Below are positions 1 through 64,000 of a stretch of 64,000 nt of DNA, in pieces. The translations under genes were made by a program, and so were the position numbers. Position 1 is the stretch's first letter. Each line of letters begins with the position of its first letter. Location: NCBI GenBank assembly GCA_963727805.1, contig CAVSHF010000003.1, forward strand, positions 960,001-1,024,000. The letters are read 5' to 3'. Origin of the DNA: an uncultured Nitrospiraceae bacterium (GTDB lineage: Bacteria > Nitrospirota > Thermodesulfovibrionia > Thermodesulfovibrionales > Dissulfurispiraceae). Under the pieces are notes generated by a model. It made no database searches. It was not told where the DNA came from and was given only the letters and a program-made list of their open reading frames with translations.

Positions 1-41
1 ATGAAGCGAAAACGCCGAAAAATAGGCCTCCATTCTCAAAT

Positions 42-162
42 TGGAGAGAGGCAGTGGGAATCGGACCCACTCTCGGTTCATTAATATATGGCAAGCGCTC
101 AATTGCCTTGAACCGTGATGCTGGTTTTGCACACCAGATGAGGCACCAGCCCCATGCCCCCC
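42..162 (-). tRNA. non-canonical tRNA-Cys(GCA)-like RNA with tRNA-Sec-like fold and very long variable arm (copy 1)
   Basis: Minus strand: acceptor GGGGGGCA/TGCCTCTC, D-arm GGGGC-TGGT-GCCTC, anticodon arm CTGGT-GT-GCA-AA-ACCAG, ~50 nt extra arm (CGGTTCA/TGAACCG, GGCAA/TTGCC), T-arm GTGGG-TCCGATT-CCCAC, then T-CCA. Confidence 0.8.
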
Positions 163-340
163 GGAAACAGCTCAGAGTAGAGACGGTCATCTCCTATTAC
201 TTCATCCATACGATGGAAACAGTAGCTTATTTGACCAGATATGGTTTCCGAACCGGAATGGCGAAACTGAAGAGTATTCATATTTTCATTCAATTCGCCT
301 TTATTGATACGTCGTGGGTAGTTGTCTCAGAGAGTGTACT
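163..340 (-). ncRNA. conserved structured leader fused 5' of the tRNA-like domain (copy 1)
   Basis: Colinear and highly similar to 34318-34494; stems GAGAC/GTCTC, GGCGAA/TTCGCC, TTCCG/CGGAA, TCCAT/ATGGA. Confidence 0.6.
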
Positions 341-349
341 ATATTTAAG

Positions 350-373
350 GCCTATGCCTATGCCTATGCCTAT
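350..373. repeat. (GCCTAT)x4 tandem hexamer
   Basis: Four exact units read directly; copy 2 has three degenerate units. Confidence 0.9.
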
Positions 374-397
374 GATAGCCCGGTGGATCATTAGCAG
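372..397 (-). promoter_or_regulatory. putative promoter of the tRNA-like RNA (-10 TATCAT)
   Basis: ctgc-w-aatgatccacc-rr-gctatcatag is conserved with 34521-34546; no good -35. Confidence 0.4.
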
Positions 398-775
398 TTA
401 AATTAATATAGATGATGTCAATATGTAAAATAGATTAATTGAATAGTTTAAACTGGAGTTATAGATTTGTCCCCACAATCTAAAGATGGATGGATGATGA
501 CTGGCTGAGATCCAAGCGTTACATTAAAGTTGCAGATTCGAAATCTACGGGACAGACAGCTTCAAAGAGCCCGCATAGGCCGCATTCAAAATGAATTAAC
601 CGGTGCCCTCTGTCAGCAGGTCGAAAGGCCTTGGCTATTTTATTAGGAAGACCATATTTCTGTAGGAAACCGCACTCGGACTAGCACTCTCCGCATTCAA
701 CGCATTTTTGGCTATCTCAGCCGTCACCGAAAGTGAAGAGATATTCATGTTTGTTCCCCGAGATGTATTCACCTT

Positions 776-1528
776 TTATTTTGCAATCGGCATCCCGGCC
801 TCTTTCCATGAGGCATAAAGGGTCTGGAAGATATTCGGATAAGCAAGTTTCATCAATTTCCGGTACGCTATATAACTCCGACTTCCAGTGTTGCAATAGA
901 CAATAATCTTTTTTCCCTTCGGTAATACATCGGATTTTGACGCAAAAACATCAACTGGAATATTAATTGCCGACGGGATATGTCCTTCATTGAATTCTCC
1001 AGGTTCTCTTACATCGACGAGCACGTAATCTCCTTTATCCTCTTTCAGAAGGCTTTGCACTTGAGCGGGACTCAGCATAATTGTCTCTATTTTTTTGCTG
1101 TAATTGGGGCCTGCAACAAAACACAGATCCTTCTCTTCCCAAACAGGAAATCCTTCACTGTAGACCATGATATTTTTATACCCAGCAATTTCCACCTTTT
1201 GCGCGAGTTTCTTGCTCTTGCCACATTTGATGCCATTACAGTAGATCACTAGAAGGGTATTTTTGTCAGTGGGAAGTTTTGATGAGGCATTTTCAAACTT
1301 ATTCTCTGGAATATTGATTGCATCGACGATGTGTGCATCATCATATTCTTCTTTTGTTCTGGCATCTATGAGGATAAATTCCATTTTTGAATCCATCATT
1401 TCCTTCAGTGCTTCGGTGGTGACGACCTTAGATTCCGCAGCGGCACAGAGCCCAAAAACAAATAAAACACTCATTAACGTCAGGCAGACCAGTACTGCTC
1501 GAAATTTCCGAAATCTTATGGAATCCAT
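776..1528 (-). CDS. exported tandem rhodanese-domain sulfurtransferase
   Basis: Signal peptide; two rhodanese domains (LIDAR..EY..HI; VDVRE..EF..GHIP) with loops CNGIKCGKS and CNTGSRS; RBS GGAGG before MDSIRF. Confidence 0.88.
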   Translation of the reverse strand: MDSIRFRKFRAVLVCLTLMSVLFVFGLCAAAESKVVTTEALKEMMDSKMEFILIDARTKEEYDDAHIVDAINIPENKFENASSKLPTDKNTLLVIYCNGIKCGKSKKLAQKVEIAGYKNIMVYSEGFPVWEEKDLCFVAGPNYSKKIETIMLSPAQVQSLLKEDKGDYVLVDVREPGEFNEGHIPSAINIPVDVFASKSDVLPKGKKIIVYCNTGSRSYIAYRKLMKLAYPNIFQTLYASWKEAGMPIAK

Positions 1529-1876
1529 CGTTCCTCCCTCAGGATTATCTTCAATGGAGAGTACCCGTCCTTTCTCCATCGTTTCATGTTGCTACTCATA
1601 TTTTAGAAGTGATAATGAAAGTAAACGTATAATAGATGCCAAAGCCTTTTGGGCGAACATGCAACCTATTCGGACATGCTGATTACATCCTGCTAACATT
1701 GCCTTGTATTTTGCGCAGTTCGCCTCCAAAATAGGTATAGGGATAAACTGATGATACGCTATTTCAATTCACAGAATACCGAGATAAAGGAATTCAATTA
1801 GCATTCCGGCAAGGTCTTACGGATACTCTGTAAACGTCATCATAAAACACATTTTTCAAAATGCTAAGGAAACAAC

Positions 1877-1907
1877 GGGGAGAGACGAATCGATCAGTCC
1901 CTCCCCC
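1877..1907 (-). terminator. hairpin terminator after the rhodanese gene
   Basis: GGGGAG..CTCCCC inverted repeat followed by a short T-rich tail on the minus strand. Confidence 0.5.
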
Positions 1908-1924
1908 TGCATTGAAAAAGATTT

Positions 1925-2428
1925 TTATTTTACGCTTTCCATAGGATAATCCGCCTCTTTCCAAGCCTTAATCCCACCGGGATGTCGATAGACATTCTTA
2001 TAGCCGAGTTTGATCGCCCACATCGCTGCGTTATGGCTACGGGTGCATTCCGTAAACCCACAATAAAAGACAAGCGTCCGGTTTTTGTCTGGTCCAAGGA
2101 GTTTCTCGAACTCGGTCTTCTTATTCTCATCCAACACGGTCACTTCCGGGATCGGGAACTCGAACTGGACGGCTCCCAATATATGATTTTTTTTATAGCT
2201 TGCCTCATATGGCATGGTATCGACAATGAACATGTCCTTCTTTTGGTCAATCCAGGTCTTTAATTCCTCAGTGGTAACTATTTTATATCCGCCTCGTTCC
2301 AGTTCGTGGGCGAAGTTCACAGCGACCTTTTCGGTTTCAAGGTCTTTGTTGCCCAATGAATAGGCACTCGGTGAAAAAGAGAGAACCAGCAAAAAAACAA
2401 ATAGACAAAATAGTGTCTTCTTCGGCAT
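1925..2428 (-). CDS. exported single-domain rhodanese-like protein
   Basis: Signal peptide; VDTMP..SY..HI; loop CGFTECTRS; C-terminal PGGIKAW; RBS AAGGAG before MPKK. Confidence 0.88.
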   Translation of the reverse strand: MPKKTLFCLFVFLLVLSFSPSAYSLGNKDLETEKVAVNFAHELERGGYKIVTTEELKTWIDQKKDMFIVDTMPYEASYKKNHILGAVQFEFPIPEVTVLDENKKTEFEKLLGPDKNRTLVFYCGFTECTRSHNAAMWAIKLGYKNVYRHPGGIKAWKEADYPMESVK

Positions 2429-2596
2429 CGTTACATACTCCTTTAGTTTAGTTAATAGATTGGATTGAGCCAAGTCCATTGCCGCTGCTGCGGTGTGTAT
2501 ATTATGATACGATTTAAGGCAGACCAGGTCTAATAGATAATGGGCTTGCTTGCTCTGTTATTGATTGGAATTACCTATCGAAGCCAATCCACTAGA

Positions 2597-2762
2597 TGGA
2601 GAGAGTGAAGGGGACATACGGGAGTGGCTCTCAGCCTCGTCATCTGAAGTGTTGAAACCAACTAAGAGATTGGAATCCTGAGAAGGACTGAGTGCTTACA
2701 GTGCGCCCAACAGATCTGACGGACCAATTTTAGCCGCTCAGCCACACGTGAGAGAGAGTCCA
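2597..2762 (+). ncRNA. candidate structured RNA
   Basis: Nested stems GAGTGGCT/AGCCGCTC and CGTCA-TCTG/CAGA-TC-TGACG enclose small hairpins; a G-U pair favours the + strand. Confidence 0.4.
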
Positions 2763-2797
2763 GTTAATGTTTTTTACCGGAAGAATTTCATTCTTTG

Positions 2798-3394
2798 TTA
2801 CCAGCCAGACATCTGTCGAGGGAAGTAATTTCCATAGCGAAGCTCTCTCAGCAGATCGTTCATGCCATGAATATCTTTATCGAACACAGTCACGATTTTC
2901 CCTACCTCTTCCAGAGTATGGGCATCACTGCCTCCGACCTGCTTTATTCCGTTACCCTGTCTATTCAGCCATTCATTGCACAAACCGTTCTCGGCAGGGT
3001 GATTTCTCCCGTTTAGCCCCTCAACAATTTGAGAGTTTTGAAGAACGCTTGTCAGAACTGGCCTGTTGTGACGGAAAGGATGGGCCGGAATCGCAACTCC
3101 GTCTTCTCTTTGAACCCACGGAAGAAGCTCATCGGCATCCATGTGGTGTGGAATACGATCAAAAGGTCCAAATACCAGAAAGTCCCCCTTTGGTGTTGTA
3201 TATTCCATGCCGACAATAACACATATCCCATATCTATCAGCGATACTTTCGAATACTGATTTTGAAGCTACAGAATCATGATCTGTTATGCAAATTCCGT
3301 GTAGGCCGACATCGCTTGCTCTTCTTAGGAGTTGAGGGATATCGATTATACTGCAAGGCGAAAAGTGAGTATGGATATGCATATCTATAACCAT
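2798..3394 (-). CDS. PHP-domain metal-dependent phosphoesterase
   Basis: DMHIHT, ITDHD, AHPFR and GGSDAH motifs. Confidence 0.9.
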   Translation of the reverse strand: MVIDMHIHTHFSPCSIIDIPQLLRRASDVGLHGICITDHDSVASKSVFESIADRYGICVIVGMEYTTPKGDFLVFGPFDRIPHHMDADELLPWVQREDGVAIPAHPFRHNRPVLTSVLQNSQIVEGLNGRNHPAENGLCNEWLNRQGNGIKQVGGSDAHTLEEVGKIVTVFDKDIHGMNDLLRELRYGNYFPRQMSGW

Positions 3395-3513
3395 ACTTTA
3401 ATACTAGCCCCCCGGTCTTATTCAGTCAAATAGGTACTATCAATGGAAGAAGTAAATTCTATCGCTCAAATCTATTCGCCGGAGGTGAAAGGTAATGGTA
3501 TGATAGAAATCAA

Positions 3514-4812
3514 ATGCGCTGCATATTAGTAATTCTTGACGGCATTGGCGATAGGGGACAGGTCTGCTTTGATGGCAAGACTCCCCTTGATGCTGCATAC
3601 ACGCCTAACATGGATCATCTCGCCTCTATAGGGATGAATGGCCTGTATCATAGTCTGGCGCAGGGCATTCCAATGTCAAGCGAAACCGCTCATTTTTTAA
3701 TCTTTGGCAATGATATCGAGGACTTTCCCGGAAGGGGTGTTATTGAGGCCATAGGTGAGGGGATTCCTGTCGAAAATACGGATGTTGCAATACTGTGCCA
3801 TTTGTGCTCTGTTGACAAAAAAGATAATTGTCTCATCCTAACCCATGGGCGCCCCGAAAGCCATGACGAAGTACTTATGGCATTGAAAGAAGAGATAAGG
3901 ACATTTGAAGCTGAGGGGATAGAGATCCAACTCGTACATTCCAGAAAGATCGATGGCTTTCTTATGTTAAAAGGAGATGTATCGGCGGATATAACCGATT
4001 CCGACCCTATATACGAAGGGAAGCGGGTTATTGAGGTTATGCCGACGCTTCGACAAACGATCACGAGAGCATCAGAAAAAACTGCGGCAGTATTAAATCG
4101 ATATCTGATCTGGTCTCATCAAAAGCTCTCTGCTCATCCCACCAATATGGATAGAATTGCAGGTGGCCTCCTACCCATGAACGCTCTTGTTACTCAAAGA
4201 GCAGGTAAAAAAAGAGAATTGGCATCTTTCACGAAGAAATGGGGGCTTCGGGGCCTCTCAATCTCTTCTGGTCCCATCTATTGGGGGTTATGCAGTGAAT
4301 TGGGGATAGAAACCGTAAAAGTCCGAGACACAGGAAATATTGAAGAAGACTTGAAATACCGTCTCCGCGTCGCCAAGGATGCCAAGAATTATGATTTCAT
4401 CCATGTCCACACGAAGATGCCTGACGAGGCTGGTCATACAAAAAACCCTCAGTACAAGAAAGAAGTCATTGAAGCTATCGATCGAGCGATGTCTGTTGCT
4501 ATCAGTGAAATCATACCAGATAATGAAGTCTTGCTTGTTGTTACCGCAGATCATTCTACGGCAAGCTCGGGTATTATGATACACACAGGTGAGACGGTAC
4601 CACTGACCATGGTCGGCAAATATGTGAGAAGGGATAAGGTCGGAGAATTTAATGAAGTCAGTTGCGCAAGCGGAGCGTTGGGAATTGTAAAAGGGAAGGA
4701 ATTGATGTACCTCATTCTTAATTTTCTTGACAGGATAAAAATGTATGGACTTATGGATACACCCGTCGATCAGCCATACTATCCTGGGAATTATAAGCCG
4801 TTGACACTGTAA
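3514..4812 (+). CDS. apgM: archaeal-type cofactor-independent phosphoglycerate mutase-like metalloenzyme
   Basis: LDGIGDR, TPNMD, SETAH, PGRG..EA.G, KMPDEAGH and TADHST motifs. Confidence 0.8.
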   Translation: MRCILVILDGIGDRGQVCFDGKTPLDAAYTPNMDHLASIGMNGLYHSLAQGIPMSSETAHFLIFGNDIEDFPGRGVIEAIGEGIPVENTDVAILCHLCSVDKKDNCLILTHGRPESHDEVLMALKEEIRTFEAEGIEIQLVHSRKIDGFLMLKGDVSADITDSDPIYEGKRVIEVMPTLRQTITRASEKTAAVLNRYLIWSHQKLSAHPTNMDRIAGGLLPMNALVTQRAGKKRELASFTKKWGLRGLSISSGPIYWGLCSELGIETVKVRDTGNIEEDLKYRLRVAKDAKNYDFIHVHTKMPDEAGHTKNPQYKKEVIEAIDRAMSVAISEIIPDNEVLLVVTADHSTASSGIMIHTGETVPLTMVGKYVRRDKVGEFNEVSCASGALGIVKGKELMYLILNFLDRIKMYGLMDTPVDQPYYPGNYKPLTL

Positions 4813-4816
4813 TCAT

Positions 4817-5641
4817 ATGGAGAAAAGGCTTCTCGATATTTTGGCCACCAAGCCAACACTTGTCTTTAATTTCCCCGAGTGGATGCTCCCTGCGGCAATG
4901 ATTGATGAGATCCTAGAGACAGCGGATACTATCATAGTTGAAATGGCGGGAAGGGATAGCATTGCAGCGGCAATAAAGGCAACCAGTATGATCTCGGTCA
5001 AAGCGGTCATCCCCACTATAGCCTACTCCGGCACAGAATTCGGAAGCTGGGAGATACTGCTAAAAAAAACCGCCTTTCTCAAAGAGAGGCTAAAAAGTTT
5101 CGACATTAAGGTTTTTGACCCCGTCTTTTTGGGTGATGCCAGACTCTGGCGAGTGCTCTGCGGAAGATATACGACTCATCTTTTCAAGCGTTTCGGCTTT
5201 TATACGCCCTGTGTGGGTTGCCATTTATATCTTCATGTCTTAAGAATACCCCTGGCGAAAATGTTGGGCTGCAAGAAGGTCATCGGCGGAGAACGCGAAA
5301 CTCATGACGGCAAAATCAAACTCAATCAAATCAGCATTGCCCTTGATGCATATATCGACCTGCTCCAGAATTTCGGCATAGAACTCATTTTGCCGCTCAG
5401 GCACGTCAAATCAGGTAACGATGTAGAGTCAATTATAGGACAACATTGGGAGGAAGGAGGGGAACAAATGCAGTGTATCATGAGTAATAATTATCGAGAG
5501 GTTGATGGTTCCGCAGTCTATGTAGAAAACTCCATGAAAAGATACTTCGATGAGTTTGCATTAAATATTGCTGAAAGAGCGATACGTAGTTATCTTGAGA
5601 AAAAGACACCTGAATATGAAAAGCTGATTCAGTCTCCTTAA
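4817..5641 (+). CDS. uncharacterised PP-loop-like (adenine nucleotide alpha-hydrolase fold) protein with CxxC
   Basis: IVEMAGRDS resembles SGGxDS; PCVGCH and a C-terminal Cys; starts 4 nt after the upstream gene. Confidence 0.6.
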   Translation: MEKRLLDILATKPTLVFNFPEWMLPAAMIDEILETADTIIVEMAGRDSIAAAIKATSMISVKAVIPTIAYSGTEFGSWEILLKKTAFLKERLKSFDIKVFDPVFLGDARLWRVLCGRYTTHLFKRFGFYTPCVGCHLYLHVLRIPLAKMLGCKKVIGGERETHDGKIKLNQISIALDAYIDLLQNFGIELILPLRHVKSGNDVESIIGQHWEEGGEQMQCIMSNNYREVDGSAVYVENSMKRYFDEFALNIAERAIRSYLEKKTPEYEKLIQSP

Positions 5642-5820
5642 TTTGCATGTTACATGCGCGCACTACCTTGATCACATGCCAAATGTGCTTATTGACAGTG
5701 TCTTTCTTTCCCATGCCTCTCACACTCCTTCAGTCCGAAGGCCGTATAAGTGTGGGGGGATGGCTGCACATCTGCCACCCCCTCCTTGTTATGCCCTTCT
5801 ATCCGGGCATGCACGAAGAA

Positions 5821-6381
5821 TTACTTAGTAGCCGATTCCGTCTTAGACTGCAGTTTTGAGATAACTTTTTGCATGCGAAGCTTGGACTTTGCAAGTCTTC
5901 CCTGAACCACGGCCTGCTGGTCTGGTGTAAGTATCGGCATCACCTGGCTGAAGACTTTTGCGCGTGAAATGGCCATCTTCTCCTGTGCTGCTGAAACATC
6001 TCCGAATGCTTTCTGCACGGCGGATTGATCAAATGTTGAGCTAGTCGTGGCCATCATCAGGTTCTGTCTCGCTTGGAGAACTGCAATTCTGCCCTCGATA
6101 AACTCCTTGTGATGACCTTTCATAATGCCTTTGACCTGCTCTTTTTGGGCCGATGTAAGATTGAGCCCCTTGAACATCTTCCACTCGTGATGTCCGCAAC
6201 GCCCACCATGTTTATGGTGTTTGCCATACTTTCCATCCATGCCATGTTTACCCTGTTCTACATGCCTCTGCCCACCATCGCGGTCACCCTCCGCATACAC
6301 ATTGGAAACCATGCTGCCTCCCAGCAGCATGGTTAGCGACACTGCTGCAGCCAATGCAGAAAAACGACTTAACCCCTTCAT
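5821..6381 (-). CDS. Spy/CpxP-family periplasmic chaperone with His-rich N-terminus
   Basis: Signal peptide; LNLTSAQ and ILTPDQ (LTxxQ) motifs; RBS AGGAGG. Confidence 0.85.
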   Translation of the reverse strand: MKGLSRFSALAAAVSLTMLLGGSMVSNVYAEGDRDGGQRHVEQGKHGMDGKYGKHHKHGGRCGHHEWKMFKGLNLTSAQKEQVKGIMKGHHKEFIEGRIAVLQARQNLMMATTSSTFDQSAVQKAFGDVSAAQEKMAISRAKVFSQVMPILTPDQQAVVQGRLAKSKLRMQKVISKLQSKTESATK

Positions 6382-6888
6382 TACATTTCCTCCTTTGAAA
6401 GTTTATCTTCTATAACTTATAGACGAGCAAGATTATCAAAAGGTTACAAGTATGAAGATATTGACCAACAGGAATAGAGTATTTTACGAAACTGTTGAAA
6501 TGTTGGGGTTAATGTTTGGGGTGCTGAAAGTTCCAGCACTGAATAATGCGGAACTCTAACCGTGCGTTAGCAAACATGAGCCCTATACGGTTTGTATTCT
6601 GTGTGGCGGAAGACTATTGGATAGTTTCCGCCTTCACAGAAAAGCTACCACAACCTTAAGCACATTCACACTTAAGCCGCTGGCGCTGCCTTTGAGCCTT
6701 AGTCTTCAATCTCGTCAAATTATGATCATTCCTTCAGTAGATCAATCGGTCTGTTGCCAATTTACTAGTCTTTGTAACCTTTTATATCTCAGCATCGTCT
6801 ATCTACAGGGAGATAAGATCTGAAGTAATCGAAAAAGAACTGCTTCAAAATGAATATTCTGACATAAGTCATTGAGCTGAGAAAGACT

Positions 6889-7728
6889 TTGAAACGATTT
6901 GTAATTATTTCAATCATTTTTCACACTTTAATTATCGTTATTGCCCTTTTTCTAATATCAAATAAAAGACAAGAGGAGCAAAAGCCTTTTATTGCGCGGA
7001 TTGTTACACCGGAAGAATTGAGCAATGAAGGGAAGAAAGAGAATACTGCTGTACTGAAAAAAGACAGAAACAGCAAAAGCGATCACAACATCAGGATACA
7101 CAGCATGAAAAGAGAAGCCCCGAAAGTTTTGTCGGCTATCCCCGCAAGTCCTTCGGCAAAAGAGTCTCCTCTTGGACCGCCTGCTTTAGCGAGAGAACTA
7201 CCTTCAAAGGGCGGAGGGATGAAATCACTCCCTGATTTGGGGGGCGCGAAAGAATACAGAGAAGAGAGCGGCGCACAACGCTCTGGAAAAGAGCTGCAGC
7301 CCGGAGCCCAGCAATCCCCAATGAGGGAACGGCTTTTTGACCGGGACATTATCGCGAAATTGTCTAAACAGGATCAGGAGGGTGTACAGAATGGCAGTTC
7401 AATTACTTTCGATACTGAAGAATTTAAATATTACGGATACATGCAACGCCTGAAAGAAAAGATAGAAAGCGTATGGAAATATCCTCCTGATGCTGCTGCA
7501 CGGGGAGAGTATGGCGATCTGTATATACAGTTTACGATCAAGAAAAATGGGAAGATCGGGGCAGTGGAATTAGTCAAAACATCGGGGCATCCCAACCTCG
7601 ACGCCGCGGCGATAATAGCGCTAAAAAATGCGGATCCCTATTGGCCGCTTCCCGATGCCATGGGTAAGGACAGTCTGACAATCACCGGTCATTTTATCTA
7701 TGTCAATGGAGGATACTACATCAGATAA
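6889..7728 (+). CDS. TonB-family energy transducer
   Basis: N-terminal TM with S..H; linker; TonB_C domain (WKYPPDAA..G, TSGHPNLD). Confidence 0.85.
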   Translation: MKRFVIISIIFHTLIIVIALFLISNKRQEEQKPFIARIVTPEELSNEGKKENTAVLKKDRNSKSDHNIRIHSMKREAPKVLSAIPASPSAKESPLGPPALARELPSKGGGMKSLPDLGGAKEYREESGAQRSGKELQPGAQQSPMRERLFDRDIIAKLSKQDQEGVQNGSSITFDTEEFKYYGYMQRLKEKIESVWKYPPDAAARGEYGDLYIQFTIKKNGKIGAVELVKTSGHPNLDAAAIIALKNADPYWPLPDAMGKDSLTITGHFIYVNGGYYIR

Positions 7729-7863
7729 CAATTCAAGCACCCTCAGCAGTGAAATACCTTGTGCCAACGGAGTGACTGTTTATTATCGTAAGAGGAACTG
7801 CCACAACACACTGTCAGATTAAACTTATCAGTTTTTGCATTGCTCTATTTTTAAGGAGGTCAG

Positions 7864-8493
7864 ATGGAACAGTCAGCTTTACAAATGATTTTACAGGCGG
7901 GATACGTCGTCAAGTGCGTACTGATCATTCTGTTGATGTTTTCAATTACATCATGGACGATCATATTCTATAAATGGCGGCTCTTCGCAAAAGCGGACGA
8001 TGAGAATGCCACTTTTATGAAGATCTATAATGTGTCAAAGAGTCCGAAGGATCTCTACACATCATCAAAGAAGCTCGAACTGAGCCCCCTTGCACGACTC
8101 TTCAAGTCGGTCTACTCTGAAAAGGCCTATACTGACAAGCAGGAGCTGCGGAGGATGCTCAAGAGATACGGGGCGCTCGAGTCGGCGCGGCTTGAGCGGT
8201 ACCTTAACTTCCTCGCTACAACAGGTACGACTACTCCCTTTATCGGTCTCTTCGGAACAGTGTGGGGGATAATGAATGCCTTCACTGGCATAGGAACTGC
8301 AGGATCAGCATCACTCGCTGTAGTCGCCCCGGGAATCGCCGAAGCCCTTGTCACTACGGCGATGGGTCTTGCTGCGGCCATCCCCGCCGTAATTGCCTAC
8401 AATTACAACCTGAGTCGGGTGAATCGTATGATCATCAACATGGATGACTATTCCGAGGAGCTCGTTGACTACATTCTCGGTACCGGCTTATGA
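7864..8493 (+). CDS. tolQ: TolQ/ExbB proton channel
   Basis: FLATTG..TPFIGLFGTVWGIM; VAPGIAEALVTTAMGLAAAIPAV. Confidence 0.9.
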   Translation: MEQSALQMILQAGYVVKCVLIILLMFSITSWTIIFYKWRLFAKADDENATFMKIYNVSKSPKDLYTSSKKLELSPLARLFKSVYSEKAYTDKQELRRMLKRYGALESARLERYLNFLATTGTTTPFIGLFGTVWGIMNAFTGIGTAGSASLAVVAPGIAEALVTTAMGLAAAIPAVIAYNYNLSRVNRMIINMDDYSEELVDYILGTGL

Positions 8494-8891
8494 AAACCGG
8501 CCACAACAGAACCGCTTTGTCTGAAATCAACGTGACCCCCTTGGTCGACGTCATGCTGGTCTTGCTGATTATTTTCATGGTGACGGCACCTCTGATGCAG
8601 CAAGGAATAGATGTTAATCTGCCCAAGGCCAAAGGTAAAGAGCTGCCTCCCGAAGAGAGAATTACGATTATCGTCAAGAATGGTGGAGTGATCTTTCTGA
8701 ATGATAATCCAATATCGAAACAGGATATGACAAATAAGCTCTCTGCTATCAGCAAGCTCAGCCCGAATGTATTCCTAAAGGCGGACCAGGACGTTCCGTA
8801 TGGGACTGTCGTCGAGATTATGGGTGACATAAAAGATGCGGGGATAGAAAGACTTGGGATGATCACTGAGCCAAAGATTTCATTGAAATGA
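8490..8891 (+). CDS. tolR: TolR/ExbD
   Basis: EINVTPLVDVMLVLLIIFMVTAP; ATGA overlap with tolQ. Confidence 0.9.
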   Translation: MKTGHNRTALSEINVTPLVDVMLVLLIIFMVTAPLMQQGIDVNLPKAKGKELPPEERITIIVKNGGVIFLNDNPISKQDMTNKLSAISKLSPNVFLKADQDVPYGTVVEIMGDIKDAGIERLGMITEPKISLK

Positions 8892-9242
8892 GAACGGGGA
8901 TGTTTGAATCAGCAGGCTTCGAAATGGCGGATGTGTGAAGAACTCGATGTATTGACGCGCCTCCGGTTGATAGACTAGATTTTGAGGCTTGGCAAAGATC
9001 TCTTATACAACCCCCATTAAAAACACTAAGCACATAGTAACCTGTCGCCGGACCCGACCGTCTTTTGATTTAAAAAGGATGAAAACGTGAGCAGCTGATG
9101 TTGAAATTTAAACGCCGATTAGGACATGTTGCGCCGGCAGCCTTTGACATAGCAATCACTGTCAACAGGATAATCCTGTTCGCTTATTTTAATCTCACAT
9201 ATCGCTTTCATCGTCTTGGTACTTGATAAAGGAGGAGATTAC

Positions 9243-9359
9243 ATGAAGAGATTGAGCGGCGCAGTAATTGCCTTTTTGGTGTTGGCGATAGTAGCAATCG
9301 GGGGGTTGGCATATGAACTTATATGTTTCTATAGGCAGGTCATGGGCCTCAATATGTGA
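9243..9359 (+). CDS. 38-aa single-TM small protein
   Basis: RBS AAGGAGG, then MKRLSGAVIAFLVLAIVAIGGLAYELICFYRQVMGLNM; below the ORF-track cutoff. Confidence 0.55.
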   Translation: MKRLSGAVIAFLVLAIVAIGGLAYELICFYRQVMGLNM

Positions 9360-9394
9360 AGATGATTTGCCAGAGATTTTAACGTATTTCTCGT

Positions 9395-10312
9395 CTATTT
9401 CTTTGTGTAATATTTGTAAAGTTGGCGGTCTAATTCTTGGAAACGACGAGATATGGTATGAATGACCAATCCAGTAAAGCAGATAATCAATCCGGTTAAG
9501 ACAAGACCTACGGCAAGTATAGCAGAGGGCATTCGGCTAATGAAGCCTGTTTTAATAAACTCATTGATGACAAGAATACCAGGTATTAACCCTAAAATTA
9601 TGAAGAACAGTCCTAAGATGCCGAAGGCAGTCAATGGCTTATAATCCCTAAAGAATGCAAGTATAGTATTAAATATCAGAAAGCCGTCGCCCCAAATCCT
9701 GATCTTGGACATGCTACCGTCAGGGCGCGCTGATAAATCTATCGGTATTTCTATAATCCTGTAGTTCCGTTCGAGGCTTGCAATCGTAATTTCGGTGTCC
9801 ACTTCAAAACCACGGCTTGTAATTGGCAAATGTTTAACGACATCCCTGCTAAAAGCCCTGTATCCAGACAACAAATCGGTTATTTCAACTCTAAAAATTG
9901 AATTCGTGAGAAATAAAAATACACGGTTTCCTATCCTGTTTATTAGGTGAAAATGACTTTTAGCCGACGGATGGAGGCGCGATCCGATAACCATATCTGC
10001 ATCGCCGCTTAGAATGGGTGAGATAAGATCTTCTACCTTATTCGCAGGGTATGTCCCATCACCGTCGACAAGTATATAAATGTCAGCCTCAATTTCTCTG
10101 AACATTGTGCTAATAACATTACCTTTACCCTGTCTTCTTTCGAAGCGGACGATCGCACCTGCGTCCTTTGCCTGATCTGCCGTTCTGTCAGTAGAATTAT
10201 TGTCGTAGACATATACTTCAGCATCAGGAAGCTGCAATTTGAAGTCAGTCACGACCTGCCTAATTGTCATTTCTTCGTTAAAACAAGGTATTAAGACTGC
10301 AATTTTCCCCAT
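9395..10312 (-). CDS. GT2 glycosyltransferase (polyprenol-phosphate sugar synthase-like)
   Basis: IPCFNEE, YDNNSTD, GKG, VDGDG and D..SGYR motifs; two C-terminal TMs. Confidence 0.9.
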   Translation of the reverse strand: MGKIAVLIPCFNEEMTIRQVVTDFKLQLPDAEVYVYDNNSTDRTADQAKDAGAIVRFERRQGKGNVISTMFREIEADIYILVDGDGTYPANKVEDLISPILSGDADMVIGSRLHPSAKSHFHLINRIGNRVFLFLTNSIFRVEITDLLSGYRAFSRDVVKHLPITSRGFEVDTEITIASLERNYRIIEIPIDLSARPDGSMSKIRIWGDGFLIFNTILAFFRDYKPLTAFGILGLFFIILGLIPGILVINEFIKTGFISRMPSAILAVGLVLTGLIICFTGLVIHTISRRFQELDRQLYKYYTKK

Positions 10313-10365
10313 TGATTAGTATATATCATTCTCGCATGGTTTTAAATGTATGTTAAAATATTTCG

Positions 10366-12552
10366 ATGAGGAAATCGACCAATAAGAACAACGCGTTTAA
10401 CACCCCTATTACTACTCAAATTAGCCATGAAGAACCAGCAGACAAGACCGTTTATCGCAAGATGGCTGTCCATATCGCCTGCATCATAATCATTGGCATT
10501 TTAGCCTATTCAAATACCTTAAACTCGCCATTTGTATTTGATGATTATGAATATATTGTAAATAATTCCGTGATAAAAGAACTGACGGTATCCCCTGATC
10601 CTGCTAAAATAATTTCTCTCCCGTACGATCTAAAAAAACAGTTCTGGAACCGAATATTAGGACATTTGTCATTTGCGCTTAATTACAAGATACATGGGCT
10701 GGATGTAAAAGGCTATCACCTGTTTAATCTAACAATACATTTAGTTAACGCGCTTCTGATTTACGTGCTCATACAGTTAACTTTTAAAACTCCTTTTATC
10801 TTGTCCAGAACAAAGTTTGACCCATCTTTCGACCCAGGGATGAGCAAGTCAATCTCATTTATATGTGCGCTACTGTTTACTATTCACCCAATACAGACTG
10901 AGGCCGTATCCTACATTAGCCAGAGGCTTACCTCTTTGGCGACGCTTTTTTACTTTGTTGCATTAATTTTTTATGTCAAATCAAGATATTCGAAGACAGC
11001 CTATGTTTCTGTGAATTATTTTATTGCGCTTGTCGCAACTATTTTTGCCATGAAGACAAAAGAAATTTCATTTACATTGCCAATTTGCATATCCGTTTAC
11101 GAATTCATGTTTTTCACTGGTGCTTGGAAGAAAAGACTCGCATATCTATTGCCTTTCATACTAACAATGTTTATTATCCCGCTAACTCTCTTGCCAACGG
11201 ACACATTAGGCTCACTGTTTAACGGTATTGGCCAGGCATCAAAAGAAACAGTGTCAATTTCTCGGCTGGATTATCTGTATACACAGTTCAGCGTGATCGC
11301 TACATATTTAAGACTCCTCGTTCTGCCAGTCAACCAAAACTTGGATTATGACTATCCCGTATATCACTCCCTCGCTGTCCCCACTGTGTATCTATCATTT
11401 CTTCTGCTTCTGCTGATTATTGCCATCGCATTTTTTCTTCTTCATCTCTCGCGAAAAAATCGGAGCTTATCGTGGTGCTATCGTTTAATCTCTTTCGGTA
11501 TTTTCTATTCCTTCATAACGATTTCTGTCGAATCGAGCATAATACCAATAAAAGACGTCATATTTGAACATAGAATGTATCTGCCATTTTTTGGTTTTTC
11601 TTTGAGTGTAGCGACAGGGCTCATAGCTTTTAGAAGAAACTTAAATGGACCTATATTTTCCGGGATCGCAATTCTGGCAACTCTTGTCGTGGTGGTTATC
11701 TTGACAGGTACAACTTACTTACGAAATATGATATGGAGCAGTCCCATTGCATTATGGCAGGACACTGTCGAAAAAAGCCCGTCGAAATCCCAAGCTCACA
11801 ATAATCTTGGCCTTAGTTATGCTAAGGTGGGTAGAATTGATGATGCTATCAAAGAATATCGCATTGCAATAACTCTAAAGCCTGATCATCCCGAAGCACA
11901 TAATAATCTTGGCGTAAATTATTCTAAGATAGGTAGGATAGATGACGCCATTAAAGAATTTCTCTTAGTTATTGCTCTGAATCCTGATAATCCCGAAGCG
12001 CATAATAATCTTGGCGTAAATTATTCTAAGATAGGTAGGATAGATGACGCCATTAAAGAATTTCTCTTGGCGATAAGATTAAGGCCGTATTATACAGAAG
12101 TGCATAATAATCTCGCCATTTCTTACGAGAATAAAGGAGAATTTAGTAACGCTATAACAGAATATTCGATAATATCGAAATTGGATCCCGAAACTGCCGA
12201 AATACATAATAAACTTGGAGCTCTTTACCGTAGGATGGCCCGTTATGATGATGCCCGTGTGGAATATCTGAAAGCTATCAAACTTAAACCTGATTTTGTC
12301 GCTGCACACAATAATCTCGGATTTATTTATGAGCAACAGGGTCATCTTGATGACGCAATAAAGGAATACCTCATCGCCGTTAAAATCAAGCCAGATCTTG
12401 ATGAAGCTCACTTTGGTCTTGGATTATGTTACTTAAGAAAGAATCAGCGTGATAACGCTCTGGCGGAATTTACAACAGCCCTTAAGATTAGTCCACAGTT
12501 TGTAGAAGCCCGTAAGTATGTTGAATATTTATCAAAGAGCGAACGACGCTGA
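10366..12552 (+). CDS. TMTC-like GT-C membrane protein with C-terminal TPRs
   Basis: FVFDD, YHLFN..IH..N, HPIQTEAV.YI..R, KE and EHRMYLP motifs; AHNNLG TPR array. Confidence 0.85.
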   Translation: MRKSTNKNNAFNTPITTQISHEEPADKTVYRKMAVHIACIIIIGILAYSNTLNSPFVFDDYEYIVNNSVIKELTVSPDPAKIISLPYDLKKQFWNRILGHLSFALNYKIHGLDVKGYHLFNLTIHLVNALLIYVLIQLTFKTPFILSRTKFDPSFDPGMSKSISFICALLFTIHPIQTEAVSYISQRLTSLATLFYFVALIFYVKSRYSKTAYVSVNYFIALVATIFAMKTKEISFTLPICISVYEFMFFTGAWKKRLAYLLPFILTMFIIPLTLLPTDTLGSLFNGIGQASKETVSISRLDYLYTQFSVIATYLRLLVLPVNQNLDYDYPVYHSLAVPTVYLSFLLLLLIIAIAFFLLHLSRKNRSLSWCYRLISFGIFYSFITISVESSIIPIKDVIFEHRMYLPFFGFSLSVATGLIAFRRNLNGPIFSGIAILATLVVVVILTGTTYLRNMIWSSPIALWQDTVEKSPSKSQAHNNLGLSYAKVGRIDDAIKEYRIAITLKPDHPEAHNNLGVNYSKIGRIDDAIKEFLLVIALNPDNPEAHNNLGVNYSKIGRIDDAIKEFLLAIRLRPYYTEVHNNLAISYENKGEFSNAITEYSIISKLDPETAEIHNKLGALYRRMARYDDARVEYLKAIKLKPDFVAAHNNLGFIYEQQGHLDDAIKEYLIAVKIKPDLDEAHFGLGLCYLRKNQRDNALAEFTTALKISPQFVEARKYVEYLSKSERR
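11899..12068 (+). repeat. 68-bp exact direct repeat with 102-bp (one TPR) period
   Basis: 11899-11966 is identical to 12001-12068. Confidence 0.9.
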
Positions 12553-12599
12553 TTAGTAAGCTCATCTCTCATAGAGAGCAAGTGAAATTAATGTTGTAT

Positions 12600-13259
12600 T
12601 TATGCGAGGTCCTCACGAAAGCTTTTTCCCACCACAACCCCAATTACCGTTCCGACAATGGCCCCAGCTACAAAATCTGAAAACCAGTGAATGCTTATAG
12701 ATACTCCGAATCCGATGTAGAGCGCATAAGAAAGCGAGAGATATCTTACAATTTTATTTTTTGGATACAGCATCAACAGCGTTACAGACATAGCAAAAGC
12801 AATAGTGGTGTGAGAGGATGGCCAACCCCAAAACACTCCGCCGCGCAGAAAGCCAAAGTCAAATTCACGGCTGATGTCGACAATAGCTGGTGTGCACAAT
12901 CTTGGCGGATGAACTCTCCCGGTGAATGCCTTGTAAAAGGCAGCTATGAGCAAGCCAATGAGTACTGATTGACCTAAAGCGAAGGCTGTATTCATAGCTC
13001 TCAAATTCTTACTCACCTTGCCCACAACAAAAAGAGTGAGTGGTACGATAATTGGCAGACGACTACCAAGAATGACAGCCGGAAAAAGAAGTGATAATAA
13101 AAGGACGCTTCTGGATGATTTGAAGTAGAGCCAGTCAAAACCAGAGGTTACGAAGATGCATGTAAAAATAATCGCCAACAGATGCCAGAGAAAATTATAC
13201 CCTCCAAAGCATTTGATGATATTCTTGGGTAGACTGTAGAAAAATGCTCGCATGGCCAT
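12600..13259 (-). CDS. PAP2-family membrane phosphatase
   Basis: KAFTGRVHP, WPSSHT and HWFSD motifs. Confidence 0.88.
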   Translation of the reverse strand: MAMRAFFYSLPKNIIKCFGGYNFLWHLLAIIFTCIFVTSGFDWLYFKSSRSVLLLSLLFPAVILGSRLPIIVPLTLFVVGKVSKNLRAMNTAFALGQSVLIGLLIAAFYKAFTGRVHPPRLCTPAIVDISREFDFGFLRGGVFWGWPSSHTTIAFAMSVTLLMLYPKNKIVRYLSLSYALYIGFGVSISIHWFSDFVAGAIVGTVIGVVVGKSFREDLA

Positions 13260-13636
13260 TTATTGATTACCTTTCCCAAAGGGGCATACCCTGACGCATA
13301 TCCCACAAGTTCTAACTGTGATGCGGACCATATCCCTCACTACAAGGGATCCTCTGCACTCCATTGTAACAGTATCTTATGCGACGGTGGAGAATTTATT
13401 GATCAGGGGTAATGACTCACTAATTTTCAGTGCAGGCTTTATTGTGTCTCCACGCTTTGCATCGGCATAGCCAGCTGTCTTCCTTGGAACACGTTGCATC
13501 ACGTACAATATCGATATGACGTGATACTCGGCTTTTTTTAATAATTTTCACCAATTGAGTATACTAATAATAAATAACCGTTTGTTAATAACTTTTCGGC
13601 GTGATGCAATCTAGCAGCCGGATGAGGAGGTCTCAT

Positions 13637-14827
13637 ATGAAACGACGCGATTTCCTTAAGGTGGCGGCATTGACCGCAGCCGCTGTGACAACTAGCCCGC
13701 TTTATGCGGAAACAATGACCGAAGTGTCCTCTGTCAAAAGTTATCGTGAAATCGGAAAGACCGGGTTGAAGATGAGCGATATTTCCTTCGGTGCCGGAAA
13801 GCTTTCGGCCGCTTCGATGGTCCTCAGGGCTGTGGATAGTGGCATTAACTATTTTGACACCGCTCCGGATTACGGCCAATCTGAAAATACGATCGGCGAA
13901 GCCATGGGCAAGATCAGAAGAGACAAGATCATCATTACCTCGAAATTCTGCCACCCCCAGCCCTATCCAGGTCATCTCCCTCTGGGTTCGAAGAAGGAAG
14001 ATTACATAGCTTCAGTCGAAGGAAGCCTATCTAGGATGAAGACCGATTACCTCGATTTCTGCTTTGTACACGCTATAGGTGAGATGAGCAAGGACCTGGA
14101 AGCCGAGAAAAAAAGGCTCCTTAACGATGAGATGTTCGAAGCCGTGGCTAAACTGAAAAAGGCAGGGAAGATCCGTTTTTTGGGCACCTCTTCTCACGGA
14201 CCTAACAATATGGAGGAACTTCTGATGACTGCGGTCAACGCAGGCCAATTCGATGTGATCCAGCCGTCCTTCAACTTCATGAAGTTTCCGAAGCTGCCCG
14301 AGGTCATGAAGGAAGCCCACAGAAAGGGGGTTGGCGTAATCGCCATGAAAACTCTTGCTGGCGCCAAGGATATGAATGTGGAGGCAAAAGGAGCGGAGTT
14401 TTCCCATGCAGCATTCAAGTGGGTGCTGAAGCATCCGGAGGTGAGCGGCCTTATCGTCACAATGAAGACAGCTTCTGATATCGAGCTCTATCTCAAGGCT
14501 TCGGGGGCAAAATTCACCGCCGCCGATCAGGATGTCCTCGATCGTTATGCCCGTTTGTATGGAAGCGAATACTGCAGAACAGGCTGTGGAGAGTGCGAGA
14601 AATCGTGCGCCCTGGGAGTGGAGATCGCCTCAGTCATGAGATACCGGATGTATTTCATGGACTACGGCATGGAAAAGAGGGCGATGCAGTCCTATGCCTT
14701 GTTGAAAAAGAACGCATCAACCTGCTTCGGATGTGTTGATCCCGGTTGCGTCGGCAGCTGTCCCCATGGTCTCCCTGTGAAGGACATGCTCTGCGATGCG
14801 CATGAGTCGATGTCGTTCTCAGTCTGA
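13637..14827 (+). CDS. aldo/keto reductase with twin-arginine leader and C-terminal Fe-S domain
   Basis: MKRRDFLK; GINYFDTAPDYG.SE; AMKTL; CRTGCGEC..SC and C..C....C...CP; RBS GAGGAGG. Confidence 0.88.
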   Translation: MKRRDFLKVAALTAAAVTTSPLYAETMTEVSSVKSYREIGKTGLKMSDISFGAGKLSAASMVLRAVDSGINYFDTAPDYGQSENTIGEAMGKIRRDKIIITSKFCHPQPYPGHLPLGSKKEDYIASVEGSLSRMKTDYLDFCFVHAIGEMSKDLEAEKKRLLNDEMFEAVAKLKKAGKIRFLGTSSHGPNNMEELLMTAVNAGQFDVIQPSFNFMKFPKLPEVMKEAHRKGVGVIAMKTLAGAKDMNVEAKGAEFSHAAFKWVLKHPEVSGLIVTMKTASDIELYLKASGAKFTAADQDVLDRYARLYGSEYCRTGCGECEKSCALGVEIASVMRYRMYFMDYGMEKRAMQSYALLKKNASTCFGCVDPGCVGSCPHGLPVKDMLCDAHESMSFSV

Positions 14828-15795
14828 TGAACTCGGTTCCGTTTAAATACCGCCTTCTTCTGATTGGGTTGCTGCCGCTTATCGCCGCAGTCCTATATTT
14901 CAGAGGCCAGAACTATGATCCAGCCCTGATAGACTTCAATAAAACGGTGCAGCAGGAAGTCCTTGGTTCTGTGGCGTCACCTAAAGTTGCACAAGAGTTG
15001 CAGCCTCTCGCCGTCGCTCAGGATATAGCGGGGTTCCGGAAGTTCGGTGATGAGCATCGTTACACAAAGGAAAATCTTTATGAACATGTTGACGGCCATG
15101 CGGAATATTTTATCAGTGCCGGGTTTCAAGGGCTTACGGTTACGGAGTACATTGCCGCAGGGTCAAAGGCTACACAGGCGGAAATCCAAGTCGAGGTCTT
15201 TGACATGGGTAAAAGCATTCAAGCCTTCGGGGTCCTGGCGGATGAGTCTGGAGAAAAACCCACTCCGGTCTCTGTTGGAACGATGGGTTACAAGACCTCA
15301 ATGGGTATTAACTACATCAAAGGAAGGTATTACGTCAAGATATCGGCCTTCAGCCCTAAGACATCAATAATCAAATTTTCGAAGGGATTCGCTGACACTC
15401 TTCCAGCGGGACGGGATCCTTTCGAGGTCTTTTCGAAGTTCCCCGATCTCGGAAAGGTCGAAAACACGAGGTTTGCAAAAGAGGGTTATCGCGGTCTCGA
15501 TTTCCTCCATAATGTGGTCGAACGTGAATACTCCACAAGTAGTGGCAAGATCAAGGTGGCACTTATGGCAGGCAGTGAACATGAAATGCAATCACTGCTG
15601 TCCTCATTTCTTGACTACTTTGGAAAATCTGGGATGCGATACGAAAGAATCGAAAGGGGCGGATCAGAAGCGTACAAGGTTATGGACAAATATGAGGGCA
15701 ACTGGTTTCTTATCCGGTCTCGCGATGCGGTTTTCGGTGTGTTCGGGACGAATGACGAGGGAATCTTGAAATTCTTTATGAAGGACAAGGGTTAA
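14827..15795 (+). CDS. membrane-anchored periplasmic protein (DUF6599-like)
   Basis: N-terminal TM; NLYEHVDGHAEYF and AFG..KGRYYV; sits in the AKR/DUF362 operon. Confidence 0.65.
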   Translation: MNSVPFKYRLLLIGLLPLIAAVLYFRGQNYDPALIDFNKTVQQEVLGSVASPKVAQELQPLAVAQDIAGFRKFGDEHRYTKENLYEHVDGHAEYFISAGFQGLTVTEYIAAGSKATQAEIQVEVFDMGKSIQAFGVLADESGEKPTPVSVGTMGYKTSMGINYIKGRYYVKISAFSPKTSIIKFSKGFADTLPAGRDPFEVFSKFPDLGKVENTRFAKEGYRGLDFLHNVVEREYSTSSGKIKVALMAGSEHEMQSLLSSFLDYFGKSGMRYERIERGGSEAYKVMDKYEGNWFLIRSRDAVFGVFGTNDEGILKFFMKDKG

Positions 15796-15815
15796 AAACC
15801 CGCTGATGTAGTCCT

Positions 15816-16808
15816 ATGTCATCGAAGAACAACAAAAGAGAACCGGACATTAGCAGGAGACAATTTCTCCTGAGAACTGCTGCCACCTGCGGCCTTGCAG
15901 CAACTGCAGCAGTATGGGGATATGTATTTTATAGTGAAGAACCGGTCCGCCGGAGCGTCGGGAGGATACTCACCTTCAAGGACTTCCGCGTCGAAGAAAA
16001 AACAGTCTATCCTAAGCTTGCCGTGGTCCACGGCAAAAATGCGGAGACGATGGTCCGGGCCGCAATCGAAAAGATCGGCGGCATAGGCCGGTTTGTGAAC
16101 CCCGGTGAGAAGATCTTACTAAAGCCAAATGTAGCATGGGACAGACAACCAGAACAGGCGGCCAACACCAATCCAGCGGTGGTTGCCGCAGTCGTTAAGC
16201 TTTGTCTGGAGGCACGAGCATCAGAGGTTTGGGTAACAGATGTTTCGGTGAACAATCCCTACAGATGTTTCGCCCGTTCTGGGATCGAAGATGCGGTGAA
16301 GAGAGCGGGCGGAAAGATCAGATTGACTACCGAAAACGACTTTGTCCTTACTGACCTGAAGGGTGAATCTCTCAAGGTTTGGCCTGTAAGCGCCTTTTAC
16401 CACCAAGCTGACAAGCTTATCAATTTGCCGGTCGTGAAACACCATTCCCTTAGTAAGTGCACAATGGCCATGAAAAACCTTTATGGCTCCCTCGGCGGAC
16501 AGAGGAACCGCCTGCATCAGGACATTAATCCCGCGATCGCAGACCTCGCCTGCGCGATCAGACCGACACTCACTGTCATGGATGCCACGAGGGTACTCAA
16601 GAGAAACGGTCCGACTGGTGGTAACCTCTCGGACGTATCCATAGAGAACACGGTTATCGCTGGAGTGGACATGGTGGCAATTGAGTCTTATGGACTCAGG
16701 TTTCTTGATCTGAAGGTTGAGGATATTCCTTTTATTTTAATGGCGGAAAAGAGAGGCATCGGGATTTCCGACTGGAAATCGCTCAACGTTGCCGAAATGA
16801 ACGTATGA
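15816..16808 (+). CDS. DUF362 domain protein with Tat-like N-terminus
   Basis: SRRQFL; LLKPN, TNP.VV, INLPVVKHH, MKNLYG and GP.GG motifs. Confidence 0.88.
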   Translation: MSSKNNKREPDISRRQFLLRTAATCGLAATAAVWGYVFYSEEPVRRSVGRILTFKDFRVEEKTVYPKLAVVHGKNAETMVRAAIEKIGGIGRFVNPGEKILLKPNVAWDRQPEQAANTNPAVVAAVVKLCLEARASEVWVTDVSVNNPYRCFARSGIEDAVKRAGGKIRLTTENDFVLTDLKGESLKVWPVSAFYHQADKLINLPVVKHHSLSKCTMAMKNLYGSLGGQRNRLHQDINPAIADLACAIRPTLTVMDATRVLKRNGPTGGNLSDVSIENTVIAGVDMVAIESYGLRFLDLKVEDIPFILMAEKRGIGISDWKSLNVAEMNV

Positions 16809-18322
16809 ACCGAAAGATCCTGAGCCTGCGAAATATCAGGAGAATTTACGCCGTCTTTTTCATAGTGCTTTTCGTACTTCTTCTTTGGCTGACGAGTTTC
16901 GGGCGCATGAAGGGGTACGAGACACCGCTGTTTCTGGAACTCGACCCCCTCGCTGCTATCGCCTCTTTTCTCACCAGTTGGACAGTCTATAAGGGGCTCG
17001 CCCTTTCGCTTTTTGTCATTAGCGGAACGCTCTTATTCGGCCGCTTCTTCTGTTCGTGGGTGTGTCCGATGGGCATCATCAACCAGATCGCAGCAAGCGT
17101 CTTCACTAAGCTTAGGGCGGTAGATACCTTTGCACAGAATTCCTATCGACCTCTCTACCGTCTTAAATACTATCTCCTTACTATATTCCTAGCCCTTGCT
17201 GCGTTTGGTTCGCTTCAGATTGGATTACTCGATCCAATTCCATTTTTCACGCGGTCCTTCGCTATCTCAGTATTTCCGATGATTAATAGCAGCCAGGGCT
17301 GGCTCTATCTTAAACAGCCCCTTTTTAATGGTGGAACTTTGCTGGGTATGATCTTTCTTGCGGTGATCTTTGCAAACAGGTTTCTTCCGAAATTATGGTG
17401 TCGTGCGGTCTGTCCCTTGGGTGCTCTTCTCGGACTGCTATCTTACCGGCCTATTCTTAGGATATGGCGCGACGTTGACCTTTGCACCGACTGCAAAAAA
17501 TGCCTCGGCCACTGTCACGGCGCATGCGATCCGCATACGGCTCTTCGGGTTTCAGAATGTCACCTTTGTATGAACTGCATCGAAGACTGCCCTGAGGGCG
17601 CAATCCATTACGGCCTGTCAAAACCTTCAAGTTCTGCACAGATGCCTCTCGATGTAAGCCGTCGCAGGCTGATCGAAAGCGCCCTCGCAGGGGCGATTCT
17701 CCTTCCAATGATGCACAGCACTATCACCTCCAAAACTTCGCCGCAACATCGTGTGATCAGGCCGCCTGGTTCCATTTCCGAAGAAGATTTCCTCCGACGG
17801 TGCCTCAAGTGTGGAGAATGCATGAAGGTCTGTCCGACCAACGCGATTCAGCCTGCGTTGCTGGAGGCGGGATTCGAGGGGATCTGGACACCAATACTGA
17901 TCAACAGGATCGGCTACTGCGAGTACAACTGTGTGCTATGCAGTCACGTATGCCCAACCGGCGCCATAAGCCCTATTACGGTCGATAAAAAAATTGGAAA
18001 GAGTGCCGGACAGAGGCCGCTCAAGATCGGCACTGCCTTTTACGACCGCGGAAGGTGCCTACCTTGGTCGATGAATATCGAATGTATAGTCTGCGAAGAG
18101 GTCTGCCCCACATCGCCGAAGGCGATTTGGTTTCAGACCTTTGAGGTGGAACTTAGAGATGGAACGACAAAAATGCTGAAGCGCCCTTACGTGGACCCGA
18201 ATCTCTGCACCGGTTGCGGGATTTGTGAAAACAAGTGCCCTATCCGTGATCAGGCCGCGGTCCGCATTACCTCTATAGGAGAGACGCGGTCATCAACGAA
18301 CCAAATGATACTCAAGCCCTGA
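16805..18322 (+). CDS. membrane polyferredoxin (NapH/MauN plus NapG/MauM-like 4Fe-4S protein)
   Basis: GRFFCSWVCPMG; WCRAVCPLG; RPPG; many CxxCxxCxxxCP motifs. Confidence 0.88.
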   Translation: MNRKILSLRNIRRIYAVFFIVLFVLLLWLTSFGRMKGYETPLFLELDPLAAIASFLTSWTVYKGLALSLFVISGTLLFGRFFCSWVCPMGIINQIAASVFTKLRAVDTFAQNSYRPLYRLKYYLLTIFLALAAFGSLQIGLLDPIPFFTRSFAISVFPMINSSQGWLYLKQPLFNGGTLLGMIFLAVIFANRFLPKLWCRAVCPLGALLGLLSYRPILRIWRDVDLCTDCKKCLGHCHGACDPHTALRVSECHLCMNCIEDCPEGAIHYGLSKPSSSAQMPLDVSRRRLIESALAGAILLPMMHSTITSKTSPQHRVIRPPGSISEEDFLRRCLKCGECMKVCPTNAIQPALLEAGFEGIWTPILINRIGYCEYNCVLCSHVCPTGAISPITVDKKIGKSAGQRPLKIGTAFYDRGRCLPWSMNIECIVCEEVCPTSPKAIWFQTFEVELRDGTTKMLKRPYVDPNLCTGCGICENKCPIRDQAAVRITSIGETRSSTNQMILKP

Positions 18323-18640
18323 AAAAGATCCAATTCCCCAACTTGTTGGGTCTCGCCACTTCTTTTATCCTGCAAATGTGTGTAACAGACCATTCTTTTC
18401 ACCACCCATCGTTCAAAAGTATTAAGTAGAAGTGATAAAGAAACAGATTCGGGATATCACAATTAGCTTCAGATACAGAAGCATTGGATAACGAGGTTTC
18501 GATGGTTTTTCCCGACTATTATCACCTTTCGGGTACAGCTGCACACATGACTTTCAGAAGAACTCAATCCTGCTACCACTGAACAAATCTTTCGTGGTAT
18601 ACTCTTTGTCATCAATCATCTACCTTTATAGGAGAACAAC

Positions 18641-18910
18641 ATGAACAAAGCAGAACTTGTAGAGAAGTTATCAAAGGACGCCGGGATTTCTAAGGCTCAG
18701 GCAGAGGCAGCCATTAAGTCTTTTAGCGAGGCAGTCGCCAAAACAGCTAAGAAAGATGGCAAGCTTATTCTTGTCGGTTTCGGCACATTCTCGCTGGCAA
18801 AGCGGAAGGCCAGAAAAGGAAGGAACCCCAAAACTGGAGAAGCAATTAAAATCAAGGCCAGCAAGACCGTCAAGTTCGCTGCTGGCAAAAATCTGAAAGC
18901 GATCCTATAG
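18641..18910 (+). CDS. hup: DNA-binding protein HU
   Basis: MNKAELV..GFGTF..RKARKGRNPKTGE.I.I. Confidence 0.95.
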   Translation: MNKAELVEKLSKDAGISKAQAEAAIKSFSEAVAKTAKKDGKLILVGFGTFSLAKRKARKGRNPKTGEAIKIKASKTVKFAAGKNLKAIL

Positions 18911-18917
18911 TGCAACA

Positions 18918-18956
18918 ATATCCCCCTGTTTCACTTATATTGAAACAGGGGGATAT
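18918..18956. terminator. bidirectional terminator hairpin
   Basis: ATATCCCCCTGTTTCA/TGAAACAGGGGGATAT perfect inverted repeat between convergent genes. Confidence 0.85.
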
Positions 18957-18987
18957 TCTTAAATTCAGTTTAAAACAACGCCGAGAT

Positions 18988-19209
18988 TTACTTTGCTGGT
19001 TTCATCTGCTCGCCACAACAGATTATATCGCAGAAATCAACACAGCCGCAAACTTCATCTACGGTCACGGCAAGGCCGCATACACCACATTCATAATGGT
19101 TACCACTCTTGAGCTCCTTCTGTTGCTTTGGTGCTGTCTTTTTTGCAGTTGTCTTCGTCTTCGCTGCCTTTACCGCCTTTGAAGTTGATACTTTTTTCTT
19201 TGTCGCCAT
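18988..19209 (-). CDS. small protein with Lys/Ala-rich N-terminus and desulforedoxin-like Cys cluster
   Basis: Y.CGVCG..V.V...CGC...C.IICCGEQM; RBS AGGAGG. Confidence 0.75.
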   Translation of the reverse strand: MATKKKVSTSKAVKAAKTKTTAKKTAPKQQKELKSGNHYECGVCGLAVTVDEVCGCVDFCDIICCGEQMKPAK

Positions 19210-19261
19210 CTTTCCTCCTTTTAAAAAAGTTTATTAATATAAATATAGCAACTACTTTATC

Positions 19262-19630
19262 CTATTTCATAAGTTGCCCCGTATCATACAATGCCTCAAT
19301 GTTAAAAGCAGGTACTGTAACGGAGATATAGATAAGTTTCTCCGATCCTGCATTCTCAACCGCGTGCTCCACATTTGAAGGGATGTATAGAAGATCTCCC
19401 GTCTGAACATCGGCAATCTCAGAACCAACCTTTATACGACCCTTCCCATTGATAATGATATAGGCTTGTTCCGGCACATGATGATGAGGTTGCTGATTTG
19501 AGCCTGGCTCAACTTCCACCCTGGCAATTGCAAGATTATCAGTTGGTGTATCTCCGGACTGTAACAATATGTGCGACACTAAGCCTGGGCGAATTCGCTT
19601 TGGTGACTCTGTAAGACTTCTTTTAAACAT
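19262..19630 (-). CDS. cupin-domain protein
   Basis: PHHH.PEQ.Y....G.G and GD.LYIP..VEH motifs. Confidence 0.9.
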   Translation of the reverse strand: MFKRSLTESPKRIRPGLVSHILLQSGDTPTDNLAIARVEVEPGSNQQPHHHVPEQAYIIINGKGRIKVGSEIADVQTGDLLYIPSNVEHAVENAGSEKLIYISVTVPAFNIEALYDTGQLMK

Positions 19631-20050
19631 CCTCTCTCCTACGGCACCGATTAATAATATTAATTTGAAGAATCATTCATAAGTATAGCAAAAAGCTGTC
19701 CGCACAAGTACCTTTGAAAACCTGATAAGGCTAACATGTCAATGCGTTTCTAGAAATGCAACAGTGAAGATTTTTGAAAAGAATATCTCATGTCTGAGCG
19801 ATACAGATCAAGGCGTGTTATAAGAAGTCAATCGACGAAGTCGCAATGAAAGTTTTTTTGCAATCACCAAATTCCTAGTACTGGTACAATCAATAACTTT
19901 GCAGGTGACACCAACATTCTCAGGCTACGAGCTAATCCTGACTTCCTTAGAAGAGGAAGAAGTTGATCCGGAACAAGTCTTGGAAGCACCGCCCTGACAA
20001 TTGTCCAAACTATTTCACATCGCTGTCCGAACTAAATCGGAAGTTGACTG

Positions 20051-20476
20051 CTACTCTCCACTCCCATCTTTCAAGATTTGTTGAAGGTGCTTGGTCCTTT
20101 CACGGGTTAATTCAGCTTTCCGAAATAAGAAAGACATTGGATACATGCTACCCCAGCAGATTCTTACGTTGTCTTCAGGGCATGCAAATCTTGCTTCAAG
20201 ATCAGCATCACGAAATGCCAGCCAAGCTTTCTGGGCAAGCTGTAGTTTGCTAATAAATAACGGGTCATCAGCCTCTTTCTTGATGAGAGACTGATACGTT
20301 TGATTGAGCGCTTTGTCTGCCTTGGCCAAGTCATCACTAGCGCAGGCGTTTAGTTCTAATTGGCCCCCGCTATCGTTACATTTGATCTCATCGCCAGCCC
20401 ATAATGCGATTGGCACAAGCGCGATCAAGGCAAAGAGAACTGCTCGAATAATAATTCGAATCCCCCATTCTAACAA
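20051..20476 (-). CDS. LprI/DUF1311-family secreted protein
   Basis: LNACA...ADKALN..Y..L; AQKAWL.FRD. Confidence 0.85.
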   Translation of the reverse strand: MLEWGIRIIIRAVLFALIALVPIALWAGDEIKCNDSGGQLELNACASDDLAKADKALNQTYQSLIKKEADDPLFISKLQLAQKAWLAFRDADLEARFACPEDNVRICWGSMYPMSFLFRKAELTRERTKHLQQILKDGSGE

Positions 20477-20766
20477 TTACGATACCAACTTGGTCTTTTC
20501 TGCCAAAAGTATATCACACTTCAACACATAATAGAATATTGCTGTAACATATATTTCTTTAATATCATCCCATTAAAATTTGACAACTTGTGATAACACG
20601 AGATGCATTATTTTTGTTCCCTTGATGATCCGACTTTAATTATTCTATTATTGGAATGTTTTGTCGCTCAAAGAAAATATGCCGGGCAGATTATACTCAC
20701 CGAAGTCATTTCAAGGAAGTCTACAGCAGTGGATTGACGGCCTGAGAATCGCCACCTAATAGACGC

Positions 20767-21012
20767 CTATGCCTTTTTCTGTCGGTCCTCACCATGCGCC
20801 TTAGATCTGTCCGTTCGTATCAATCTGCGTACAAAAAAGACTACGCCCAGCGCAATAGCAATCCAGGATATTACCATGACTATTGTAATCCATGTCGGTA
20901 GGCTCGCACCCTGCTCGTCGATGTGGCCCGGACGATCTCCATGGGCATAGGCCGATGATGCAGCGCACAGAACCGCCACCGCTACGACGTTTACCAATTC
21001 ATACAATCTCAT
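20767..21012 (-). CDS. small membrane protein
   Basis: Signal peptide ending AYA-HGD, one TM, basic tail. Confidence 0.6.
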   Translation of the reverse strand: MRLYELVNVVAVAVLCAASSAYAHGDRPGHIDEQGASLPTWITIVMVISWIAIALGVVFFVRRLIRTDRSKAHGEDRQKKA

Positions 21013-21149
21013 GCGGTTGTTCCATTTTTATTTTCGATCAACGTTTTTATCTGCTTACACATGCCGTACATACAATGGAAAAAGCCGCGCATACCATTGC
21101 GGCATCCCCAAAAAGGATTTCAGAGCTTACAACATAGCCAACACTCTTA

Positions 21150-21551
21150 TTACTTACAATAGCTGCAACTGTCCTCGCAATATTTGCACCTGTATCCCGA
21201 TTTGACACAAACATTGAAACATTTGACGTCCTTATAGCGTTGACCCTGCCCCGGCTGCACCTTTTGACTGCCGCTATCACTTGTGCCACAGTTACAACTT
21301 GACTGACAGCATTTTTGAGTGTCATCTTGAACTCTGCAGCCCTTACAGCACTCCCTTTCAGAGGATGCTGACATAGCACCGGGAGGAAGAGTCACTAAAG
21401 CAATTAAAAAAATTATCAGTAGAACTAAGGGCCCAATTGGCAGGGTATCTTGCATGGTCGTGATTTTACGGTGGATCTTCTGTCCTTCTTTACAGTTTTC
21501 AGAAAAGTCAGATTCATCAGCTGACGAGGTGGTGAAGAGATAATTGTCCAT
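21150..21551 (-). CDS. Cys-rich exported protein
   Basis: RBS GGAGG; hydrophobic segment; 13 Cys in the C-terminal ~66 aa. Confidence 0.6.
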   Translation of the reverse strand: MDNYLFTTSSADESDFSENCKEGQKIHRKITTMQDTLPIGPLVLLIIFLIALVTLPPGAMSASSERECCKGCRVQDDTQKCCQSSCNCGTSDSGSQKVQPGQGQRYKDVKCFNVCVKSGYRCKYCEDSCSYCK

Positions 21552-21632
21552 GATGTCCTCCAGTAGTCGGATAAGACAATACCCGATATGAAGTATTAAC
21601 AGAACCTTCTATAATACTACTGCATAAGCGCA

Positions 21633-22907
21633 TTAATTCGCTATTGCAGGCCCGCTTAAGGTGCGAAGAAAGGCCTCAAGCTGGTCTAATTCCTTATCGC
21701 TCAATTCGCCGTGGCCAAGCTCATGACTATCCGATCCGCGGTAAAACTTGAGTACCTCTTTTAGTGTTGAGAATTGACCGGCGTGCATATAGGGAGCTCT
21801 TTGAGCAACATTTCTCAATGTAGGCGTCTTAAAGGCGCCTGAATATTTTGTTGTATTCGTATCCAGGTATCTCAGTTCCGCACAATCACCGGGGCCGGCA
21901 TCGCTGTATTTGCCCAGACAGTTAAACTCATCCGCGAGTACCTTCCTGATGCCGTCAGCCCTTCCATTGTCGCGAGGCATTTTGGTAGGCGTCGGTACGC
22001 CAGTATTATGAAAGTCGCTATTGGTAAAGAGAGGGCCAGTATGGCAATTTGTGCATTTGGCCTTGCCTATAAAGAGCCTGAGGCCGCCCGCTTCGTCAGG
22101 TGTAAACATCTTTGAAAGAGCCGTCGTATCGCTGTCGATAAGAGCCTTGGCATACCCATCAAATCGTGACGGTCCTGGAACAATAGTCCGGACATAAGCG
22201 GCAATTGCCTTGCCCATGTTGGCATAAATGCGATCAACCTCATCACGCTGGACCGGCGTCATCGATGCCCATGTCTTGAGTGAAACGATATCTTCCGTGG
22301 CAGGGCTCGCGACAGCATTTTTTATGTCGGGTATCTTACCGAAAATCGCCTCATATTCTGTCCGGTAATGCCTGGCGATCAGATAGGCGCATGCTGTCCT
22401 TGTAAATCCGTGCTCGACGTTGCTCTCAAGCGGACCCAGTGCCTGCGACCAGAGGCTGTCTTTTCTCCCGTCCCAGAAAAACCATGTATTATAGGCAACT
22501 CCCAACAGAGGCATCGATCTTCTTGTTGTGGATCCTATCCCATGCGCCAACGGAAGGTCATCGGTAAAGCTCATGTCGGGCCTATGGCAGGTGGCGCATG
22601 ATACTTTCAGGTTTCCGCTAAAACGCGAATCAAAGAAGAATCTTTTGCCGAGCGCTATGGCTGCAGGATTATCGGCAAAGGAATTAGAAGGATCTTTCGG
22701 TAGGGCTGGCAGAGATCCTATCCATAAAGAACGTATGACAGAGATCTCCTTTTGATCCCATGAATGAATGCCGTTTTCTGAGGCGCATGCCATCGGTGCG
22801 AGATGTAACGGTATCGCTAATACTACTATGAATAAAAGCGCTGACAGGTGATAATGTCTTTGTGCATTCTTAATGATTTTCATAGGGACATTCTCGTTAT
22901 GGCACAA
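21633..22907 (-). CDS. diheme cytochrome c peroxidase/MauG/MbnH-family protein
   Basis: LGKRFFFD.RFS; SCATCH; FWDGR; CTNCH; FKTPTLRNV...PYMHAG (start may be 22883). Confidence 0.9.
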   Translation of the reverse strand: MCHNENVPMKIIKNAQRHYHLSALLFIVVLAIPLHLAPMACASENGIHSWDQKEISVIRSLWIGSLPALPKDPSNSFADNPAAIALGKRFFFDSRFSGNLKVSCATCHRPDMSFTDDLPLAHGIGSTTRRSMPLLGVAYNTWFFWDGRKDSLWSQALGPLESNVEHGFTRTACAYLIARHYRTEYEAIFGKIPDIKNAVASPATEDIVSLKTWASMTPVQRDEVDRIYANMGKAIAAYVRTIVPGPSRFDGYAKALIDSDTTALSKMFTPDEAGGLRLFIGKAKCTNCHTGPLFTNSDFHNTGVPTPTKMPRDNGRADGIRKVLADEFNCLGKYSDAGPGDCAELRYLDTNTTKYSGAFKTPTLRNVAQRAPYMHAGQFSTLKEVLKFYRGSDSHELGHGELSDKELDQLEAFLRTLSGPAIAN

Positions 22908-23733
22908 TAAGGTTAAAGGTAATAATGTCTTCCATGCCCTCTGCCTTTATCTTAAATGTCATCACCCACCATCCAGGCATACTGAATTTCAGCCCTTGTA
23001 CGACATAATCTCCGGCAACTGCACCCTCAGCTACCTCTGGCATAGTTGGAAGGCCGTGCCCATGTTCAGGCATTTCACCACTAAGGACGACTTCCGCGTT
23101 CTTTACGGCGCGACCATCTGCCATCACGACTCTCAATTTCCAGCTGATTATCCTGCCGACCGGGATCGGCATGACATTGCTTGCATATGACGCTCTGAAC
23201 AGTTTTTTTACTGACTCGCGGGCTGCAGATGTGTCGACATCTGCAGGGGCTGAAGAATGCATCATTTTATGCTCATCCTGCGACATTGATGCCGATCTGC
23301 TAACGTCCGGGAAATCGAAGGTGACATTGTCCTCTGTATTGTTCTTCTGAATCTTCAGTCGAAGCTCCCAGCGCCCTTCCATTATTAGGATTATATTTTC
23401 GACGCTATATGTACCCCCGCCCCTCTCTTTGACCACTGGCTTCTCAAAAACACCATGACCCATCTCCGGCATCCAGGGGACGACCTTTATTTCCGCACCG
23501 GCCACATCCTTGTCGCTTTTGTCGTGGACGATTATGTCAAGAGTATTAACTCCCACTTTAAGGTCTTTATCTTTGATCACCATCTCGACAGAGTATACGC
23601 CATTGTCCGTCATCTTGAAGAGGCTCTGCTCATAGTGTTTCGTGTGTTGATCGGCTTCTGAATGACCTGTATGAGCGGCAAACACAATTAACGGGAAAAG
23701 CACAACAGCTATGGCTAATAAAACAGTTCTCAT
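22897..23733 (-). CDS. FixH/YtkA-like double-domain periplasmic protein
   Basis: Signal peptide; WMPEMGHG..MEGRW and MPEHGHG..MPGWW. Confidence 0.85.
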   Translation of the reverse strand: MRTVLLAIAVVLFPLIVFAAHTGHSEADQHTKHYEQSLFKMTDNGVYSVEMVIKDKDLKVGVNTLDIIVHDKSDKDVAGAEIKVVPWMPEMGHGVFEKPVVKERGGGTYSVENIILIMEGRWELRLKIQKNNTEDNVTFDFPDVSRSASMSQDEHKMMHSSAPADVDTSAARESVKKLFRASYASNVMPIPVGRIISWKLRVVMADGRAVKNAEVVLSGEMPEHGHGLPTMPEVAEGAVAGDYVVQGLKFSMPGWWVMTFKIKAEGMEDIITFNLIVP

Positions 23734-23812
23734 GGCAGGGACCTCATTCCAATAGATATAGGATGTTCTAAAAAAATATTCCTTGTCAGCAGCTGTACTA
23801 TGCTAATAAACA

Positions 23813-23844
23813 GTCAGGGCAGGAACATTAAGTCCTGCCCTGAC
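23813..23844. terminator. intergenic hairpin
   Basis: GTCAGGGCAGGA/TCCTGCCCTGAC inverted repeat. Confidence 0.7.
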
Positions 23845-23852
23845 GAATCAGA

Positions 23853-24602
23853 CTATTTAGAGCCGGCTGAAGGCATCTTGGAAAGTAAATCGATGACTTT
23901 CATGGCAGCTTCGCCATGCTGATGAGACATCGCCATCATTGGGTTGTCCATCGTCATGCCCTTTTCATGCATGTCCATCATCTCTTTGCCGCCCATCATG
24001 TCGGATACCATGGGTTTGGCATCCTTCATCATCTCTTTTCCGTGCTCGACTGTCATCTTGTCTACAGCACCTGCCATGCCCATCTCCCCAAGCATTACCA
24101 TATTAGCTCCTTCGGCAGCCATTTGCAAGGCATGATTGACCATCATATGCATATGGTGCATTGACATCATGCCAGGAGCGGACATGTCCTCCATAGACAT
24201 CTTTTCGAGTATGTCAGCGACTTTGAGCATAGATTCGCCAAGTTGATGTGTGTAGTCCATCATCGGGTCCTTGCCATGTTTCTTCATCATAGCTGTCATC
24301 TCCGGGCCATTTAGGGCACGAACGATCAATTCCTTGCCTTCTTTCATCATGTGGTGTCCGTGATGGAGCATCTTTTCATCGACTCCCGGTGCCATTTTCA
24401 TCTGCGCAAGCATCGCCATATTCGAACCCTCGGCTATCATCGATATGCCGTGATTCATCAGCATATGGAAGTGATGCATGTGCATAGAGGCATCATGGCC
24501 CTTGTGCTTCATCTCTTCAGCATTTGCAGAACCAAACATAGCAAAAGACAAGATAACTGCTAATACAATTATCCTGTTAAGTCTTTTCATCATACCTTTC
24601 AT
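23853..24602 (-). CDS. extremely Met/His-rich periplasmic protein with two internal repeats
   Basis: Signal peptide; MHH.HM..NH...M.AEG.NM.ML..M.MA..VD occurs twice; RBS AGGAGG. Confidence 0.8.
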   Translation of the reverse strand: MKGMMKRLNRIIVLAVILSFAMFGSANAEEMKHKGHDASMHMHHFHMLMNHGISMIAEGSNMAMLAQMKMAPGVDEKMLHHGHHMMKEGKELIVRALNGPEMTAMMKKHGKDPMMDYTHQLGESMLKVADILEKMSMEDMSAPGMMSMHHMHMMVNHALQMAAEGANMVMLGEMGMAGAVDKMTVEHGKEMMKDAKPMVSDMMGGKEMMDMHEKGMTMDNPMMAMSHQHGEAAMKVIDLLSKMPSAGSK

Positions 24603-24794
24603 AAATAATCCTCCTTTGTTGTCGGTCTAAACCGACTTTCGGTTATCTTAAAGATAACGTGTAGCCATATAAAATATAGCTATGATCGATCCGTCAAACA
24701 ACTTCACCGTAAGTTTGTGCAAATCGCCTGTCACCATTACGTCCGCAGTGGTGGAAGAAATCACTGGATTATGTTCATCCAGTGACATGTCTGC

Positions 24795-26129
24795 CTATCC
24801 ACTACTGACCGGGAAGGCAAAGGTGACATTGTCCTCTGCATTGTCCTTTTTAATCTTCAGCCTCATCTCCCAGCGTCCTTCCATTATAAGCACAACATTT
24901 TCTACACTATATGTACCGCCTCCCTTCTCTTTGACTACGGGTTTATCAAAGACCCCATGCCCCATCTCCGGCATCCAGGGGACAACATTCATTTCCGCGC
25001 CAGTTACCTCTTTCCCATTTTTGTCCTGGAGCACGACGTCAAAAGTATTAACTCCCACCTGAAGAGCTTGATCTTTGATCACAATCTTCACAGAATACAG
25101 ACCATTGGCCGTCATCTTTAACAGACTCTGCTCATTGACCTGTTCCTTACGTTGACTCATGCCACGATCGGTACTCGTTTCAGGATTTGAAAGCGTTCTT
25201 TGTTCGCGTTCCAGCAGCAGCATATGGACAGCATGACGTGCGGGGACTTCTTGTGTGAAAAGAGAGACACAGAAAAGTATCGCCAGTATCAGGAAAGCTT
25301 CGACTCTGCTCCGCTTGAGAAACTTTGTAACGTATGCAGCTTCGTCCTTTCCCTTCTGAGGAGGGGCGATGTATCTTGAAGTGAGATATGCAAAGATAAG
25401 CAACTTGATCGAAAGTAACCGTCCGTAGGTATTCGTCAGAAGTGCCCCGAAGGATCCGACATCTACCCAGGCGTTGTAAAGCCCCGTAAAGACGAGCACA
25501 GCAAAAACAGGACCGAAAAGGACGTAGAACCTGTCAGCTATGCCAGATACGATATGCTGCTGTTCGACGTTGTCCGCTATTTTAGATGCAGAAAACATAA
25601 TCGATATCGTCAGTAGTGTTCCTCCCCAGGAGATAGATGCCAGAAGATGGAACCAGTCTGATAATTCCTGCAGGCTAAAGTCTCCGTTGTCTGCACCGTG
25701 GCTTGTCGCACTGCGTGAAAAGGCAATGGCAGCGCAGGCTAAAAGCAATACAATAGCTATAATACGTGAATTCAGATGCCGATTCCCCAGCCACCAAACA
25801 CACCAGGCTAAGACGATACCAACCGCCCTCACGAGCCACATGCTTCCATAATGCGAACTGAACAGAACAGTTGGCAATACAGGGACTATTTCCGTGATGC
25901 CCAGACCTGCCATCACCATAGCTCGCTGCACAAGGAGGCCTAAGCTGCTGATGCTCAGTCCGACAAGGCAAAATAAGAGCAGCCTGCGGCAACCGTCAGA
26001 ACATTGGTTGGTTGGTGAGTCGACGGATACCGGGCGCATAGTCCAGAAAAGGCAAAGGATAGTGCCAACGAACAAGGATAGCGCCGAAAGATCGATGAAC
26101 GGCATCAAGCTATGCAGAAATATATCCAT
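24795..26129 (-). CDS. copD: CopD copper-uptake protein fused to a C-terminal YtkA domain
   Basis: SHYG..W..R; TSHGA; HLLA.ISWGG; TG.YN; YGRLL.IK; tail WMPEMGHG; RBS GAGG before MDIF. Confidence 0.85.
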   Translation of the reverse strand: MDIFLHSLMPFIDLSALSLFVGTILCLFWTMRPVSVDSPTNQCSDGCRRLLLFCLVGLSISSLGLLVQRAMVMAGLGITEIVPVLPTVLFSSHYGSMWLVRAVGIVLAWCVWWLGNRHLNSRIIAIVLLLACAAIAFSRSATSHGADNGDFSLQELSDWFHLLASISWGGTLLTISIMFSASKIADNVEQQHIVSGIADRFYVLFGPVFAVLVFTGLYNAWVDVGSFGALLTNTYGRLLSIKLLIFAYLTSRYIAPPQKGKDEAAYVTKFLKRSRVEAFLILAILFCVSLFTQEVPARHAVHMLLLEREQRTLSNPETSTDRGMSQRKEQVNEQSLLKMTANGLYSVKIVIKDQALQVGVNTFDVVLQDKNGKEVTGAEMNVVPWMPEMGHGVFDKPVVKEKGGGTYSVENVVLIMEGRWEMRLKIKKDNAEDNVTFAFPVSSG

Positions 26130-26139
26130 GTCATTGACC

Positions 26140-26514
26140 TCATTTGATCGTAAATCTATAATCCCCGGTAGTGCGGTGTCCGTCTCTTGCCACGACGTTC
26201 CAAATGACACGATAGGTTCCAGCCGGCAGCGGAGGCAAGCCGACTTCGAGCAGGACCGAATTGGAGGGGTTCACCCGGCTGTTGCCCTGGTCCACTTGTT
26301 TGCCACTCATGTCCTGGACTGTCATCTTGCTGAAGGCCGGCTCAATATCCCCATCGAACCATATATATGCGCCGACAGGCGGAGTCGAAATAGTCTCCCC
26401 GACCCTCGGAATTGAATGATCGGGGAAGGCATGCCCATGGGACATACTAGGTAATACAAGCAGTAACGCAAGATAAGAAAGCGCTACTGCCGTCCTGACA
26501 TTCATGATATGCAT
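26140..26514 (-). CDS. copC: CopC copper-binding protein
   Basis: Mature N-terminus HAFPDHS.P; G.Y.V.W.VV..DGH...G.Y.F. Confidence 0.92.
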   Translation of the reverse strand: MHIMNVRTAVALSYLALLLVLPSMSHGHAFPDHSIPRVGETISTPPVGAYIWFDGDIEPAFSKMTVQDMSGKQVDQGNSRVNPSNSVLLEVGLPPLPAGTYRVIWNVVARDGHRTTGDYRFTIK

Positions 26515-26520
26515 AAGAGT

Positions 26521-27528
26521 TTAGTGAAAAATCGGCCCGCCTATGCTCTTCGGGAACAGGTCATCAACAAATAAATGTATCAGACCAAGAACGCCGACAG
26601 TCTTCCCCGACCTTGAGTTGACAGGCAGTTCTGCAGCAATTCCGAACTCCATGAACTTCCCCGCCCACACCACACCCGGGTTGATAGTTCCAGTCGTCAG
26701 TCCCTTACTGTCCTGGCTCACGTTGGTCTGCATGGGAAATTCCACGACAAGGATCATGCGTTTGAAGGGATCCGGCAGGCCGATGTCTTTTACATGCTGT
26801 TGCAGGTACATGAGACTGTACTGAATTGTGAACCCCCAGTTAAAAGTCTTAGCATTGTAACTTATAGTCGTGTCTCCAGTATCCGGATCCGTACTGACAT
26901 TCTTGCTTCGTGTGGGGAACCCCATACCAATAGCTCCTGTAACTGCAAACGGTCTGATAAAACTAACGGAGTCTGGCAGATCGCCAAGACCCTTTCCGAA
27001 AAAGAGCCCAGGTGTTACGGTCGAAAATGAGTCCGAAATCTGATGTGCCCCTGTGCCTCCAAGGTCGACGTCAGTACCGATTGACATAATCAGTTCATGG
27101 GGAGCATTTGTCAAAAACTGCCATTTCGCACCCACACCGAGGTTATCCCAGCCATGCGCCGAGGTGCCATCATCGAACTTCTGGTGTATGTATGCTTCAT
27201 GAAATTCAAACCCGAAGTTCGGGATCAGGCGTTTGGAAACGTCGATGTTTATGTCAGTTTCCTTCGATGCCGGGTCTCCAGATTGTCTATTGTGGTGTAT
27301 AAGGATCGAAAACTCATCTGAAATAAAGGGGTCGTCCACTGCGAATGTCGTGGGGAAAAACCTGTTGCCCGCGATACCGTGTGCCAAAGCCATGTCCGGC
27401 ACAAGAAGTACTAATGACAAGGCAACCCCAAGAGTGCTCAACAGAGATGCTGTCAGTATCGAACCTCCCGACAACGACCAACTTATCGTCCACTTTTTTT
27501 TCGCGTTTCTTTTAATAGATTTTATCAC
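26521..27528 (-). CDS. putative outer-membrane beta-barrel associated with copCD
   Basis: Signal peptide ALA-HGIAGNRFFPTT..DDP; amphipathic strands; GTG start after GGAGG. Confidence 0.65.
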   Translation of the reverse strand: MIKSIKRNAKKKWTISWSLSGGSILTASLLSTLGVALSLVLLVPDMALAHGIAGNRFFPTTFAVDDPFISDEFSILIHHNRQSGDPASKETDINIDVSKRLIPNFGFEFHEAYIHQKFDDGTSAHGWDNLGVGAKWQFLTNAPHELIMSIGTDVDLGGTGAHQISDSFSTVTPGLFFGKGLGDLPDSVSFIRPFAVTGAIGMGFPTRSKNVSTDPDTGDTTISYNAKTFNWGFTIQYSLMYLQQHVKDIGLPDPFKRMILVVEFPMQTNVSQDSKGLTTGTINPGVVWAGKFMEFGIAAELPVNSRSGKTVGVLGLIHLFVDDLFPKSIGGPIFH

Positions 27529-27686
27529 TTCTAAAACCTCCATATTTTTATGTTCAACATCCCTAAAGTAAGGCCGTATGGTGCCTGCTTCCTTCCACTG
27601 TTTGTCAAAAGCAAGAGAAATATCCAAGTGGTGACCTCTGCCTTGCACATACCAAATCTGGATATTTCAGACAGACAGTTTCGAAT

Positions 27687-28019
27687 CTAGCTTGCATACT
27701 CTGGGGGAGGATAATCTTGAAAGACTATCAATAAAGCGCTAGGTGTGAAACTCGATGCAGTATAACCCCCGACATAATGCATTGAAGCAGATAGGTATGC
27801 ACTTTCGTGGACAACGGGCGTGTCAATGCTCTTCTGAATCCCCTCTGTCGAAGCGTGGCAGACCTCTAGTGTAGCAATGCATGGCACGCTGGAGTTTGTA
27901 GACATGCATATATTTACTTTTGGCATTATTGATAAGACCAGACAGATTACACTTATTACCGGAATAAGTTTCGCGAAGTTTGCTATATCCAAAAAACCTT
28001 GCGATGATTTTATTTGCAT
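27687..28019 (-). CDS. DUF2946-like leader protein (TM, LEVCH, C-terminal YPPP)
   Basis: Paralog of 29958-30260; first ORF upstream of the cop operon. Confidence 0.6.
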   Translation of the reverse strand: MQIKSSQGFLDIANFAKLIPVISVICLVLSIMPKVNICMSTNSSVPCIATLEVCHASTEGIQKSIDTPVVHESAYLSASMHYVGGYTASSFTPSALLIVFQDYPPPEYAS

Positions 28020-28290
28020 GTTACCAGAATATCATGTCCTCAAAAAAAATCAAGGATGTCGGTGCATTTGTCACCGGGTTTGATGCTAAAACATGATAGA
28101 TTCTTTCCTTATTCCTCTCAGCATGCACTTTGCCGCAAGGTGTTATAGGCCATTTTTTTGTGGGGGGTCTTTCGACCCCTCCAAATCGGCTTCTATCAAT
28201 GCGTGGTGGAATTCTAAAAAAGCTCGATGAAAGAACAGATTGCCTTCTTGCGCCTGTCTCAGCACCGCCGAAGCCGTTGACAGCCCTGAG

Positions 28291-29790
28291 CTAAAACATT
28301 ACTTGAAAGCTGGCATTGAGAAGCCATTTAGTTTTCAACTGAATGCCGTTCAGGTCTTGATAGAGTGGAATACCTCCTTCAACTCCGATGCTGAAGGGAC
28401 CCTTTTGATAACTCACACCGATCAGTCCATCGAGTCGCTGGCCGCCATAGTTGTTGGGATCGGCATCTGGCATTGGCGCCCCTGTCATGGGATTCAGTAT
28501 CTCCTGGATCTGGGAATCCTGGCCCTTGATTCGCCCGGTATCGTTATAGGCAAGACGGAACGAGGGGGTAACGGGGTCTAAGGCACGCTGAATCCAACCG
28601 GTCACCTTGAAGTTGTCCCCGTAGCTCCAGCCCTCACCATTTTTTGCAGTATGCCAGGTGTACTGTGCTTGAGCGCCCCAGTTCCATTTAGCGTCGTCGC
28701 TGAGACCGTTGTAGGTAAGCGTGGGCTTGAGATCGTATGTGCCTGAACCAAGTTGCATATCATAAGGGGCGCGCAATTCCATGCCCATTACGTCTACTGT
28801 CTGCTTGATGCTGCCGGTCGGGAGGCTGAGACCGAGGCTGCCGACAAGATAGTTGTTGATCTTATACATACCTCTCAGCTCGGTGTCACCAAAACCGCTA
28901 GTGGACATAGGAGCGCTGGAGAAGGTGCCCATCATCGGGCCCATGTCCATTATCATTTTCATCTTGTTCGTCACATAACTCGTCATTGCCATCACGGTCA
29001 CACGGTCGGTGATCCCGTACATCGCCATCACCATTTGCATATCCATCGTCATGCTGGTTGGGATCATCATATAGTTATAAGGCCGGTTCCTCATAAAACC
29101 GACACTGCTATTCCCAGCGTTATTTGTCCCAGCGCGCAACCCCATCATGTCCATATGCATGAATGAGTAGTTAACCATCCACATGCCCGCTGGGTGGGTA
29201 TGGTATATGTGATCGCTGAAGGCTGGATTGAACAGCATTTGGGCGCCCGGGCCCATATCCATATGGCGCATATCATGAGCCATGTGCCCATGATGGTCGT
29301 GGTTCATCATCCCCGCCTTCGCAACATCGTCTTCAGCGGCCTTCAGCGCCTCATCAAAGGTGCTCACTTTGCCGCCGTATTCCTTCACGAAGGCCTGCGC
29401 TTCTTTCTCCTCTGCAAAAGCCCATTCCGCTAAATAAGTCATGACCCCCGGTTTACTGCCGCCAATGACCCAGGTTGCGGTCTTTACATCTATCAGCTTC
29501 GTTGTTGCATAATCGGCAACCATAATCGACTTGACCTGCTTGTTTTTGTTTTCGTTCATCTCCTCGGCTGCACAGTGGAGGCTGCAGAACCCCACCGTGG
29601 TCCCGTCGGCATAGACAATAAGCATCCGGCTCCTGACATAAACGTTCCGGTCCATCCCGCATACGTTGCAGGTCTTGGGATTCTCTATGGTGGCCGCCTC
29701 GTTGCCGGCAATTGATGTGCGCACGCAGAATAACTGAACAAGAATAAACATGACCGCAAAAGATGTTTTAAACTTTTTTAGTGGTTTCAT
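28291..29790 (-). CDS. NosL-domain / His-Met linker / beta-barrel transporter fusion
   Basis: CNVCGM..FCSLHC..V.DY...A.WV.G...GVM (NosL); HDHHGHMAHDMRHM; HTHPAG.WM; GFGD; MQLGSGTYD; terminal Phe. Confidence 0.75.
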   Translation of the reverse strand: MKPLKKFKTSFAVMFILVQLFCVRTSIAGNEAATIENPKTCNVCGMDRNVYVRSRMLIVYADGTTVGFCSLHCAAEEMNENKNKQVKSIMVADYATTKLIDVKTATWVIGGSKPGVMTYLAEWAFAEEKEAQAFVKEYGGKVSTFDEALKAAEDDVAKAGMMNHDHHGHMAHDMRHMDMGPGAQMLFNPAFSDHIYHTHPAGMWMVNYSFMHMDMMGLRAGTNNAGNSSVGFMRNRPYNYMMIPTSMTMDMQMVMAMYGITDRVTVMAMTSYVTNKMKMIMDMGPMMGTFSSAPMSTSGFGDTELRGMYKINNYLVGSLGLSLPTGSIKQTVDVMGMELRAPYDMQLGSGTYDLKPTLTYNGLSDDAKWNWGAQAQYTWHTAKNGEGWSYGDNFKVTGWIQRALDPVTPSFRLAYNDTGRIKGQDSQIQEILNPMTGAPMPDADPNNYGGQRLDGLIGVSYQKGPFSIGVEGGIPLYQDLNGIQLKTKWLLNASFQVMF

Positions 29791-29957
29791 GCTTCCCCCT
29801 TTTGTATCAGGCTAAAAGCCTTTATGATTCGTTGCTCTTCTTATTAAATTCGTTAGATTTCAACAAACTATCACTTGCAGTAGAACTACCGATTGACACA
29901 TCTCAACCCTGCGCCGCGCATATGTCACCTGGGCATTTCAGTCGAACTGTTTCGAAG

Positions 29958-30260
29958 TTAACTTGTTGATTCTGGGGGAGGGTATTCTTGAAAGACTATC
30001 AGTACAAGGCTAGGCGTTGAACTCAATGTAGTATGAGTTCCAGTAGAGTTCCATGGACCAAACAGCTCAGAATCGCCAATAACTGAGGAGGTGTCAATAA
30101 TTCTCTGAATCCCTGATGTCGGATGGCAGACTTCAAGCTTACCGATGTATCGTTCCGCTGGACTTATATGAATGTTGACGAGTCCAGTCGGCATTAGGGA
30201 AACTATGAGCACGATCAGGATTATTCCCGAAAGCAGTTTCACAGCATTTGCAATGTTCAA
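29958..30260 (-). CDS. DUF2946-like leader protein (paralog; TTG start or 5' frameshift)
   Basis: TM, LEVCH, IVFQEYPPPESTS. Confidence 0.55.
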   Translation of the reverse strand: MNIANAVKLLSGIILIVLIVSLMPTGLVNIHISPAERYIGKLEVCHPTSGIQRIIDTSSVIGDSELFGPWNSTGTHTTLSSTPSLVLIVFQEYPPPESTS

Positions 30261-30478
30261 AGGAACTCAGATATTTTCATTTGGATGACGCTAGCATATC
30301 ACATCCACGGAGAATATCAAAAATATGCCGCAACCGGGATTGACATGAAGGCAAGGGTTAGTCTAACGAATAAGTATTTTTTAAAGGAGAAATGTTAGTA
30401 CATGAATATTCTGTTCATCTTCGGATTTCCCGCATATATAAATCTTTTTTATGGGCCGTGATTAAATTCGTTAGTACC

Positions 30479-30973
30479 TCAGTCCGACTTTTGGAATTCC
30501 AAGATGGGAATATGATATTTGCCATCTTGGAATTTCCCGGGAATTCTGATCGGGTAGCAGCCCCCAATTCCACTCTTTACTTCTGACACGCTATATGTCG
30601 TACCGCATTCCTTACAAGTAAAATGACCGCTACTAAAGGTGAAGCCAACCTTGGATTTACAGCTCACACATTTATCAAGAAAAGAAAGGACTTCGTTGTC
30701 GATTTTTATGACAAAGAAATTTATGTTCTCGTTCCCGGAATCATAAGTAAAGAATTGGGGAACATCGGGCTTCAGGCTTAGAACATCGATGTTCACCTCT
30801 TCGCCTGATACCGGCGCTTTCGAATAAATAGCATGCTTAGAGCAGGCAGCAAGAAGCATAAGGCATAGCAGTAAAAAATAGAGTCCCTTCTTAGCAAATG
30901 TCCTATTGGTTAATACTTGCTTTTTAAACGTGTGCATCTTAGAGAATCTTTTGAGCCTCATGTTAGTTTGCAT
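30479..30973 (-). CDS. DUF2318-like Fe-S-containing lipoprotein
   Basis: LAAC lipobox; D.C..C; C..CG; GGCYPI. Confidence 0.75.
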   Translation of the reverse strand: MQTNMRLKRFSKMHTFKKQVLTNRTFAKKGLYFLLLCLMLLAACSKHAIYSKAPVSGEEVNIDVLSLKPDVPQFFTYDSGNENINFFVIKIDNEVLSFLDKCVSCKSKVGFTFSSGHFTCKECGTTYSVSEVKSGIGGCYPIRIPGKFQDGKYHIPILEFQKSD

Positions 30974-31023
30974 AACCTCAAATGCAGCAGTTTCGGCATA
31001 TGTCTTTATATCTGCCCCATTGC

Positions 31024-31168
31024 CTAGTTCTTTTCATTATATCTTTGCTTCGTCTTAAGTAGAAGTTCCGCGGGTAGCCGGACCTCCTGATAGCAATGTA
31101 GGCAAGGGAGATCATTTCTCGGTAATATACCACTGTATAAAAAAATCATGAGTGTTATCGACTGACAT
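31024..31168 (-). pseudogene. truncated, frameshifted radical SAM enzyme N-terminus
   Basis: RBS GAGG; MSVDNTHDFFIQWYITEK, then TG-AT (TGCAAT minus 2 nt), then shifted frame LPCLHCYQE, giving QW.ITEKCNLPCLHCY. Confidence 0.75.
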
Positions 31169-31215
31169 GGTAATTCCTCATTTGAGAACATGGTGAGCTC
31201 TATTCGTTAATAAAG

Positions 31216-31258
31216 AAAGCAGATACGTGTGACTGAATCATTAGTACGTATCTGCTTT
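31216..31258 (-). terminator. intrinsic terminator between the peptide and the radical SAM remnant
   Basis: AAAGCAGATACGT/ACGTATCTGCTTT followed by CTTTATT. Confidence 0.75.
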
Positions 31259-31270
31259 CATACTGCTTTG

Positions 31271-31287
31271 GCTGCCAACCTGGCAGC
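31271..31287 (-). promoter_or_regulatory. SECIS-like hairpin
   Basis: GCTGCCA-GGT-TGGCAGC; the loop lies 27 and 18 nt after two in-frame UGA codons. Confidence 0.6.
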
Positions 31288-31289
31288 GT

Positions 31290-31409
31290 TTAACTCTTTC
31301 AACTGCTTCACTTGCGGCATATCTTGCCCGGACTAGCAGTCGTTTTCTTGAGCCTGTCCCAGAGGGCTGCCTCTTGCGTGAGAACCTTAGTGCTCAATTC
31401 TTTCTTCAT
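31290..31409 (-). CDS. 39-aa putative selenopeptide / RiPP precursor MKKELSTKVLTQEAALWDRLKKTTASPGKICRKUSSUKS
   Basis: SD GGAGGTGA 7 nt before ATG; in-frame TGA at 31308-31310 and 31299-31301; TAA at 31290-31292. Confidence 0.65.
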
Positions 31410-31426
31410 CCCGTCTTCACCTCCTC

Positions 31427-31752
31427 TCCGAATAATCGGATTTAGCATGCCAAATAACAGCCCAGTCAATCCTTGGGCAGTGAAATTATTAGAGCCGTAC
31501 AACTCGCTTCGGGCTGATAATCACTGCTTTAGGCACTTTCATCACCATTGCCGGATTAAAGTTATCCCTGTGCTTGTCATACAGCTCTTTATTTCTGCAA
31601 TGCATTCTGGGGGACCATAGCTCTTTTTACATTTGGGTTCTTCCACGGATGCTTCAGGCTTCCCTCTCGCTGCTAAGGGCTTGCTCACCACATCCGACAC
31701 TCAGTCCCTTTCTCGTCATTGTTCCTATGGCTAACCCAAGAATGACATTGCA
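31427..31752 (-). ncRNA. long structured 5' leader or ncRNA with four hairpin domains
   Basis: TGCAATG/CATTGCA, CATTCT/AGAATG, GCCATAG/CTATGGT, CGGATGT/GCATCCG; GAGCTGTATGAC/GTTGTACGGCTC; GCCCA/TGGGC; TCCGA/TCGGA; G-U pairs work only on the minus strand. Confidence 0.6.
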
Positions 31753-32098
31753 AGTCCTTCTTGATTGAAGCATAGCCCTAACACAAGAGAAATTAAATCA
31801 GACAAAAGCTAATTTTGTAGTCAGTCTTGTCCTACAAAGGAAATCGGGCAACAAATACAAAACTGTCTGCCTTCTTCAATGCAATCATCTTTTTTGACCT
31901 TGGAAGTCCTCTTTGGTCTGTCTCACTTCAGCATGATGATGAATATTGAAGCTTTTGATCGGAAATGCACGTCTAACATCTTCAAGTCCTTCGAAAGGAG
32001 CATATATTGCATATTTCATTCATTGTCATTGGTCTCCCTCATTTTGTTGCATCATTCGGGGAGAAGACGGCGCCCTGTCCCCGCATGATGAACGACAA

Positions 32099-32920
32099 TT
32101 AAGATATCTTCGCTGCCTTGGCGATCGGTGGGGTCGGGATATTCGAGCCGTGACGTTCGATGCAGTTGCTCTGAGCAGTGATACCGTAGTTTGCAGAAGA
32201 TACAGTACCATTCGTTTCGTACTTGCCGTCCTTCCAGGCATTCAAAAGTTTGACAACATGATAGACCGTGCTTGCGGTGACGCGGGCACAACGGTCCTTT
32301 CGTTCGGGGCTCTTAAGATCTTTGTCTGCTGCCTTCATCCATTTGCAGACCGATATGTGGCAAAAAGGAGAATCGCTGACTGTTTTAGGAAGGACAGTTT
32401 TGATCCTGGGATTGCTGGGCGTGAAGATCGGCATCTGCGCATTGGCATACCAATCAAGCATTTCGCCTCCCATCAGCGCGCCATCTTCAGACCCGGCTAT
32501 CCGAGGCTTATTATCATATTGGCCACTATATTGGCTCCCATAGGCGCGCCGCAGATGGTCCCCCATCCCATGATTCCACCTTCGAGAAGGAGCAAGAGTC
32601 TATATGAAAAGACTTGTATGGCTCTCCAACTTTCTCTCTCAGCTGAGTGAAGACGCTGCTGATCACGGCCGCGCCGCAAAGAGTCGACACCATTCATTAT
32701 GGGCAAGTGCAGCGGTTTGCGCAGGGTCAAGCTTCACATACGGCCATGGCCATTTTTCTGTCGGCCCTTCCCTGGCTTCCGCGTTAGAAAGTAAGTTCCC
32801 GAGCTGATCGGCAGTCGAGCCGATAGCTAATAATCCTGCACCTGCAATGAACTTTCTTCTTGAAACCGTGTCGTTTCCGGATACCTTTTTTTTAATCCTC
32901 CTTTGTATGAAATTATTCAA
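32099..32920 (-). pseudogene. split-Soret cytochrome c / C_GCAxxG_C_C-family pseudogene with three frameshifts
   Basis: Tat SRRKFI and WPWPYVKLDP / CGAAVISSVF..GEPY / GG..GWGTICGA / SPFCHISV.KW..ERKDRCAR are separated by frameshifts; terminal CxxCH reads CIERH. Confidence 0.8.
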
Positions 32921-32983
32921 ATAATGCGAATCTCCTGATCCGGCGTGGATGACTATAGACGTTCATCCTTGTCTTTATCCGAC

Positions 32984-34072
32984 CTAGTCCTTCATTGGCT
33001 TGATGAACATGAAGTAGACCATCGTCCAGTTGCCGAGGATTATAAATATGGTCGCCACGATGCTTGATAGGGCGAGGGATGAAACGCCGGTCAACGCATG
33101 ACCTACGGTGCATCCCCCTGCAGTCGCTGCTCCAAAGCCCATAACGAGGCTGCCAAGGAAAACCCGTATGATTTCATTCGCCGGAGGGGCCTGTAATTTG
33201 AATTCGCCGAGTCCTTTGGCGCTAATGTAAGCGCCTAGTGGAATACCCAAAATATATAAAGCACTCCAGGTGCCCTTGAAAATCCCCCAAAAATTAAACA
33301 TAGGATCGAATTTGGACATACTGTCTCCCATCGTCACGGCTAGGAATGCCTCTGCCGTCGGTCCCGCCGCCGAAAGGCCTCGTGTCTGCCCTCCCCAGTA
33401 ATTTGATGCCCAGAGCGCAAAGATAAGGATCACGCCGATCATGGCGCCGGTGAGGGACCATGAATAGCCTTTCCTCGGTCCCTTGGCAAAGGGCTTCCCT
33501 TTCAGGACAATCGGAATGATGATGAGAGCGATAACGCCGATGACTGCCCATTTCATCGATAACCCGCCAAAGATATCCCACAACGCAGGGTTGAAGACGG
33601 CCTCATCGCCGCTGCCAATCGAAACTTTGTAGCTCTTCAGGAATTCCATGACTGGTTTGAGGGGACCATGATAGGTAGCGATAAGAGAAGAGGCAAAACC
33701 GAGAGTGGCCACGAGAGCGGATGTATAGCCTTCTCCCACACGGTATATTATGCCGCTACCGCAACCGCCGGCCATCACAATGCCAAGTCCGAAGACATAG
33801 CCGCCGACCATATTGGCGATAACATTGAAGGATTGCCTCCTGAGACCGAAATCACCCATAAATCCGAAGTCTTCAAGCAGATTCGCGCCAATGATTGCGA
33901 TCAAAAGTGCCAGCAGATATGACCGGAATAAGGTAAAGTCTTCGAGAAATATGATGTCTCTAAAAGCCGAATTCATGCAGTAACGACCTCTCTGAAGAAC
34001 AAAACCGAAAAGAATACCGACAAAGAGCCCACTTGCCAATACCATAAAACTTGCCTGCTGGACTTCCTCCAT
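32984..34072 (-). CDS. yeeE: YeeE/YedE (TsuA-like) sulfur-compound transporter
   Basis: FGFVLQRGRYC; G.VMAGGCGSG; GFGA..AGGCTVG; multi-TM. Confidence 0.9.
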   Translation of the reverse strand: MEEVQQASFMVLASGLFVGILFGFVLQRGRYCMNSAFRDIIFLEDFTLFRSYLLALLIAIIGANLLEDFGFMGDFGLRRQSFNVIANMVGGYVFGLGIVMAGGCGSGIIYRVGEGYTSALVATLGFASSLIATYHGPLKPVMEFLKSYKVSIGSGDEAVFNPALWDIFGGLSMKWAVIGVIALIIIPIVLKGKPFAKGPRKGYSWSLTGAMIGVILIFALWASNYWGGQTRGLSAAGPTAEAFLAVTMGDSMSKFDPMFNFWGIFKGTWSALYILGIPLGAYISAKGLGEFKLQAPPANEIIRVFLGSLVMGFGAATAGGCTVGHALTGVSSLALSSIVATIFIILGNWTMVYFMFIKPMKD

Positions 34073-34187
34073 AGAGCTTCTCCTTTTTCTTCAATTAATC
34101 ATTTGTGTGGCAATGCCACGACTACCGAATTATCTCCTTTCGTCCATATGACGAACGACCAAGCCGACTTTTTCAAAAAAGGAACAA

Positions 34188-34317
34188 TGGAGGGGAGCAG
34201 TGGGAATCGAACCCACCACGGCACCTTATGAGTGCGACACACTGCTTTGACGCCCGTATGTCTTTAGCCGTGACACTGGTTTTGCAGACCAGGTGAGGCG
34301 CCAACCCCGTGCCCCCC
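34188..34317 (-). tRNA. non-canonical tRNA-Cys(GCA)-like RNA with tRNA-Sec-like fold and branched ~59 nt variable arm (copy 2)
   Basis: Acceptor GGGGGGCA/TGCTCCCC; D-arm GGGGT-TGGC-GCCTC; anticodon arm CTGGT-CT-GCA-AA-ACCAG; T-arm GTGGG-TTCGATT-CCCAC; T-CCA. Confidence 0.85.
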
Positions 34318-34494
34318 GGGAACAGCTCACAAAAGAGACGGCTCCCGCCTTTTACGCTATCCGTACAACGGAAACAGCAGGTTATTTGACTTGATATGGG
34401 TTCCGAACTGGAACGGCGAAACTGAAGGGTATTCATATCTTCATTCGGTTCGCCTTTTTTGATACGTCGTGGGAAGTTGTCTCGGAGAGTGTCC
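34318..34494 (-). ncRNA. conserved structured leader fused 5' of the tRNA-like domain (copy 2)
   Basis: GGACA/TGTTC, GAGAC/GTCTC, TTCCC/GGGAG, GGCGAA/TTCGCC, TGAAG/CTTCA, TCCGT/ACGGA; possible GATATG/CATATC pseudoknot. Confidence 0.65.
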
Positions 34495-35279
34495 TATATT
34501 GAAGGCCTATGCCCATGTCTATGATAGCTTGGTGGATCATTTGCAGATAATTTAGTATTGCTTCAATATATATGTCAAATTGTTTTTGTGGATGGCTTAA
34601 ACGGGAGTAATAGATTTGTCGCTACAATCCAAAAACTGGCGGACGCCGAATGGCGGAGAATGCGGGCGTAACATTAAAGTTACCGGTAACCAACGGTGTC
34701 CCTGAAATATCCGATGCGTTGACTTTTTGGTAACATCAAATAAATGTTCCAGCGATGTTCCTATAATCGACAATGCACTCGACACGGTGAAGACGCTTTG
34801 TTTCAATAAGTAATCGAGAGCGGTACTGTTCGTCAATCTTTACCGAGTTCGTCTCCCTGTCATGTTTGTGAGCGTATAGATAAAAGATTCTCTCAGAGGA
34901 AAAGAACGATAGTTGAGATAATATTTTGAAAGTAATTTGCTATAATTAAACGAATAATAAGAGGTTTATGCTCCACTTTAATCTGCTAGCGTGATATCTT
35001 TCATAGCGCCAGAAGAAGACAGGGGTAGCTGTAAATATGTAACGCCTCGAAGCAGGCTAAGTTCAGTCATCTGATAAAAGGGTGCAATTGATCTCTTTTG
35101 GAAAAAACATCTTTGGCCGGAAGTCGTCTCCAACCAAGACATCTACGCTAACTTCGGGCAACTCCCTCCAAAAGTATTTATCTCGCATCACAAAAGATCG
35201 ATCTGTTGCTAACGGTGATATAATCAAGTTTCAGACCTCAAGCAAGACAACAGCGATCGTAAACAGGTGGAGATAGACC

Positions 35280-37592
35280 ATGGCAGAAAGGAATAAGCGC
35301 AAGATGCCAGATGATCATTCATACTTACGCCGGAGAGCCGAGGAGGTGCTGAAAGGGCACGGGGAATTGGACAAAATTCCCGCCGCTCATTTAACGCGCA
35401 TATTTCACGAGTTACAGGTGCATCAGATGGAGCTGGAGATGCAGAATGATGAACTTCGCCGTACGCAGCAGGAACTCGAAACAGCCCGCGAAAAATATTT
35501 TGACCTATATGACCTAGCCCCATCGGGATATGTCTCCCTAAACGAAAAGGGAATAATACTGGAGGCCAATCTAGCGTTCGCAACATTGTTGGGAGTAGAG
35601 AGAAGCAATTTAGTCGGGCAGCCGCTGTTCCGGTTCATATACAGGGAAGATCAGGACTTATATTACCATTGTCATAAACAGCTTGTTGGAACAAATGCGA
35701 ATCAGGCGTGCGTACTGAGAATGGTGAGAAAGAACGGTGCCTCACTTTGGGTGCAAATCGATATCAGCACAGCTCAAGGCATCGACGATACGACGGGGTC
35801 CCGCGCAGTCATAATCGATATCACTGAGCGGAAACAGATAGAGGAGACGCTGAAGAAAAGCGAAAAGCGCTATCACTCGCTCTTTGAAAACATGTCTGAG
35901 GGGTCTGCTTACTGCAAAATGCTTTACGACAATAACGGCAGCCCGACAGATTTTGTCTACCTCGCGGTCAACTCGGCATTCGAATGGCTGACCGGATTGC
36001 ACAATGTAGTGGGTAAGAATGTCACAGAGGTAATCCCAGGGATTAAAGAGTCACATCCGGAGTTATTCGAGATATATAGCCGGGTGGCATTGACTGGTCG
36101 GCCGGAGAAATTTGAGATCGAATTCAAACCTTTGGTGTTATGGTTCTCTATTTCAGTTTATAGCACTGAAAAGAATTACTTCGTAGCTGTTTTTGATGAC
36201 ATTACCGAGCGTAAGCAGGCGGACCGTCGCCAGACACTTTCGGCTCAAATCCGTGGCATTCTGAACGATCCGCCTGCCATTGCTGATGCAATCAGCCGTA
36301 TCATCACCGAAATTAAGAGGGACATGGTCTTTGACGCTGTGGGAATTCGCCTGCATCGCGGTGATGACTTTCCGTATGTTGCTCAGGACGGTTTTTCTAA
36401 AGAATTTCTCATTAAGGAAAATACGCTAGCTGTTCGCAGTCAGAATGGCGGGGTTTGCATGGATAAAGATGGCAACATCAGCTTGGAGTGTACCTGCGGT
36501 CTGGTTATTTCCGGACGGACTGATCCGACAAATCCCGTTTTTACTCCGAGGGGAAGCTTCTGGACCAACGAGTCATTTACATTATTGGATCTCCCGATTG
36601 ACAAGGATCCGAGGCTTCATCCTCGGAACCGCTGCATACTCGAGGGCTTTCATTCCGTGGCTCTCATTCCGCTGAGGGCCGGCAGCCAGATCGTAGGCAT
36701 ACTGCAACTCAACGATCGTAGACCCAACCGATTCACACCTGAGCTAATCTCTTTCTTTGAAGAACTGGCCGCCATTATTGGCATTGCTTTTGCGCGTAAG
36801 CAGGCGGAGGAGGAGATGAAAGAAGCAAGGGAACTGAGCGATGCCTTGAACTTAAAGCTCGAAGAGGCCAATAAAGACCTAGAAGCTTTTAGCTATTTGG
36901 TTTCTCACGATTTGAATGCACCCCTACGTCACATGACAGGCTTTGCGAAACTGCTGCAAAAGCGGATGGAAGAGCAACAGGATGAAAAAAGCCGCCAGTA
37001 TGCACTCTTGATATCCGATGCGTCGACAAAGATGGCGAGGCTTATCGATGACTTGCTTTCCTATTCACGTCTTGGCCGCGAAGAGATGCCAAAGAGGGAA
37101 GTGAACTTAGATCACCTCTTAAAGGAGTCCATCGATGAGATTTCAGAGGAAACGAAGGAGCGGGACATTATGTGGAAGCTTGGTGATCTGCCCACAGTCT
37201 ACGGTGAACAGTCGATGCTGAAGCTTGTGCTCGTCAATTTCATCTCCAACGCGGTCAAATTCACAAGTACTCGACCCAGAGCCGAAATCGAAATTGACTG
37301 CAACAAGGGCGAAAAAGAGGTTATATGTTTTGTTAAAGACAACGGTGCTGGGTTTGATATGAAACACGTGGACAGACTCTTCGGAGTATTCCAACGCCTC
37401 CACACACAGGACGAATTTGAAGGCACTGGCATCGGCCTAGCAAATGTTCGTCGTATCATTTCGTTGCATGGAGGCAGGACATGGGCCGAAAGCTCTGTGG
37501 GTAAAGGAGCTACGTTTTACTTTACACTTCCAATACCGAAAGAGCAAGAATATAATGTGCTCTCCCCAGGGGATCAGGCACCTGAAAGATGA
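35280..37592 (+). CDS. PAS-PAS-GAF sensor histidine kinase
   Basis: ELEMQN.EL; two PAS domains ending DITERK; GAF; FSYLVSHDL.APL; NAVKF; FQRLH; GTGIGL. Confidence 0.92.
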   Translation: MAERNKRKMPDDHSYLRRRAEEVLKGHGELDKIPAAHLTRIFHELQVHQMELEMQNDELRRTQQELETAREKYFDLYDLAPSGYVSLNEKGIILEANLAFATLLGVERSNLVGQPLFRFIYREDQDLYYHCHKQLVGTNANQACVLRMVRKNGASLWVQIDISTAQGIDDTTGSRAVIIDITERKQIEETLKKSEKRYHSLFENMSEGSAYCKMLYDNNGSPTDFVYLAVNSAFEWLTGLHNVVGKNVTEVIPGIKESHPELFEIYSRVALTGRPEKFEIEFKPLVLWFSISVYSTEKNYFVAVFDDITERKQADRRQTLSAQIRGILNDPPAIADAISRIITEIKRDMVFDAVGIRLHRGDDFPYVAQDGFSKEFLIKENTLAVRSQNGGVCMDKDGNISLECTCGLVISGRTDPTNPVFTPRGSFWTNESFTLLDLPIDKDPRLHPRNRCILEGFHSVALIPLRAGSQIVGILQLNDRRPNRFTPELISFFEELAAIIGIAFARKQAEEEMKEARELSDALNLKLEEANKDLEAFSYLVSHDLNAPLRHMTGFAKLLQKRMEEQQDEKSRQYALLISDASTKMARLIDDLLSYSRLGREEMPKREVNLDHLLKESIDEISEETKERDIMWKLGDLPTVYGEQSMLKLVLVNFISNAVKFTSTRPRAEIEIDCNKGEKEVICFVKDNGAGFDMKHVDRLFGVFQRLHTQDEFEGTGIGLANVRRIISLHGGRTWAESSVGKGATFYFTLPIPKEQEYNVLSPGDQAPER

Positions 37593-37735
37593 TCCCATTG
37601 ATGGTTAATTCATCTCATTTTTTTTTGAGATTTTGTGGGTGCCCTACTCTGCAATATTGAATTCGAATTCCGGTGCTTAAAACTCTCGATTCGTAGTGAT
37701 AGCAAACAGCCGGAGAGAGTCGCCCACGGTGTTGA

Positions 37736-38758
37736 TTACGTGGTGGCGTCAATATTTTCAGGAGAAGAGACTTTCGGCAAATATACTCCCACTTTTGTGC
37801 CGCGGCCCGGTTTGCTGTCTATAAGGATCTTCCCCTTATGCCCCTCAATGATTTTTTTTGCTATAGGCATCCCCAGTCCCGATCCGGAGCTCTTCCTTGT
37901 ATAATACGGAATGAAAATATTTTCCAGTGTCTCCCTGTCCATTCCCGGTCCATTGTCCTCGATTCTAATGAGAAGATGCGACTTCTCGGGCGACATGCTG
38001 ATGCGAACATGCTGCCCTTTGCCCGATGCCTCGATTGCGTTATTGATGAGGTTAGAGAGCGCCCGTTCAACCCGAAAGCCATCAACTTCAGCCATTACAG
38101 ATTGCGAAGGAAGATCAAGTGTAAGTAAGGTGCCGTTTTCGTCAGCCTTCAACTTACAGGCTTCGCAGGATTTGTTAACAATATCCCGGATATCCTGCGC
38201 TTTGATCTCCAGCATTATCGGTTTCGCGAAGTCAAGAACATCAAATACTATCTTTTGCATGACCTCTGCCGATTCCATAATAACCTCGGCGGCGGTATCG
38301 TTATTCTCCTTTTTTTCCATAATGCGTTTGGCAAATCCCATGATAGTAATCAGCGGATTTTTTAGGTCATGCACTATCATCGTCGCTGCCTGCCCCAGAC
38401 CCATAAGATAGCGGTCTCTTTCGGATTGTTTGCGATATCGCCTTTCCCGGTCTATGAATGCGCCGGTAAGGACAGCAAACATGCCTATAAAAAAAAGGGC
38501 CAGAAGTCGTTCGGACAGAAAGGTCCCTGTAAGGTTCAGAAAAACATAGGGGAGATAAAGCACCAAAACAAAAATAAAGGCGCCGATTGCACCCCGTAAC
38601 CCGAAAAATAACGCCCCCAGCAGAACAGGTATATAGTACAGCTCGGCATATATGCCGAGCAAAGCGTGTATTGAAACAACCGTAGAATAGTGCAGATAGC
38701 TTATCAGTATCGTCAATGCGGAAATAACTGCCACAGAATATTTATTTCTATTGCTCAT
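37736..38758 (-). CDS. membrane sensor histidine kinase
   Basis: TM region; HDLKNPL; NAIEA; DNGPG; GSGLG. Confidence 0.92.
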   Translation of the reverse strand: MSNRNKYSVAVISALTILISYLHYSTVVSIHALLGIYAELYYIPVLLGALFFGLRGAIGAFIFVLVLYLPYVFLNLTGTFLSERLLALFFIGMFAVLTGAFIDRERRYRKQSERDRYLMGLGQAATMIVHDLKNPLITIMGFAKRIMEKKENNDTAAEVIMESAEVMQKIVFDVLDFAKPIMLEIKAQDIRDIVNKSCEACKLKADENGTLLTLDLPSQSVMAEVDGFRVERALSNLINNAIEASGKGQHVRISMSPEKSHLLIRIEDNGPGMDRETLENIFIPYYTRKSSGSGLGMPIAKKIIEGHKGKILIDSKPGRGTKVGVYLPKVSSPENIDATT

Positions 38759-38906
38759 AACCTTTCCGATTCAAAACCATCTGATTTTATTGCTGCTTCA
38801 AATATAGCCAGATATGATACGTCTGACAAACTGTGACTCGGATGGCCTCCCTGAGATTTTTTGTAATCAGCATTTCAAAGTACATTGCAGGTTAGAAGCT
38901 AGTACA

Positions 38907-40310
38907 TCAATGTCTTATGTTAGAAAGAGGTACAATTACTCTTACTGTAGTGCCTCTACCCTTGTCACTGGCAATCTCCACTTTCCCTCTCCAAGGATAA
39001 ACACGTTCACGCATTCCTATCAGACCGAAGGATTGAGGCTTTGATAGTTGTCCGTCTGTTATACCTTCGCCATTATCCATGACTTCCAGTGTCACTTGAT
39101 GGTCATCATCCTTTATTAGTCTTGCTGTCACCTTTGTCGCCTTTGCATGTTTGAGGACGTTTGTCAATGCTTCCTGGAATATTCTAAAAAACGCAATACC
39201 CCGTTCTTTGTCTAAATAGATATCAGAAGGTTCTTCGATAACAGTGCATTCAATTCCTGTTCGTTCCTGAAATTCATACGCCTGCCATTCCATCGCAGCC
39301 ACAAGGCCGAAATCATCCAATAGCGATGGTCTCAACTCAGTACAGATACGCTTGACCGACAGGATCGTCGCATTAAGTCCGTCCAGCATTGCACCGACCT
39401 TGTCGAAAAGCGGTTTGTGGTCTGCGTATTTGTTATGTAACCAGCTTAAATCCATCTTCATAGCCGTTAGCGTCTGACCAAGTTCATCGTGTATATCACG
39501 TGCAATGGTTCTTCTGTCATCTTCCCTGATGGTTTGCAAATGGGCGGCAAGATTACGTAATCGATCATGTGCCGTTTCTAGTTCTGCGGTTCGTTCCATA
39601 ACTTGCAACTCTAATTCCTCATGCGATCTCTTGAGAGCTTCTTCCATCTTCTTACGCTCGGTGATATCTGTGCCAATGCTCAACACTTCGACCAGGACTC
39701 CCCCAGAGTCAAACACCGCCCTATTGGTCCAGGAGATCCAGACCCGGCGGCCGTCATGGAGCATGTTCTCAATAACGTTCCCCTCGAATGCTGCAGGGTT
39801 CCTGCAAATGATTTCCATGAGCGGGCGGAAATCCTGGCCACTGCTTTCGGTTTCTGGCGTAACGGTACCGATCACGTTACGCCCGAGGATTTCGTCCTCC
39901 CGATACCCAAAGAACTTGCACCCGAACTCGTTTAGGAAGGTAATTTCACCGTCTGATTTCCAGCGCAGGATTATGCTGTTGGCGTTTTCGACTAGCTCGC
40001 GGTATTTAAATTCGCTTTCCCGCAGCGCAGCCTCGACTCGCTTGCGCTCGGCGATCTCTTTTTGCAATATCTGTTTTTCGAGTCCTATCTTTGCCGAGTA
40101 TCTAATGATAGGCAAGAGAATAAAAGTAACAATCAGAGACACAAAGATAGCGTCAATGGCACCGATCTCGGCAAGTTCACCTGAAATCATGCCCCCCCGC
40201 AAGATACTCTGAATTAAAGTAAGAACGAAGGTGAAGATTTCCGCAATAAGTACCGCAAATAGAAAAAAATGCCACGTTTTTATGCGTTCTAATGTTCGGA
40301 ATATATCCAT
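38907..40310 (-). CDS. PAS sensor histidine kinase (HisKA_3/NarX type)
   Basis: IARDIHDELGQ.L; LRPS.LDD.GL; QEALTNV.KHA; DNG.G; GLIGMRER. Confidence 0.92.
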   Translation of the reverse strand: MDIFRTLERIKTWHFFLFAVLIAEIFTFVLTLIQSILRGGMISGELAEIGAIDAIFVSLIVTFILLPIIRYSAKIGLEKQILQKEIAERKRVEAALRESEFKYRELVENANSIILRWKSDGEITFLNEFGCKFFGYREDEILGRNVIGTVTPETESSGQDFRPLMEIICRNPAAFEGNVIENMLHDGRRVWISWTNRAVFDSGGVLVEVLSIGTDITERKKMEEALKRSHEELELQVMERTAELETAHDRLRNLAAHLQTIREDDRRTIARDIHDELGQTLTAMKMDLSWLHNKYADHKPLFDKVGAMLDGLNATILSVKRICTELRPSLLDDFGLVAAMEWQAYEFQERTGIECTVIEEPSDIYLDKERGIAFFRIFQEALTNVLKHAKATKVTARLIKDDDHQVTLEVMDNGEGITDGQLSKPQSFGLIGMRERVYPWRGKVEIASDKGRGTTVRVIVPLSNIRH

Positions 40311-40554
40311 AGGCTGTATTATAGCGCAACTTTTGGCGCTAAGTCAGGATTCTGAGGATACACTTCCAGAGTCGTATGGTGCCTGCTACGAGAGGCGTTG
40401 TTTCAACCGGACAATAACTATATTCTTTCTGATATCATCAAGTTTCCAGTGATTGATTTGGATTTGATGGTTATCAAACATGCTCAGCAGGTATTTTAAG
40501 GATGGAGCAGCAATCGAGGAAACTACTTAAATAGTTTCTAATTTATGATCATTT

Positions 40555-40630
40555 TTAGTGGTCAGCAGTTATTGAGGACTTCTTGGTATGCAAATCGATT
40601 CCACAGTAAAATGTCATCGTGACCTCCTTT
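40555..40630 (-). mobile_element. IS110-family transposase N-terminal remnant
   Basis: RBS AGGAGG, then MTFYCGIDLHTKKS and a stop after 20 codons. Confidence 0.5.
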
Positions 40631-41155
40631 TAGCTTTTGAATGCGATACAATTATCGTATCAAACGGATGTCGCTCTCAATAATTATCAAGCACTGCGCA
40701 CATTTAGCCAGGGGTGTTGATTTCCGAAAAAATGTGTCACAAGTGGCTTGCCGTGTACGCCCCTTACTCTTCACGGACCATTTAACTTAAGTCACATTAA
40801 GGTCAGCCACAATGCCGCATTTCTGAATGAAGAGTTCTGGTATCTCCCGCTCACTAAAAACAACGGCACTGCTTTATCAGTAAAGAGATAGATTAGTTTT
40901 AGAAATAGGCAAGACTTACTGGTCTAAATAAATACAAGCTTGTCAGTCAACTTTCCAGCTAGTATACTCATAGTACTACAGCTGATTCTTATATATATAC
41001 AAACAAAATGGCATCAAATTGGTTCAACCAGCTAGCTCTTTGATGCCGAGTCGCTTTAGTTGCCGCTCGGTCGCGTAGCACAAGTGTGGATTGTGGCGCG
41101 AGGGGGCTGCACTGCTGGGTGAAAACAGCATTATATTGCAAAAGGAGTGCTAATG

Positions 41156-43606
41156 ATGGACCGCTTTATTTGTATTCATGGGCATTTTTATCAACCCCCC
41201 AAAGAAAGTCCTTGGCTAGAGGCAATTGAGATCCAAGATTCTGCGTTTCCTTACCACGATTGGAATGAGAGGATTTCAGCTGAATGCTACGGTGCAAATG
41301 CCGTGTCGAGAATATGGGATACGGAAGGAAGAATAGCCCAATTGGTGAACAATTATGCCAGCATAAGCTTCGACTTCGGACCGACTGTCCTGCTCTGGAT
41401 GCAAAAGTATGCCACCGACGCCTATGAGGCAATTCTAGCGGCTGACCGGCAGAGCCTGGAGAAATTCTCTGGTCATGGAAATGCTTTGGCCCAAGCCTAC
41501 AATCATATGATCCTGCCGCTGGCCAACAGCCGCGACAAGAAGACCCAGATTATCTGGGGAATAAAAGATTTTGAATATCGCTTTGGACGTAAGCCGGAAG
41601 GGTTGTGGCGCCCGGAGGCAGCAGTAGACCTGGAAACCCTTGACCTTATGGCACAACACGGCATCGGCTTTGCCATACTTGCCCCCAGGCAGGCAAGCCG
41701 GGTTCGGCGCATTGGGGGTGATGAATGGCAGGACGTGAGTGGTGGAAAAATCTATCCTGCCATCGCCTACCGGGTGTCGCTACCGTCTGGCCTTATCATG
41801 AACCTATTCTTTTACGACGGTCCCATTGCACAGGAGCTTGCATTTGAAGGATTGTTAAACAACGGCGAGACGTTCGCCAACCGGCTGCTGTCCGCTTTCG
41901 CCGACGACTCTCCTCGCCTCGTCCATATCGCAACGGATGGCGAAAGCTATGGGCATCATCATCGCAACGGCGACATGGCTCTGGCGCACGCGCTCCATCA
42001 TATTGAGACCAACAAACTGGCACAGGTGACGAATTATGGTCGGTACCTGGAAGATCATCCACCGGCATACGAAGTGGAAATCTTTGAAAACAGCTCGTAG
42101 AGTTGCGAGCATGGCATAGAACGTTGGCGGTCGGATTGCGGGTGCAACAGCGGCGGTCACCCGGGTTGGAATCAGGGTTGGCGGGCTCCTCTGCGTGCAG
42201 CCCTAGATTGGCTCCGCGATGCCGTAACCCCGGCTTATGAACAAATGGCCGGACGGTTTCTGACTGATCCCTGGGCGGCTCGAGACGACTACATCGACAT
42301 CATCGTGGATCGATCACCCGAGCGTATCAGTGCGTTTATGATTCGACACGCGACCCGTCCCTTAAATTCCGAAGACGAGATCACGGTCCTGAATCTCATG
42401 GAGCTCCAACGCCACTTAATGCTCATGTACACAAGTTGCGGTTGATTTTTTGACAAGCTTTCCGGCATTGAGACGGTTCAGGTCATAAAATATGCCGGCA
42501 GAGTTCTGCAGTTGGCCGACCAGCTTTTTAGCGAAACCTTCGAACCCGCCTTTCTCGAACATCTTGAACTGGCCAAGAGCAACATACTTGAACACCGTAA
42601 TGGTCGCGCCATATACGAGATATTGGTCAGGCCTGCCATGCTCGATATGAAAGACATTGGCGCCCACTATGCCTTAAGCTCTCTGTTCCAGGATATCGGC
42701 GAGCGCAGCTCGATCTACGCGTATTCCGCCACCCGGGAGGACTACCGCAGTTTTCAGGTCGGAGGCTCAAAGCTGGTAATCGGGCGGGCCACGGTCACTT
42801 CAGAGGTTACGCGCATATCCTCCAGCTTGTGCTTTGGCGTTCTACATCTCGGTGATCACAGTATCGCCTGCGGCACCGGTGAATATCAGGGCGCGCAAAA
42901 ATATGAAGCGTTGGCCAAAGAGATTTCCGCGGCTTTCGCCGGAGCTGACTTCCCGAAGACCATACTTCTGCTGGGCAAATACTTCGGGACGTCCACGTAC
43001 TCTCTGACCTCGTTGTTTGCCGATGAGCGGCGAAAAGTCCTTAACATTATCATGGGGCCAACTCTGATAGAGGCTGAAGCTGCATATAGCTCAATTTATG
43101 AGCACCATGCTCCCTTGATTAGCTTTCTGACCGGGTCCGGCACGCCACGGCCCAAAGTCCTGTCGGTCGCCGCTGACTTGTGCTTGAATGCCAAGCTTCG
43201 CAGGGTGCTTCAAGGGGAGGGGCTTGACCCCGAAGTCGTAAAACCTCTTCTTGAAGAAGCTCGTTTGGCCGGCGCAACTCTGGATGCAACTGCTCTAGGC
43301 TTGTTACTGGCCGCTAACATCGAGAGTCTGGCCAAACAACTTTTCATACAACCTGATGACCTTTCTCGCATAGAGAGATTGAATAAGGCTGCACAACTGG
43401 TCCGGACCTTGCCGTTCGAGGTTAATCTCTGGAAAACCCAAAACATCTGCTATAAGATCCTGCAAGCCCATTGTCACAAATTCAAGGAGAAAGCAGCCTT
43501 GGGCGACCAAAACGCGCAAGCATGGTTACGCCATTACACCGTTTTGGCTGAGAATTTTTTGCTGCAGGTTTACATATGCCCCGTAAACAGCAACCCTGCG
43601 ATTTGA
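41156..43606 (+). pseudogene. GH57/DUF3536 glycoside hydrolase interrupted by two in-frame stops
   Basis: HGHFYQPP, ATDGESYGHH; TAG in NSS*SCEHG and TGA in YTSCG*FFD, both at expected Trp positions; all three ORF pieces share one frame. Confidence 0.88.
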
Positions 43607-43969
43607 TGAACGTCATCATAGAGGGTACAGATATAGCGTAAAAAAAAGCCTAATAACCATCGCCTCCACCTTACGCCTTGAATGTACACTATCGAACGTA
43701 ACTGTCGAAATCAGATTCTCAACTTCTACTTGTATCCCGTGCAATAGCTGCATCGAGGCGATTGCTTCGGTTTCTACTCATACTCAACTGAGCTGCCACT
43801 TTGAAGAATGGTCAGCATGCGGAGTTCCACACAGTATGACAAAGAGCTGAAGCAGAACAAATGTACAATCTAGTCAAGATGCCATCGATGAAATTCTGTG
43901 TCTCTAAAAAACAACTTGATCAGATATCTGGTATTTTTGCAAAATAATATGTGATGATGAGGGCGCGAA

Positions 43970-44776
43970 ATGAGTCAACTTAAGAATCCGTTAGAAGTTT
44001 ACAAAATCCTCCCGAAATCCAATTGCGGTCAATGCTCGGTTCCGACATGTATGGCTTTTGCTGCTGCCGTACTAATGGGTAAAAATCAACTGGCCGATTG
44101 CCCTTATATCCCAAGCAGCATCTCCGAATCATTTTCCAAGAAAATAACTATACACAAATCCATCGCCAAGAACAGAGAGGAGGTAGTTGAAAAATTAAGA
44201 AGCAAAGTGTCTGCTATAGATTTAATGTCGTCAGCGCATAGATTGGGGGCAACTATTATTGGTGAAAAGTTAGCTATCAAATGCCTGGGCAAGGAGTTCT
44301 TTATAGATCAAATGGGAAATATTACATCTGAATACCACACTCACGCCTGGATGGCGTTTATATTACTTGACTATATTCTTAACAGTAAAGGCGGAAATAT
44401 ATCTGGGGAATGGGTCCCATTCAGAGAACTGAAAAAGGGAGCAGGGATGAGCCCTCTTTTCGAGCAACTGTGCGAAAAACCCATGAAGCATATGGCTGAC
44501 ACCGGCACGGATCTTTTTAAAGATCTGATTTATATTTTTAGCGGGGATAGAGCAACCAATATGTTTTCATCCGATATATCGCTCATCTTGTATCCGCTCC
44601 CTAAAATACCCTTCTTAATCTGCTACTGGAAAAGGGATGGTGATATAGAGTCATCACTTCATGTTTTCTTTGATTTAACAGTTGAGGATCATATAAGCAT
44701 TGATGCAATTCATGCACTCGGAACGGGGTTAGCTGTTATGTTTGAGAAGGTCGTTCTAAAACACAAAAATGCTTAA
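43970..44776 (+). CDS. DUF3786 protein with N-terminal FeS domain
   Basis: LPKSNCGQC..PTCMAFA...CPY; WVPFREL..G; PLPKIP..ICYW. Confidence 0.8.
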   Translation: MSQLKNPLEVYKILPKSNCGQCSVPTCMAFAAAVLMGKNQLADCPYIPSSISESFSKKITIHKSIAKNREEVVEKLRSKVSAIDLMSSAHRLGATIIGEKLAIKCLGKEFFIDQMGNITSEYHTHAWMAFILLDYILNSKGGNISGEWVPFRELKKGAGMSPLFEQLCEKPMKHMADTGTDLFKDLIYIFSGDRATNMFSSDISLILYPLPKIPFLICYWKRDGDIESSLHVFFDLTVEDHISIDAIHALGTGLAVMFEKVVLKHKNA

Positions 44777-45496
44777 AGCCTTCGATGATCCTGTTGGACC
44801 GTGGTTTCCGAACCAACGGACAACGCCATAATCGGGTTAGGCAGTCCTCAACATGCGTTGACTACAGGAAGGACATCTCGCCTAACACGTAGCCTTGAAA
44901 GTAACAGTTTCTTTCAGAAAATAACATTTTTGGCGAAATGGCTGAGGTGTTGATTGTCAGATGAAGTATTTCGGCGGGTTCTCACATGAGTCATCGAAGG
45001 CGCGTATTCTGAATACACTGGTTGGTAGAAACTGGAAGCATCGCTGGCAAGGGTACGGTTGCCATGGGTAATATCCGCAATTATTTTCCGTATTTTATTG
45101 AGCTCCTCCAAATGAACTGTCAATAACAGGGGCCATCCTCAAACCCAATCTTCCATGAGCCGACAGTCTTCATCTATGAAGGACGCTGCATTACCTCGTT
45201 CATGTATTTGAAGACGTGGATTCATAGTGATTCACGTCGCGCGCCACTCTCTCCGACTGTTAGTTTCCACACTGTCCAACAGGCATCAATTTATCACAAC
45301 TGTCGTTGATTGCCGAAGGAAACATGACGCCCAGAGAATGACCAGACGATGTCATTGGATGGTAGGGTTATTAATAAAAACTGGCCGTACCGGCCAAAAT
45401 AACAGTTATGCAAGATAAAATCGCCGCGAACCATTTTTACCAGGTAATGGTTCGCGGTTGATTTTATTTTTCTCAAGAAAGTTCTAATCGATATAC

Positions 45497-45919
45497 TTAT
45501 TCTTTTTCCGATTCCATTGCTTTAAGTCTTTCGACGCATGGGAGTGATAACTCTTTGTCATGCTTTTTCAGGCATCCCATGATCCCTCCATTTGCTGGAT
45601 CGGCATTCGTACAGAACTGAGCCATATCAGTGTCGCAGGCCTGACGGAACATCTTCTGTTGCTGAACCCTTTCCTTAATCTCTCCTCTTCTACCATGAAT
45701 CTTTTCCTCATAAGTTCTGCATGCATCTGTCAGTTCGCTTTCATGCGATTCAAGGCACTGGATAGTGGCTACTCCGGGGCTAATGTTTTGGCAGAACTTC
45801 GAAATATCCTCAACGCATGGATCCACTTCCGCAGCATAAGCATTTGTGCCTAAAATCAGCCCGATACAAAGAAGTCCGGCCGAGAACACTGCTGAAAAAC
45901 ACATCTTAATTTGTTTCAT
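45497..45919 (-). CDS. secreted cysteine-rich repeat protein (GLG1-like)
   Basis: Two C..D...FC......CL..H..ELx..C units after a signal peptide. Confidence 0.8.
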   Translation of the reverse strand: MKQIKMCFSAVFSAGLLCIGLILGTNAYAAEVDPCVEDISKFCQNISPGVATIQCLESHESELTDACRTYEEKIHGRRGEIKERVQQQKMFRQACDTDMAQFCTNADPANGGIMGCLKKHDKELSLPCVERLKAMESEKE

Positions 45920-46152
45920 TTATCCTCCCATCATTTTATTGGTTTAGGTCATACAGGTTAGAGCAGGTATGCTTTGATTATATCAATATAATCTCAGCGG
46001 TCAAGTTATCGTCTAAACGATAACAATCATATTTTTGTTCTCAATGCAAAGCCGAATATAGACAAGGGTTCGCTATGTGCAGTGGTTGCAATAACCCACT
46101 TCTTCCCATACTGTCACCGCAACTCCCTAAAACAGAAGATGGAAAACCGGCG

Positions 46153-46619
46153 ATGGTGGAGCTCTATTCTCTCAGCAATGAAGCTGAACTAGCTTTAATG
46201 AAAAGTATTCTCGAAGTGGATGACATATACGATTTTGTCCGAATAAATTTTTGGGTTGTATGGAAATTGGCACTCAGATTGCATTACTTAATAAGAAGAC
46301 AATAATGGTTAAAAATGATGACTATGGAAGGACGTCGGAACTTGTCACCGATTTCTTAGCTCAGACAGCAGAGGAAAAAGATGCCCCACGAGCAGAATAT
46401 AGGCTAGTTGATAAGATCAGGATGGCGATCGAGGTTCTGATATACGGGTGGTTAACGCCGGGTGGAAAAAGGAATCATAAAAATAAGGAAAAGTCCGGCG
46501 GGTCAAACCTGCAAGATTTGCGGCAACAGTTCATCGGACAAAATTCCACTAAACTATGCTTAGCAATGTGCATGTTCATCGGCATCGAATTCTGCCCCAC
46601 TCTCGGCACTCAATTTTGA
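46153..46619 (+). pseudogene. frameshifted DUF2007-like protein
   Basis: MVELYSLSNEAELALMKSILE..I..FV continues in another frame as IGTQIALLNKKTIMV..KIRMAIEVLIYGW. Confidence 0.6.
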
Positions 46620-46868
46620 ACCAAACCAGCTTATTATTTTATCTTAGATTTCAGGCGATATACTTAAAATATGACTCTCCGCTTGCAGAAAGAGATCCAT
46701 TCCTATTAGTGCTGGTCTAGTCTAAGGAAAACCAAATAGTTTTGTTCCTTCGCATCTTTTGTCGGTACCTTATCCGCACAAGACATTTCATACTTTGACT
46801 TGAACAAGATGATTACTATAATGAAGATGATGGCAAAACAACAATTAACAAAAAAGGAGAATGAGAAA

Positions 46869-47498
46869 ATGAAACCGTGTTTGTCGATAAGTGCAATTTT
46901 ATTGTTGGTACTTACATTCTGTATTAGCGGTGCAAGTGCACAACCTATGGACCAGGGTTCAGGGATGCAAGCTGATCCGCCAGGACAGATGAATATGAAG
47001 TGCGGCGGTATGATGCACGAAGGTATGATGCACGAAGGTATGATGCATGAAGGGATGATGCATGGAGACATGATGGAACGGCAACATCATATGAAAATGA
47101 TGCTGATGCGACTCGGTCTCGATGAAAAACAGAAGGCAGAAGTGAATAGAATAATGACTGCACACATGAAAGATGTCATTAAAAAGAAGGCTGATTTGGA
47201 CATCGCAAAATTTGATCTACAAAGCATTCTCAGCAAAGATCCCATGGACATGAAAGCTGCCGAATCAAAGCTAAAGGAGATTGAGGCAATTAAGACAGCC
47301 CTATTCCTTGCTCATCTAACTGCTCATCAGGAGATTAAATCAGTACTGACGCCCGAACAACAAAGAAAAATGAAAGAGATGATGGAAATGCATATGATGG
47401 GCGGCGGAATGATGGGCAAAGGTGGCTGTGGCTGTGACATGAAGACAGGTGTGACGAAAGGAAAAGAGCATTACGAGCACGATAAAATGATGAAATAG
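46869..47498 (+). CDS. Spy/CpxP/ZraP-like Met/His-rich periplasmic protein
   Basis: Signal peptide; LGLDEKQ and VLTPEQ; GMMHE repeats; RBS AAGGAG. Confidence 0.85.
   Translation: MKPCLSISAILLLVLTFCISGASAQPMDQGSGMQADPPGQMNMKCGGMMHEGMMHEGMMHEGMMHGDMMERQHHMKMMLMRLGLDEKQKAEVNRIMTAHMKDVIKKKADLDIAKFDLQSILSKDPMDMKAAESKLKEIEAIKTALFLAHLTAHQEIKSVLTPEQQRKMKEMMEMHMMGGGMMGKGGCGCDMKTGVTKGKEHYEHDKMMK
47007..47066 (+). repeat. 15-bp tandem repeat x4 encoding GMMH(E/G)
   Basis: GGTATGATGCACGAA x2, GGTATGATGCATGAA, GGGATGATGCATGGA. Confidence 0.9.
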
Positions 47499-47510
47499 CT
47501 CTTGCTGCGG

Positions 47511-47546
47511 CATAACAGGGCGCCAACAGTTTGGCGCTCTGTTATG
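47511..47546 (+). terminator. terminator hairpin
   Basis: CATAACAGGGCGCCAA/TTGGCGCTCTGTTATG just after the stop. Confidence 0.75.
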
Positions 47547-47876
47547 TGTGTGATTTATAGACATCGTTTCAATTTAGTATCTTCCTGGTAAGGAGTTTTG
47601 ATAGGGCATATTGCCACGAATCATTGTACCACAGTCAAAGCAGAGCTGAGCCAGTCCATTATAACACTTTAAATACTGACCTGTTTAAAGGAGGCAGGTC
47701 AGTATCTGTTTTTCTTCATTCCCAGTAGAAATGTTGTTTAATGAGCCTTGCCCCTTAAATACGCATTAGTGGCGTTCCCAAACCGACTGAACCGGATCTG
47801 CGATATAAAGGCACATACCTCTTCTTAAGGGAATAACCCAGATATCAGAATATTTCAATGAGAGTCACAGGGATGC

Positions 47877-49277
47877 TTAGAGCAAGAATTCGGCAAGGTT
47901 AAGGTTGTATTTGTTATAGTCCAGCGTCGTTTTGATGGACCTGCGATAGCTACCGGTAAGATCTTTCTCCGCAAGATCGATGGGAGTATTTTCTATCCTT
48001 CTGCCCTGCGAATCAACTACTAGCACTATTTTCGGTCTTTCGGGTTCATCGGCATTACCTTTATACACAATACCAAGTTCGCCATGATCGAGTACTACTA
48101 GGGTGCCTATGGGGAACACGCCGACCAGCTTGATAAACATCTTGAGCAGAAGTGGATCGACATCCTTGCCGGCGCCTTCAACGAGAATCTGAAGTGCCTT
48201 CTCAGGCGATTTCGGAACCCGCGAATATACCCTTGAAGAGGTCATGGCGTCAAACCGGTCAGCGATAGTGACAATCTTGGAATATAAATCCAGTTTGCGC
48301 TGCTGGGGTACAGAAGGATATCCTGATCCGTCATAATTATTATGATGTTCGTATGACACAATAGCGCCTTGGATCATCATGGGATCCATCTTCATGGTGT
48401 GCATAATAATCTTGACTCCCTCGCTGGGATGGCTCTTCATAACCTTCCACTCCTCATCGGTAAAAGAGGTTTCCTTATTGAGGATTTCCTTTGGAATGTT
48501 CACCTTGCCGATATCGTGAAGAAAAGCTGCGATGCCGAGTTCGGACAGTCTCTTTTTATTTAGGCCGAGTTTCAGCCCGAGTCCGATGGAAAGGATACTC
48601 ACATTGACCGCATGGTAATACGTATAGTCGTCATAATCCTTCACAGCAGTCATCCTGATCATCGTCTGCTCATCCTGCAGTACCTGGCTGATTAGAGAAT
48701 TCACGACCAGTCTCGCCTTCTTTATTTCAATCCTCTCGCCCTCTTCTATCTGTTTTATAGCGAACTTGAGGTGTGCAGCTCCATTAAAATAGTGCTTTTT
48801 GAGCATACGTCGGCTATCGACAATACTTTCTTCACAAGCCTGTTTCGGGATCCCGATATTGATGGAATCGATTGTGTCAATCCCCTGCTTCAAAGCAGTA
48901 AAAGGCGAATCAGAGGAGAGGCACGATAGAAAAGCTCTCATAAAGTTCTGCAGATTAACTCGCGAGATCGTCCCACTGATAGTGATGCTGCCCAATCCTC
49001 GTTTACGGAATTCGCTGATAAGAAAATCGAAGTTCAAATAGTATTGGATCGAATAGCGCACAGGCGCCCGATTAATATAGAAATATTCACCGAGAAGTTC
49101 GATGTCGAGCTTCGTTTCAGATACCAGTGCCGCATTCACGAGCTCGACAAATGCATTAACCGCGTTGATAAAGGCTTCATTGTCAACACTGTATGTCTGT
49201 CCAATCCTGAGAATGATCGCCAGCCTGTTGATGATATCTTTCGCATTCTTTATAGCCTGAGCATGTTGCCTATGCAT
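47877..49277 (-). CDS. HD-GYP phosphodiesterase
   Basis: YTYYHAVNV; LHDIGK; EHH..YDGSGYP; IAD.FDAMT. Confidence 0.92.
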   Translation of the reverse strand: MHRQHAQAIKNAKDIINRLAIILRIGQTYSVDNEAFINAVNAFVELVNAALVSETKLDIELLGEYFYINRAPVRYSIQYYLNFDFLISEFRKRGLGSITISGTISRVNLQNFMRAFLSCLSSDSPFTALKQGIDTIDSINIGIPKQACEESIVDSRRMLKKHYFNGAAHLKFAIKQIEEGERIEIKKARLVVNSLISQVLQDEQTMIRMTAVKDYDDYTYYHAVNVSILSIGLGLKLGLNKKRLSELGIAAFLHDIGKVNIPKEILNKETSFTDEEWKVMKSHPSEGVKIIMHTMKMDPMMIQGAIVSYEHHNNYDGSGYPSVPQQRKLDLYSKIVTIADRFDAMTSSRVYSRVPKSPEKALQILVEGAGKDVDPLLLKMFIKLVGVFPIGTLVVLDHGELGIVYKGNADEPERPKIVLVVDSQGRRIENTPIDLAEKDLTGSYRRSIKTTLDYNKYNLNLAEFLL

Positions 49278-51063
49278 GTTGCATTCTCCGCAGGGCCGTA
49301 ACCACTTGTTCCCTCACTAACGGCTCAGAAGACTTCTGTAGTTTCTCAAACAGCGGAAGCGCCTCGTTGCTCCGGATCAATCCAAGGTAATATGCCGCAC
49401 ACGCCCTCGTTTCAGTCTTCTTTTTGATTCCTAAGAAGCTCCTCGTCTTCAGCATCTCGATCATGGAGTCTTCGAGTTCCCTACTATTAGAAGACGCTAG
49501 GGCTTCGTAATATGACAGTTTCTCGCTAAAATCCCTCTTTTCAAATCCCTTTCCATTGATAGTTTCAATAATGGCGTCTTGACAGAAAAGTCGAGCGTCC
49601 TGATTATCTCTAGCTATGACTCCCATACCTTTTATGGCTAATAGCCTCACTGTCGAATCGCTATCGTAGAAGAATTCCTTAAGCACAGGGAGGGCCTTGA
49701 CATTCTTGAAATCATTTAAGGCCTTGACTACTTCAAGCCTTACTCGCGGATGATCGTGTTTTGCAGTTTTCAGTATATCGTCTAACACGGCCTCATTACC
49801 TATATGTCGAAGCACGAAAACTATGTTCCGTACAACATACCAAGTCGGGTCTCCCAATCGCGCGACTAGGGCCCCTATAGCATCCTTCCCGATTTGGATA
49901 AGGATATCGTTGACTTTACGACGAGCAGATATGCTCTGGAGAATTCCGAGGAGAGACACGAGGGAATCGACACCGTCCTTGCCGAGACCCCGGGCATAGT
50001 CGAGCAGCCCTTCCTCGTCGATTGCCTTAGAGGAATCAAGCATGCGCCCTATGTGCGCTATGATTTCGGAAGATTTGCAAAAAGATAAAAGTTTTTGAGC
50101 ATTGTCGCGGATCGTCGGCCCCCCAAGCCTATCCTTAGGCATTCCTTCGATCCCTCTGAAGATTATTTGGGCAGGTTCGAAATCATCATCCTTGATGGCA
50201 TAGGCAATAATATCTTCCAACGATTTCACGATAATCCCTGCCTCGGCACTGTCCTGAGCCTGCATGAACATCTCAACAAGAATCTGCGCAAGATGAGCGG
50301 TCTTTTTCGAGTATTCTGAACTTTCTTCGACAACCATGATGCCCTTCTCTTGGATTAATAGTCGGCTGGCGTCAAACTTCGTGACCTCTTTTTCGCTGAG
50401 AGCATCTTTATACGCCAGTAACAGTCCGCTCTCCAGACTTGAAGATTGTGCCTGGTCCTCTCCTGTTATACAGGAGGCAAGACTCCACGGCTGCTGGTCT
50501 TCAGAAAGAGATATGTTTCCCAGCCCCGGAGCCTTACCCTCCAAAGAGAAACCCCCACCATCTTCTTCCCCCATTCCATCTCCCATTTCATCTCCCTGAA
50601 AGCCCACCCCGGACCCATCCCCTGCCTGGAAAAAGAGATCATTGATCACCAATTTGATGTTTGCGAACCCCTTCTCCCATGTAGAAGATGCGAAGTCTTC
50701 ACTGATGGTGTCGTCCCTATCAAAATGCATCCCAATCAACTTAAGAAATTCTTCGAGTTCCGACGAAGAGAGTCCCTCTTTGAACACTATTTCCTTAATT
50801 CCATCCTTGAAGAAAAAAAGAGCAAGGTTATCCATTTTCTCGGAACTTTGGTAGACTGGCTCTGAACCGACCAGTATTTCATTAGGTTTTATACGGAGGA
50901 TAAAATCTCCACTCGAGTCTAAATATTTTCTCACAAGGGCATAAGTCTCATCGATGGCGCTACGATAAACTGTGTTGTTAGCTGGATAGATATGCAGCAG
51001 CTTCTTAGCCTTTAAAGCCGCATTGATAAAGTTTCTTGCGAGACTTACTCTGTCATTTTCCAT
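49270..51063 (-). CDS. HEAT-repeat protein coupled to the HD-GYP gene
   Basis: YP.NN N-terminus; DPTWYVVRNIV; H.RVRLE..AL repeats; overlaps the HD-GYP start. Confidence 0.8.
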   Translation of the reverse strand: MENDRVSLARNFINAALKAKKLLHIYPANNTVYRSAIDETYALVRKYLDSSGDFILRIKPNEILVGSEPVYQSSEKMDNLALFFFKDGIKEIVFKEGLSSSELEEFLKLIGMHFDRDDTISEDFASSTWEKGFANIKLVINDLFFQAGDGSGVGFQGDEMGDGMGEEDGGGFSLEGKAPGLGNISLSEDQQPWSLASCITGEDQAQSSSLESGLLLAYKDALSEKEVTKFDASRLLIQEKGIMVVEESSEYSKKTAHLAQILVEMFMQAQDSAEAGIIVKSLEDIIAYAIKDDDFEPAQIIFRGIEGMPKDRLGGPTIRDNAQKLLSFCKSSEIIAHIGRMLDSSKAIDEEGLLDYARGLGKDGVDSLVSLLGILQSISARRKVNDILIQIGKDAIGALVARLGDPTWYVVRNIVFVLRHIGNEAVLDDILKTAKHDHPRVRLEVVKALNDFKNVKALPVLKEFFYDSDSTVRLLAIKGMGVIARDNQDARLFCQDAIIETINGKGFEKRDFSEKLSYYEALASSNSRELEDSMIEMLKTRSFLGIKKKTETRACAAYYLGLIRSNEALPLFEKLQKSSEPLVREQVVTALRRMQHA

Positions 51064-51406
51064 GTCTTTTCTAACAAGGATTTGCAACCATGCTCAGCAT
51101 AATAAATATCGATACGCCACTGAGTAATGTTCTTAATCCGATCAGATATGCTGCCTCTCCTTACGTAGCGTTACTTTAGTTATCGAAAAATCAAGTAACC
51201 TCTTTAATTTGAGCTGCCAATACTGGAGATGCGCATGATATTGGGGACAGCTTGCATTAGTGATCCCGTTTCCAAGATTCCACTATATGGCTTGTATGTC
51301 ATATTTTGACCGTCGCTTTTCAACTGATTTTAGAACTATTTTAGAACGGCCTGTTTGGCTTTTTGGAGGCTGGACATGACAGTCTGTTTTATAAGAGAAA
51401 AAGAGA

Positions 51407-51479
51407 AGCCACCTGCCGGAATCGAACCGGCGACCTACTGATTACGAATCAATTGCTCTACCAGCTGAGCTAAGGTGGC
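51407..51479 (-). tRNA. tRNA-Thr(CGT)
   Basis: GCCACCT acceptor; ATTGA-TT-CGT-AA-TCAGT; GCCGG-TTCGATT-CCGGC; CCA not encoded. Confidence 0.95.
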
Positions 51480-51530
51480 AGTCTACTATTTTAGTTGATA
51501 TTCTCCAAGACTGCAAAATATGGCACTAAA

Positions 51531-51572
51531 GCTGATTTCGAATCAGCTGCACTACCACTGTGCTATCCCGGC
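51531..51572 (-). pseudogene. tRNA 5' half without T-arm
   Basis: GCCGGGA-TA-GCAC-AGTGGTA-GTGC-A-GCTGA-TTCGAAA-TCAGC; no T-arm or 3' acceptor strand follows. Confidence 0.7.
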
Positions 51573-51573
51573 G

Positions 51574-52128
51574 TCAATGGATCTTTATTTTATCAAATTC
51601 ACAACGAAAATGCTCAAGTGTTTCTTCATCAACGATGCAAATTTCGACAAGCTGCAATGAAGAGCCTTGATTCATTTGAAGATATTTTAAAGCCTGATAA
51701 ACAAGGATTCCGGCGCACCGGTCCTTGGGAAATCCGAAGATACCTGAACTGATTGCGGGGAGAGAGATACTTTTAAGGCCTTCTTCTGATGCGAGCACAA
51801 GACTGCTCAGAACAGCATTCTCGAGCTTGCTATCTTCGTCTCCTTCACCCATCCTTGGTCCGACAGCGTGAATGACATATCGAGCAGGGAGTCTGCCGGC
51901 TGTCGTAATCGCGGCCTGCCCCACTGGAACGTAGCCTATTTTGTTGCTCTCATCCTGGATTATCTGTCCGCCATTTCTCACGATAGCGCCTGCGACTCCT
52001 CCACCATGCTGCAGGTGAGAATTGGCAGCATTCACAATAGCATCAACCTCGCGAGAGGTGATATCTCCAAGGACAAGCCTCAAGATTTTATCGCTGAGCT
52101 TTATTTCAGAAACGATCTTCACAACCAT
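51574..52128 (-). CDS. macrodomain protein (YmdB-like)
   Basis: GDIT...VDAIVNAAN..L.HGGGVAGAI; VIHAVGP; PAISSGIFGFP. Confidence 0.95.
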   Translation of the reverse strand: MVVKIVSEIKLSDKILRLVLGDITSREVDAIVNAANSHLQHGGGVAGAIVRNGGQIIQDESNKIGYVPVGQAAITTAGRLPARYVIHAVGPRMGEGDEDSKLENAVLSSLVLASEEGLKSISLPAISSGIFGFPKDRCAGILVYQALKYLQMNQGSSLQLVEICIVDEETLEHFRCEFDKIKIH

Positions 52129-52221
52129 TAAAAATATACAGGAAGCTGCCCAAAAGTCAATGAAGGCCTTCCAAATAAGATAAAACTTTCACTTCCCGTA
52201 AGATACATGTAAAATAGATGG

Positions 52222-53439
52222 ATGAAAACAGCTTATTTTGAATGTCCAGCAGGTATCAGCGGCGATATGTGTCTCGGGGCCCTCGTCGATGCCGGAGCGA
52301 GTCTCTCCGCAATAAAACGTTCATTGAAAAAAATCCCGATAGCCGGTTATACACTTTCTTCCAGAAAGGTTATACGCGCTGGTATTTCAGCCACGAAGGT
52401 CGATATCAAAATAAAAAAGCCAGTGGTAAATGCGTATCTGGATACGCCAATTCATAACGAACAAGCACGCAGATGGAAGGATATTCAAAACATTATCAGA
52501 AAGTCTATCCTGCCCGAAAAAATAAAAAATAAAGGACTCATTATCTTTAAAGAACTCTTCGAAGCCGAGGGCAAGGTGCATGGGAAACCCTTCGATTCGA
52601 TACACCTTCATGAACTCGGGGCCACGGACTGTATAGTAGACATTTTCGGAACCTTGATCAGTTTGGACTTTCTTGGTATTGAAAAGGTAATCGCCTCGCC
52701 AGTCAATCTCGGTCAGGGTACCATAAATACGGCACACGGCTTACTTCCTGTGCCTGCACCCGCAACCATTGAATTACTCAGGGGATACCCTGTTTACTCT
52801 TCTGAAATACCTTTTGAGCTCACTACTCCTACCGGAGCCGTCATTTTAAAGACTCTTGCATCGTCATGTGTGTCGTTTCCCCGAATCACCGTCGAAACGA
52901 TTGGGTATGGCGCAGGCAACAGGGATATCACGGCCATGCCGAATGTTCTCAGACTGATGATCGGTGAAGAATACACGGTAAACAACAAGCCAATATCGCC
53001 AGCATCTGAGAATTCGGTCATAATTCTAGAAACTAATATAGACGATATGAATCCTCAATATTTTGAGTGTGTGATGAACAGGCTTTTTGTCGCTGGCGCC
53101 CTCGATGTGTTTCTCGAAAACATAATCATGAAAAAAAGCCGTCCTGGCATCAAACTAACAGCAATCGTCAGGGAACATGATGTCGATAAAATGGCAGATA
53201 TTTTATTTAACGAGACCACAACAATCGGAATACGCATTTATAGGGCTGACAGAAAGATTCTTGAAAGGGAAGTGAAACGGATAAAGACACGATACGGCTT
53301 CGTAAGGGTTAAAGTCTCCCGTTTAAAGGGGAAAATTGTAACAACCACCCCTGAATACGAAGACATCAAGGCTATTTCAGAGAAAACAAATACTCCGATA
53401 AAGAATATCGCTGAGGAAGTCACGAGCTGCAAATCCTGA
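52222..53439 (+). CDS. larC: nickel-pincer cofactor biosynthesis protein LarC
   Basis: GISGDM.LGAL; HLHELGA.D.IVD; AHG.LPVPAPAT; ELTTPTGA; ETNIDD; PEYED. Confidence 0.93.
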   Translation: MKTAYFECPAGISGDMCLGALVDAGASLSAIKRSLKKIPIAGYTLSSRKVIRAGISATKVDIKIKKPVVNAYLDTPIHNEQARRWKDIQNIIRKSILPEKIKNKGLIIFKELFEAEGKVHGKPFDSIHLHELGATDCIVDIFGTLISLDFLGIEKVIASPVNLGQGTINTAHGLLPVPAPATIELLRGYPVYSSEIPFELTTPTGAVILKTLASSCVSFPRITVETIGYGAGNRDITAMPNVLRLMIGEEYTVNNKPISPASENSVIILETNIDDMNPQYFECVMNRLFVAGALDVFLENIIMKKSRPGIKLTAIVREHDVDKMADILFNETTTIGIRIYRADRKILEREVKRIKTRYGFVRVKVSRLKGKIVTTTPEYEDIKAISEKTNTPIKNIAEEVTSCKS

Positions 53440-53558
53440 TAATACTCTAATCTTATCATTAGCATTTTCATTCAGCCTCCTTATTTGAGAAAAGATCTTC
53501 TTTTCTGGTAATCTTTTCATTAATATCTTTTCTCATTCACTACGGATACGGAGCTACC

Positions 53559-55136
53559 ATGTTAAAAACTGATACGTTAAAAAAAGTACTGCTTTCAGGC
53601 AACGAAGCGATAGGACGGGGTGCAATCGAGGCTGGCATCTCGTTTGCGATCAGTTATCCCGGCACGCCGGCCACTGAAATTCTCGAGTATCTCGCTAAGA
53701 AATTTACTGGTGGGGCCGAATGGGCGATCAACGAAAAAATTGCACTTGAAACAGCTATAGGCGCATCATATGCTGGCAAAAGGGCACTCTGCTCGATGAA
53801 ACATGTCGGGCTGAATGTTGCGGCTGATCCCCTGATGACTGCCGCCTATCTCGGCATACGGGGCGGCCTGGTGCTTGTTGTTGCGGACGATCCCGGCGCC
53901 TACTCTTCCCAAAACGAGCAGGATTCACGCATTTACGCTCAATTCGCCAAGATACCATGCCTCGAGCCCGCCGATGCACAGGAAGCGAAGGATATGGTGA
54001 TAGCGGCGTTTGAACTATCTGAAAAGATTGAACTCCCAGTCATGGTGCGAACCCTCACACGGGTATCACATGCATCTTCTCCTGTCACAATTAACAAACC
54101 TCGTCAGCAGAACGCCCTGTCCATCGAGAAAAATCCCGAGCGTCTTCTTGCCGTGCCGAGCAATGTCGTGAGATTGCATAAGGTGCTTAATGAAAAGCAG
54201 GATATGCTGGTCGCATGGGCCGGAAGTTCCGGATTAAACAAGATCGTTAAGAATGGCCAGAAAAAGGGAATCATCGCCTGCGGTGTGACCTCCATGTATG
54301 CACAGGAATATGGCAATGACTTTGCTCTTATGAAGATAGCCACTTACCCATTCCCCGAAAATATGATCGAGGCATTTGTCAAGGGATTGGAAGAGGTATG
54401 GGTACTGGAGGAAGGTGAGCCCATCGTCGAGGAACTTGCCCTGAAATACTTCCCCCGGGTAAAAGGCAAAATCTCCGGTGATTTGAGCCGTGAAGGCGAG
54501 CTTGGTCCCGACGCTCTCGCTCCCTATGTCTGGAAAGTTCCTCCCATGGGACTCGACATGCCCGATCTGCTTAAAAGACCACCGGTTATGTGTCCTGGGT
54601 GCCCACACAGGGAATTTTATAAATCCCTGGTTGCTGCCGGCCCATCGTTTACCGCGGGAGATATCGGCTGTTATACGCTCGGGGCTAGCCCTCCCCTGAA
54701 GGCATTAGACACCTGCTTGTGCATGGGAGCGAGCATCAGTAAAGCAGCGGGGATCGCCAAGCAGGGAGTGAAACGTGTGGCGGCGGTCATCGGCGATTCC
54801 ACATTTCTCCATTCAGGGATACCAGCCCTGATCAGCGCTGTATACAACAGGGCCAATATATTAGTCATTGTCATGGACAATGCGTCGACGGCAATGACTG
54901 GCCATCAACCGACTCCGCTGACCGGAATAACCGCAAAGGGCGAAGAGGGAGGAAAGGTCTCTCTTGATGAACTCTGCCGGGCCTGTGGCGTAACTTCCCT
55001 TGAAGTCGTCGATCCGTTTAACCATGAATCGACTGAGAAGTTGATCAGAGAAAAACTCGATGCCGACGGTGTAAACATTATAATTTCCCGCAGGCCTTGC
55101 GTGCTTATTGCGGGGAAGACCAAGAAGAAAAGCTAA
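53559..55136 (+). CDS. iorA: indolepyruvate:ferredoxin oxidoreductase alpha subunit
   Basis: GNEAI.RG; YPGTP.TE; MKHVGLNVAAD; SSQNEQD; RPP.MCPGCPHR; GDIGCY; GDSTF.H. Confidence 0.9.
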   Translation: MLKTDTLKKVLLSGNEAIGRGAIEAGISFAISYPGTPATEILEYLAKKFTGGAEWAINEKIALETAIGASYAGKRALCSMKHVGLNVAADPLMTAAYLGIRGGLVLVVADDPGAYSSQNEQDSRIYAQFAKIPCLEPADAQEAKDMVIAAFELSEKIELPVMVRTLTRVSHASSPVTINKPRQQNALSIEKNPERLLAVPSNVVRLHKVLNEKQDMLVAWAGSSGLNKIVKNGQKKGIIACGVTSMYAQEYGNDFALMKIATYPFPENMIEAFVKGLEEVWVLEEGEPIVEELALKYFPRVKGKISGDLSREGELGPDALAPYVWKVPPMGLDMPDLLKRPPVMCPGCPHREFYKSLVAAGPSFTAGDIGCYTLGASPPLKALDTCLCMGASISKAAGIAKQGVKRVAAVIGDSTFLHSGIPALISAVYNRANILVIVMDNASTAMTGHQPTPLTGITAKGEEGGKVSLDELCRACGVTSLEVVDPFNHESTEKLIREKLDADGVNIIISRRPCVLIAGKTKKKS

Positions 55137-55216
55137 TCTGATGAATCCAGGGTATGCTGCAGTACATTTATAGTGTCAGCATTGAAAGAAGTGCTTTAGT
55201 CCCTTAAAATACTTCC

Positions 55217-56221
55217 ATGATAAAGAAAATTAAAACAAAAGACTTGCGCGTTGGCATGCATGTCATAATACCCGCGTCATGGTTAAACCATCCCTTTGCG
55301 AAAGGCCAGTTCGATATTAAATCGAAGGATCAAATAAAAAACATTATCGATAGCGGGTTTGACGAGGTCAAGATAGATACCTCTAAGACAGTAGCTGTAG
55401 TCGATACTGAGAACAAAGACCATGGTGACAAGGATATGATTCCCCCACAAAATTGGGCATCTGGGAAACTGGTCCCTCCGGAGCTGCTGGAAGCAATCCA
55501 TGATAAAAATATGCTCCCCGGGAAAAAAGCAGATGTAGTCTATAAGTCTTCAATTGAACTCATGGGTAGACTCTTAGATGACCCGAAAGCTGAAAACATA
55601 AGGGAGGCCAAGAAGGGGATAGCCGACATCGTCGATATGGTCTTTTCCCAGGATGATACTTCCTACTATTTGCTCAAGATAACGTCCCATGACTTTTATA
55701 CGTACACTCACTCAGTCAACGTAGGCATTTTCGGAATAATGCTGGCCAAGAATCTCTTCAAAAACTCCAATGCTCATAACATGCATGAACTTGGGGCCGG
55801 TTTCTTTTTGCATGACCTTGGCAAGGTACGCGTCGATCCGGCGATTATCAACAAGCCAGGGAGACTTACCGAGGAAGAAATGAGACAGATGAAGACCCAT
55901 CCATACCAGAGTTATAAAATATTGCAAGAGACGAATCAACTATCTGAGGAGTGCGGCATCATCGCTATGCAGCACCACGAACGGGAAGACGGCTCCGGAT
56001 ATCCAAGAGGGCTCAAGGGCAATCAAATCCACACCTATGGACGCGTATGTTGTATTGCCGATGTGTATGATGCTCTGACTGCAGAACGTTCATACAAAAC
56101 CAAATTATCTTCTTTTGAAGCTCTGAAATTAATGAAAGAGAAAATGCTTAACCATTTTCACCAAGAGATTTTCGAGAAGTTTGTCTTGTTGTTTAGTGAG
56201 GCACAGATTAAACATTCGTAG
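55217..56221 (+). CDS. HD-GYP phosphodiesterase with DUF3391-like N-terminus
   Basis: L.VGM.V....W..HPF; YTYTHSVNV; LHDLGK; HHER.DGSGYP. Confidence 0.92.
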   Translation: MIKKIKTKDLRVGMHVIIPASWLNHPFAKGQFDIKSKDQIKNIIDSGFDEVKIDTSKTVAVVDTENKDHGDKDMIPPQNWASGKLVPPELLEAIHDKNMLPGKKADVVYKSSIELMGRLLDDPKAENIREAKKGIADIVDMVFSQDDTSYYLLKITSHDFYTYTHSVNVGIFGIMLAKNLFKNSNAHNMHELGAGFFLHDLGKVRVDPAIINKPGRLTEEEMRQMKTHPYQSYKILQETNQLSEECGIIAMQHHEREDGSGYPRGLKGNQIHTYGRVCCIADVYDALTAERSYKTKLSSFEALKLMKEKMLNHFHQEIFEKFVLLFSEAQIKHS

Positions 56222-56286
56222 GAGTCTGTCGTCAGTACAGTCTTTGCTGCTCCATCCATTATGACACGGCTAAGATCCGATAGGTG

Positions 56287-57345
56287 CTAGCTTTCCAATA
56301 TGTCCCGATATCGGTAATACGCCGCGCAACTGCCCTCCGAACTGACCATGCAGGCACCTACCGGCTTATCGGGATTGCAGACTTTCGCAAAAAGAGGACA
56401 CTCAGAAGGCATCTTTATTCCCCTCAGCACAAGACCGCACATGCAGCCCTTCGGCTCAGCGATGTCCGGAACTTCCAGATCAAAAACCACTTCTGCATTC
56501 CTGTGCTGCCACCTATCCCTCAGCCTTAGTCCACTACCAGGTATCATCCCGATACCACGCCAGTAACTATCAGAGATCTCAAAAAAATCATCGATGAATC
56601 GTATTGCCTTCGGGTTGCCTTCTTCTTTTACGACACTTTTATATTCGACCTCGACAGAAACCTTTCCTTCTATCATTTGTTTTAATAACATGGCTATGCC
56701 GCTCAAGATATCGTTGGCTTCAAACCCAGTAACCGCACAAGGAATCAAGTATTTTTCAGGAATGAATTTATAAGGACTAGTTCCGATGATAGTACTCACG
56801 TGCCCGGGCAGGATGAAGCCGTCTATCCTGACGTCTTCCGATAGGAGCAGCGCCTCCAGCGCGGGAGGAACTACTTTGTGCACCGAGTAAAGGTAAAAAT
56901 TCGGTATCCCCATCCTCTCGGCCTCGGAGACGGTTGCTGCCGTTGATGGTGAGGTCGTCTCGAATCCTGCTGAGAAGAATACGACCTTCTTGTCTTTGTT
57001 CTCCCTGGCGATCTTCAGCGAATCGAGCGGTGAGTAAACGATTCTTATATCAGCGCCCTCCGCCCTCACTTCCATGAGCGACTGCTTCCCTCCGGGCACC
57101 CTCATCATATCGCCGAATGTAGTCAATATGGCACCGTCCTTTTTTGCAATGGCGATCGCAGTATCGATATCTTTTATCGATGTCACGCAGACCGGACAGC
57201 CAGGCCCGCTCAGCAATCTCAGGCCCTCCGGCAGGAGGCTCCTGATGCCATGCCGGAAGATGGCCACGGTATGGGTACCGCAGACTTCCATAAAGTTAAC
57301 AGGCCTACCGATATGGCTGAACAAGTTCTTAATTATATCGATCAA
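56287..57345 (-). CDS. hypD: hydrogenase maturation protein HypD
   Basis: MEVCGTHT; GPGCPVC; GFETT; PGHVS; GACMVSSEGSCAA. Confidence 0.95.
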   Translation of the reverse strand: MIDIIKNLFSHIGRPVNFMEVCGTHTVAIFRHGIRSLLPEGLRLLSGPGCPVCVTSIKDIDTAIAIAKKDGAILTTFGDMMRVPGGKQSLMEVRAEGADIRIVYSPLDSLKIARENKDKKVVFFSAGFETTSPSTAATVSEAERMGIPNFYLYSVHKVVPPALEALLLSEDVRIDGFILPGHVSTIIGTSPYKFIPEKYLIPCAVTGFEANDILSGIAMLLKQMIEGKVSVEVEYKSVVKEEGNPKAIRFIDDFFEISDSYWRGIGMIPGSGLRLRDRWQHRNAEVVFDLEVPDIAEPKGCMCGLVLRGIKMPSECPLFAKVCNPDKPVGACMVSSEGSCAAYYRYRDILES

Positions 57346-57360
57346 GTCTCAATTCCCCTC

Positions 57361-58605
57361 CTAAAAAAGATTTACTGTCACACTCTCACCATGGTCAAGA
57401 CCCAGTTTATTGCTAGGGATAGCAACAACACCATCAGCCTTCACCAGAGTGGTAATTAATCCCGATTTTCCCAGAATTGGGAAGGCGATATATTTACCAT
57501 CCCGCACTTCAACGTAAACGCGAATATGGTCTTCCCTCCCCGCTGCAGAAGCAATGCCTTTCGCCATCGTTGCTGTGAGGGTTTTGCGAAAATCTTTTTC
57601 TTCGTTGATTCCGGATAGCCTTCTTATAATCGGCTTGATGAAAAGATCGAAGCAAACGACGGCCGCTGCAGGATGCCCGGGAAGCCCCAGCACCGTTTTT
57701 GTATCGATGATCCCACCGATCAACGGTTTCCCTGGTTTGAGCGCAACGCCGTGAAAGAGAACACCAGGCTTTCCAATATCATCGATAATCTGGGCTGTCG
57801 TATCCTTCGTCCCCACCGAAGTCCCCCCGATAATCAGAACCATATCGGAAGATTCCAGCGAAGAAAGTACCGCGTTCCGTATAATGTCGTACTTATCCCT
57901 GAAAATACCTTTCTTCAGCGGTATTCCGCCCTCCTCTGCAATAAGACCTGCAAGTGTGAAAGAATTGATGTCCCTCACCTGTCCGGGATTCACCTGAGAG
58001 GCAGGAGGGACGATCTCATCACCGGTTGATATCAGAGATACCGAAGGCTTCCTGAATATCTCAGCCTCTGCTATACCTATACCTGCCAGGGCCCCAATAT
58101 CCTGTGCCCTTAGCCGATGACCTTTGCGAATGACTACCGATCCCTTTCTGATATCTTCGTCACGCTGTATCACATTTTCACCTGGGGATACTGGCCTCAA
58201 GACCTCTACCATCGAATCAGAGACAACCTGAGCATGCTCCAGCATAACTACCGCATCGGCACCAATCGGGATCATTCCACCTGTAGGCATTTTGGCGGCT
58301 TCGCCAGCCACAATTTCAAAGATCGGTCTTTCCCCCATGAATACTTCATTGTTAACGTTAATGTATGCTGGAAAAGTCTCTTTCGCACCGTAGGTATCGG
58401 CAGACCTAACTGCATAGCCATCCACTGTAGACCGTGCAAAGCCCGGAAGGTCTTCTCGCGAAATAATATCCGACGCCGCAATCCTGCCATAACATTCTTC
58501 GATCTTCAATCGTTCGGGAGCCCCGGTAATGGTATGATTCGGCGGCAACAATTCAAGGATCATCATTAGCGCATCAGACGGAGAGAGATAATTCTTATCG
58601 AACAT
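57361..58605 (-). CDS. moeA: molybdopterin molybdotransferase
   Basis: RSTVDGYAV; TGG.IP.GADAVVM.E; STGDE; GGTSVG; KPGKP; LPG.P. Confidence 0.93.
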   Translation of the reverse strand: MFDKNYLSPSDALMMILELLPPNHTITGAPERLKIEECYGRIAASDIISREDLPGFARSTVDGYAVRSADTYGAKETFPAYINVNNEVFMGERPIFEIVAGEAAKMPTGGMIPIGADAVVMLEHAQVVSDSMVEVLRPVSPGENVIQRDEDIRKGSVVIRKGHRLRAQDIGALAGIGIAEAEIFRKPSVSLISTGDEIVPPASQVNPGQVRDINSFTLAGLIAEEGGIPLKKGIFRDKYDIIRNAVLSSLESSDMVLIIGGTSVGTKDTTAQIIDDIGKPGVLFHGVALKPGKPLIGGIIDTKTVLGLPGHPAAAVVCFDLFIKPIIRRLSGINEEKDFRKTLTATMAKGIASAAGREDHIRVYVEVRDGKYIAFPILGKSGLITTLVKADGVVAIPSNKLGLDHGESVTVNLF

Positions 58606-58694
58606 GGTATCGATACGTCCAGCTCAGGTGGTCAAAAAAAAGGATTTGTAGGGGTTCTCTATTAAGAAGTTAATTGACAATGACTGTGGCACGC

Positions 58695-59378
58695 TCACAG
58701 CGGGCTCTTTTTGACAGCAGCCGCTTCACTACCGTTCCTGAGGATATCAAGCATCCGGAGGATGGAATCTTTATGGAGACTCTCGATCTGTTTCTTATTT
58801 ATCCCTCTCTTTCTTTTCTTGTTCAGAAAAGAAAGGAAGACAATCGATTTATATATTCTTTTGTTGGTCTTAAAAGAGAAGAGAAAGCTCTCAACTGAGC
58901 CCTCGAGAAACAGCTCATGTCTCTTTTTCATTGTTTTGCTCATCGTGACGTATTGCAGCCAGTAAACCTTATCGATAACACTGTCTGCTTTCAGCTCCAC
59001 CCATGTATGTCCCATGTCTTTCATGTCCTCAGTCAGAGTTTCATGGGCAACGGTATCGGCGGCCAAATGACTCAGGTATCCGTAGACAAACGCTTTTTCC
59101 GGGCCTCTCTTTGCTTGTTCAAGCATATTGAAAGCCAGTTCCCAACTGTGTGAACTCTTGTCATCTGGAAGATATTTCTTCCCCAATATAGTATCAGCCA
59201 TAAGATTACCATAAAGAAAATCCTGTCGGTATTTACGCAGGAGCGCCATGACACCTGCGGGGATGAGAGGGGCAAAAGAAAAGATTTCGTTTCCAAGATA
59301 CATATGCGTCATTGGTCCCCACGCAAAGGCAAAAGAAGGCACGATGAGAACAGCAATAAAGGTCATGATAAATAGCAC
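58695..59378 (-). CDS. zinc-dependent phospholipase C-family protein
   Basis: AFA-WGP.TH; GYLSHLAAD.VAH; H...E..AD. Confidence 0.8.
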   Translation of the reverse strand: MLFIMTFIAVLIVPSFAFAWGPMTHMYLGNEIFSFAPLIPAGVMALLRKYRQDFLYGNLMADTILGKKYLPDDKSSHSWELAFNMLEQAKRGPEKAFVYGYLSHLAADTVAHETLTEDMKDMGHTWVELKADSVIDKVYWLQYVTMSKTMKKRHELFLEGSVESFLFSFKTNKRIYKSIVFLSFLNKKRKRGINKKQIESLHKDSILRMLDILRNGSEAAAVKKSPL

Positions 59379-59380
59379 GG

Positions 59381-60859
59381 TTATGACTCCTTTAAAAAAT
59401 TCAGCAGCAGTCTGACTCCGACACCTGAAGCACCTTTGGGTGAGTAAGGCCTTTCGTTGTCATTCCAGGCTGCGCCAGCGATATCGAGATGAACCCATGG
59501 GGTTTCACCAACAAATTCTCTGAGAAAGCACGCCGAGGATGAAAGCGCCCCTTTTCTGCCCCCCACATTCTTGACATCCGCGATATCACTCTTCAAGTAA
59601 TCCTTATACTCTTCAAAGAGAGGCATGGGCCACACCCTTTCATAGACCTCTTCTGAAGCTGCCCTCAGCCGGTTCATGAGTACTTTATCAGTACCCATCA
59701 TTGCGATGGCTTCATTGCCGAATGCCATGCTGCATGCTCCCGTAAGTGTGGCAATATCTATGATCGCACCCGGCTTCTTATATTTTATTGCATAACCGAT
59801 GGCATCTGCAAGTGTCAGTCTGCCTTCGGCATCGGTGCTGATGATTTCGACGGTCTTTCCCGTTATCGTCCCGACAACATCCCCCGGCCTCGATGCGCTG
59901 CCCCCAACGAGGTTCTCGACCGCCGGCAGGATTCCGATAACATTTACCGGCAGCTTCATTGTGGATATCGCCTTGAGCACTGAGAGGACGGCAGCACCGC
60001 CTGCCATGTCGTACTTCATCTTTTCCATCCCGTCGCCTGGCTTGATATCAAGCCCTCCACTGTCGAAGGTGACCGACTTGCCGATAAGCACGAGCGGCCT
60101 GCCTTTCCCGCCCTTATATTCGATAATAATGAATTTCGGCGGCTCGTTGGAACCTTTTGTTACCGAAAGATAGGCACCCATTTTTTCCTTCTCGATTTCC
60201 CGCCTTTCGAGGATTTGCACAGTTACTCTTTTCCCTATAAGAGACTTTGAAATACTTGCCATGGCAGTCGGTGTCATATCGTTGGAGGGTGTATTGACCA
60301 AATCCCTGGCAAGAAACGTGGCTGAAACGAGGGTCTGAAGCCATACAACAGGAAGCGTCTTGTCGTCATCGAGGACAGTGATTGATGACATAGCTTTCTC
60401 TAGCTTGCCATTGTCATGCGTCGTCTTATATTTCTCGAAACAGTAAATGCCGAGGAGCCCTCCCTCAAGGAAATAGAATATCGGTTGCTGCGCAAAGTGG
60501 ACCTCACCAGGGAGATAAGCGAATATCCTTGTGGACACCGCCACCTTAACCATACCCAGCTCTTTCAATTCTGAGAAGGCTTTTGCTCCCGCCTGCCTGA
60601 TCTTCTCTTGAGAGAGTCCTTGCCTCTTGCCTAAGCCCGTCAGAAGTATTCTTGAGGAATTGATGTTGTTCACAGGAAGCAGCATGTTCTGCCCATGCCT
60701 GCCAATAAAATCTCTGCTGTTAATGCTCCTGGATATGACGCCGTTGACCATAAGGTCGAGGCCCGAATAGCTGTCAGTAGCATAATCCTCGAAGAACGGA
60801 AGGATGAGAATGTCGGCCTCAACCTGCTCTTCCAAGACGTCTCTTATAAAAATATTCAT
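59381..60859 (-). CDS. pepA: leucyl aminopeptidase (M17)
   Basis: GK.VTFDSGG; MKYDM.G; TDAEGRL.LAD; D.ATLTGA; HLDIAG. Confidence 0.95.
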   Translation of the reverse strand: MNIFIRDVLEEQVEADILILPFFEDYATDSYSGLDLMVNGVISRSINSRDFIGRHGQNMLLPVNNINSSRILLTGLGKRQGLSQEKIRQAGAKAFSELKELGMVKVAVSTRIFAYLPGEVHFAQQPIFYFLEGGLLGIYCFEKYKTTHDNGKLEKAMSSITVLDDDKTLPVVWLQTLVSATFLARDLVNTPSNDMTPTAMASISKSLIGKRVTVQILERREIEKEKMGAYLSVTKGSNEPPKFIIIEYKGGKGRPLVLIGKSVTFDSGGLDIKPGDGMEKMKYDMAGGAAVLSVLKAISTMKLPVNVIGILPAVENLVGGSASRPGDVVGTITGKTVEIISTDAEGRLTLADAIGYAIKYKKPGAIIDIATLTGACSMAFGNEAIAMMGTDKVLMNRLRAASEEVYERVWPMPLFEEYKDYLKSDIADVKNVGGRKGALSSSACFLREFVGETPWVHLDIAGAAWNDNERPYSPKGASGVGVRLLLNFLKES

Positions 60860-61479
60860 TCTGTTCGGAGGGGGGGCGTCTTGGCAGTCCTGTTGCAGGT
60901 ATTCATCGCCTTTTCAATGCCGCCGGTTATAATTGACTCAACAGCATCCATAGCTTTTATTATACCATCTTCGATGACCTTTTTTTCTGAGGCCTTGAAG
61001 CGGCGCAGCACATATTCATCGACAGGCATCTCTCTATCTCTTCCGATGCCAATCTTGATTCTGACAAATTTCTTTGTGCCGATTTCCCTAATAATAGACT
61101 CGATGCCTTTGTGTCCGCCCGACGACCCAGCGAGTCTTATCTTCACGACGCCAGGCTCAAGATCGAGGTCATCATGGATAACAATAAAATTACCGACCTC
61201 CCCTTCCCGGATGAGATTAAACTTCTTCAGTACTTTCCTGACGGCAACACCACTTAAATTCATATAGGTGAGTGGTTTAAGCAGTACTACCGGAGTAGCA
61301 TCGATACTGCCTTTTCCGAGGGAATAGCCGTCCCTTACGGCAAGCGGGACACGAAATGCGTCGGAGAGCCTTTCAAGAACCATAAAACCGACATTATGGC
61401 GCGTTGCTGAGTACTTCTCGCCCGGATTGCCAAGGCCGGTAATAATCCACAAATTTGTAGAATCGGTTTGCATAAGCAA
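60856..61479 (-). CDS. pth: peptidyl-tRNA hydrolase
   Basis: GLGNPG..Y..TRHNVGF; KP.TYMNLSG; HDDLD; GGH.G. Confidence 0.95.
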   Translation of the reverse strand: MLMQTDSTNLWIITGLGNPGEKYSATRHNVGFMVLERLSDAFRVPLAVRDGYSLGKGSIDATPVVLLKPLTYMNLSGVAVRKVLKKFNLIREGEVGNFIVIHDDLDLEPGVVKIRLAGSSGGHKGIESIIREIGTKKFVRIKIGIGRDREMPVDEYVLRRFKASEKKVIEDGIIKAMDAVESIITGGIEKAMNTCNRTAKTPPLRTE

Positions 61480-61504
61480 CAGTCGTCTGGGCGCCTTAAA
61501 AACG

Positions 61505-61540
61505 GAAGCTCTGAAGAAGATGCGTTATCTTCAGAGCTTC
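61505..61540. terminator. hairpin between rplY and pth
   Basis: GAAGCTCTGAAGA/TCTTCAGAGCTTC inverted repeat. Confidence 0.6.
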
Positions 61541-61558
61541 AACATTTCCGGTAAGGTT

Positions 61559-62206
61559 CTATCCGGCAGCTTCCTCGGTCTTCTTGCCCTTTTTTATGAC
61601 TTCCGGCTCGACAACCTCAACAGCAACCGCTTCAGGTTCCACAACAACTTCCTCCTTGATCGCCGTGACGGTAACGATCATTTTTCCGGGATCCGTGATG
61701 ACCCTGATACCCTCTTCGAGCTTCAGGTCGCTGACATGAATTGTCTGGCCTATTAAGAGATTACTAACATCCACGGTGACATGGCCGGGGATCTTGTCGG
61801 GAAGACACTCAATCTCGATTTCCCTGATGCCGTACTGCAATATACCCTTATCTCTCTTGACTCCTATTGCTTCGCCAGTTGTGACGATATGAACCGCAAT
61901 CTCAATCTCTTCGGTAGCGGATATTTCTTGAAAATCCACATGAAGCAGTTCCCCCAGAAGCGGGTCAACCTGATAATCCTTGACAATAGCCTGCTTCTGC
62001 CCCTCCGGCAAATCGAGGTTCACAAGCACCTGCTCACCGGCAGTCTTGTTGATGAACTGGGACAACTCTTTTGCCGCAATCTGCACCGGCAAAGATGCGC
62101 CCCCCCGGTACACAATTGCAGGTGTATATCCGCTTCGCCTTAGGCTCCGCGCTCCACCTTTGCCTCTCGCCTCTCTTTTTGCTACGTTAAGACTAAATCT
62201 TTCCAT
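61559..62206 (-). CDS. rplY: 50S ribosomal protein bL25/Ctc
   Basis: R..GKG.AR.LR..G..PAIVY; Q.DP....LHVDF; acidic tail. Confidence 0.95.
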   Translation of the reverse strand: MERFSLNVAKREARGKGGARSLRRSGYTPAIVYRGGASLPVQIAAKELSQFINKTAGEQVLVNLDLPEGQKQAIVKDYQVDPLLGELLHVDFQEISATEEIEIAVHIVTTGEAIGVKRDKGILQYGIREIEIECLPDKIPGHVTVDVSNLLIGQTIHVSDLKLEEGIRVITDPGKMIVTVTAIKEEVVVEPEAVAVEVVEPEVIKKGKKTEEAAG

Positions 62207-62260
62207 AATTCCTCCTCAAATATAGCATCACATGCTTGGTTTTTCTATTTGGTTTTTCTA

Positions 62261-63202
62261 TCATGAAAAAAGGGAACTCACTGAGCTTTCGTCGTGGATC
62301 CTCTTTATGGCTTCCCCTAGAAGTTTCGATATCGATAAGACCTCCAGCTTGCTGCAAATCGCCATCTTTTCCCTAAGTGGAATAGTATCGGTGGCTATTA
62401 CCTTTTCGAGTGGCGAGGCATTGATTCTCTCGATAGCTGGCCCCGAAAGCACTGCATGCGTGCATGCTGCCATAACCCTCCGTGCACCGCCGTCGATCAA
62501 GGCCTGCGCTGCCTGAGTCGTCGTCCCCGCAGTATCGATCATATCATCAAGAATAATGGCATCCTTGCCTCTGACATCTCCAATAACATGCATGACTTTG
62601 GAAACATTGGCGACTTCCCGACGTTTATCGATTATGGCAAGAGAGGCGTTGAGCCTTCGGGCAAAGGATCTCGCCCTTTCAACCCCGCCCGCATCGGGAG
62701 AGACGATCACCAGTTCGTTGAATTCACATTTCTTTAAAAAATCGTACAAAACCGGCGCCGCGTAAAGATGATCAACCGGTATGTTGAAAAAACCCTGAAT
62801 CTGTCCTGCATGCAGGTCTATCGTCAATACCCGGTTCGTCCCGGCAGCCGTCAGTAAATCGGCAACTAGTTTGGACGATATAGGAACACGAGGTTGGACC
62901 TTCCGGTCCTGTCTCCCATAACCGTAATATGGAATGACCGCCGTTATTCTACTTGCCGACGCCCTTTTGAGCGCGTCGATTACGAGAAGCAACTCCATGA
63001 TATTATTACTTACCGGCGTGCACGTAGGCTGAATTACGAAAATGTCAGAGCCCCTCACATTTTCATTGATCTGAACCATAAGTTCGCCGTCACTGAAAGT
63101 TGTCACTGTAGTATCGGTCAAAGGGATGCCGATATACTCGCTGACTCTTCTTGCAAGCTCCCTGTTTGCGTTGCCAGTAAGAATTTGAATACCGTTAGGC
63201 AT
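62261..63202 (-). CDS. prs: ribose-phosphate pyrophosphokinase
   Basis: [51 protein letters not shown] before MPNG. Confidence 0.97.
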
Positions 63203-63257
63203 TTTACTTCCCTCCAAAATTTTTTAAGTCTCAAAAGCTTGCTAAAACCGATTATAA

Positions 63258-63329
63258 CTGGGGCGCCAGGATTCGAACCTGGGAGTGGCAGATCCAAAAT
63301 CTGCTGGCTTACCGCTTGCCGACGCCCCA
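63258..63329 (-). tRNA. tRNA-Gln(TTG)
   Basis: TGGGGCG acceptor; GCAGA-TT-TTG-GA-TCTGC; CCAGG-TTCGAAT-CCTGG; usual ispE-tRNA-Gln-prs position. Confidence 0.95.
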
Positions 63330-63425
63330 TTTAGGACACAGAGGATAGGAATCAGGGATCATGCTATCTCTAGATTCACTATTTTTCACTCTTTCATCCT
63401 GTATTCTAACCTTTTAAAACAACGA

Positions 63426-64000
63426 TTACCGTGTATTCACCACCCTGCGCCAGTATGGGGAAAAAAGTTGAGACGCCTTATGGGCGCTCTCCCTATCCTC
63501 AAATAGGCCGAATACTGCTGAACCACTTCCGCTCAGGAGTGCGACTGAAGCCCCTGCCGCCAAAAGCCTCTCCTTAATTTCACCAATAACAGGATGCTTC
63601 TCCATCGCAACCTTTTCAAAGTCATTGTGCAGAAGAGACCGAAGGAGCGAAAGAGGCCCATTATTCAACACTTCAACAATTAGCTTGATATTATTAAGCT
63701 TTTCCTCAGTATTTGTCAAATCTGAGATGGTGCTTTTAGTGCCTCTCGAGTCCGCCATTGCCTTATACGCCCAAGCTGTCGGAATTGAGGCTTCGGGTTT
63801 GATGAGCAGCAGCGTTCGAGAACTGGAAATATGTTCGGGACACAGCATTTCGCCTCGACCCTGAGCCAGCGCAGCTGGACTATCGAAAAAAAACGCCACG
63901 TCGGATCCAAGCGTGACTCCAATCCGCTTGAGCACATTAGTTTCCAATTTCAATCCCCATAATCTGTTCAAACCGATTAGCGCATAGGCGGCATCACTGC
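63426..64000 (-). CDS. ispE: 4-diphosphocytidyl-2C-methyl-D-erythritol kinase (5' part outside the window)
   Basis: SDAA.AL..LNRLW; LGSDV.FF; GRGE; NDFE; LSGSGSAVFG. Confidence 0.93.
   Translation of the reverse strand, partial: SDAAYALIGLNRLWGLKLETNVLKRIGVTLGSDVAFFFDSPAALAQGRGEMLCPEHISSSRTLLLIKPEASIPTAWAYKAMADSRGTKSTISDLTNTEEKLNNIKLIVEVLNNGPLSLLRSLLHNDFEKVAMEKHPVIGEIKERLLAAGASVALLSGSGSAVFGLFEDRESAHKASQLFSPYWRRVVNTR

Follow-up and report, generated by a model that had tools for sequence, protein, structure and literature searches.

Introduction

A SECIS-like element is reportedly present in the 5' untranslated region of the E. coli selAB mRNA, as described by Thanbichler and Bock in 2002. 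The locus described here may bear on the sensing of selenium by bacteria and on their choice between selenocysteine enzymes and the cysteine counterparts of these, and we know of no other case of an upstream open reading frame (ORF) that runs through a tRNA gene.

The selC*-type tRNA-Cys is defined in the accessible part of Mukai et al. (2017, PMC5389517) by a tRNA-Sec-like cloverleaf with a long variable arm, U73 and a GCA or UCA anticodon. The tRNA domains at the locus described here are not new and belong to this class. They share U73, the GCA anticodon, the long variable arm and the tRNA-Sec-like stems with its "Nitrospirae type", and in their anticodon and T arms they are very similar to the Thermodesulfovibrio entries listed in the table of that paper as available; in contrast to the tRNAs given there, however, the variable arm is far longer, at about 45-55 nt. 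The available text of the same source covers the tRNA alone, the words "leader", "yedE" and "precursor" being absent from that portion of the main text and "yedE", "hydrogenase" and "upstream" from that of the supplement.

In the mycobacterial selC-selAB model, as set out in the accessible sections of PMC13449736, a tRNA-Sec-type gene is cotranscribed with a protein gene that it precedes by 8-120 nt, and folding or processing of the tRNA is proposed to compete with ribosome loading, which is also what we suggest below; in those sections the model, itself a hypothesis, includes neither a long leader nor an ORF through the tRNA. The E. coli selAB element, as far as the same excerpt describes it, resembles the hairpin that we call P2 in being a short hairpin with a GU apical loop, near a translation start, in a selenium-related leader, and by analogy P2 would act via putative binding of SelB. 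Unlike that element, P2 is embedded in an upstream ORF, with a UGA 24 nt ahead of it, and precedes a tRNA and yedE or hydrogenase genes instead of selAB. Translated leaders that gate Rho-dependent termination or the translation of downstream genes are described for corA and mgtA (PMC5314796, in the part available) and for the M. tuberculosis Mbox with its small upstream ORF (PMC12810186, likewise in part); what the locus would share with them is a long 5' leader with a short conserved start module, in which reading of an upstream ORF determines what becomes of the message behind it. Finally, a leader ORF with Cys codons before sulfur-related genes recalls the trp/his-type attenuators and the mycobacterial polycysteine short ORFs (10.1101/834739, partial text); it differs from these systems in that neither a terminator nor an antiterminator is conserved, in that its Cys codons vary between lineages, and in the size of the ORF, 60-124 codons versus about 15.

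Organisation of the locus

The window analysed is a stretch of 64,000 nucleotides from an uncultured Nitrospiraceae bacterium (contig CAVSHF010000003.1, positions 960,001 to 1,024,000), and all the features given below lie on its minus strand. The region under study (34318..34494, copy B) aligns without gaps to a second copy (163..339, copy A), 177 nt each, in agreement with the earlier note, which had set the limits of the latter at 163-340. The pairwise alignment over these 177 nt gives 82.5% identity with 31 differences, 19 of them transitions. Both copies sit in a more extended paralogous repeat (78% over 422 nt; E 4e-97 in a genome search) that is present only twice genome-wide.

The 3' end of each copy adjoins G1 of a selC*-type tRNA-Cys(GCA), 34318 being the base before G1 in copy B. 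The tRNA of copy B (34192..34317; anticodon GCA, U73, variable arm of about 55 nt) scores 46.1 bits with the Rfam tRNA-Sec model RF01852 and that of copy A (46..162) 44.7 bits, the gathering score being 47, and ARAGORN made no call for the tRNA of copy B. In copy B this tRNA heads a yedE operon, whose YedE/YeeE-family gene (Sulf_transp; 32984..34072; PF04143, E 9.8e-66) is found 119 nt after it, and in copy A a Cys-type [NiFe] hydrogenase operon located outside the window. A YedE/YeeE-family gene follows the tRNA in 16 loci, and at least four genera have the tRNA-Sec-like cysteine tRNA as the first gene, ahead of a YedE-family transporter.

A promoter-like site, TTGACA-18 nt-TAAATT (34549..34578, 10 of 12 consensus matches), aligns with a family-wide box, TCTATTT(G/T)AC...CTATATTA, upstream of the same tRNA, and its position would place the transcription start near 34542. 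The predicted 5' leader of copy B is then about 225 nt long (34318..34542) and genus-specific, with the region under study as its 3' two-thirds, between the promoter box and the tRNA. The leader length is 213-250 nt in eight sequences of the genus; the distance from box to tRNA, which is these 213-250 nt in the leader-bearing genus, is about 10-25 nt in genera g6 and g7. Next to the tRNA itself there is no conserved promoter-like site, and scanning the genome for the promoter boxes with a regular expression yielded no informative further sites. As for intrinsic terminators, there is one terminator-like site in copy B and none on the same strand in copy A, with about 0.9 expected by chance. From the position of the promoter box, the region is predicted, very probably, to be cotranscribed with the tRNA. 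The composite RNA put forward in the earlier note stands insofar as the region is real, conserved and very probably transcribed together with the tRNA, whereas its multi-stem domain of about 180 nt is unsupported.

Comparison of the whole window with Rfam 15 gave no match on the leader at the gathering threshold, only two ordinary tRNAs being reported. A search of positions 34100-34750 with E up to 10 returned tRNA-Sec, placed on the tRNA domain, and a chance plastid match but nothing else, and the loci of the relatives gave tRNA-Sec only. In the earlier note no known riboswitch or T-box was recognised from the letters; with regard to a T-box, there is no Rfam T-box match and no conserved terminator, and the element precedes a tRNA and not a synthetase gene.

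The conserved core

Mean column identity is 83% in an 88-nt core, versus a pairwise difference of roughly 40-50% downstream, a contrast which suggests that the leader core is under selection. As judged from the alignments, the conserved part is a core of about 80 nt with two hairpins around a start codon, and not a 180-nt fold. Hairpin P1 (34415..34454; arms GGCGAACC / GTTTCGCC; 260-299 in copy A) carries both ATGs in its loop and is directly followed by hairpin P2 (34400..34414; GTTCC-AGTTC-GGAAC; 245-259 in copy A), which has a SECIS-like apex. Helix retention was scored on 11 in-register sequences of the genus, with slid controls in which 34-41% of cells were paired. P1 (GGCGAA/TTCGCC) is paired in 93.9% of cells in these sequences and in 90.6% in a second count, with no double change and with two of its six pairs broken in L007; the corresponding values for P2 are 94.5% and 95%, with the G and the U of its loop invariant.

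The loop of P1 contains a mini-ORF of three codons (ATG AAG ATA TGA, 34433..34444), whose TGA overlaps the next ATG (ATGA; ATG at 279-281 in copy A). The pattern (A/G)TG-N6-TGA is found in 11 of the 12 distinct leaders, the exception being L004, and ATGA falls within the P1 loop in all eight leaders found by BLAST; in the metagenome hits both ATGA and the P2 sequence were required by the search pattern. The 5' arm of P1 carries the sole Shine-Dalgarno-like element of the leader, AAAGG, 17-18 nt before the main ATG, a spacing that suits the mini-ORF better and speaks against the use of the main ATG. Both AUG-containing segments are complementary to the P2 region, giving alternative pairings. 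In the frame of the mini-ORF a TAA (34382..34384) is kept as TAA or TAG among variable flanks, at position 52 in 11 of 11 sequences and also when checked in rows including L004.

The open frame through the tRNA

From the conserved ATG, an open frame extends for 87 codons in copy B (34173..34436), spanning the whole tRNA, and for 60 codons in copy A (99..281), where it ends in the variable arm. The distance from this ATG to G1 of the tRNA is 119 nt in 11 of the 12 distinct tRNA-linked leaders and 139 nt in L004, unlike the part of the leader upstream of the ATG, which varies in length. Frame 0 has no stop before the tRNA in any of the 12, and frames 1 and 2 contain 2-4 stops each per leader, apart from frame 2 of L004, which is free of them. 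The stop triplets occupy 14 distinct positions, all of them outside frame 0 (naive P = 0.003, which, like the shuffle values below, is not independent because the lineages are related); frame 1 is however also stop-poor, with four stop-triplet positions, which weakens the signal.

The frame reaches 112 codons in L003, 121 in L004 and in L014, 103 in L038, 124 in L042 and 122 in L044, with a dinucleotide-shuffle P for its length of 0.003-0.02 in each of these six related lineages. It ends 24, 12 and 61 nt before the start of the next gene in L003, L004 and L014, respectively, and 8 nt past it in L042, the end of the ORF and the conserved Met position being the same in L048; in L038 and L044 the next gene lies beyond the sequence in view. 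In the source genome the frames stop 100 nt (copy B) and 159 nt (copy A) before the next gene, with shuffle P of 0.04 and 0.07. The frame stays open in L004 despite a 20-nt insertion that shifts it through the tRNA, and in L014 through a decayed tRNA and towards a different downstream gene. Thus a conserved start codon is followed across lineages by an open frame whatever the peptide, the exceptions being L005, in which a 4-nt deletion and a decayed tRNA accompany closure at codon 14, and the tRNA-less variant L040, in which it closes at codon 34.

The peptides differ between lineages after the frame changes, and no codon periodicity was observed, the pairwise differences being 0.30, 0.37 and 0.35 at codon positions 1, 2 and 3. 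The pN/pS ratio is 0.77 in frame 0 versus 0.99 and 0.73 in the other frames, and in the core it is 0.92, 1.14 and 0.56 for frames 0, 1 and 2; in no frame is the ratio clearly low, and an impression that substitutions in frame 1 are mostly synonymous was rejected by the count, which gave the ratio of 1.14. Eight such ORFs are present in public protein sets, none of which has a recorded Pfam domain, and three that were scanned against Pfam gave no significant family (one match at E 0.11). ORFs on the opposite strand are not conserved in the reverse frames of the leaders.

Proposed mechanism

On the strength of sequence conservation, both hairpins, the conserved ATG with its open frame of fixed length and the gene order, we favour, tentatively and at somewhat less than even chances, a reading in which the region is the 3' and central part of a transcribed leader that acts as a translated regulatory leader. 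Transcription would proceed from the upstream promoter. P1 would sequester the weak Shine-Dalgarno-like AAAGG, with the mini-ORF and the overlapping ATG in its loop and P2 directly after it. Ribosomes would load at the conserved ATG, used as a start, and the upstream ORF, independently of its sequence, would be read through the rest of the leader and the tRNA sequence, in most lineages up to where the next gene starts. As long as it is translated, the transcript would stay mRNA-like, with the tRNA unfolded and Rho, whose involvement at the leader is pure inference, without access, and ribosomes would thereby be delivered to the yedE or hydrogenase genes; in an untranslated transcript, the tRNA domain would be free to fold and would be excised. 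The frequency of ribosome loading may be set by P1, P2 and the alternative pairings with the two AUG segments. An ORF that reads through a tRNA gene is odd in itself, and this counts against the proposal, as do the lack of codon periodicity, the shortness of the two frames in the source genome and the closed frames of L005 and L040.

The genus-specific leader adds a compact module of start codon and hairpins to the tRNA-yedE unit, and may offer a mutable handle on the purpose of the selC* tRNA and on the control of yedE and of Cys-isoform expression. Should ribosomes indeed read the long frame, a tRNA gene can serve at the same time as part of a regulatory coding region; otherwise, the result still corrects the unsupported reading of the locus as a new riboswitch.

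Alternative explanations

The apex of P2 suggests a different role, the sensing of selenium via SelB, which we consider unlikely. When selenium is plentiful, a SelB-GTP-Sec-tRNA(Sec) complex on P2 would block ribosomes at the start of the leader ORF or would recode the UGA of the mini-ORF, the ribosomes then staying in frame 1 up to the conserved UAR and bypassing the overlapping AUG; when it is scarce, the long frame would be translated and yedE and the Cys-type hydrogenase expressed. According to the distance rule of bSECISearch, the apical loop of a bacterial SECIS element lies about 16-37 nt downstream of the UGA. The P2 loop occupies positions 27-31, counted from the U of the UGA in AUGA, with G28 and U29, and the loop of the genome's own NiFeSe hydrogenase SECIS (CGUGA) occupies the same positions. 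The bacterial consensus has a G at loop position 1 or 2 (PMC13582414, in the part available), and the P2 loop reads AGUUC, GGUUC, AGUCU or GGUCC, an agreement that in the metagenome hits is partly imposed by the search pattern. The P2 apex, CC-(A/G)GU(U/C)(C/U)-GG, resembles the SECIS apices of Fdh1 (CCA-GUC-UGG) and SelD2 (CC-GUC-GG), and in L006 its 9 nt are identical to the Fdh1 apex; the loop-closing position is A/C in six sequences, G/C in five and A/U in one. In frame 1 just two stops are universal, namely the UGA and the TAA/TAG at +52. The genome encodes selB, two TGA-containing selD genes and tRNA-Sec, and the Cys-type hydrogenase behind copy A has a Sec-type paralog in it. Outside this group, the yedE transcript rises by 5.3 log2 upon selenium depletion in Methanococcus maripaludis (PMC11097638, in its accessible part), and the SECIS-like element of the E. 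coli selAB leader (PMC13449736, in part) provides a precedent. Nevertheless, P2 has only 5-6 pairs (-6 kcal/mol) versus 6-8 G+C-rich pairs in real SECIS elements, a loop of the NGUNN type often arises by chance, the mini-ORF of L004 has no start codon, the P2 sequence of the metagenome hits was demanded by the search pattern, and the same tRNA-yedE unit exists in other genera without P2. Proteins of the YedE family, moreover, serve sulfur uptake too.

The mini-ORF UGA overlapping the AUG of the long ORF, together with P2 at the genome's own SECIS spacing, might make the leader a selenium gauge, a proposal that we regard as decidedly unlikely. With selenium, SelB and Sec-tRNA would recode the UGA or form a roadblock at P2, the long ORF would go unread, the selC*-type tRNA would fold and be released, and yedE and the Cys-type hydrogenase would stay low. 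Without it, ribosomes would stop at the UGA, restart at the AUG, traverse the tRNA and switch on the selenium-starvation genes. If true, the leader would rank as the first cis-acting sensor of selenium in bacteria, and its ORF as the first known to read through a tRNA gene for regulation.

The open frame could also be a side effect of composition in an element that works at the DNA level or in processing, without any sensing: a relic with an operator core for a factor binding the CTAT/ATAGG boxes, an RNase site, or a small stable by-product RNA. Boxes of the CCTAT/ATAGG type are found upstream of the promoter and at the leader start, copy A has four CATAGG repeats, P1 and P2 are palindromic as DNA too, there is no coding signature, and the leader persists in several lineages in which the tRNA is decaying. 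This explanation is improbable, since the core lies about 90-170 nt downstream of the predicted start site, which is unusual for an operator, and since the open frame continues through unrelated sequence in L014 and, in L004, in spite of the shift of frame.

A structured RNA that binds a ligand or a protein, in which a sensor fold governs tRNA folding or release by RNase P without translation, has in our judgement little chance. It would be consistent with the pairing of P1 and P2 in 92% of cells, with the absence of any Rfam family matching the conserved core, with the constant length from core to tRNA and with C/U-rich leader segments that could pair with the G-rich 5' acceptor strand. Paralog differences fall at 4 of 64 paired versus 27 of 113 unpaired positions, a contrast in which the low paired count is biased, the fold having been built on these very sequences. 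All the helices proposed in that fold can be drawn in both copies, with pair 81/95 of the 177-nt numbering broken in copy A (A-A). In the 11 in-register sequences, however, four of the six helices tested are paired in just 34.5-67.3% of cells (controls 34-41%): the parts of the long-range closing helix in 54.5% and 34.5%, the TCCGT/ACGGA hairpin in 52.7% and the ATATG/CATAT pseudoknot in 67.3%, so that none of these structures is upheld. The internal hairpins GGCGAA/TTCGCC and GTTCC/GGAAC are kept in the genus, although no pair in them is changed on both sides. The double change between the copies that had been taken as compensatory is real, pair 126/132 being G-C in copy B and A-U in copy A, but by our own estimate, which is not a formal test, one transition-transition double change among 31 differences is about as many as chance would give.

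On homologs, covariation likewise gave nothing in favour of the larger fold: RNAalifold keeps P1 and P2 alone, with a covariation term of +0.14 and hence no covariation energy, and de novo scans, run on three alignments, did not raise any long-range helix above the background of column shuffles (nine long-range helices versus 4.5 on average, and up to 11, in shuffles). The MFE z-scores of the two copies are weak (-1.51 and -0.90), P1 is partly broken in L007, and the element is limited to one genus. An alternative closing helix, columns 9-14 with 164-169, was also tried and discarded, each of its pairs being formed in just 45-91% of sequences. The reading as a new riboswitch is attractive but unsupported, the long-range helices not being conserved.

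A classical leader-peptide attenuator in which tandem Cys codons gauge the supply of cysteine, as in the polycysteine short ORFs of mycobacteria (10.1101/834739, partial text), would suit the Cys-Cys at codons 20-21 in 5 of the 12 distinct leaders (Cys at codon 21 in 9 of 12), the downstream genes for sulfur or selenium uptake and the adjacent tRNA reading Cys codons, yet it is very improbable, given that L006 and L007 lack those codons, that the Cys codon frequency is by our estimate near random for the composition, that the single terminator-like site of copy B matches the chance expectation, and that no conserved, mutually exclusive terminator and antiterminator hairpins, and none with covariation, are present.

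Distribution of the leader

Other genera carry the same tRNA after the promoter box without a leader, and the best explanation of this arrangement, as far as comparison of the genomes indicates, is that a single genus of sulfur-cycling bacteria within the Dissulfurispiraceae acquired the leader between the family-wide promoter and the selC*-type tRNA-Cys gene. By the same comparisons, the leader element is confined to that genus: a covariance model of the core, run on the source genome and 150 other genomes of the order, returned the two copies of the source genome and a marginal hit in G142 (E 0.008). Separately, BLAST gave a 34-nt match to the leader in G056 (E 7.5e-4).

Results

Structure and conservation of the leader

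The leader preceding the selC*-type tRNA-Cys lies within a repeat of ~420-490 nt of which the genome holds exactly two copies (78% identity over 422 nt, E 4e-97). As the earlier note had observed, copy B (34494..34318) and copy A (339..163), both on the minus strand and 177 nt each, align without a gap, and the last base of each directly precedes G1 of the tRNA-like domain to which it is fused. The count is 31 differences, 19 of them transitions (82.5% identity).

A 491-nt query found some match by BLAST in 35 of 68 Dissulfurispiraceae genomes; the tRNA portion had matches in many genera, the leader portion in the window's own genus alone (G021, G022, G024, G025 and G027), bar a 34-nt match in G056. 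Two pattern scans of genome and metagenome collections gave additional leaders (19 loci, including several duplicates and the false positive L045). The comparison comprises twelve distinct tRNA-linked leaders, namely L001 (copy B), L002 (copy A), L003, L004, L006, L007, L014, L038, L042, L044, L048 and L050; L005 is a decayed copy with a degenerate tRNA and a 4-nt deletion in the second hairpin, and the L033 group consists of leaders without the tRNA. The scan pattern demanded ATGA and the sequence of the second hairpin, and invariance is countable solely in the eight BLAST-found leaders, where ATGA is present in 8/8 and the hairpin is intact in 7/8. Searched with a covariance model built on the 88-nt core, the window's genome and 150 others of the order yielded copies A and B and a single marginal match (E 0.008).

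Conservation is concentrated in a core of ~80 nt with a mean column identity of 83%, pairwise difference rising to ~40-50% further 3'. The core contains two adjacent hairpins, P1 (GGCGAA/TTCGCC) and, directly 3' of it, P2 (GTTCC/GGAAC), in whose loop a G and a U are invariant. The sole Shine-Dalgarno-like sequence, AAAGG, sits in the 5' arm of P1, and the P1 loop carries (A/G)TG-N6-TGA in 11/12 leaders, a mini-ORF of three codons whose TGA overlaps a second ATG to form ATGA. A TAA/TAG triplet with variable flanks follows 52 nt past the ATG. Each ATG-containing segment is also complementary to the P2 region; such putative pairings exclude P1 and P2.

Pairing was counted in the 11 leaders needing no gaps between ATG and tRNA, leaving out L004, L005, the L033 group, duplicates and L045. 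The internal hairpins that had been proposed, GGCGAA/TTCGCC and TTCC/GGAA, are kept in these relatives, with 93.9% (P1) and 94.5% (P2) of cells paired. The long-range closing helix is not, since its outer and inner parts reach 54.5% and 34.5% against 34-41% in slid controls, and the ATATG/CATAT pseudoknot, although drawable in both copies, reaches 67.3%. All named helices can be drawn in the two copies, but in copy A one of the pairs named does not form; the double change in the TCCGT/ACGGA hairpin is real at pair 126/132 (G-C in copy B, A-U in copy A), but the hairpin is paired in just 52.7% of cells. In RNAalifold (8 leaders) P1 and P2 alone survive, the covariation term being +0.14 kcal/mol, and the MFE z-scores of the two copies are unremarkable (-1.51 and -0.90). 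On the 12-sequence core P1, lengthened to eight pairs, and P2 together are formed in 92.3% of cells, two P1 pairs being broken in L007. The covariation among homologs that the earlier note had asked for did not appear: P1 and P2 show zero two-sided pair changes in this core, their pairs being too conserved for such a test, and three scans gave no conserved helix beyond background (9 helices versus a column-shuffle mean of 4.5 and maximum of 11). The 180-nt multi-stem domain was rejected as the fold of the element and belongs to the two paralogs of this genome.

The adjacent tRNA, its genes and the promoter region

The tRNA-like domain is missed by ARAGORN and scores 46.1 bits in copy B (34317..34192, minus strand) and 44.7 bits in copy A (162..46, minus strand) with the Rfam tRNA-Sec model, whose gathering score is 47. 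Its anticodon is GCA, base 73 is U, the acceptor stem is G-rich and the variable arm spans ~45-55 nt; between genera the arm ranges from ~12 to ~55 nt. The selC* class, as characterised by Mukai et al. (PMC5389517), occurs in Nitrospirae and combines a tRNA-Sec-like shape and U73 with either GCA or UCA as anticodon, and the Thermodesulfovibrio tRNAs of its supplementary table closely resemble our domain in the anticodon and T arms. By these sequence features the domain is a selC*-type tRNA-Cys of that known class. The genome also encodes an ordinary tRNA-Cys(GCA), a tRNA-Sec(UCA), selB and two selD genes with in-frame TGA.

The copy B tRNA is followed, 119 nt on, by a YedE/YeeE-family gene (PF04143, E 9.8e-66). 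At 16 loci in at least four genera this tRNA stands as first gene ahead of a 362-aa gene of the YedE family, with a gap of 8-283 nt, mostly 8-40 nt in other genera, where there is no room for a separate promoter, and ~110-120 nt in the window's genus. Between tRNA and Shine-Dalgarno sequence, ~35-40 nt before the yedE start, lies a hairpin GTGGCATTGCCAC (34107-34119, minus strand), conserved in every lineage of the genus with the spacer in view and at the same site in L003, L004, L042 and L048. Copy A is followed, outside the window, by genes for both subunits of a [NiFe] hydrogenase, small and large, as well as for a cytochrome b and a maturation protease. The large subunit has the Cys-type motif DPCMACAIH at its end, and a Sec-type paralog with one in-frame TGA is found elsewhere in the genome. 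The Sec-type [NiFeSe] hydrogenase large subunit (G000:C3:1352725-1354278, outside the window) has its Sec in an N-terminal RICGVU (CxxU type) instead of the usual C-terminal DPUxxC; according to PMC13582414 just two sequences of this kind had been reported, a count that refers to Group 1. Immediately upstream of copy A are two rhodanese-domain genes (776-1579 and 1925-2479, minus strand, by domain annotation), and upstream of copy B three PAS/GAF histidine kinase genes (35280-37592, plus; 37736-38758 and 38907-40310, minus), which are possible partners in sulfur or selenium handling and signalling.

A box TCTATTT(G/T)AC ... CTATATTA upstream of the tRNA, with further CTAT-type boxes, is common to all genera. 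It stands ~10-25 nt from the tRNA in two other genera (g6 and g7) and 213-250 nt in the window's genus, and a consensus scan places a promoter-like site TTGACA-18-TAAATT before copy B (34578..34549, minus strand), which argues that the leader is inserted sequence separating the tRNA from a conserved promoter, and most simply transcribed together with the tRNA. L016 and L024, from two other genera, have a different and shorter leader, ~60 nt long and including a GGGGA...TCCCC hairpin. It sits ~60-80 nt upstream of the tRNA; lying between the same box and tRNA, it would be a second, independent insertion there. The tRNA is decayed in L014 (G027) and L005 (G021), has lost its anticodon arm in L038/L049 and is replaced in the L033 group, and all of these retain the core of the leader, L005 with its 4-nt deletion in P2, which suggests that the leader can outlive the tRNA.

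An open frame through the tRNA

The conserved ATG (34436-34434 in copy B, 281-279 in copy A) lies 119 nt from tRNA G1 in 11/12 distinct leaders, the distance in L004 being 139 nt, whereas the length preceding it varies. In 12/12 leaders its frame, frame 0, reaches the tRNA without a stop; frames 1 and 2 contain 2-4 stops each, with the exception of frame 2 in L004, which is free of stops. All 14 distinct stop-triplet positions fall outside frame 0, for which a naive (2/3)^14 gives 0.003. Frame 0 then runs on through the tRNA, for 87 codons in copy B and 60 in copy A, ending 100 and 159 nt before the start of the next gene, and for 112 (L003), 121 (L004) and 121 (L014) codons, ending 24, 12 and 61 nt before it; in L042 its 124 codons end 8 nt past that start, and in L038 (103 codons) and L044 (122 codons) the next gene is outside view. 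Dinucleotide shuffling gave P of 0.003-0.02 for the six long ORFs; for copies B and A the values were 0.04 and 0.07. These P values are not independent because the lineages are related.

The frame stays open in L004 despite a 20-nt insertion that shifts it through the tRNA, and in L014 through a decayed tRNA ahead of a different gene, and the peptides of different lineages are wholly unlike wherever indels shift the frame; these observations point to selection on the open frame rather than on the peptide. The sequence evidence against translation of frame 0 is nevertheless substantial. The leader comparison has no 3-base periodicity, pN/pS is 0.77 in frame 0 versus 0.99 and 0.73 in the other frames (0.92, 1.14 and 0.56 for the three frames of the core), and no Shine-Dalgarno sequence stands at normal spacing from the ATG. 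The frame is closed early in L005 and L040, and the shortest frames are the window's own two. Eight matching ORFs exist in public protein sets, a biased sample because called ORFs alone get stored.

Discussion

The element is real and previously undescribed, and the leader belongs to no known family, whereas the adjacent tRNA belongs to a described class. In place of the large composite sensor RNA of the earlier note, which it is not, sequence comparison identifies a young, genus-restricted module of start codon and hairpins before a known odd tRNA. The best reading, which we hold tentatively, is a transcribed and translated regulatory leader. P1 and P2 would gate ribosome loading at ATGA; a sequence-independent upstream ORF translated through the tRNA would keep the transcript an mRNA and feed the downstream start, and without translation the tRNA would fold and be excised. 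What the sequences show is the conservation, the pair of hairpins, the conserved ATG, the open frame, its constant spacing and the order of genes; the transcription, translation and response of the leader are here what we infer.

A specific form of the translated leader, a selenium gauge in which P2 acts as a SelB/SECIS-like element, appears unlikely. We compared P2 with the hairpins after in-frame TGAs in selenoprotein genes of the same genome. With the U of UGA as reference, positions 27-31 are occupied by the 5-nt loop CGUGA in the NiFeSe large-subunit SECIS and, for the UGA in AUGA, by the P2 loop AGUUC. The P2 apex, CC-(A/G)GU(U/C)(C/U)-GG, resembles those of Fdh1 (CCA-GUC-UGG), to which L006 is identical over 9 nt, and SelD2 (CC-GUC-GG); the loop-closing position is A/C in 6 sequences, G/C in 5 and A/U in 1, and the bacterial consensus given in PMC13582414 has G at loop position 1 or 2. 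The context also fits a selenium response, given that PMC11097638 describes YedE family proteins as suspected selenium transporters and reports for Methanococcus maripaludis under selenium depletion a 5.3 log2 rise of the yedE transcript with induction of Cys isoforms of selenoenzymes, and that copy A precedes a Cys-type hydrogenase having a Sec-type paralog. However, P2 is short and weak (-6 kcal/mol) and has a common loop motif, and the mini-ORF start is missing from L004. Sulfur uptake would suit YedE/YeeE proteins and the rhodaneses next to them equally.

That the leader is a DNA-level, processing or relic element is improbable. An untranslated structured sensor, as first proposed, is rather more doubtful, the multi-stem fold being absent in relatives. 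A Cys-codon attenuator is very unlikely.

Closest to a translated leader by mechanism are the corA and mgtA leaders (PMC5314796) and the Mycobacterium tuberculosis Mbox with its upstream ORF (PMC12810186), in which, as described there, a translated leader decides the fate of the downstream message; near to it are the Escherichia coli selAB leader with its SECIS-like element and the mycobacterial selC-selAB co-transcript control, itself proposed (both PMC13449736). For nesting of a tRNA gene within a coding gene there is, according to PMC8124441, one predicted case, selC inside selB. The literature searched, mostly outside subscription journals, contained no prior account of the leader or of the linkage between this tRNA and yedE; gene neighbourhoods may be shown in Supplementary Figures S8-S13 of PMC5389517. 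Demonstrated translation through the tRNA, or SelB binding, would sharply raise the significance of the element.

The promoter region (34549-34640 and 372-470, minus strand, and upstream of L003-L030) is conserved across the family and contains ATCTAT three times, CCTATAG upstream and an inverted ATAGG(T/C) box just past the putative transcription start; by their sequence these repeated CTAT-type and ATAGG boxes look like operators for some regulator. At the 5' end of the copy A leader (351-374) a hexamer forms four tandem units, CCTATG in the window and CATAGG in the RNA sense, and copy B and the relatives have one or two degenerate units of this type.
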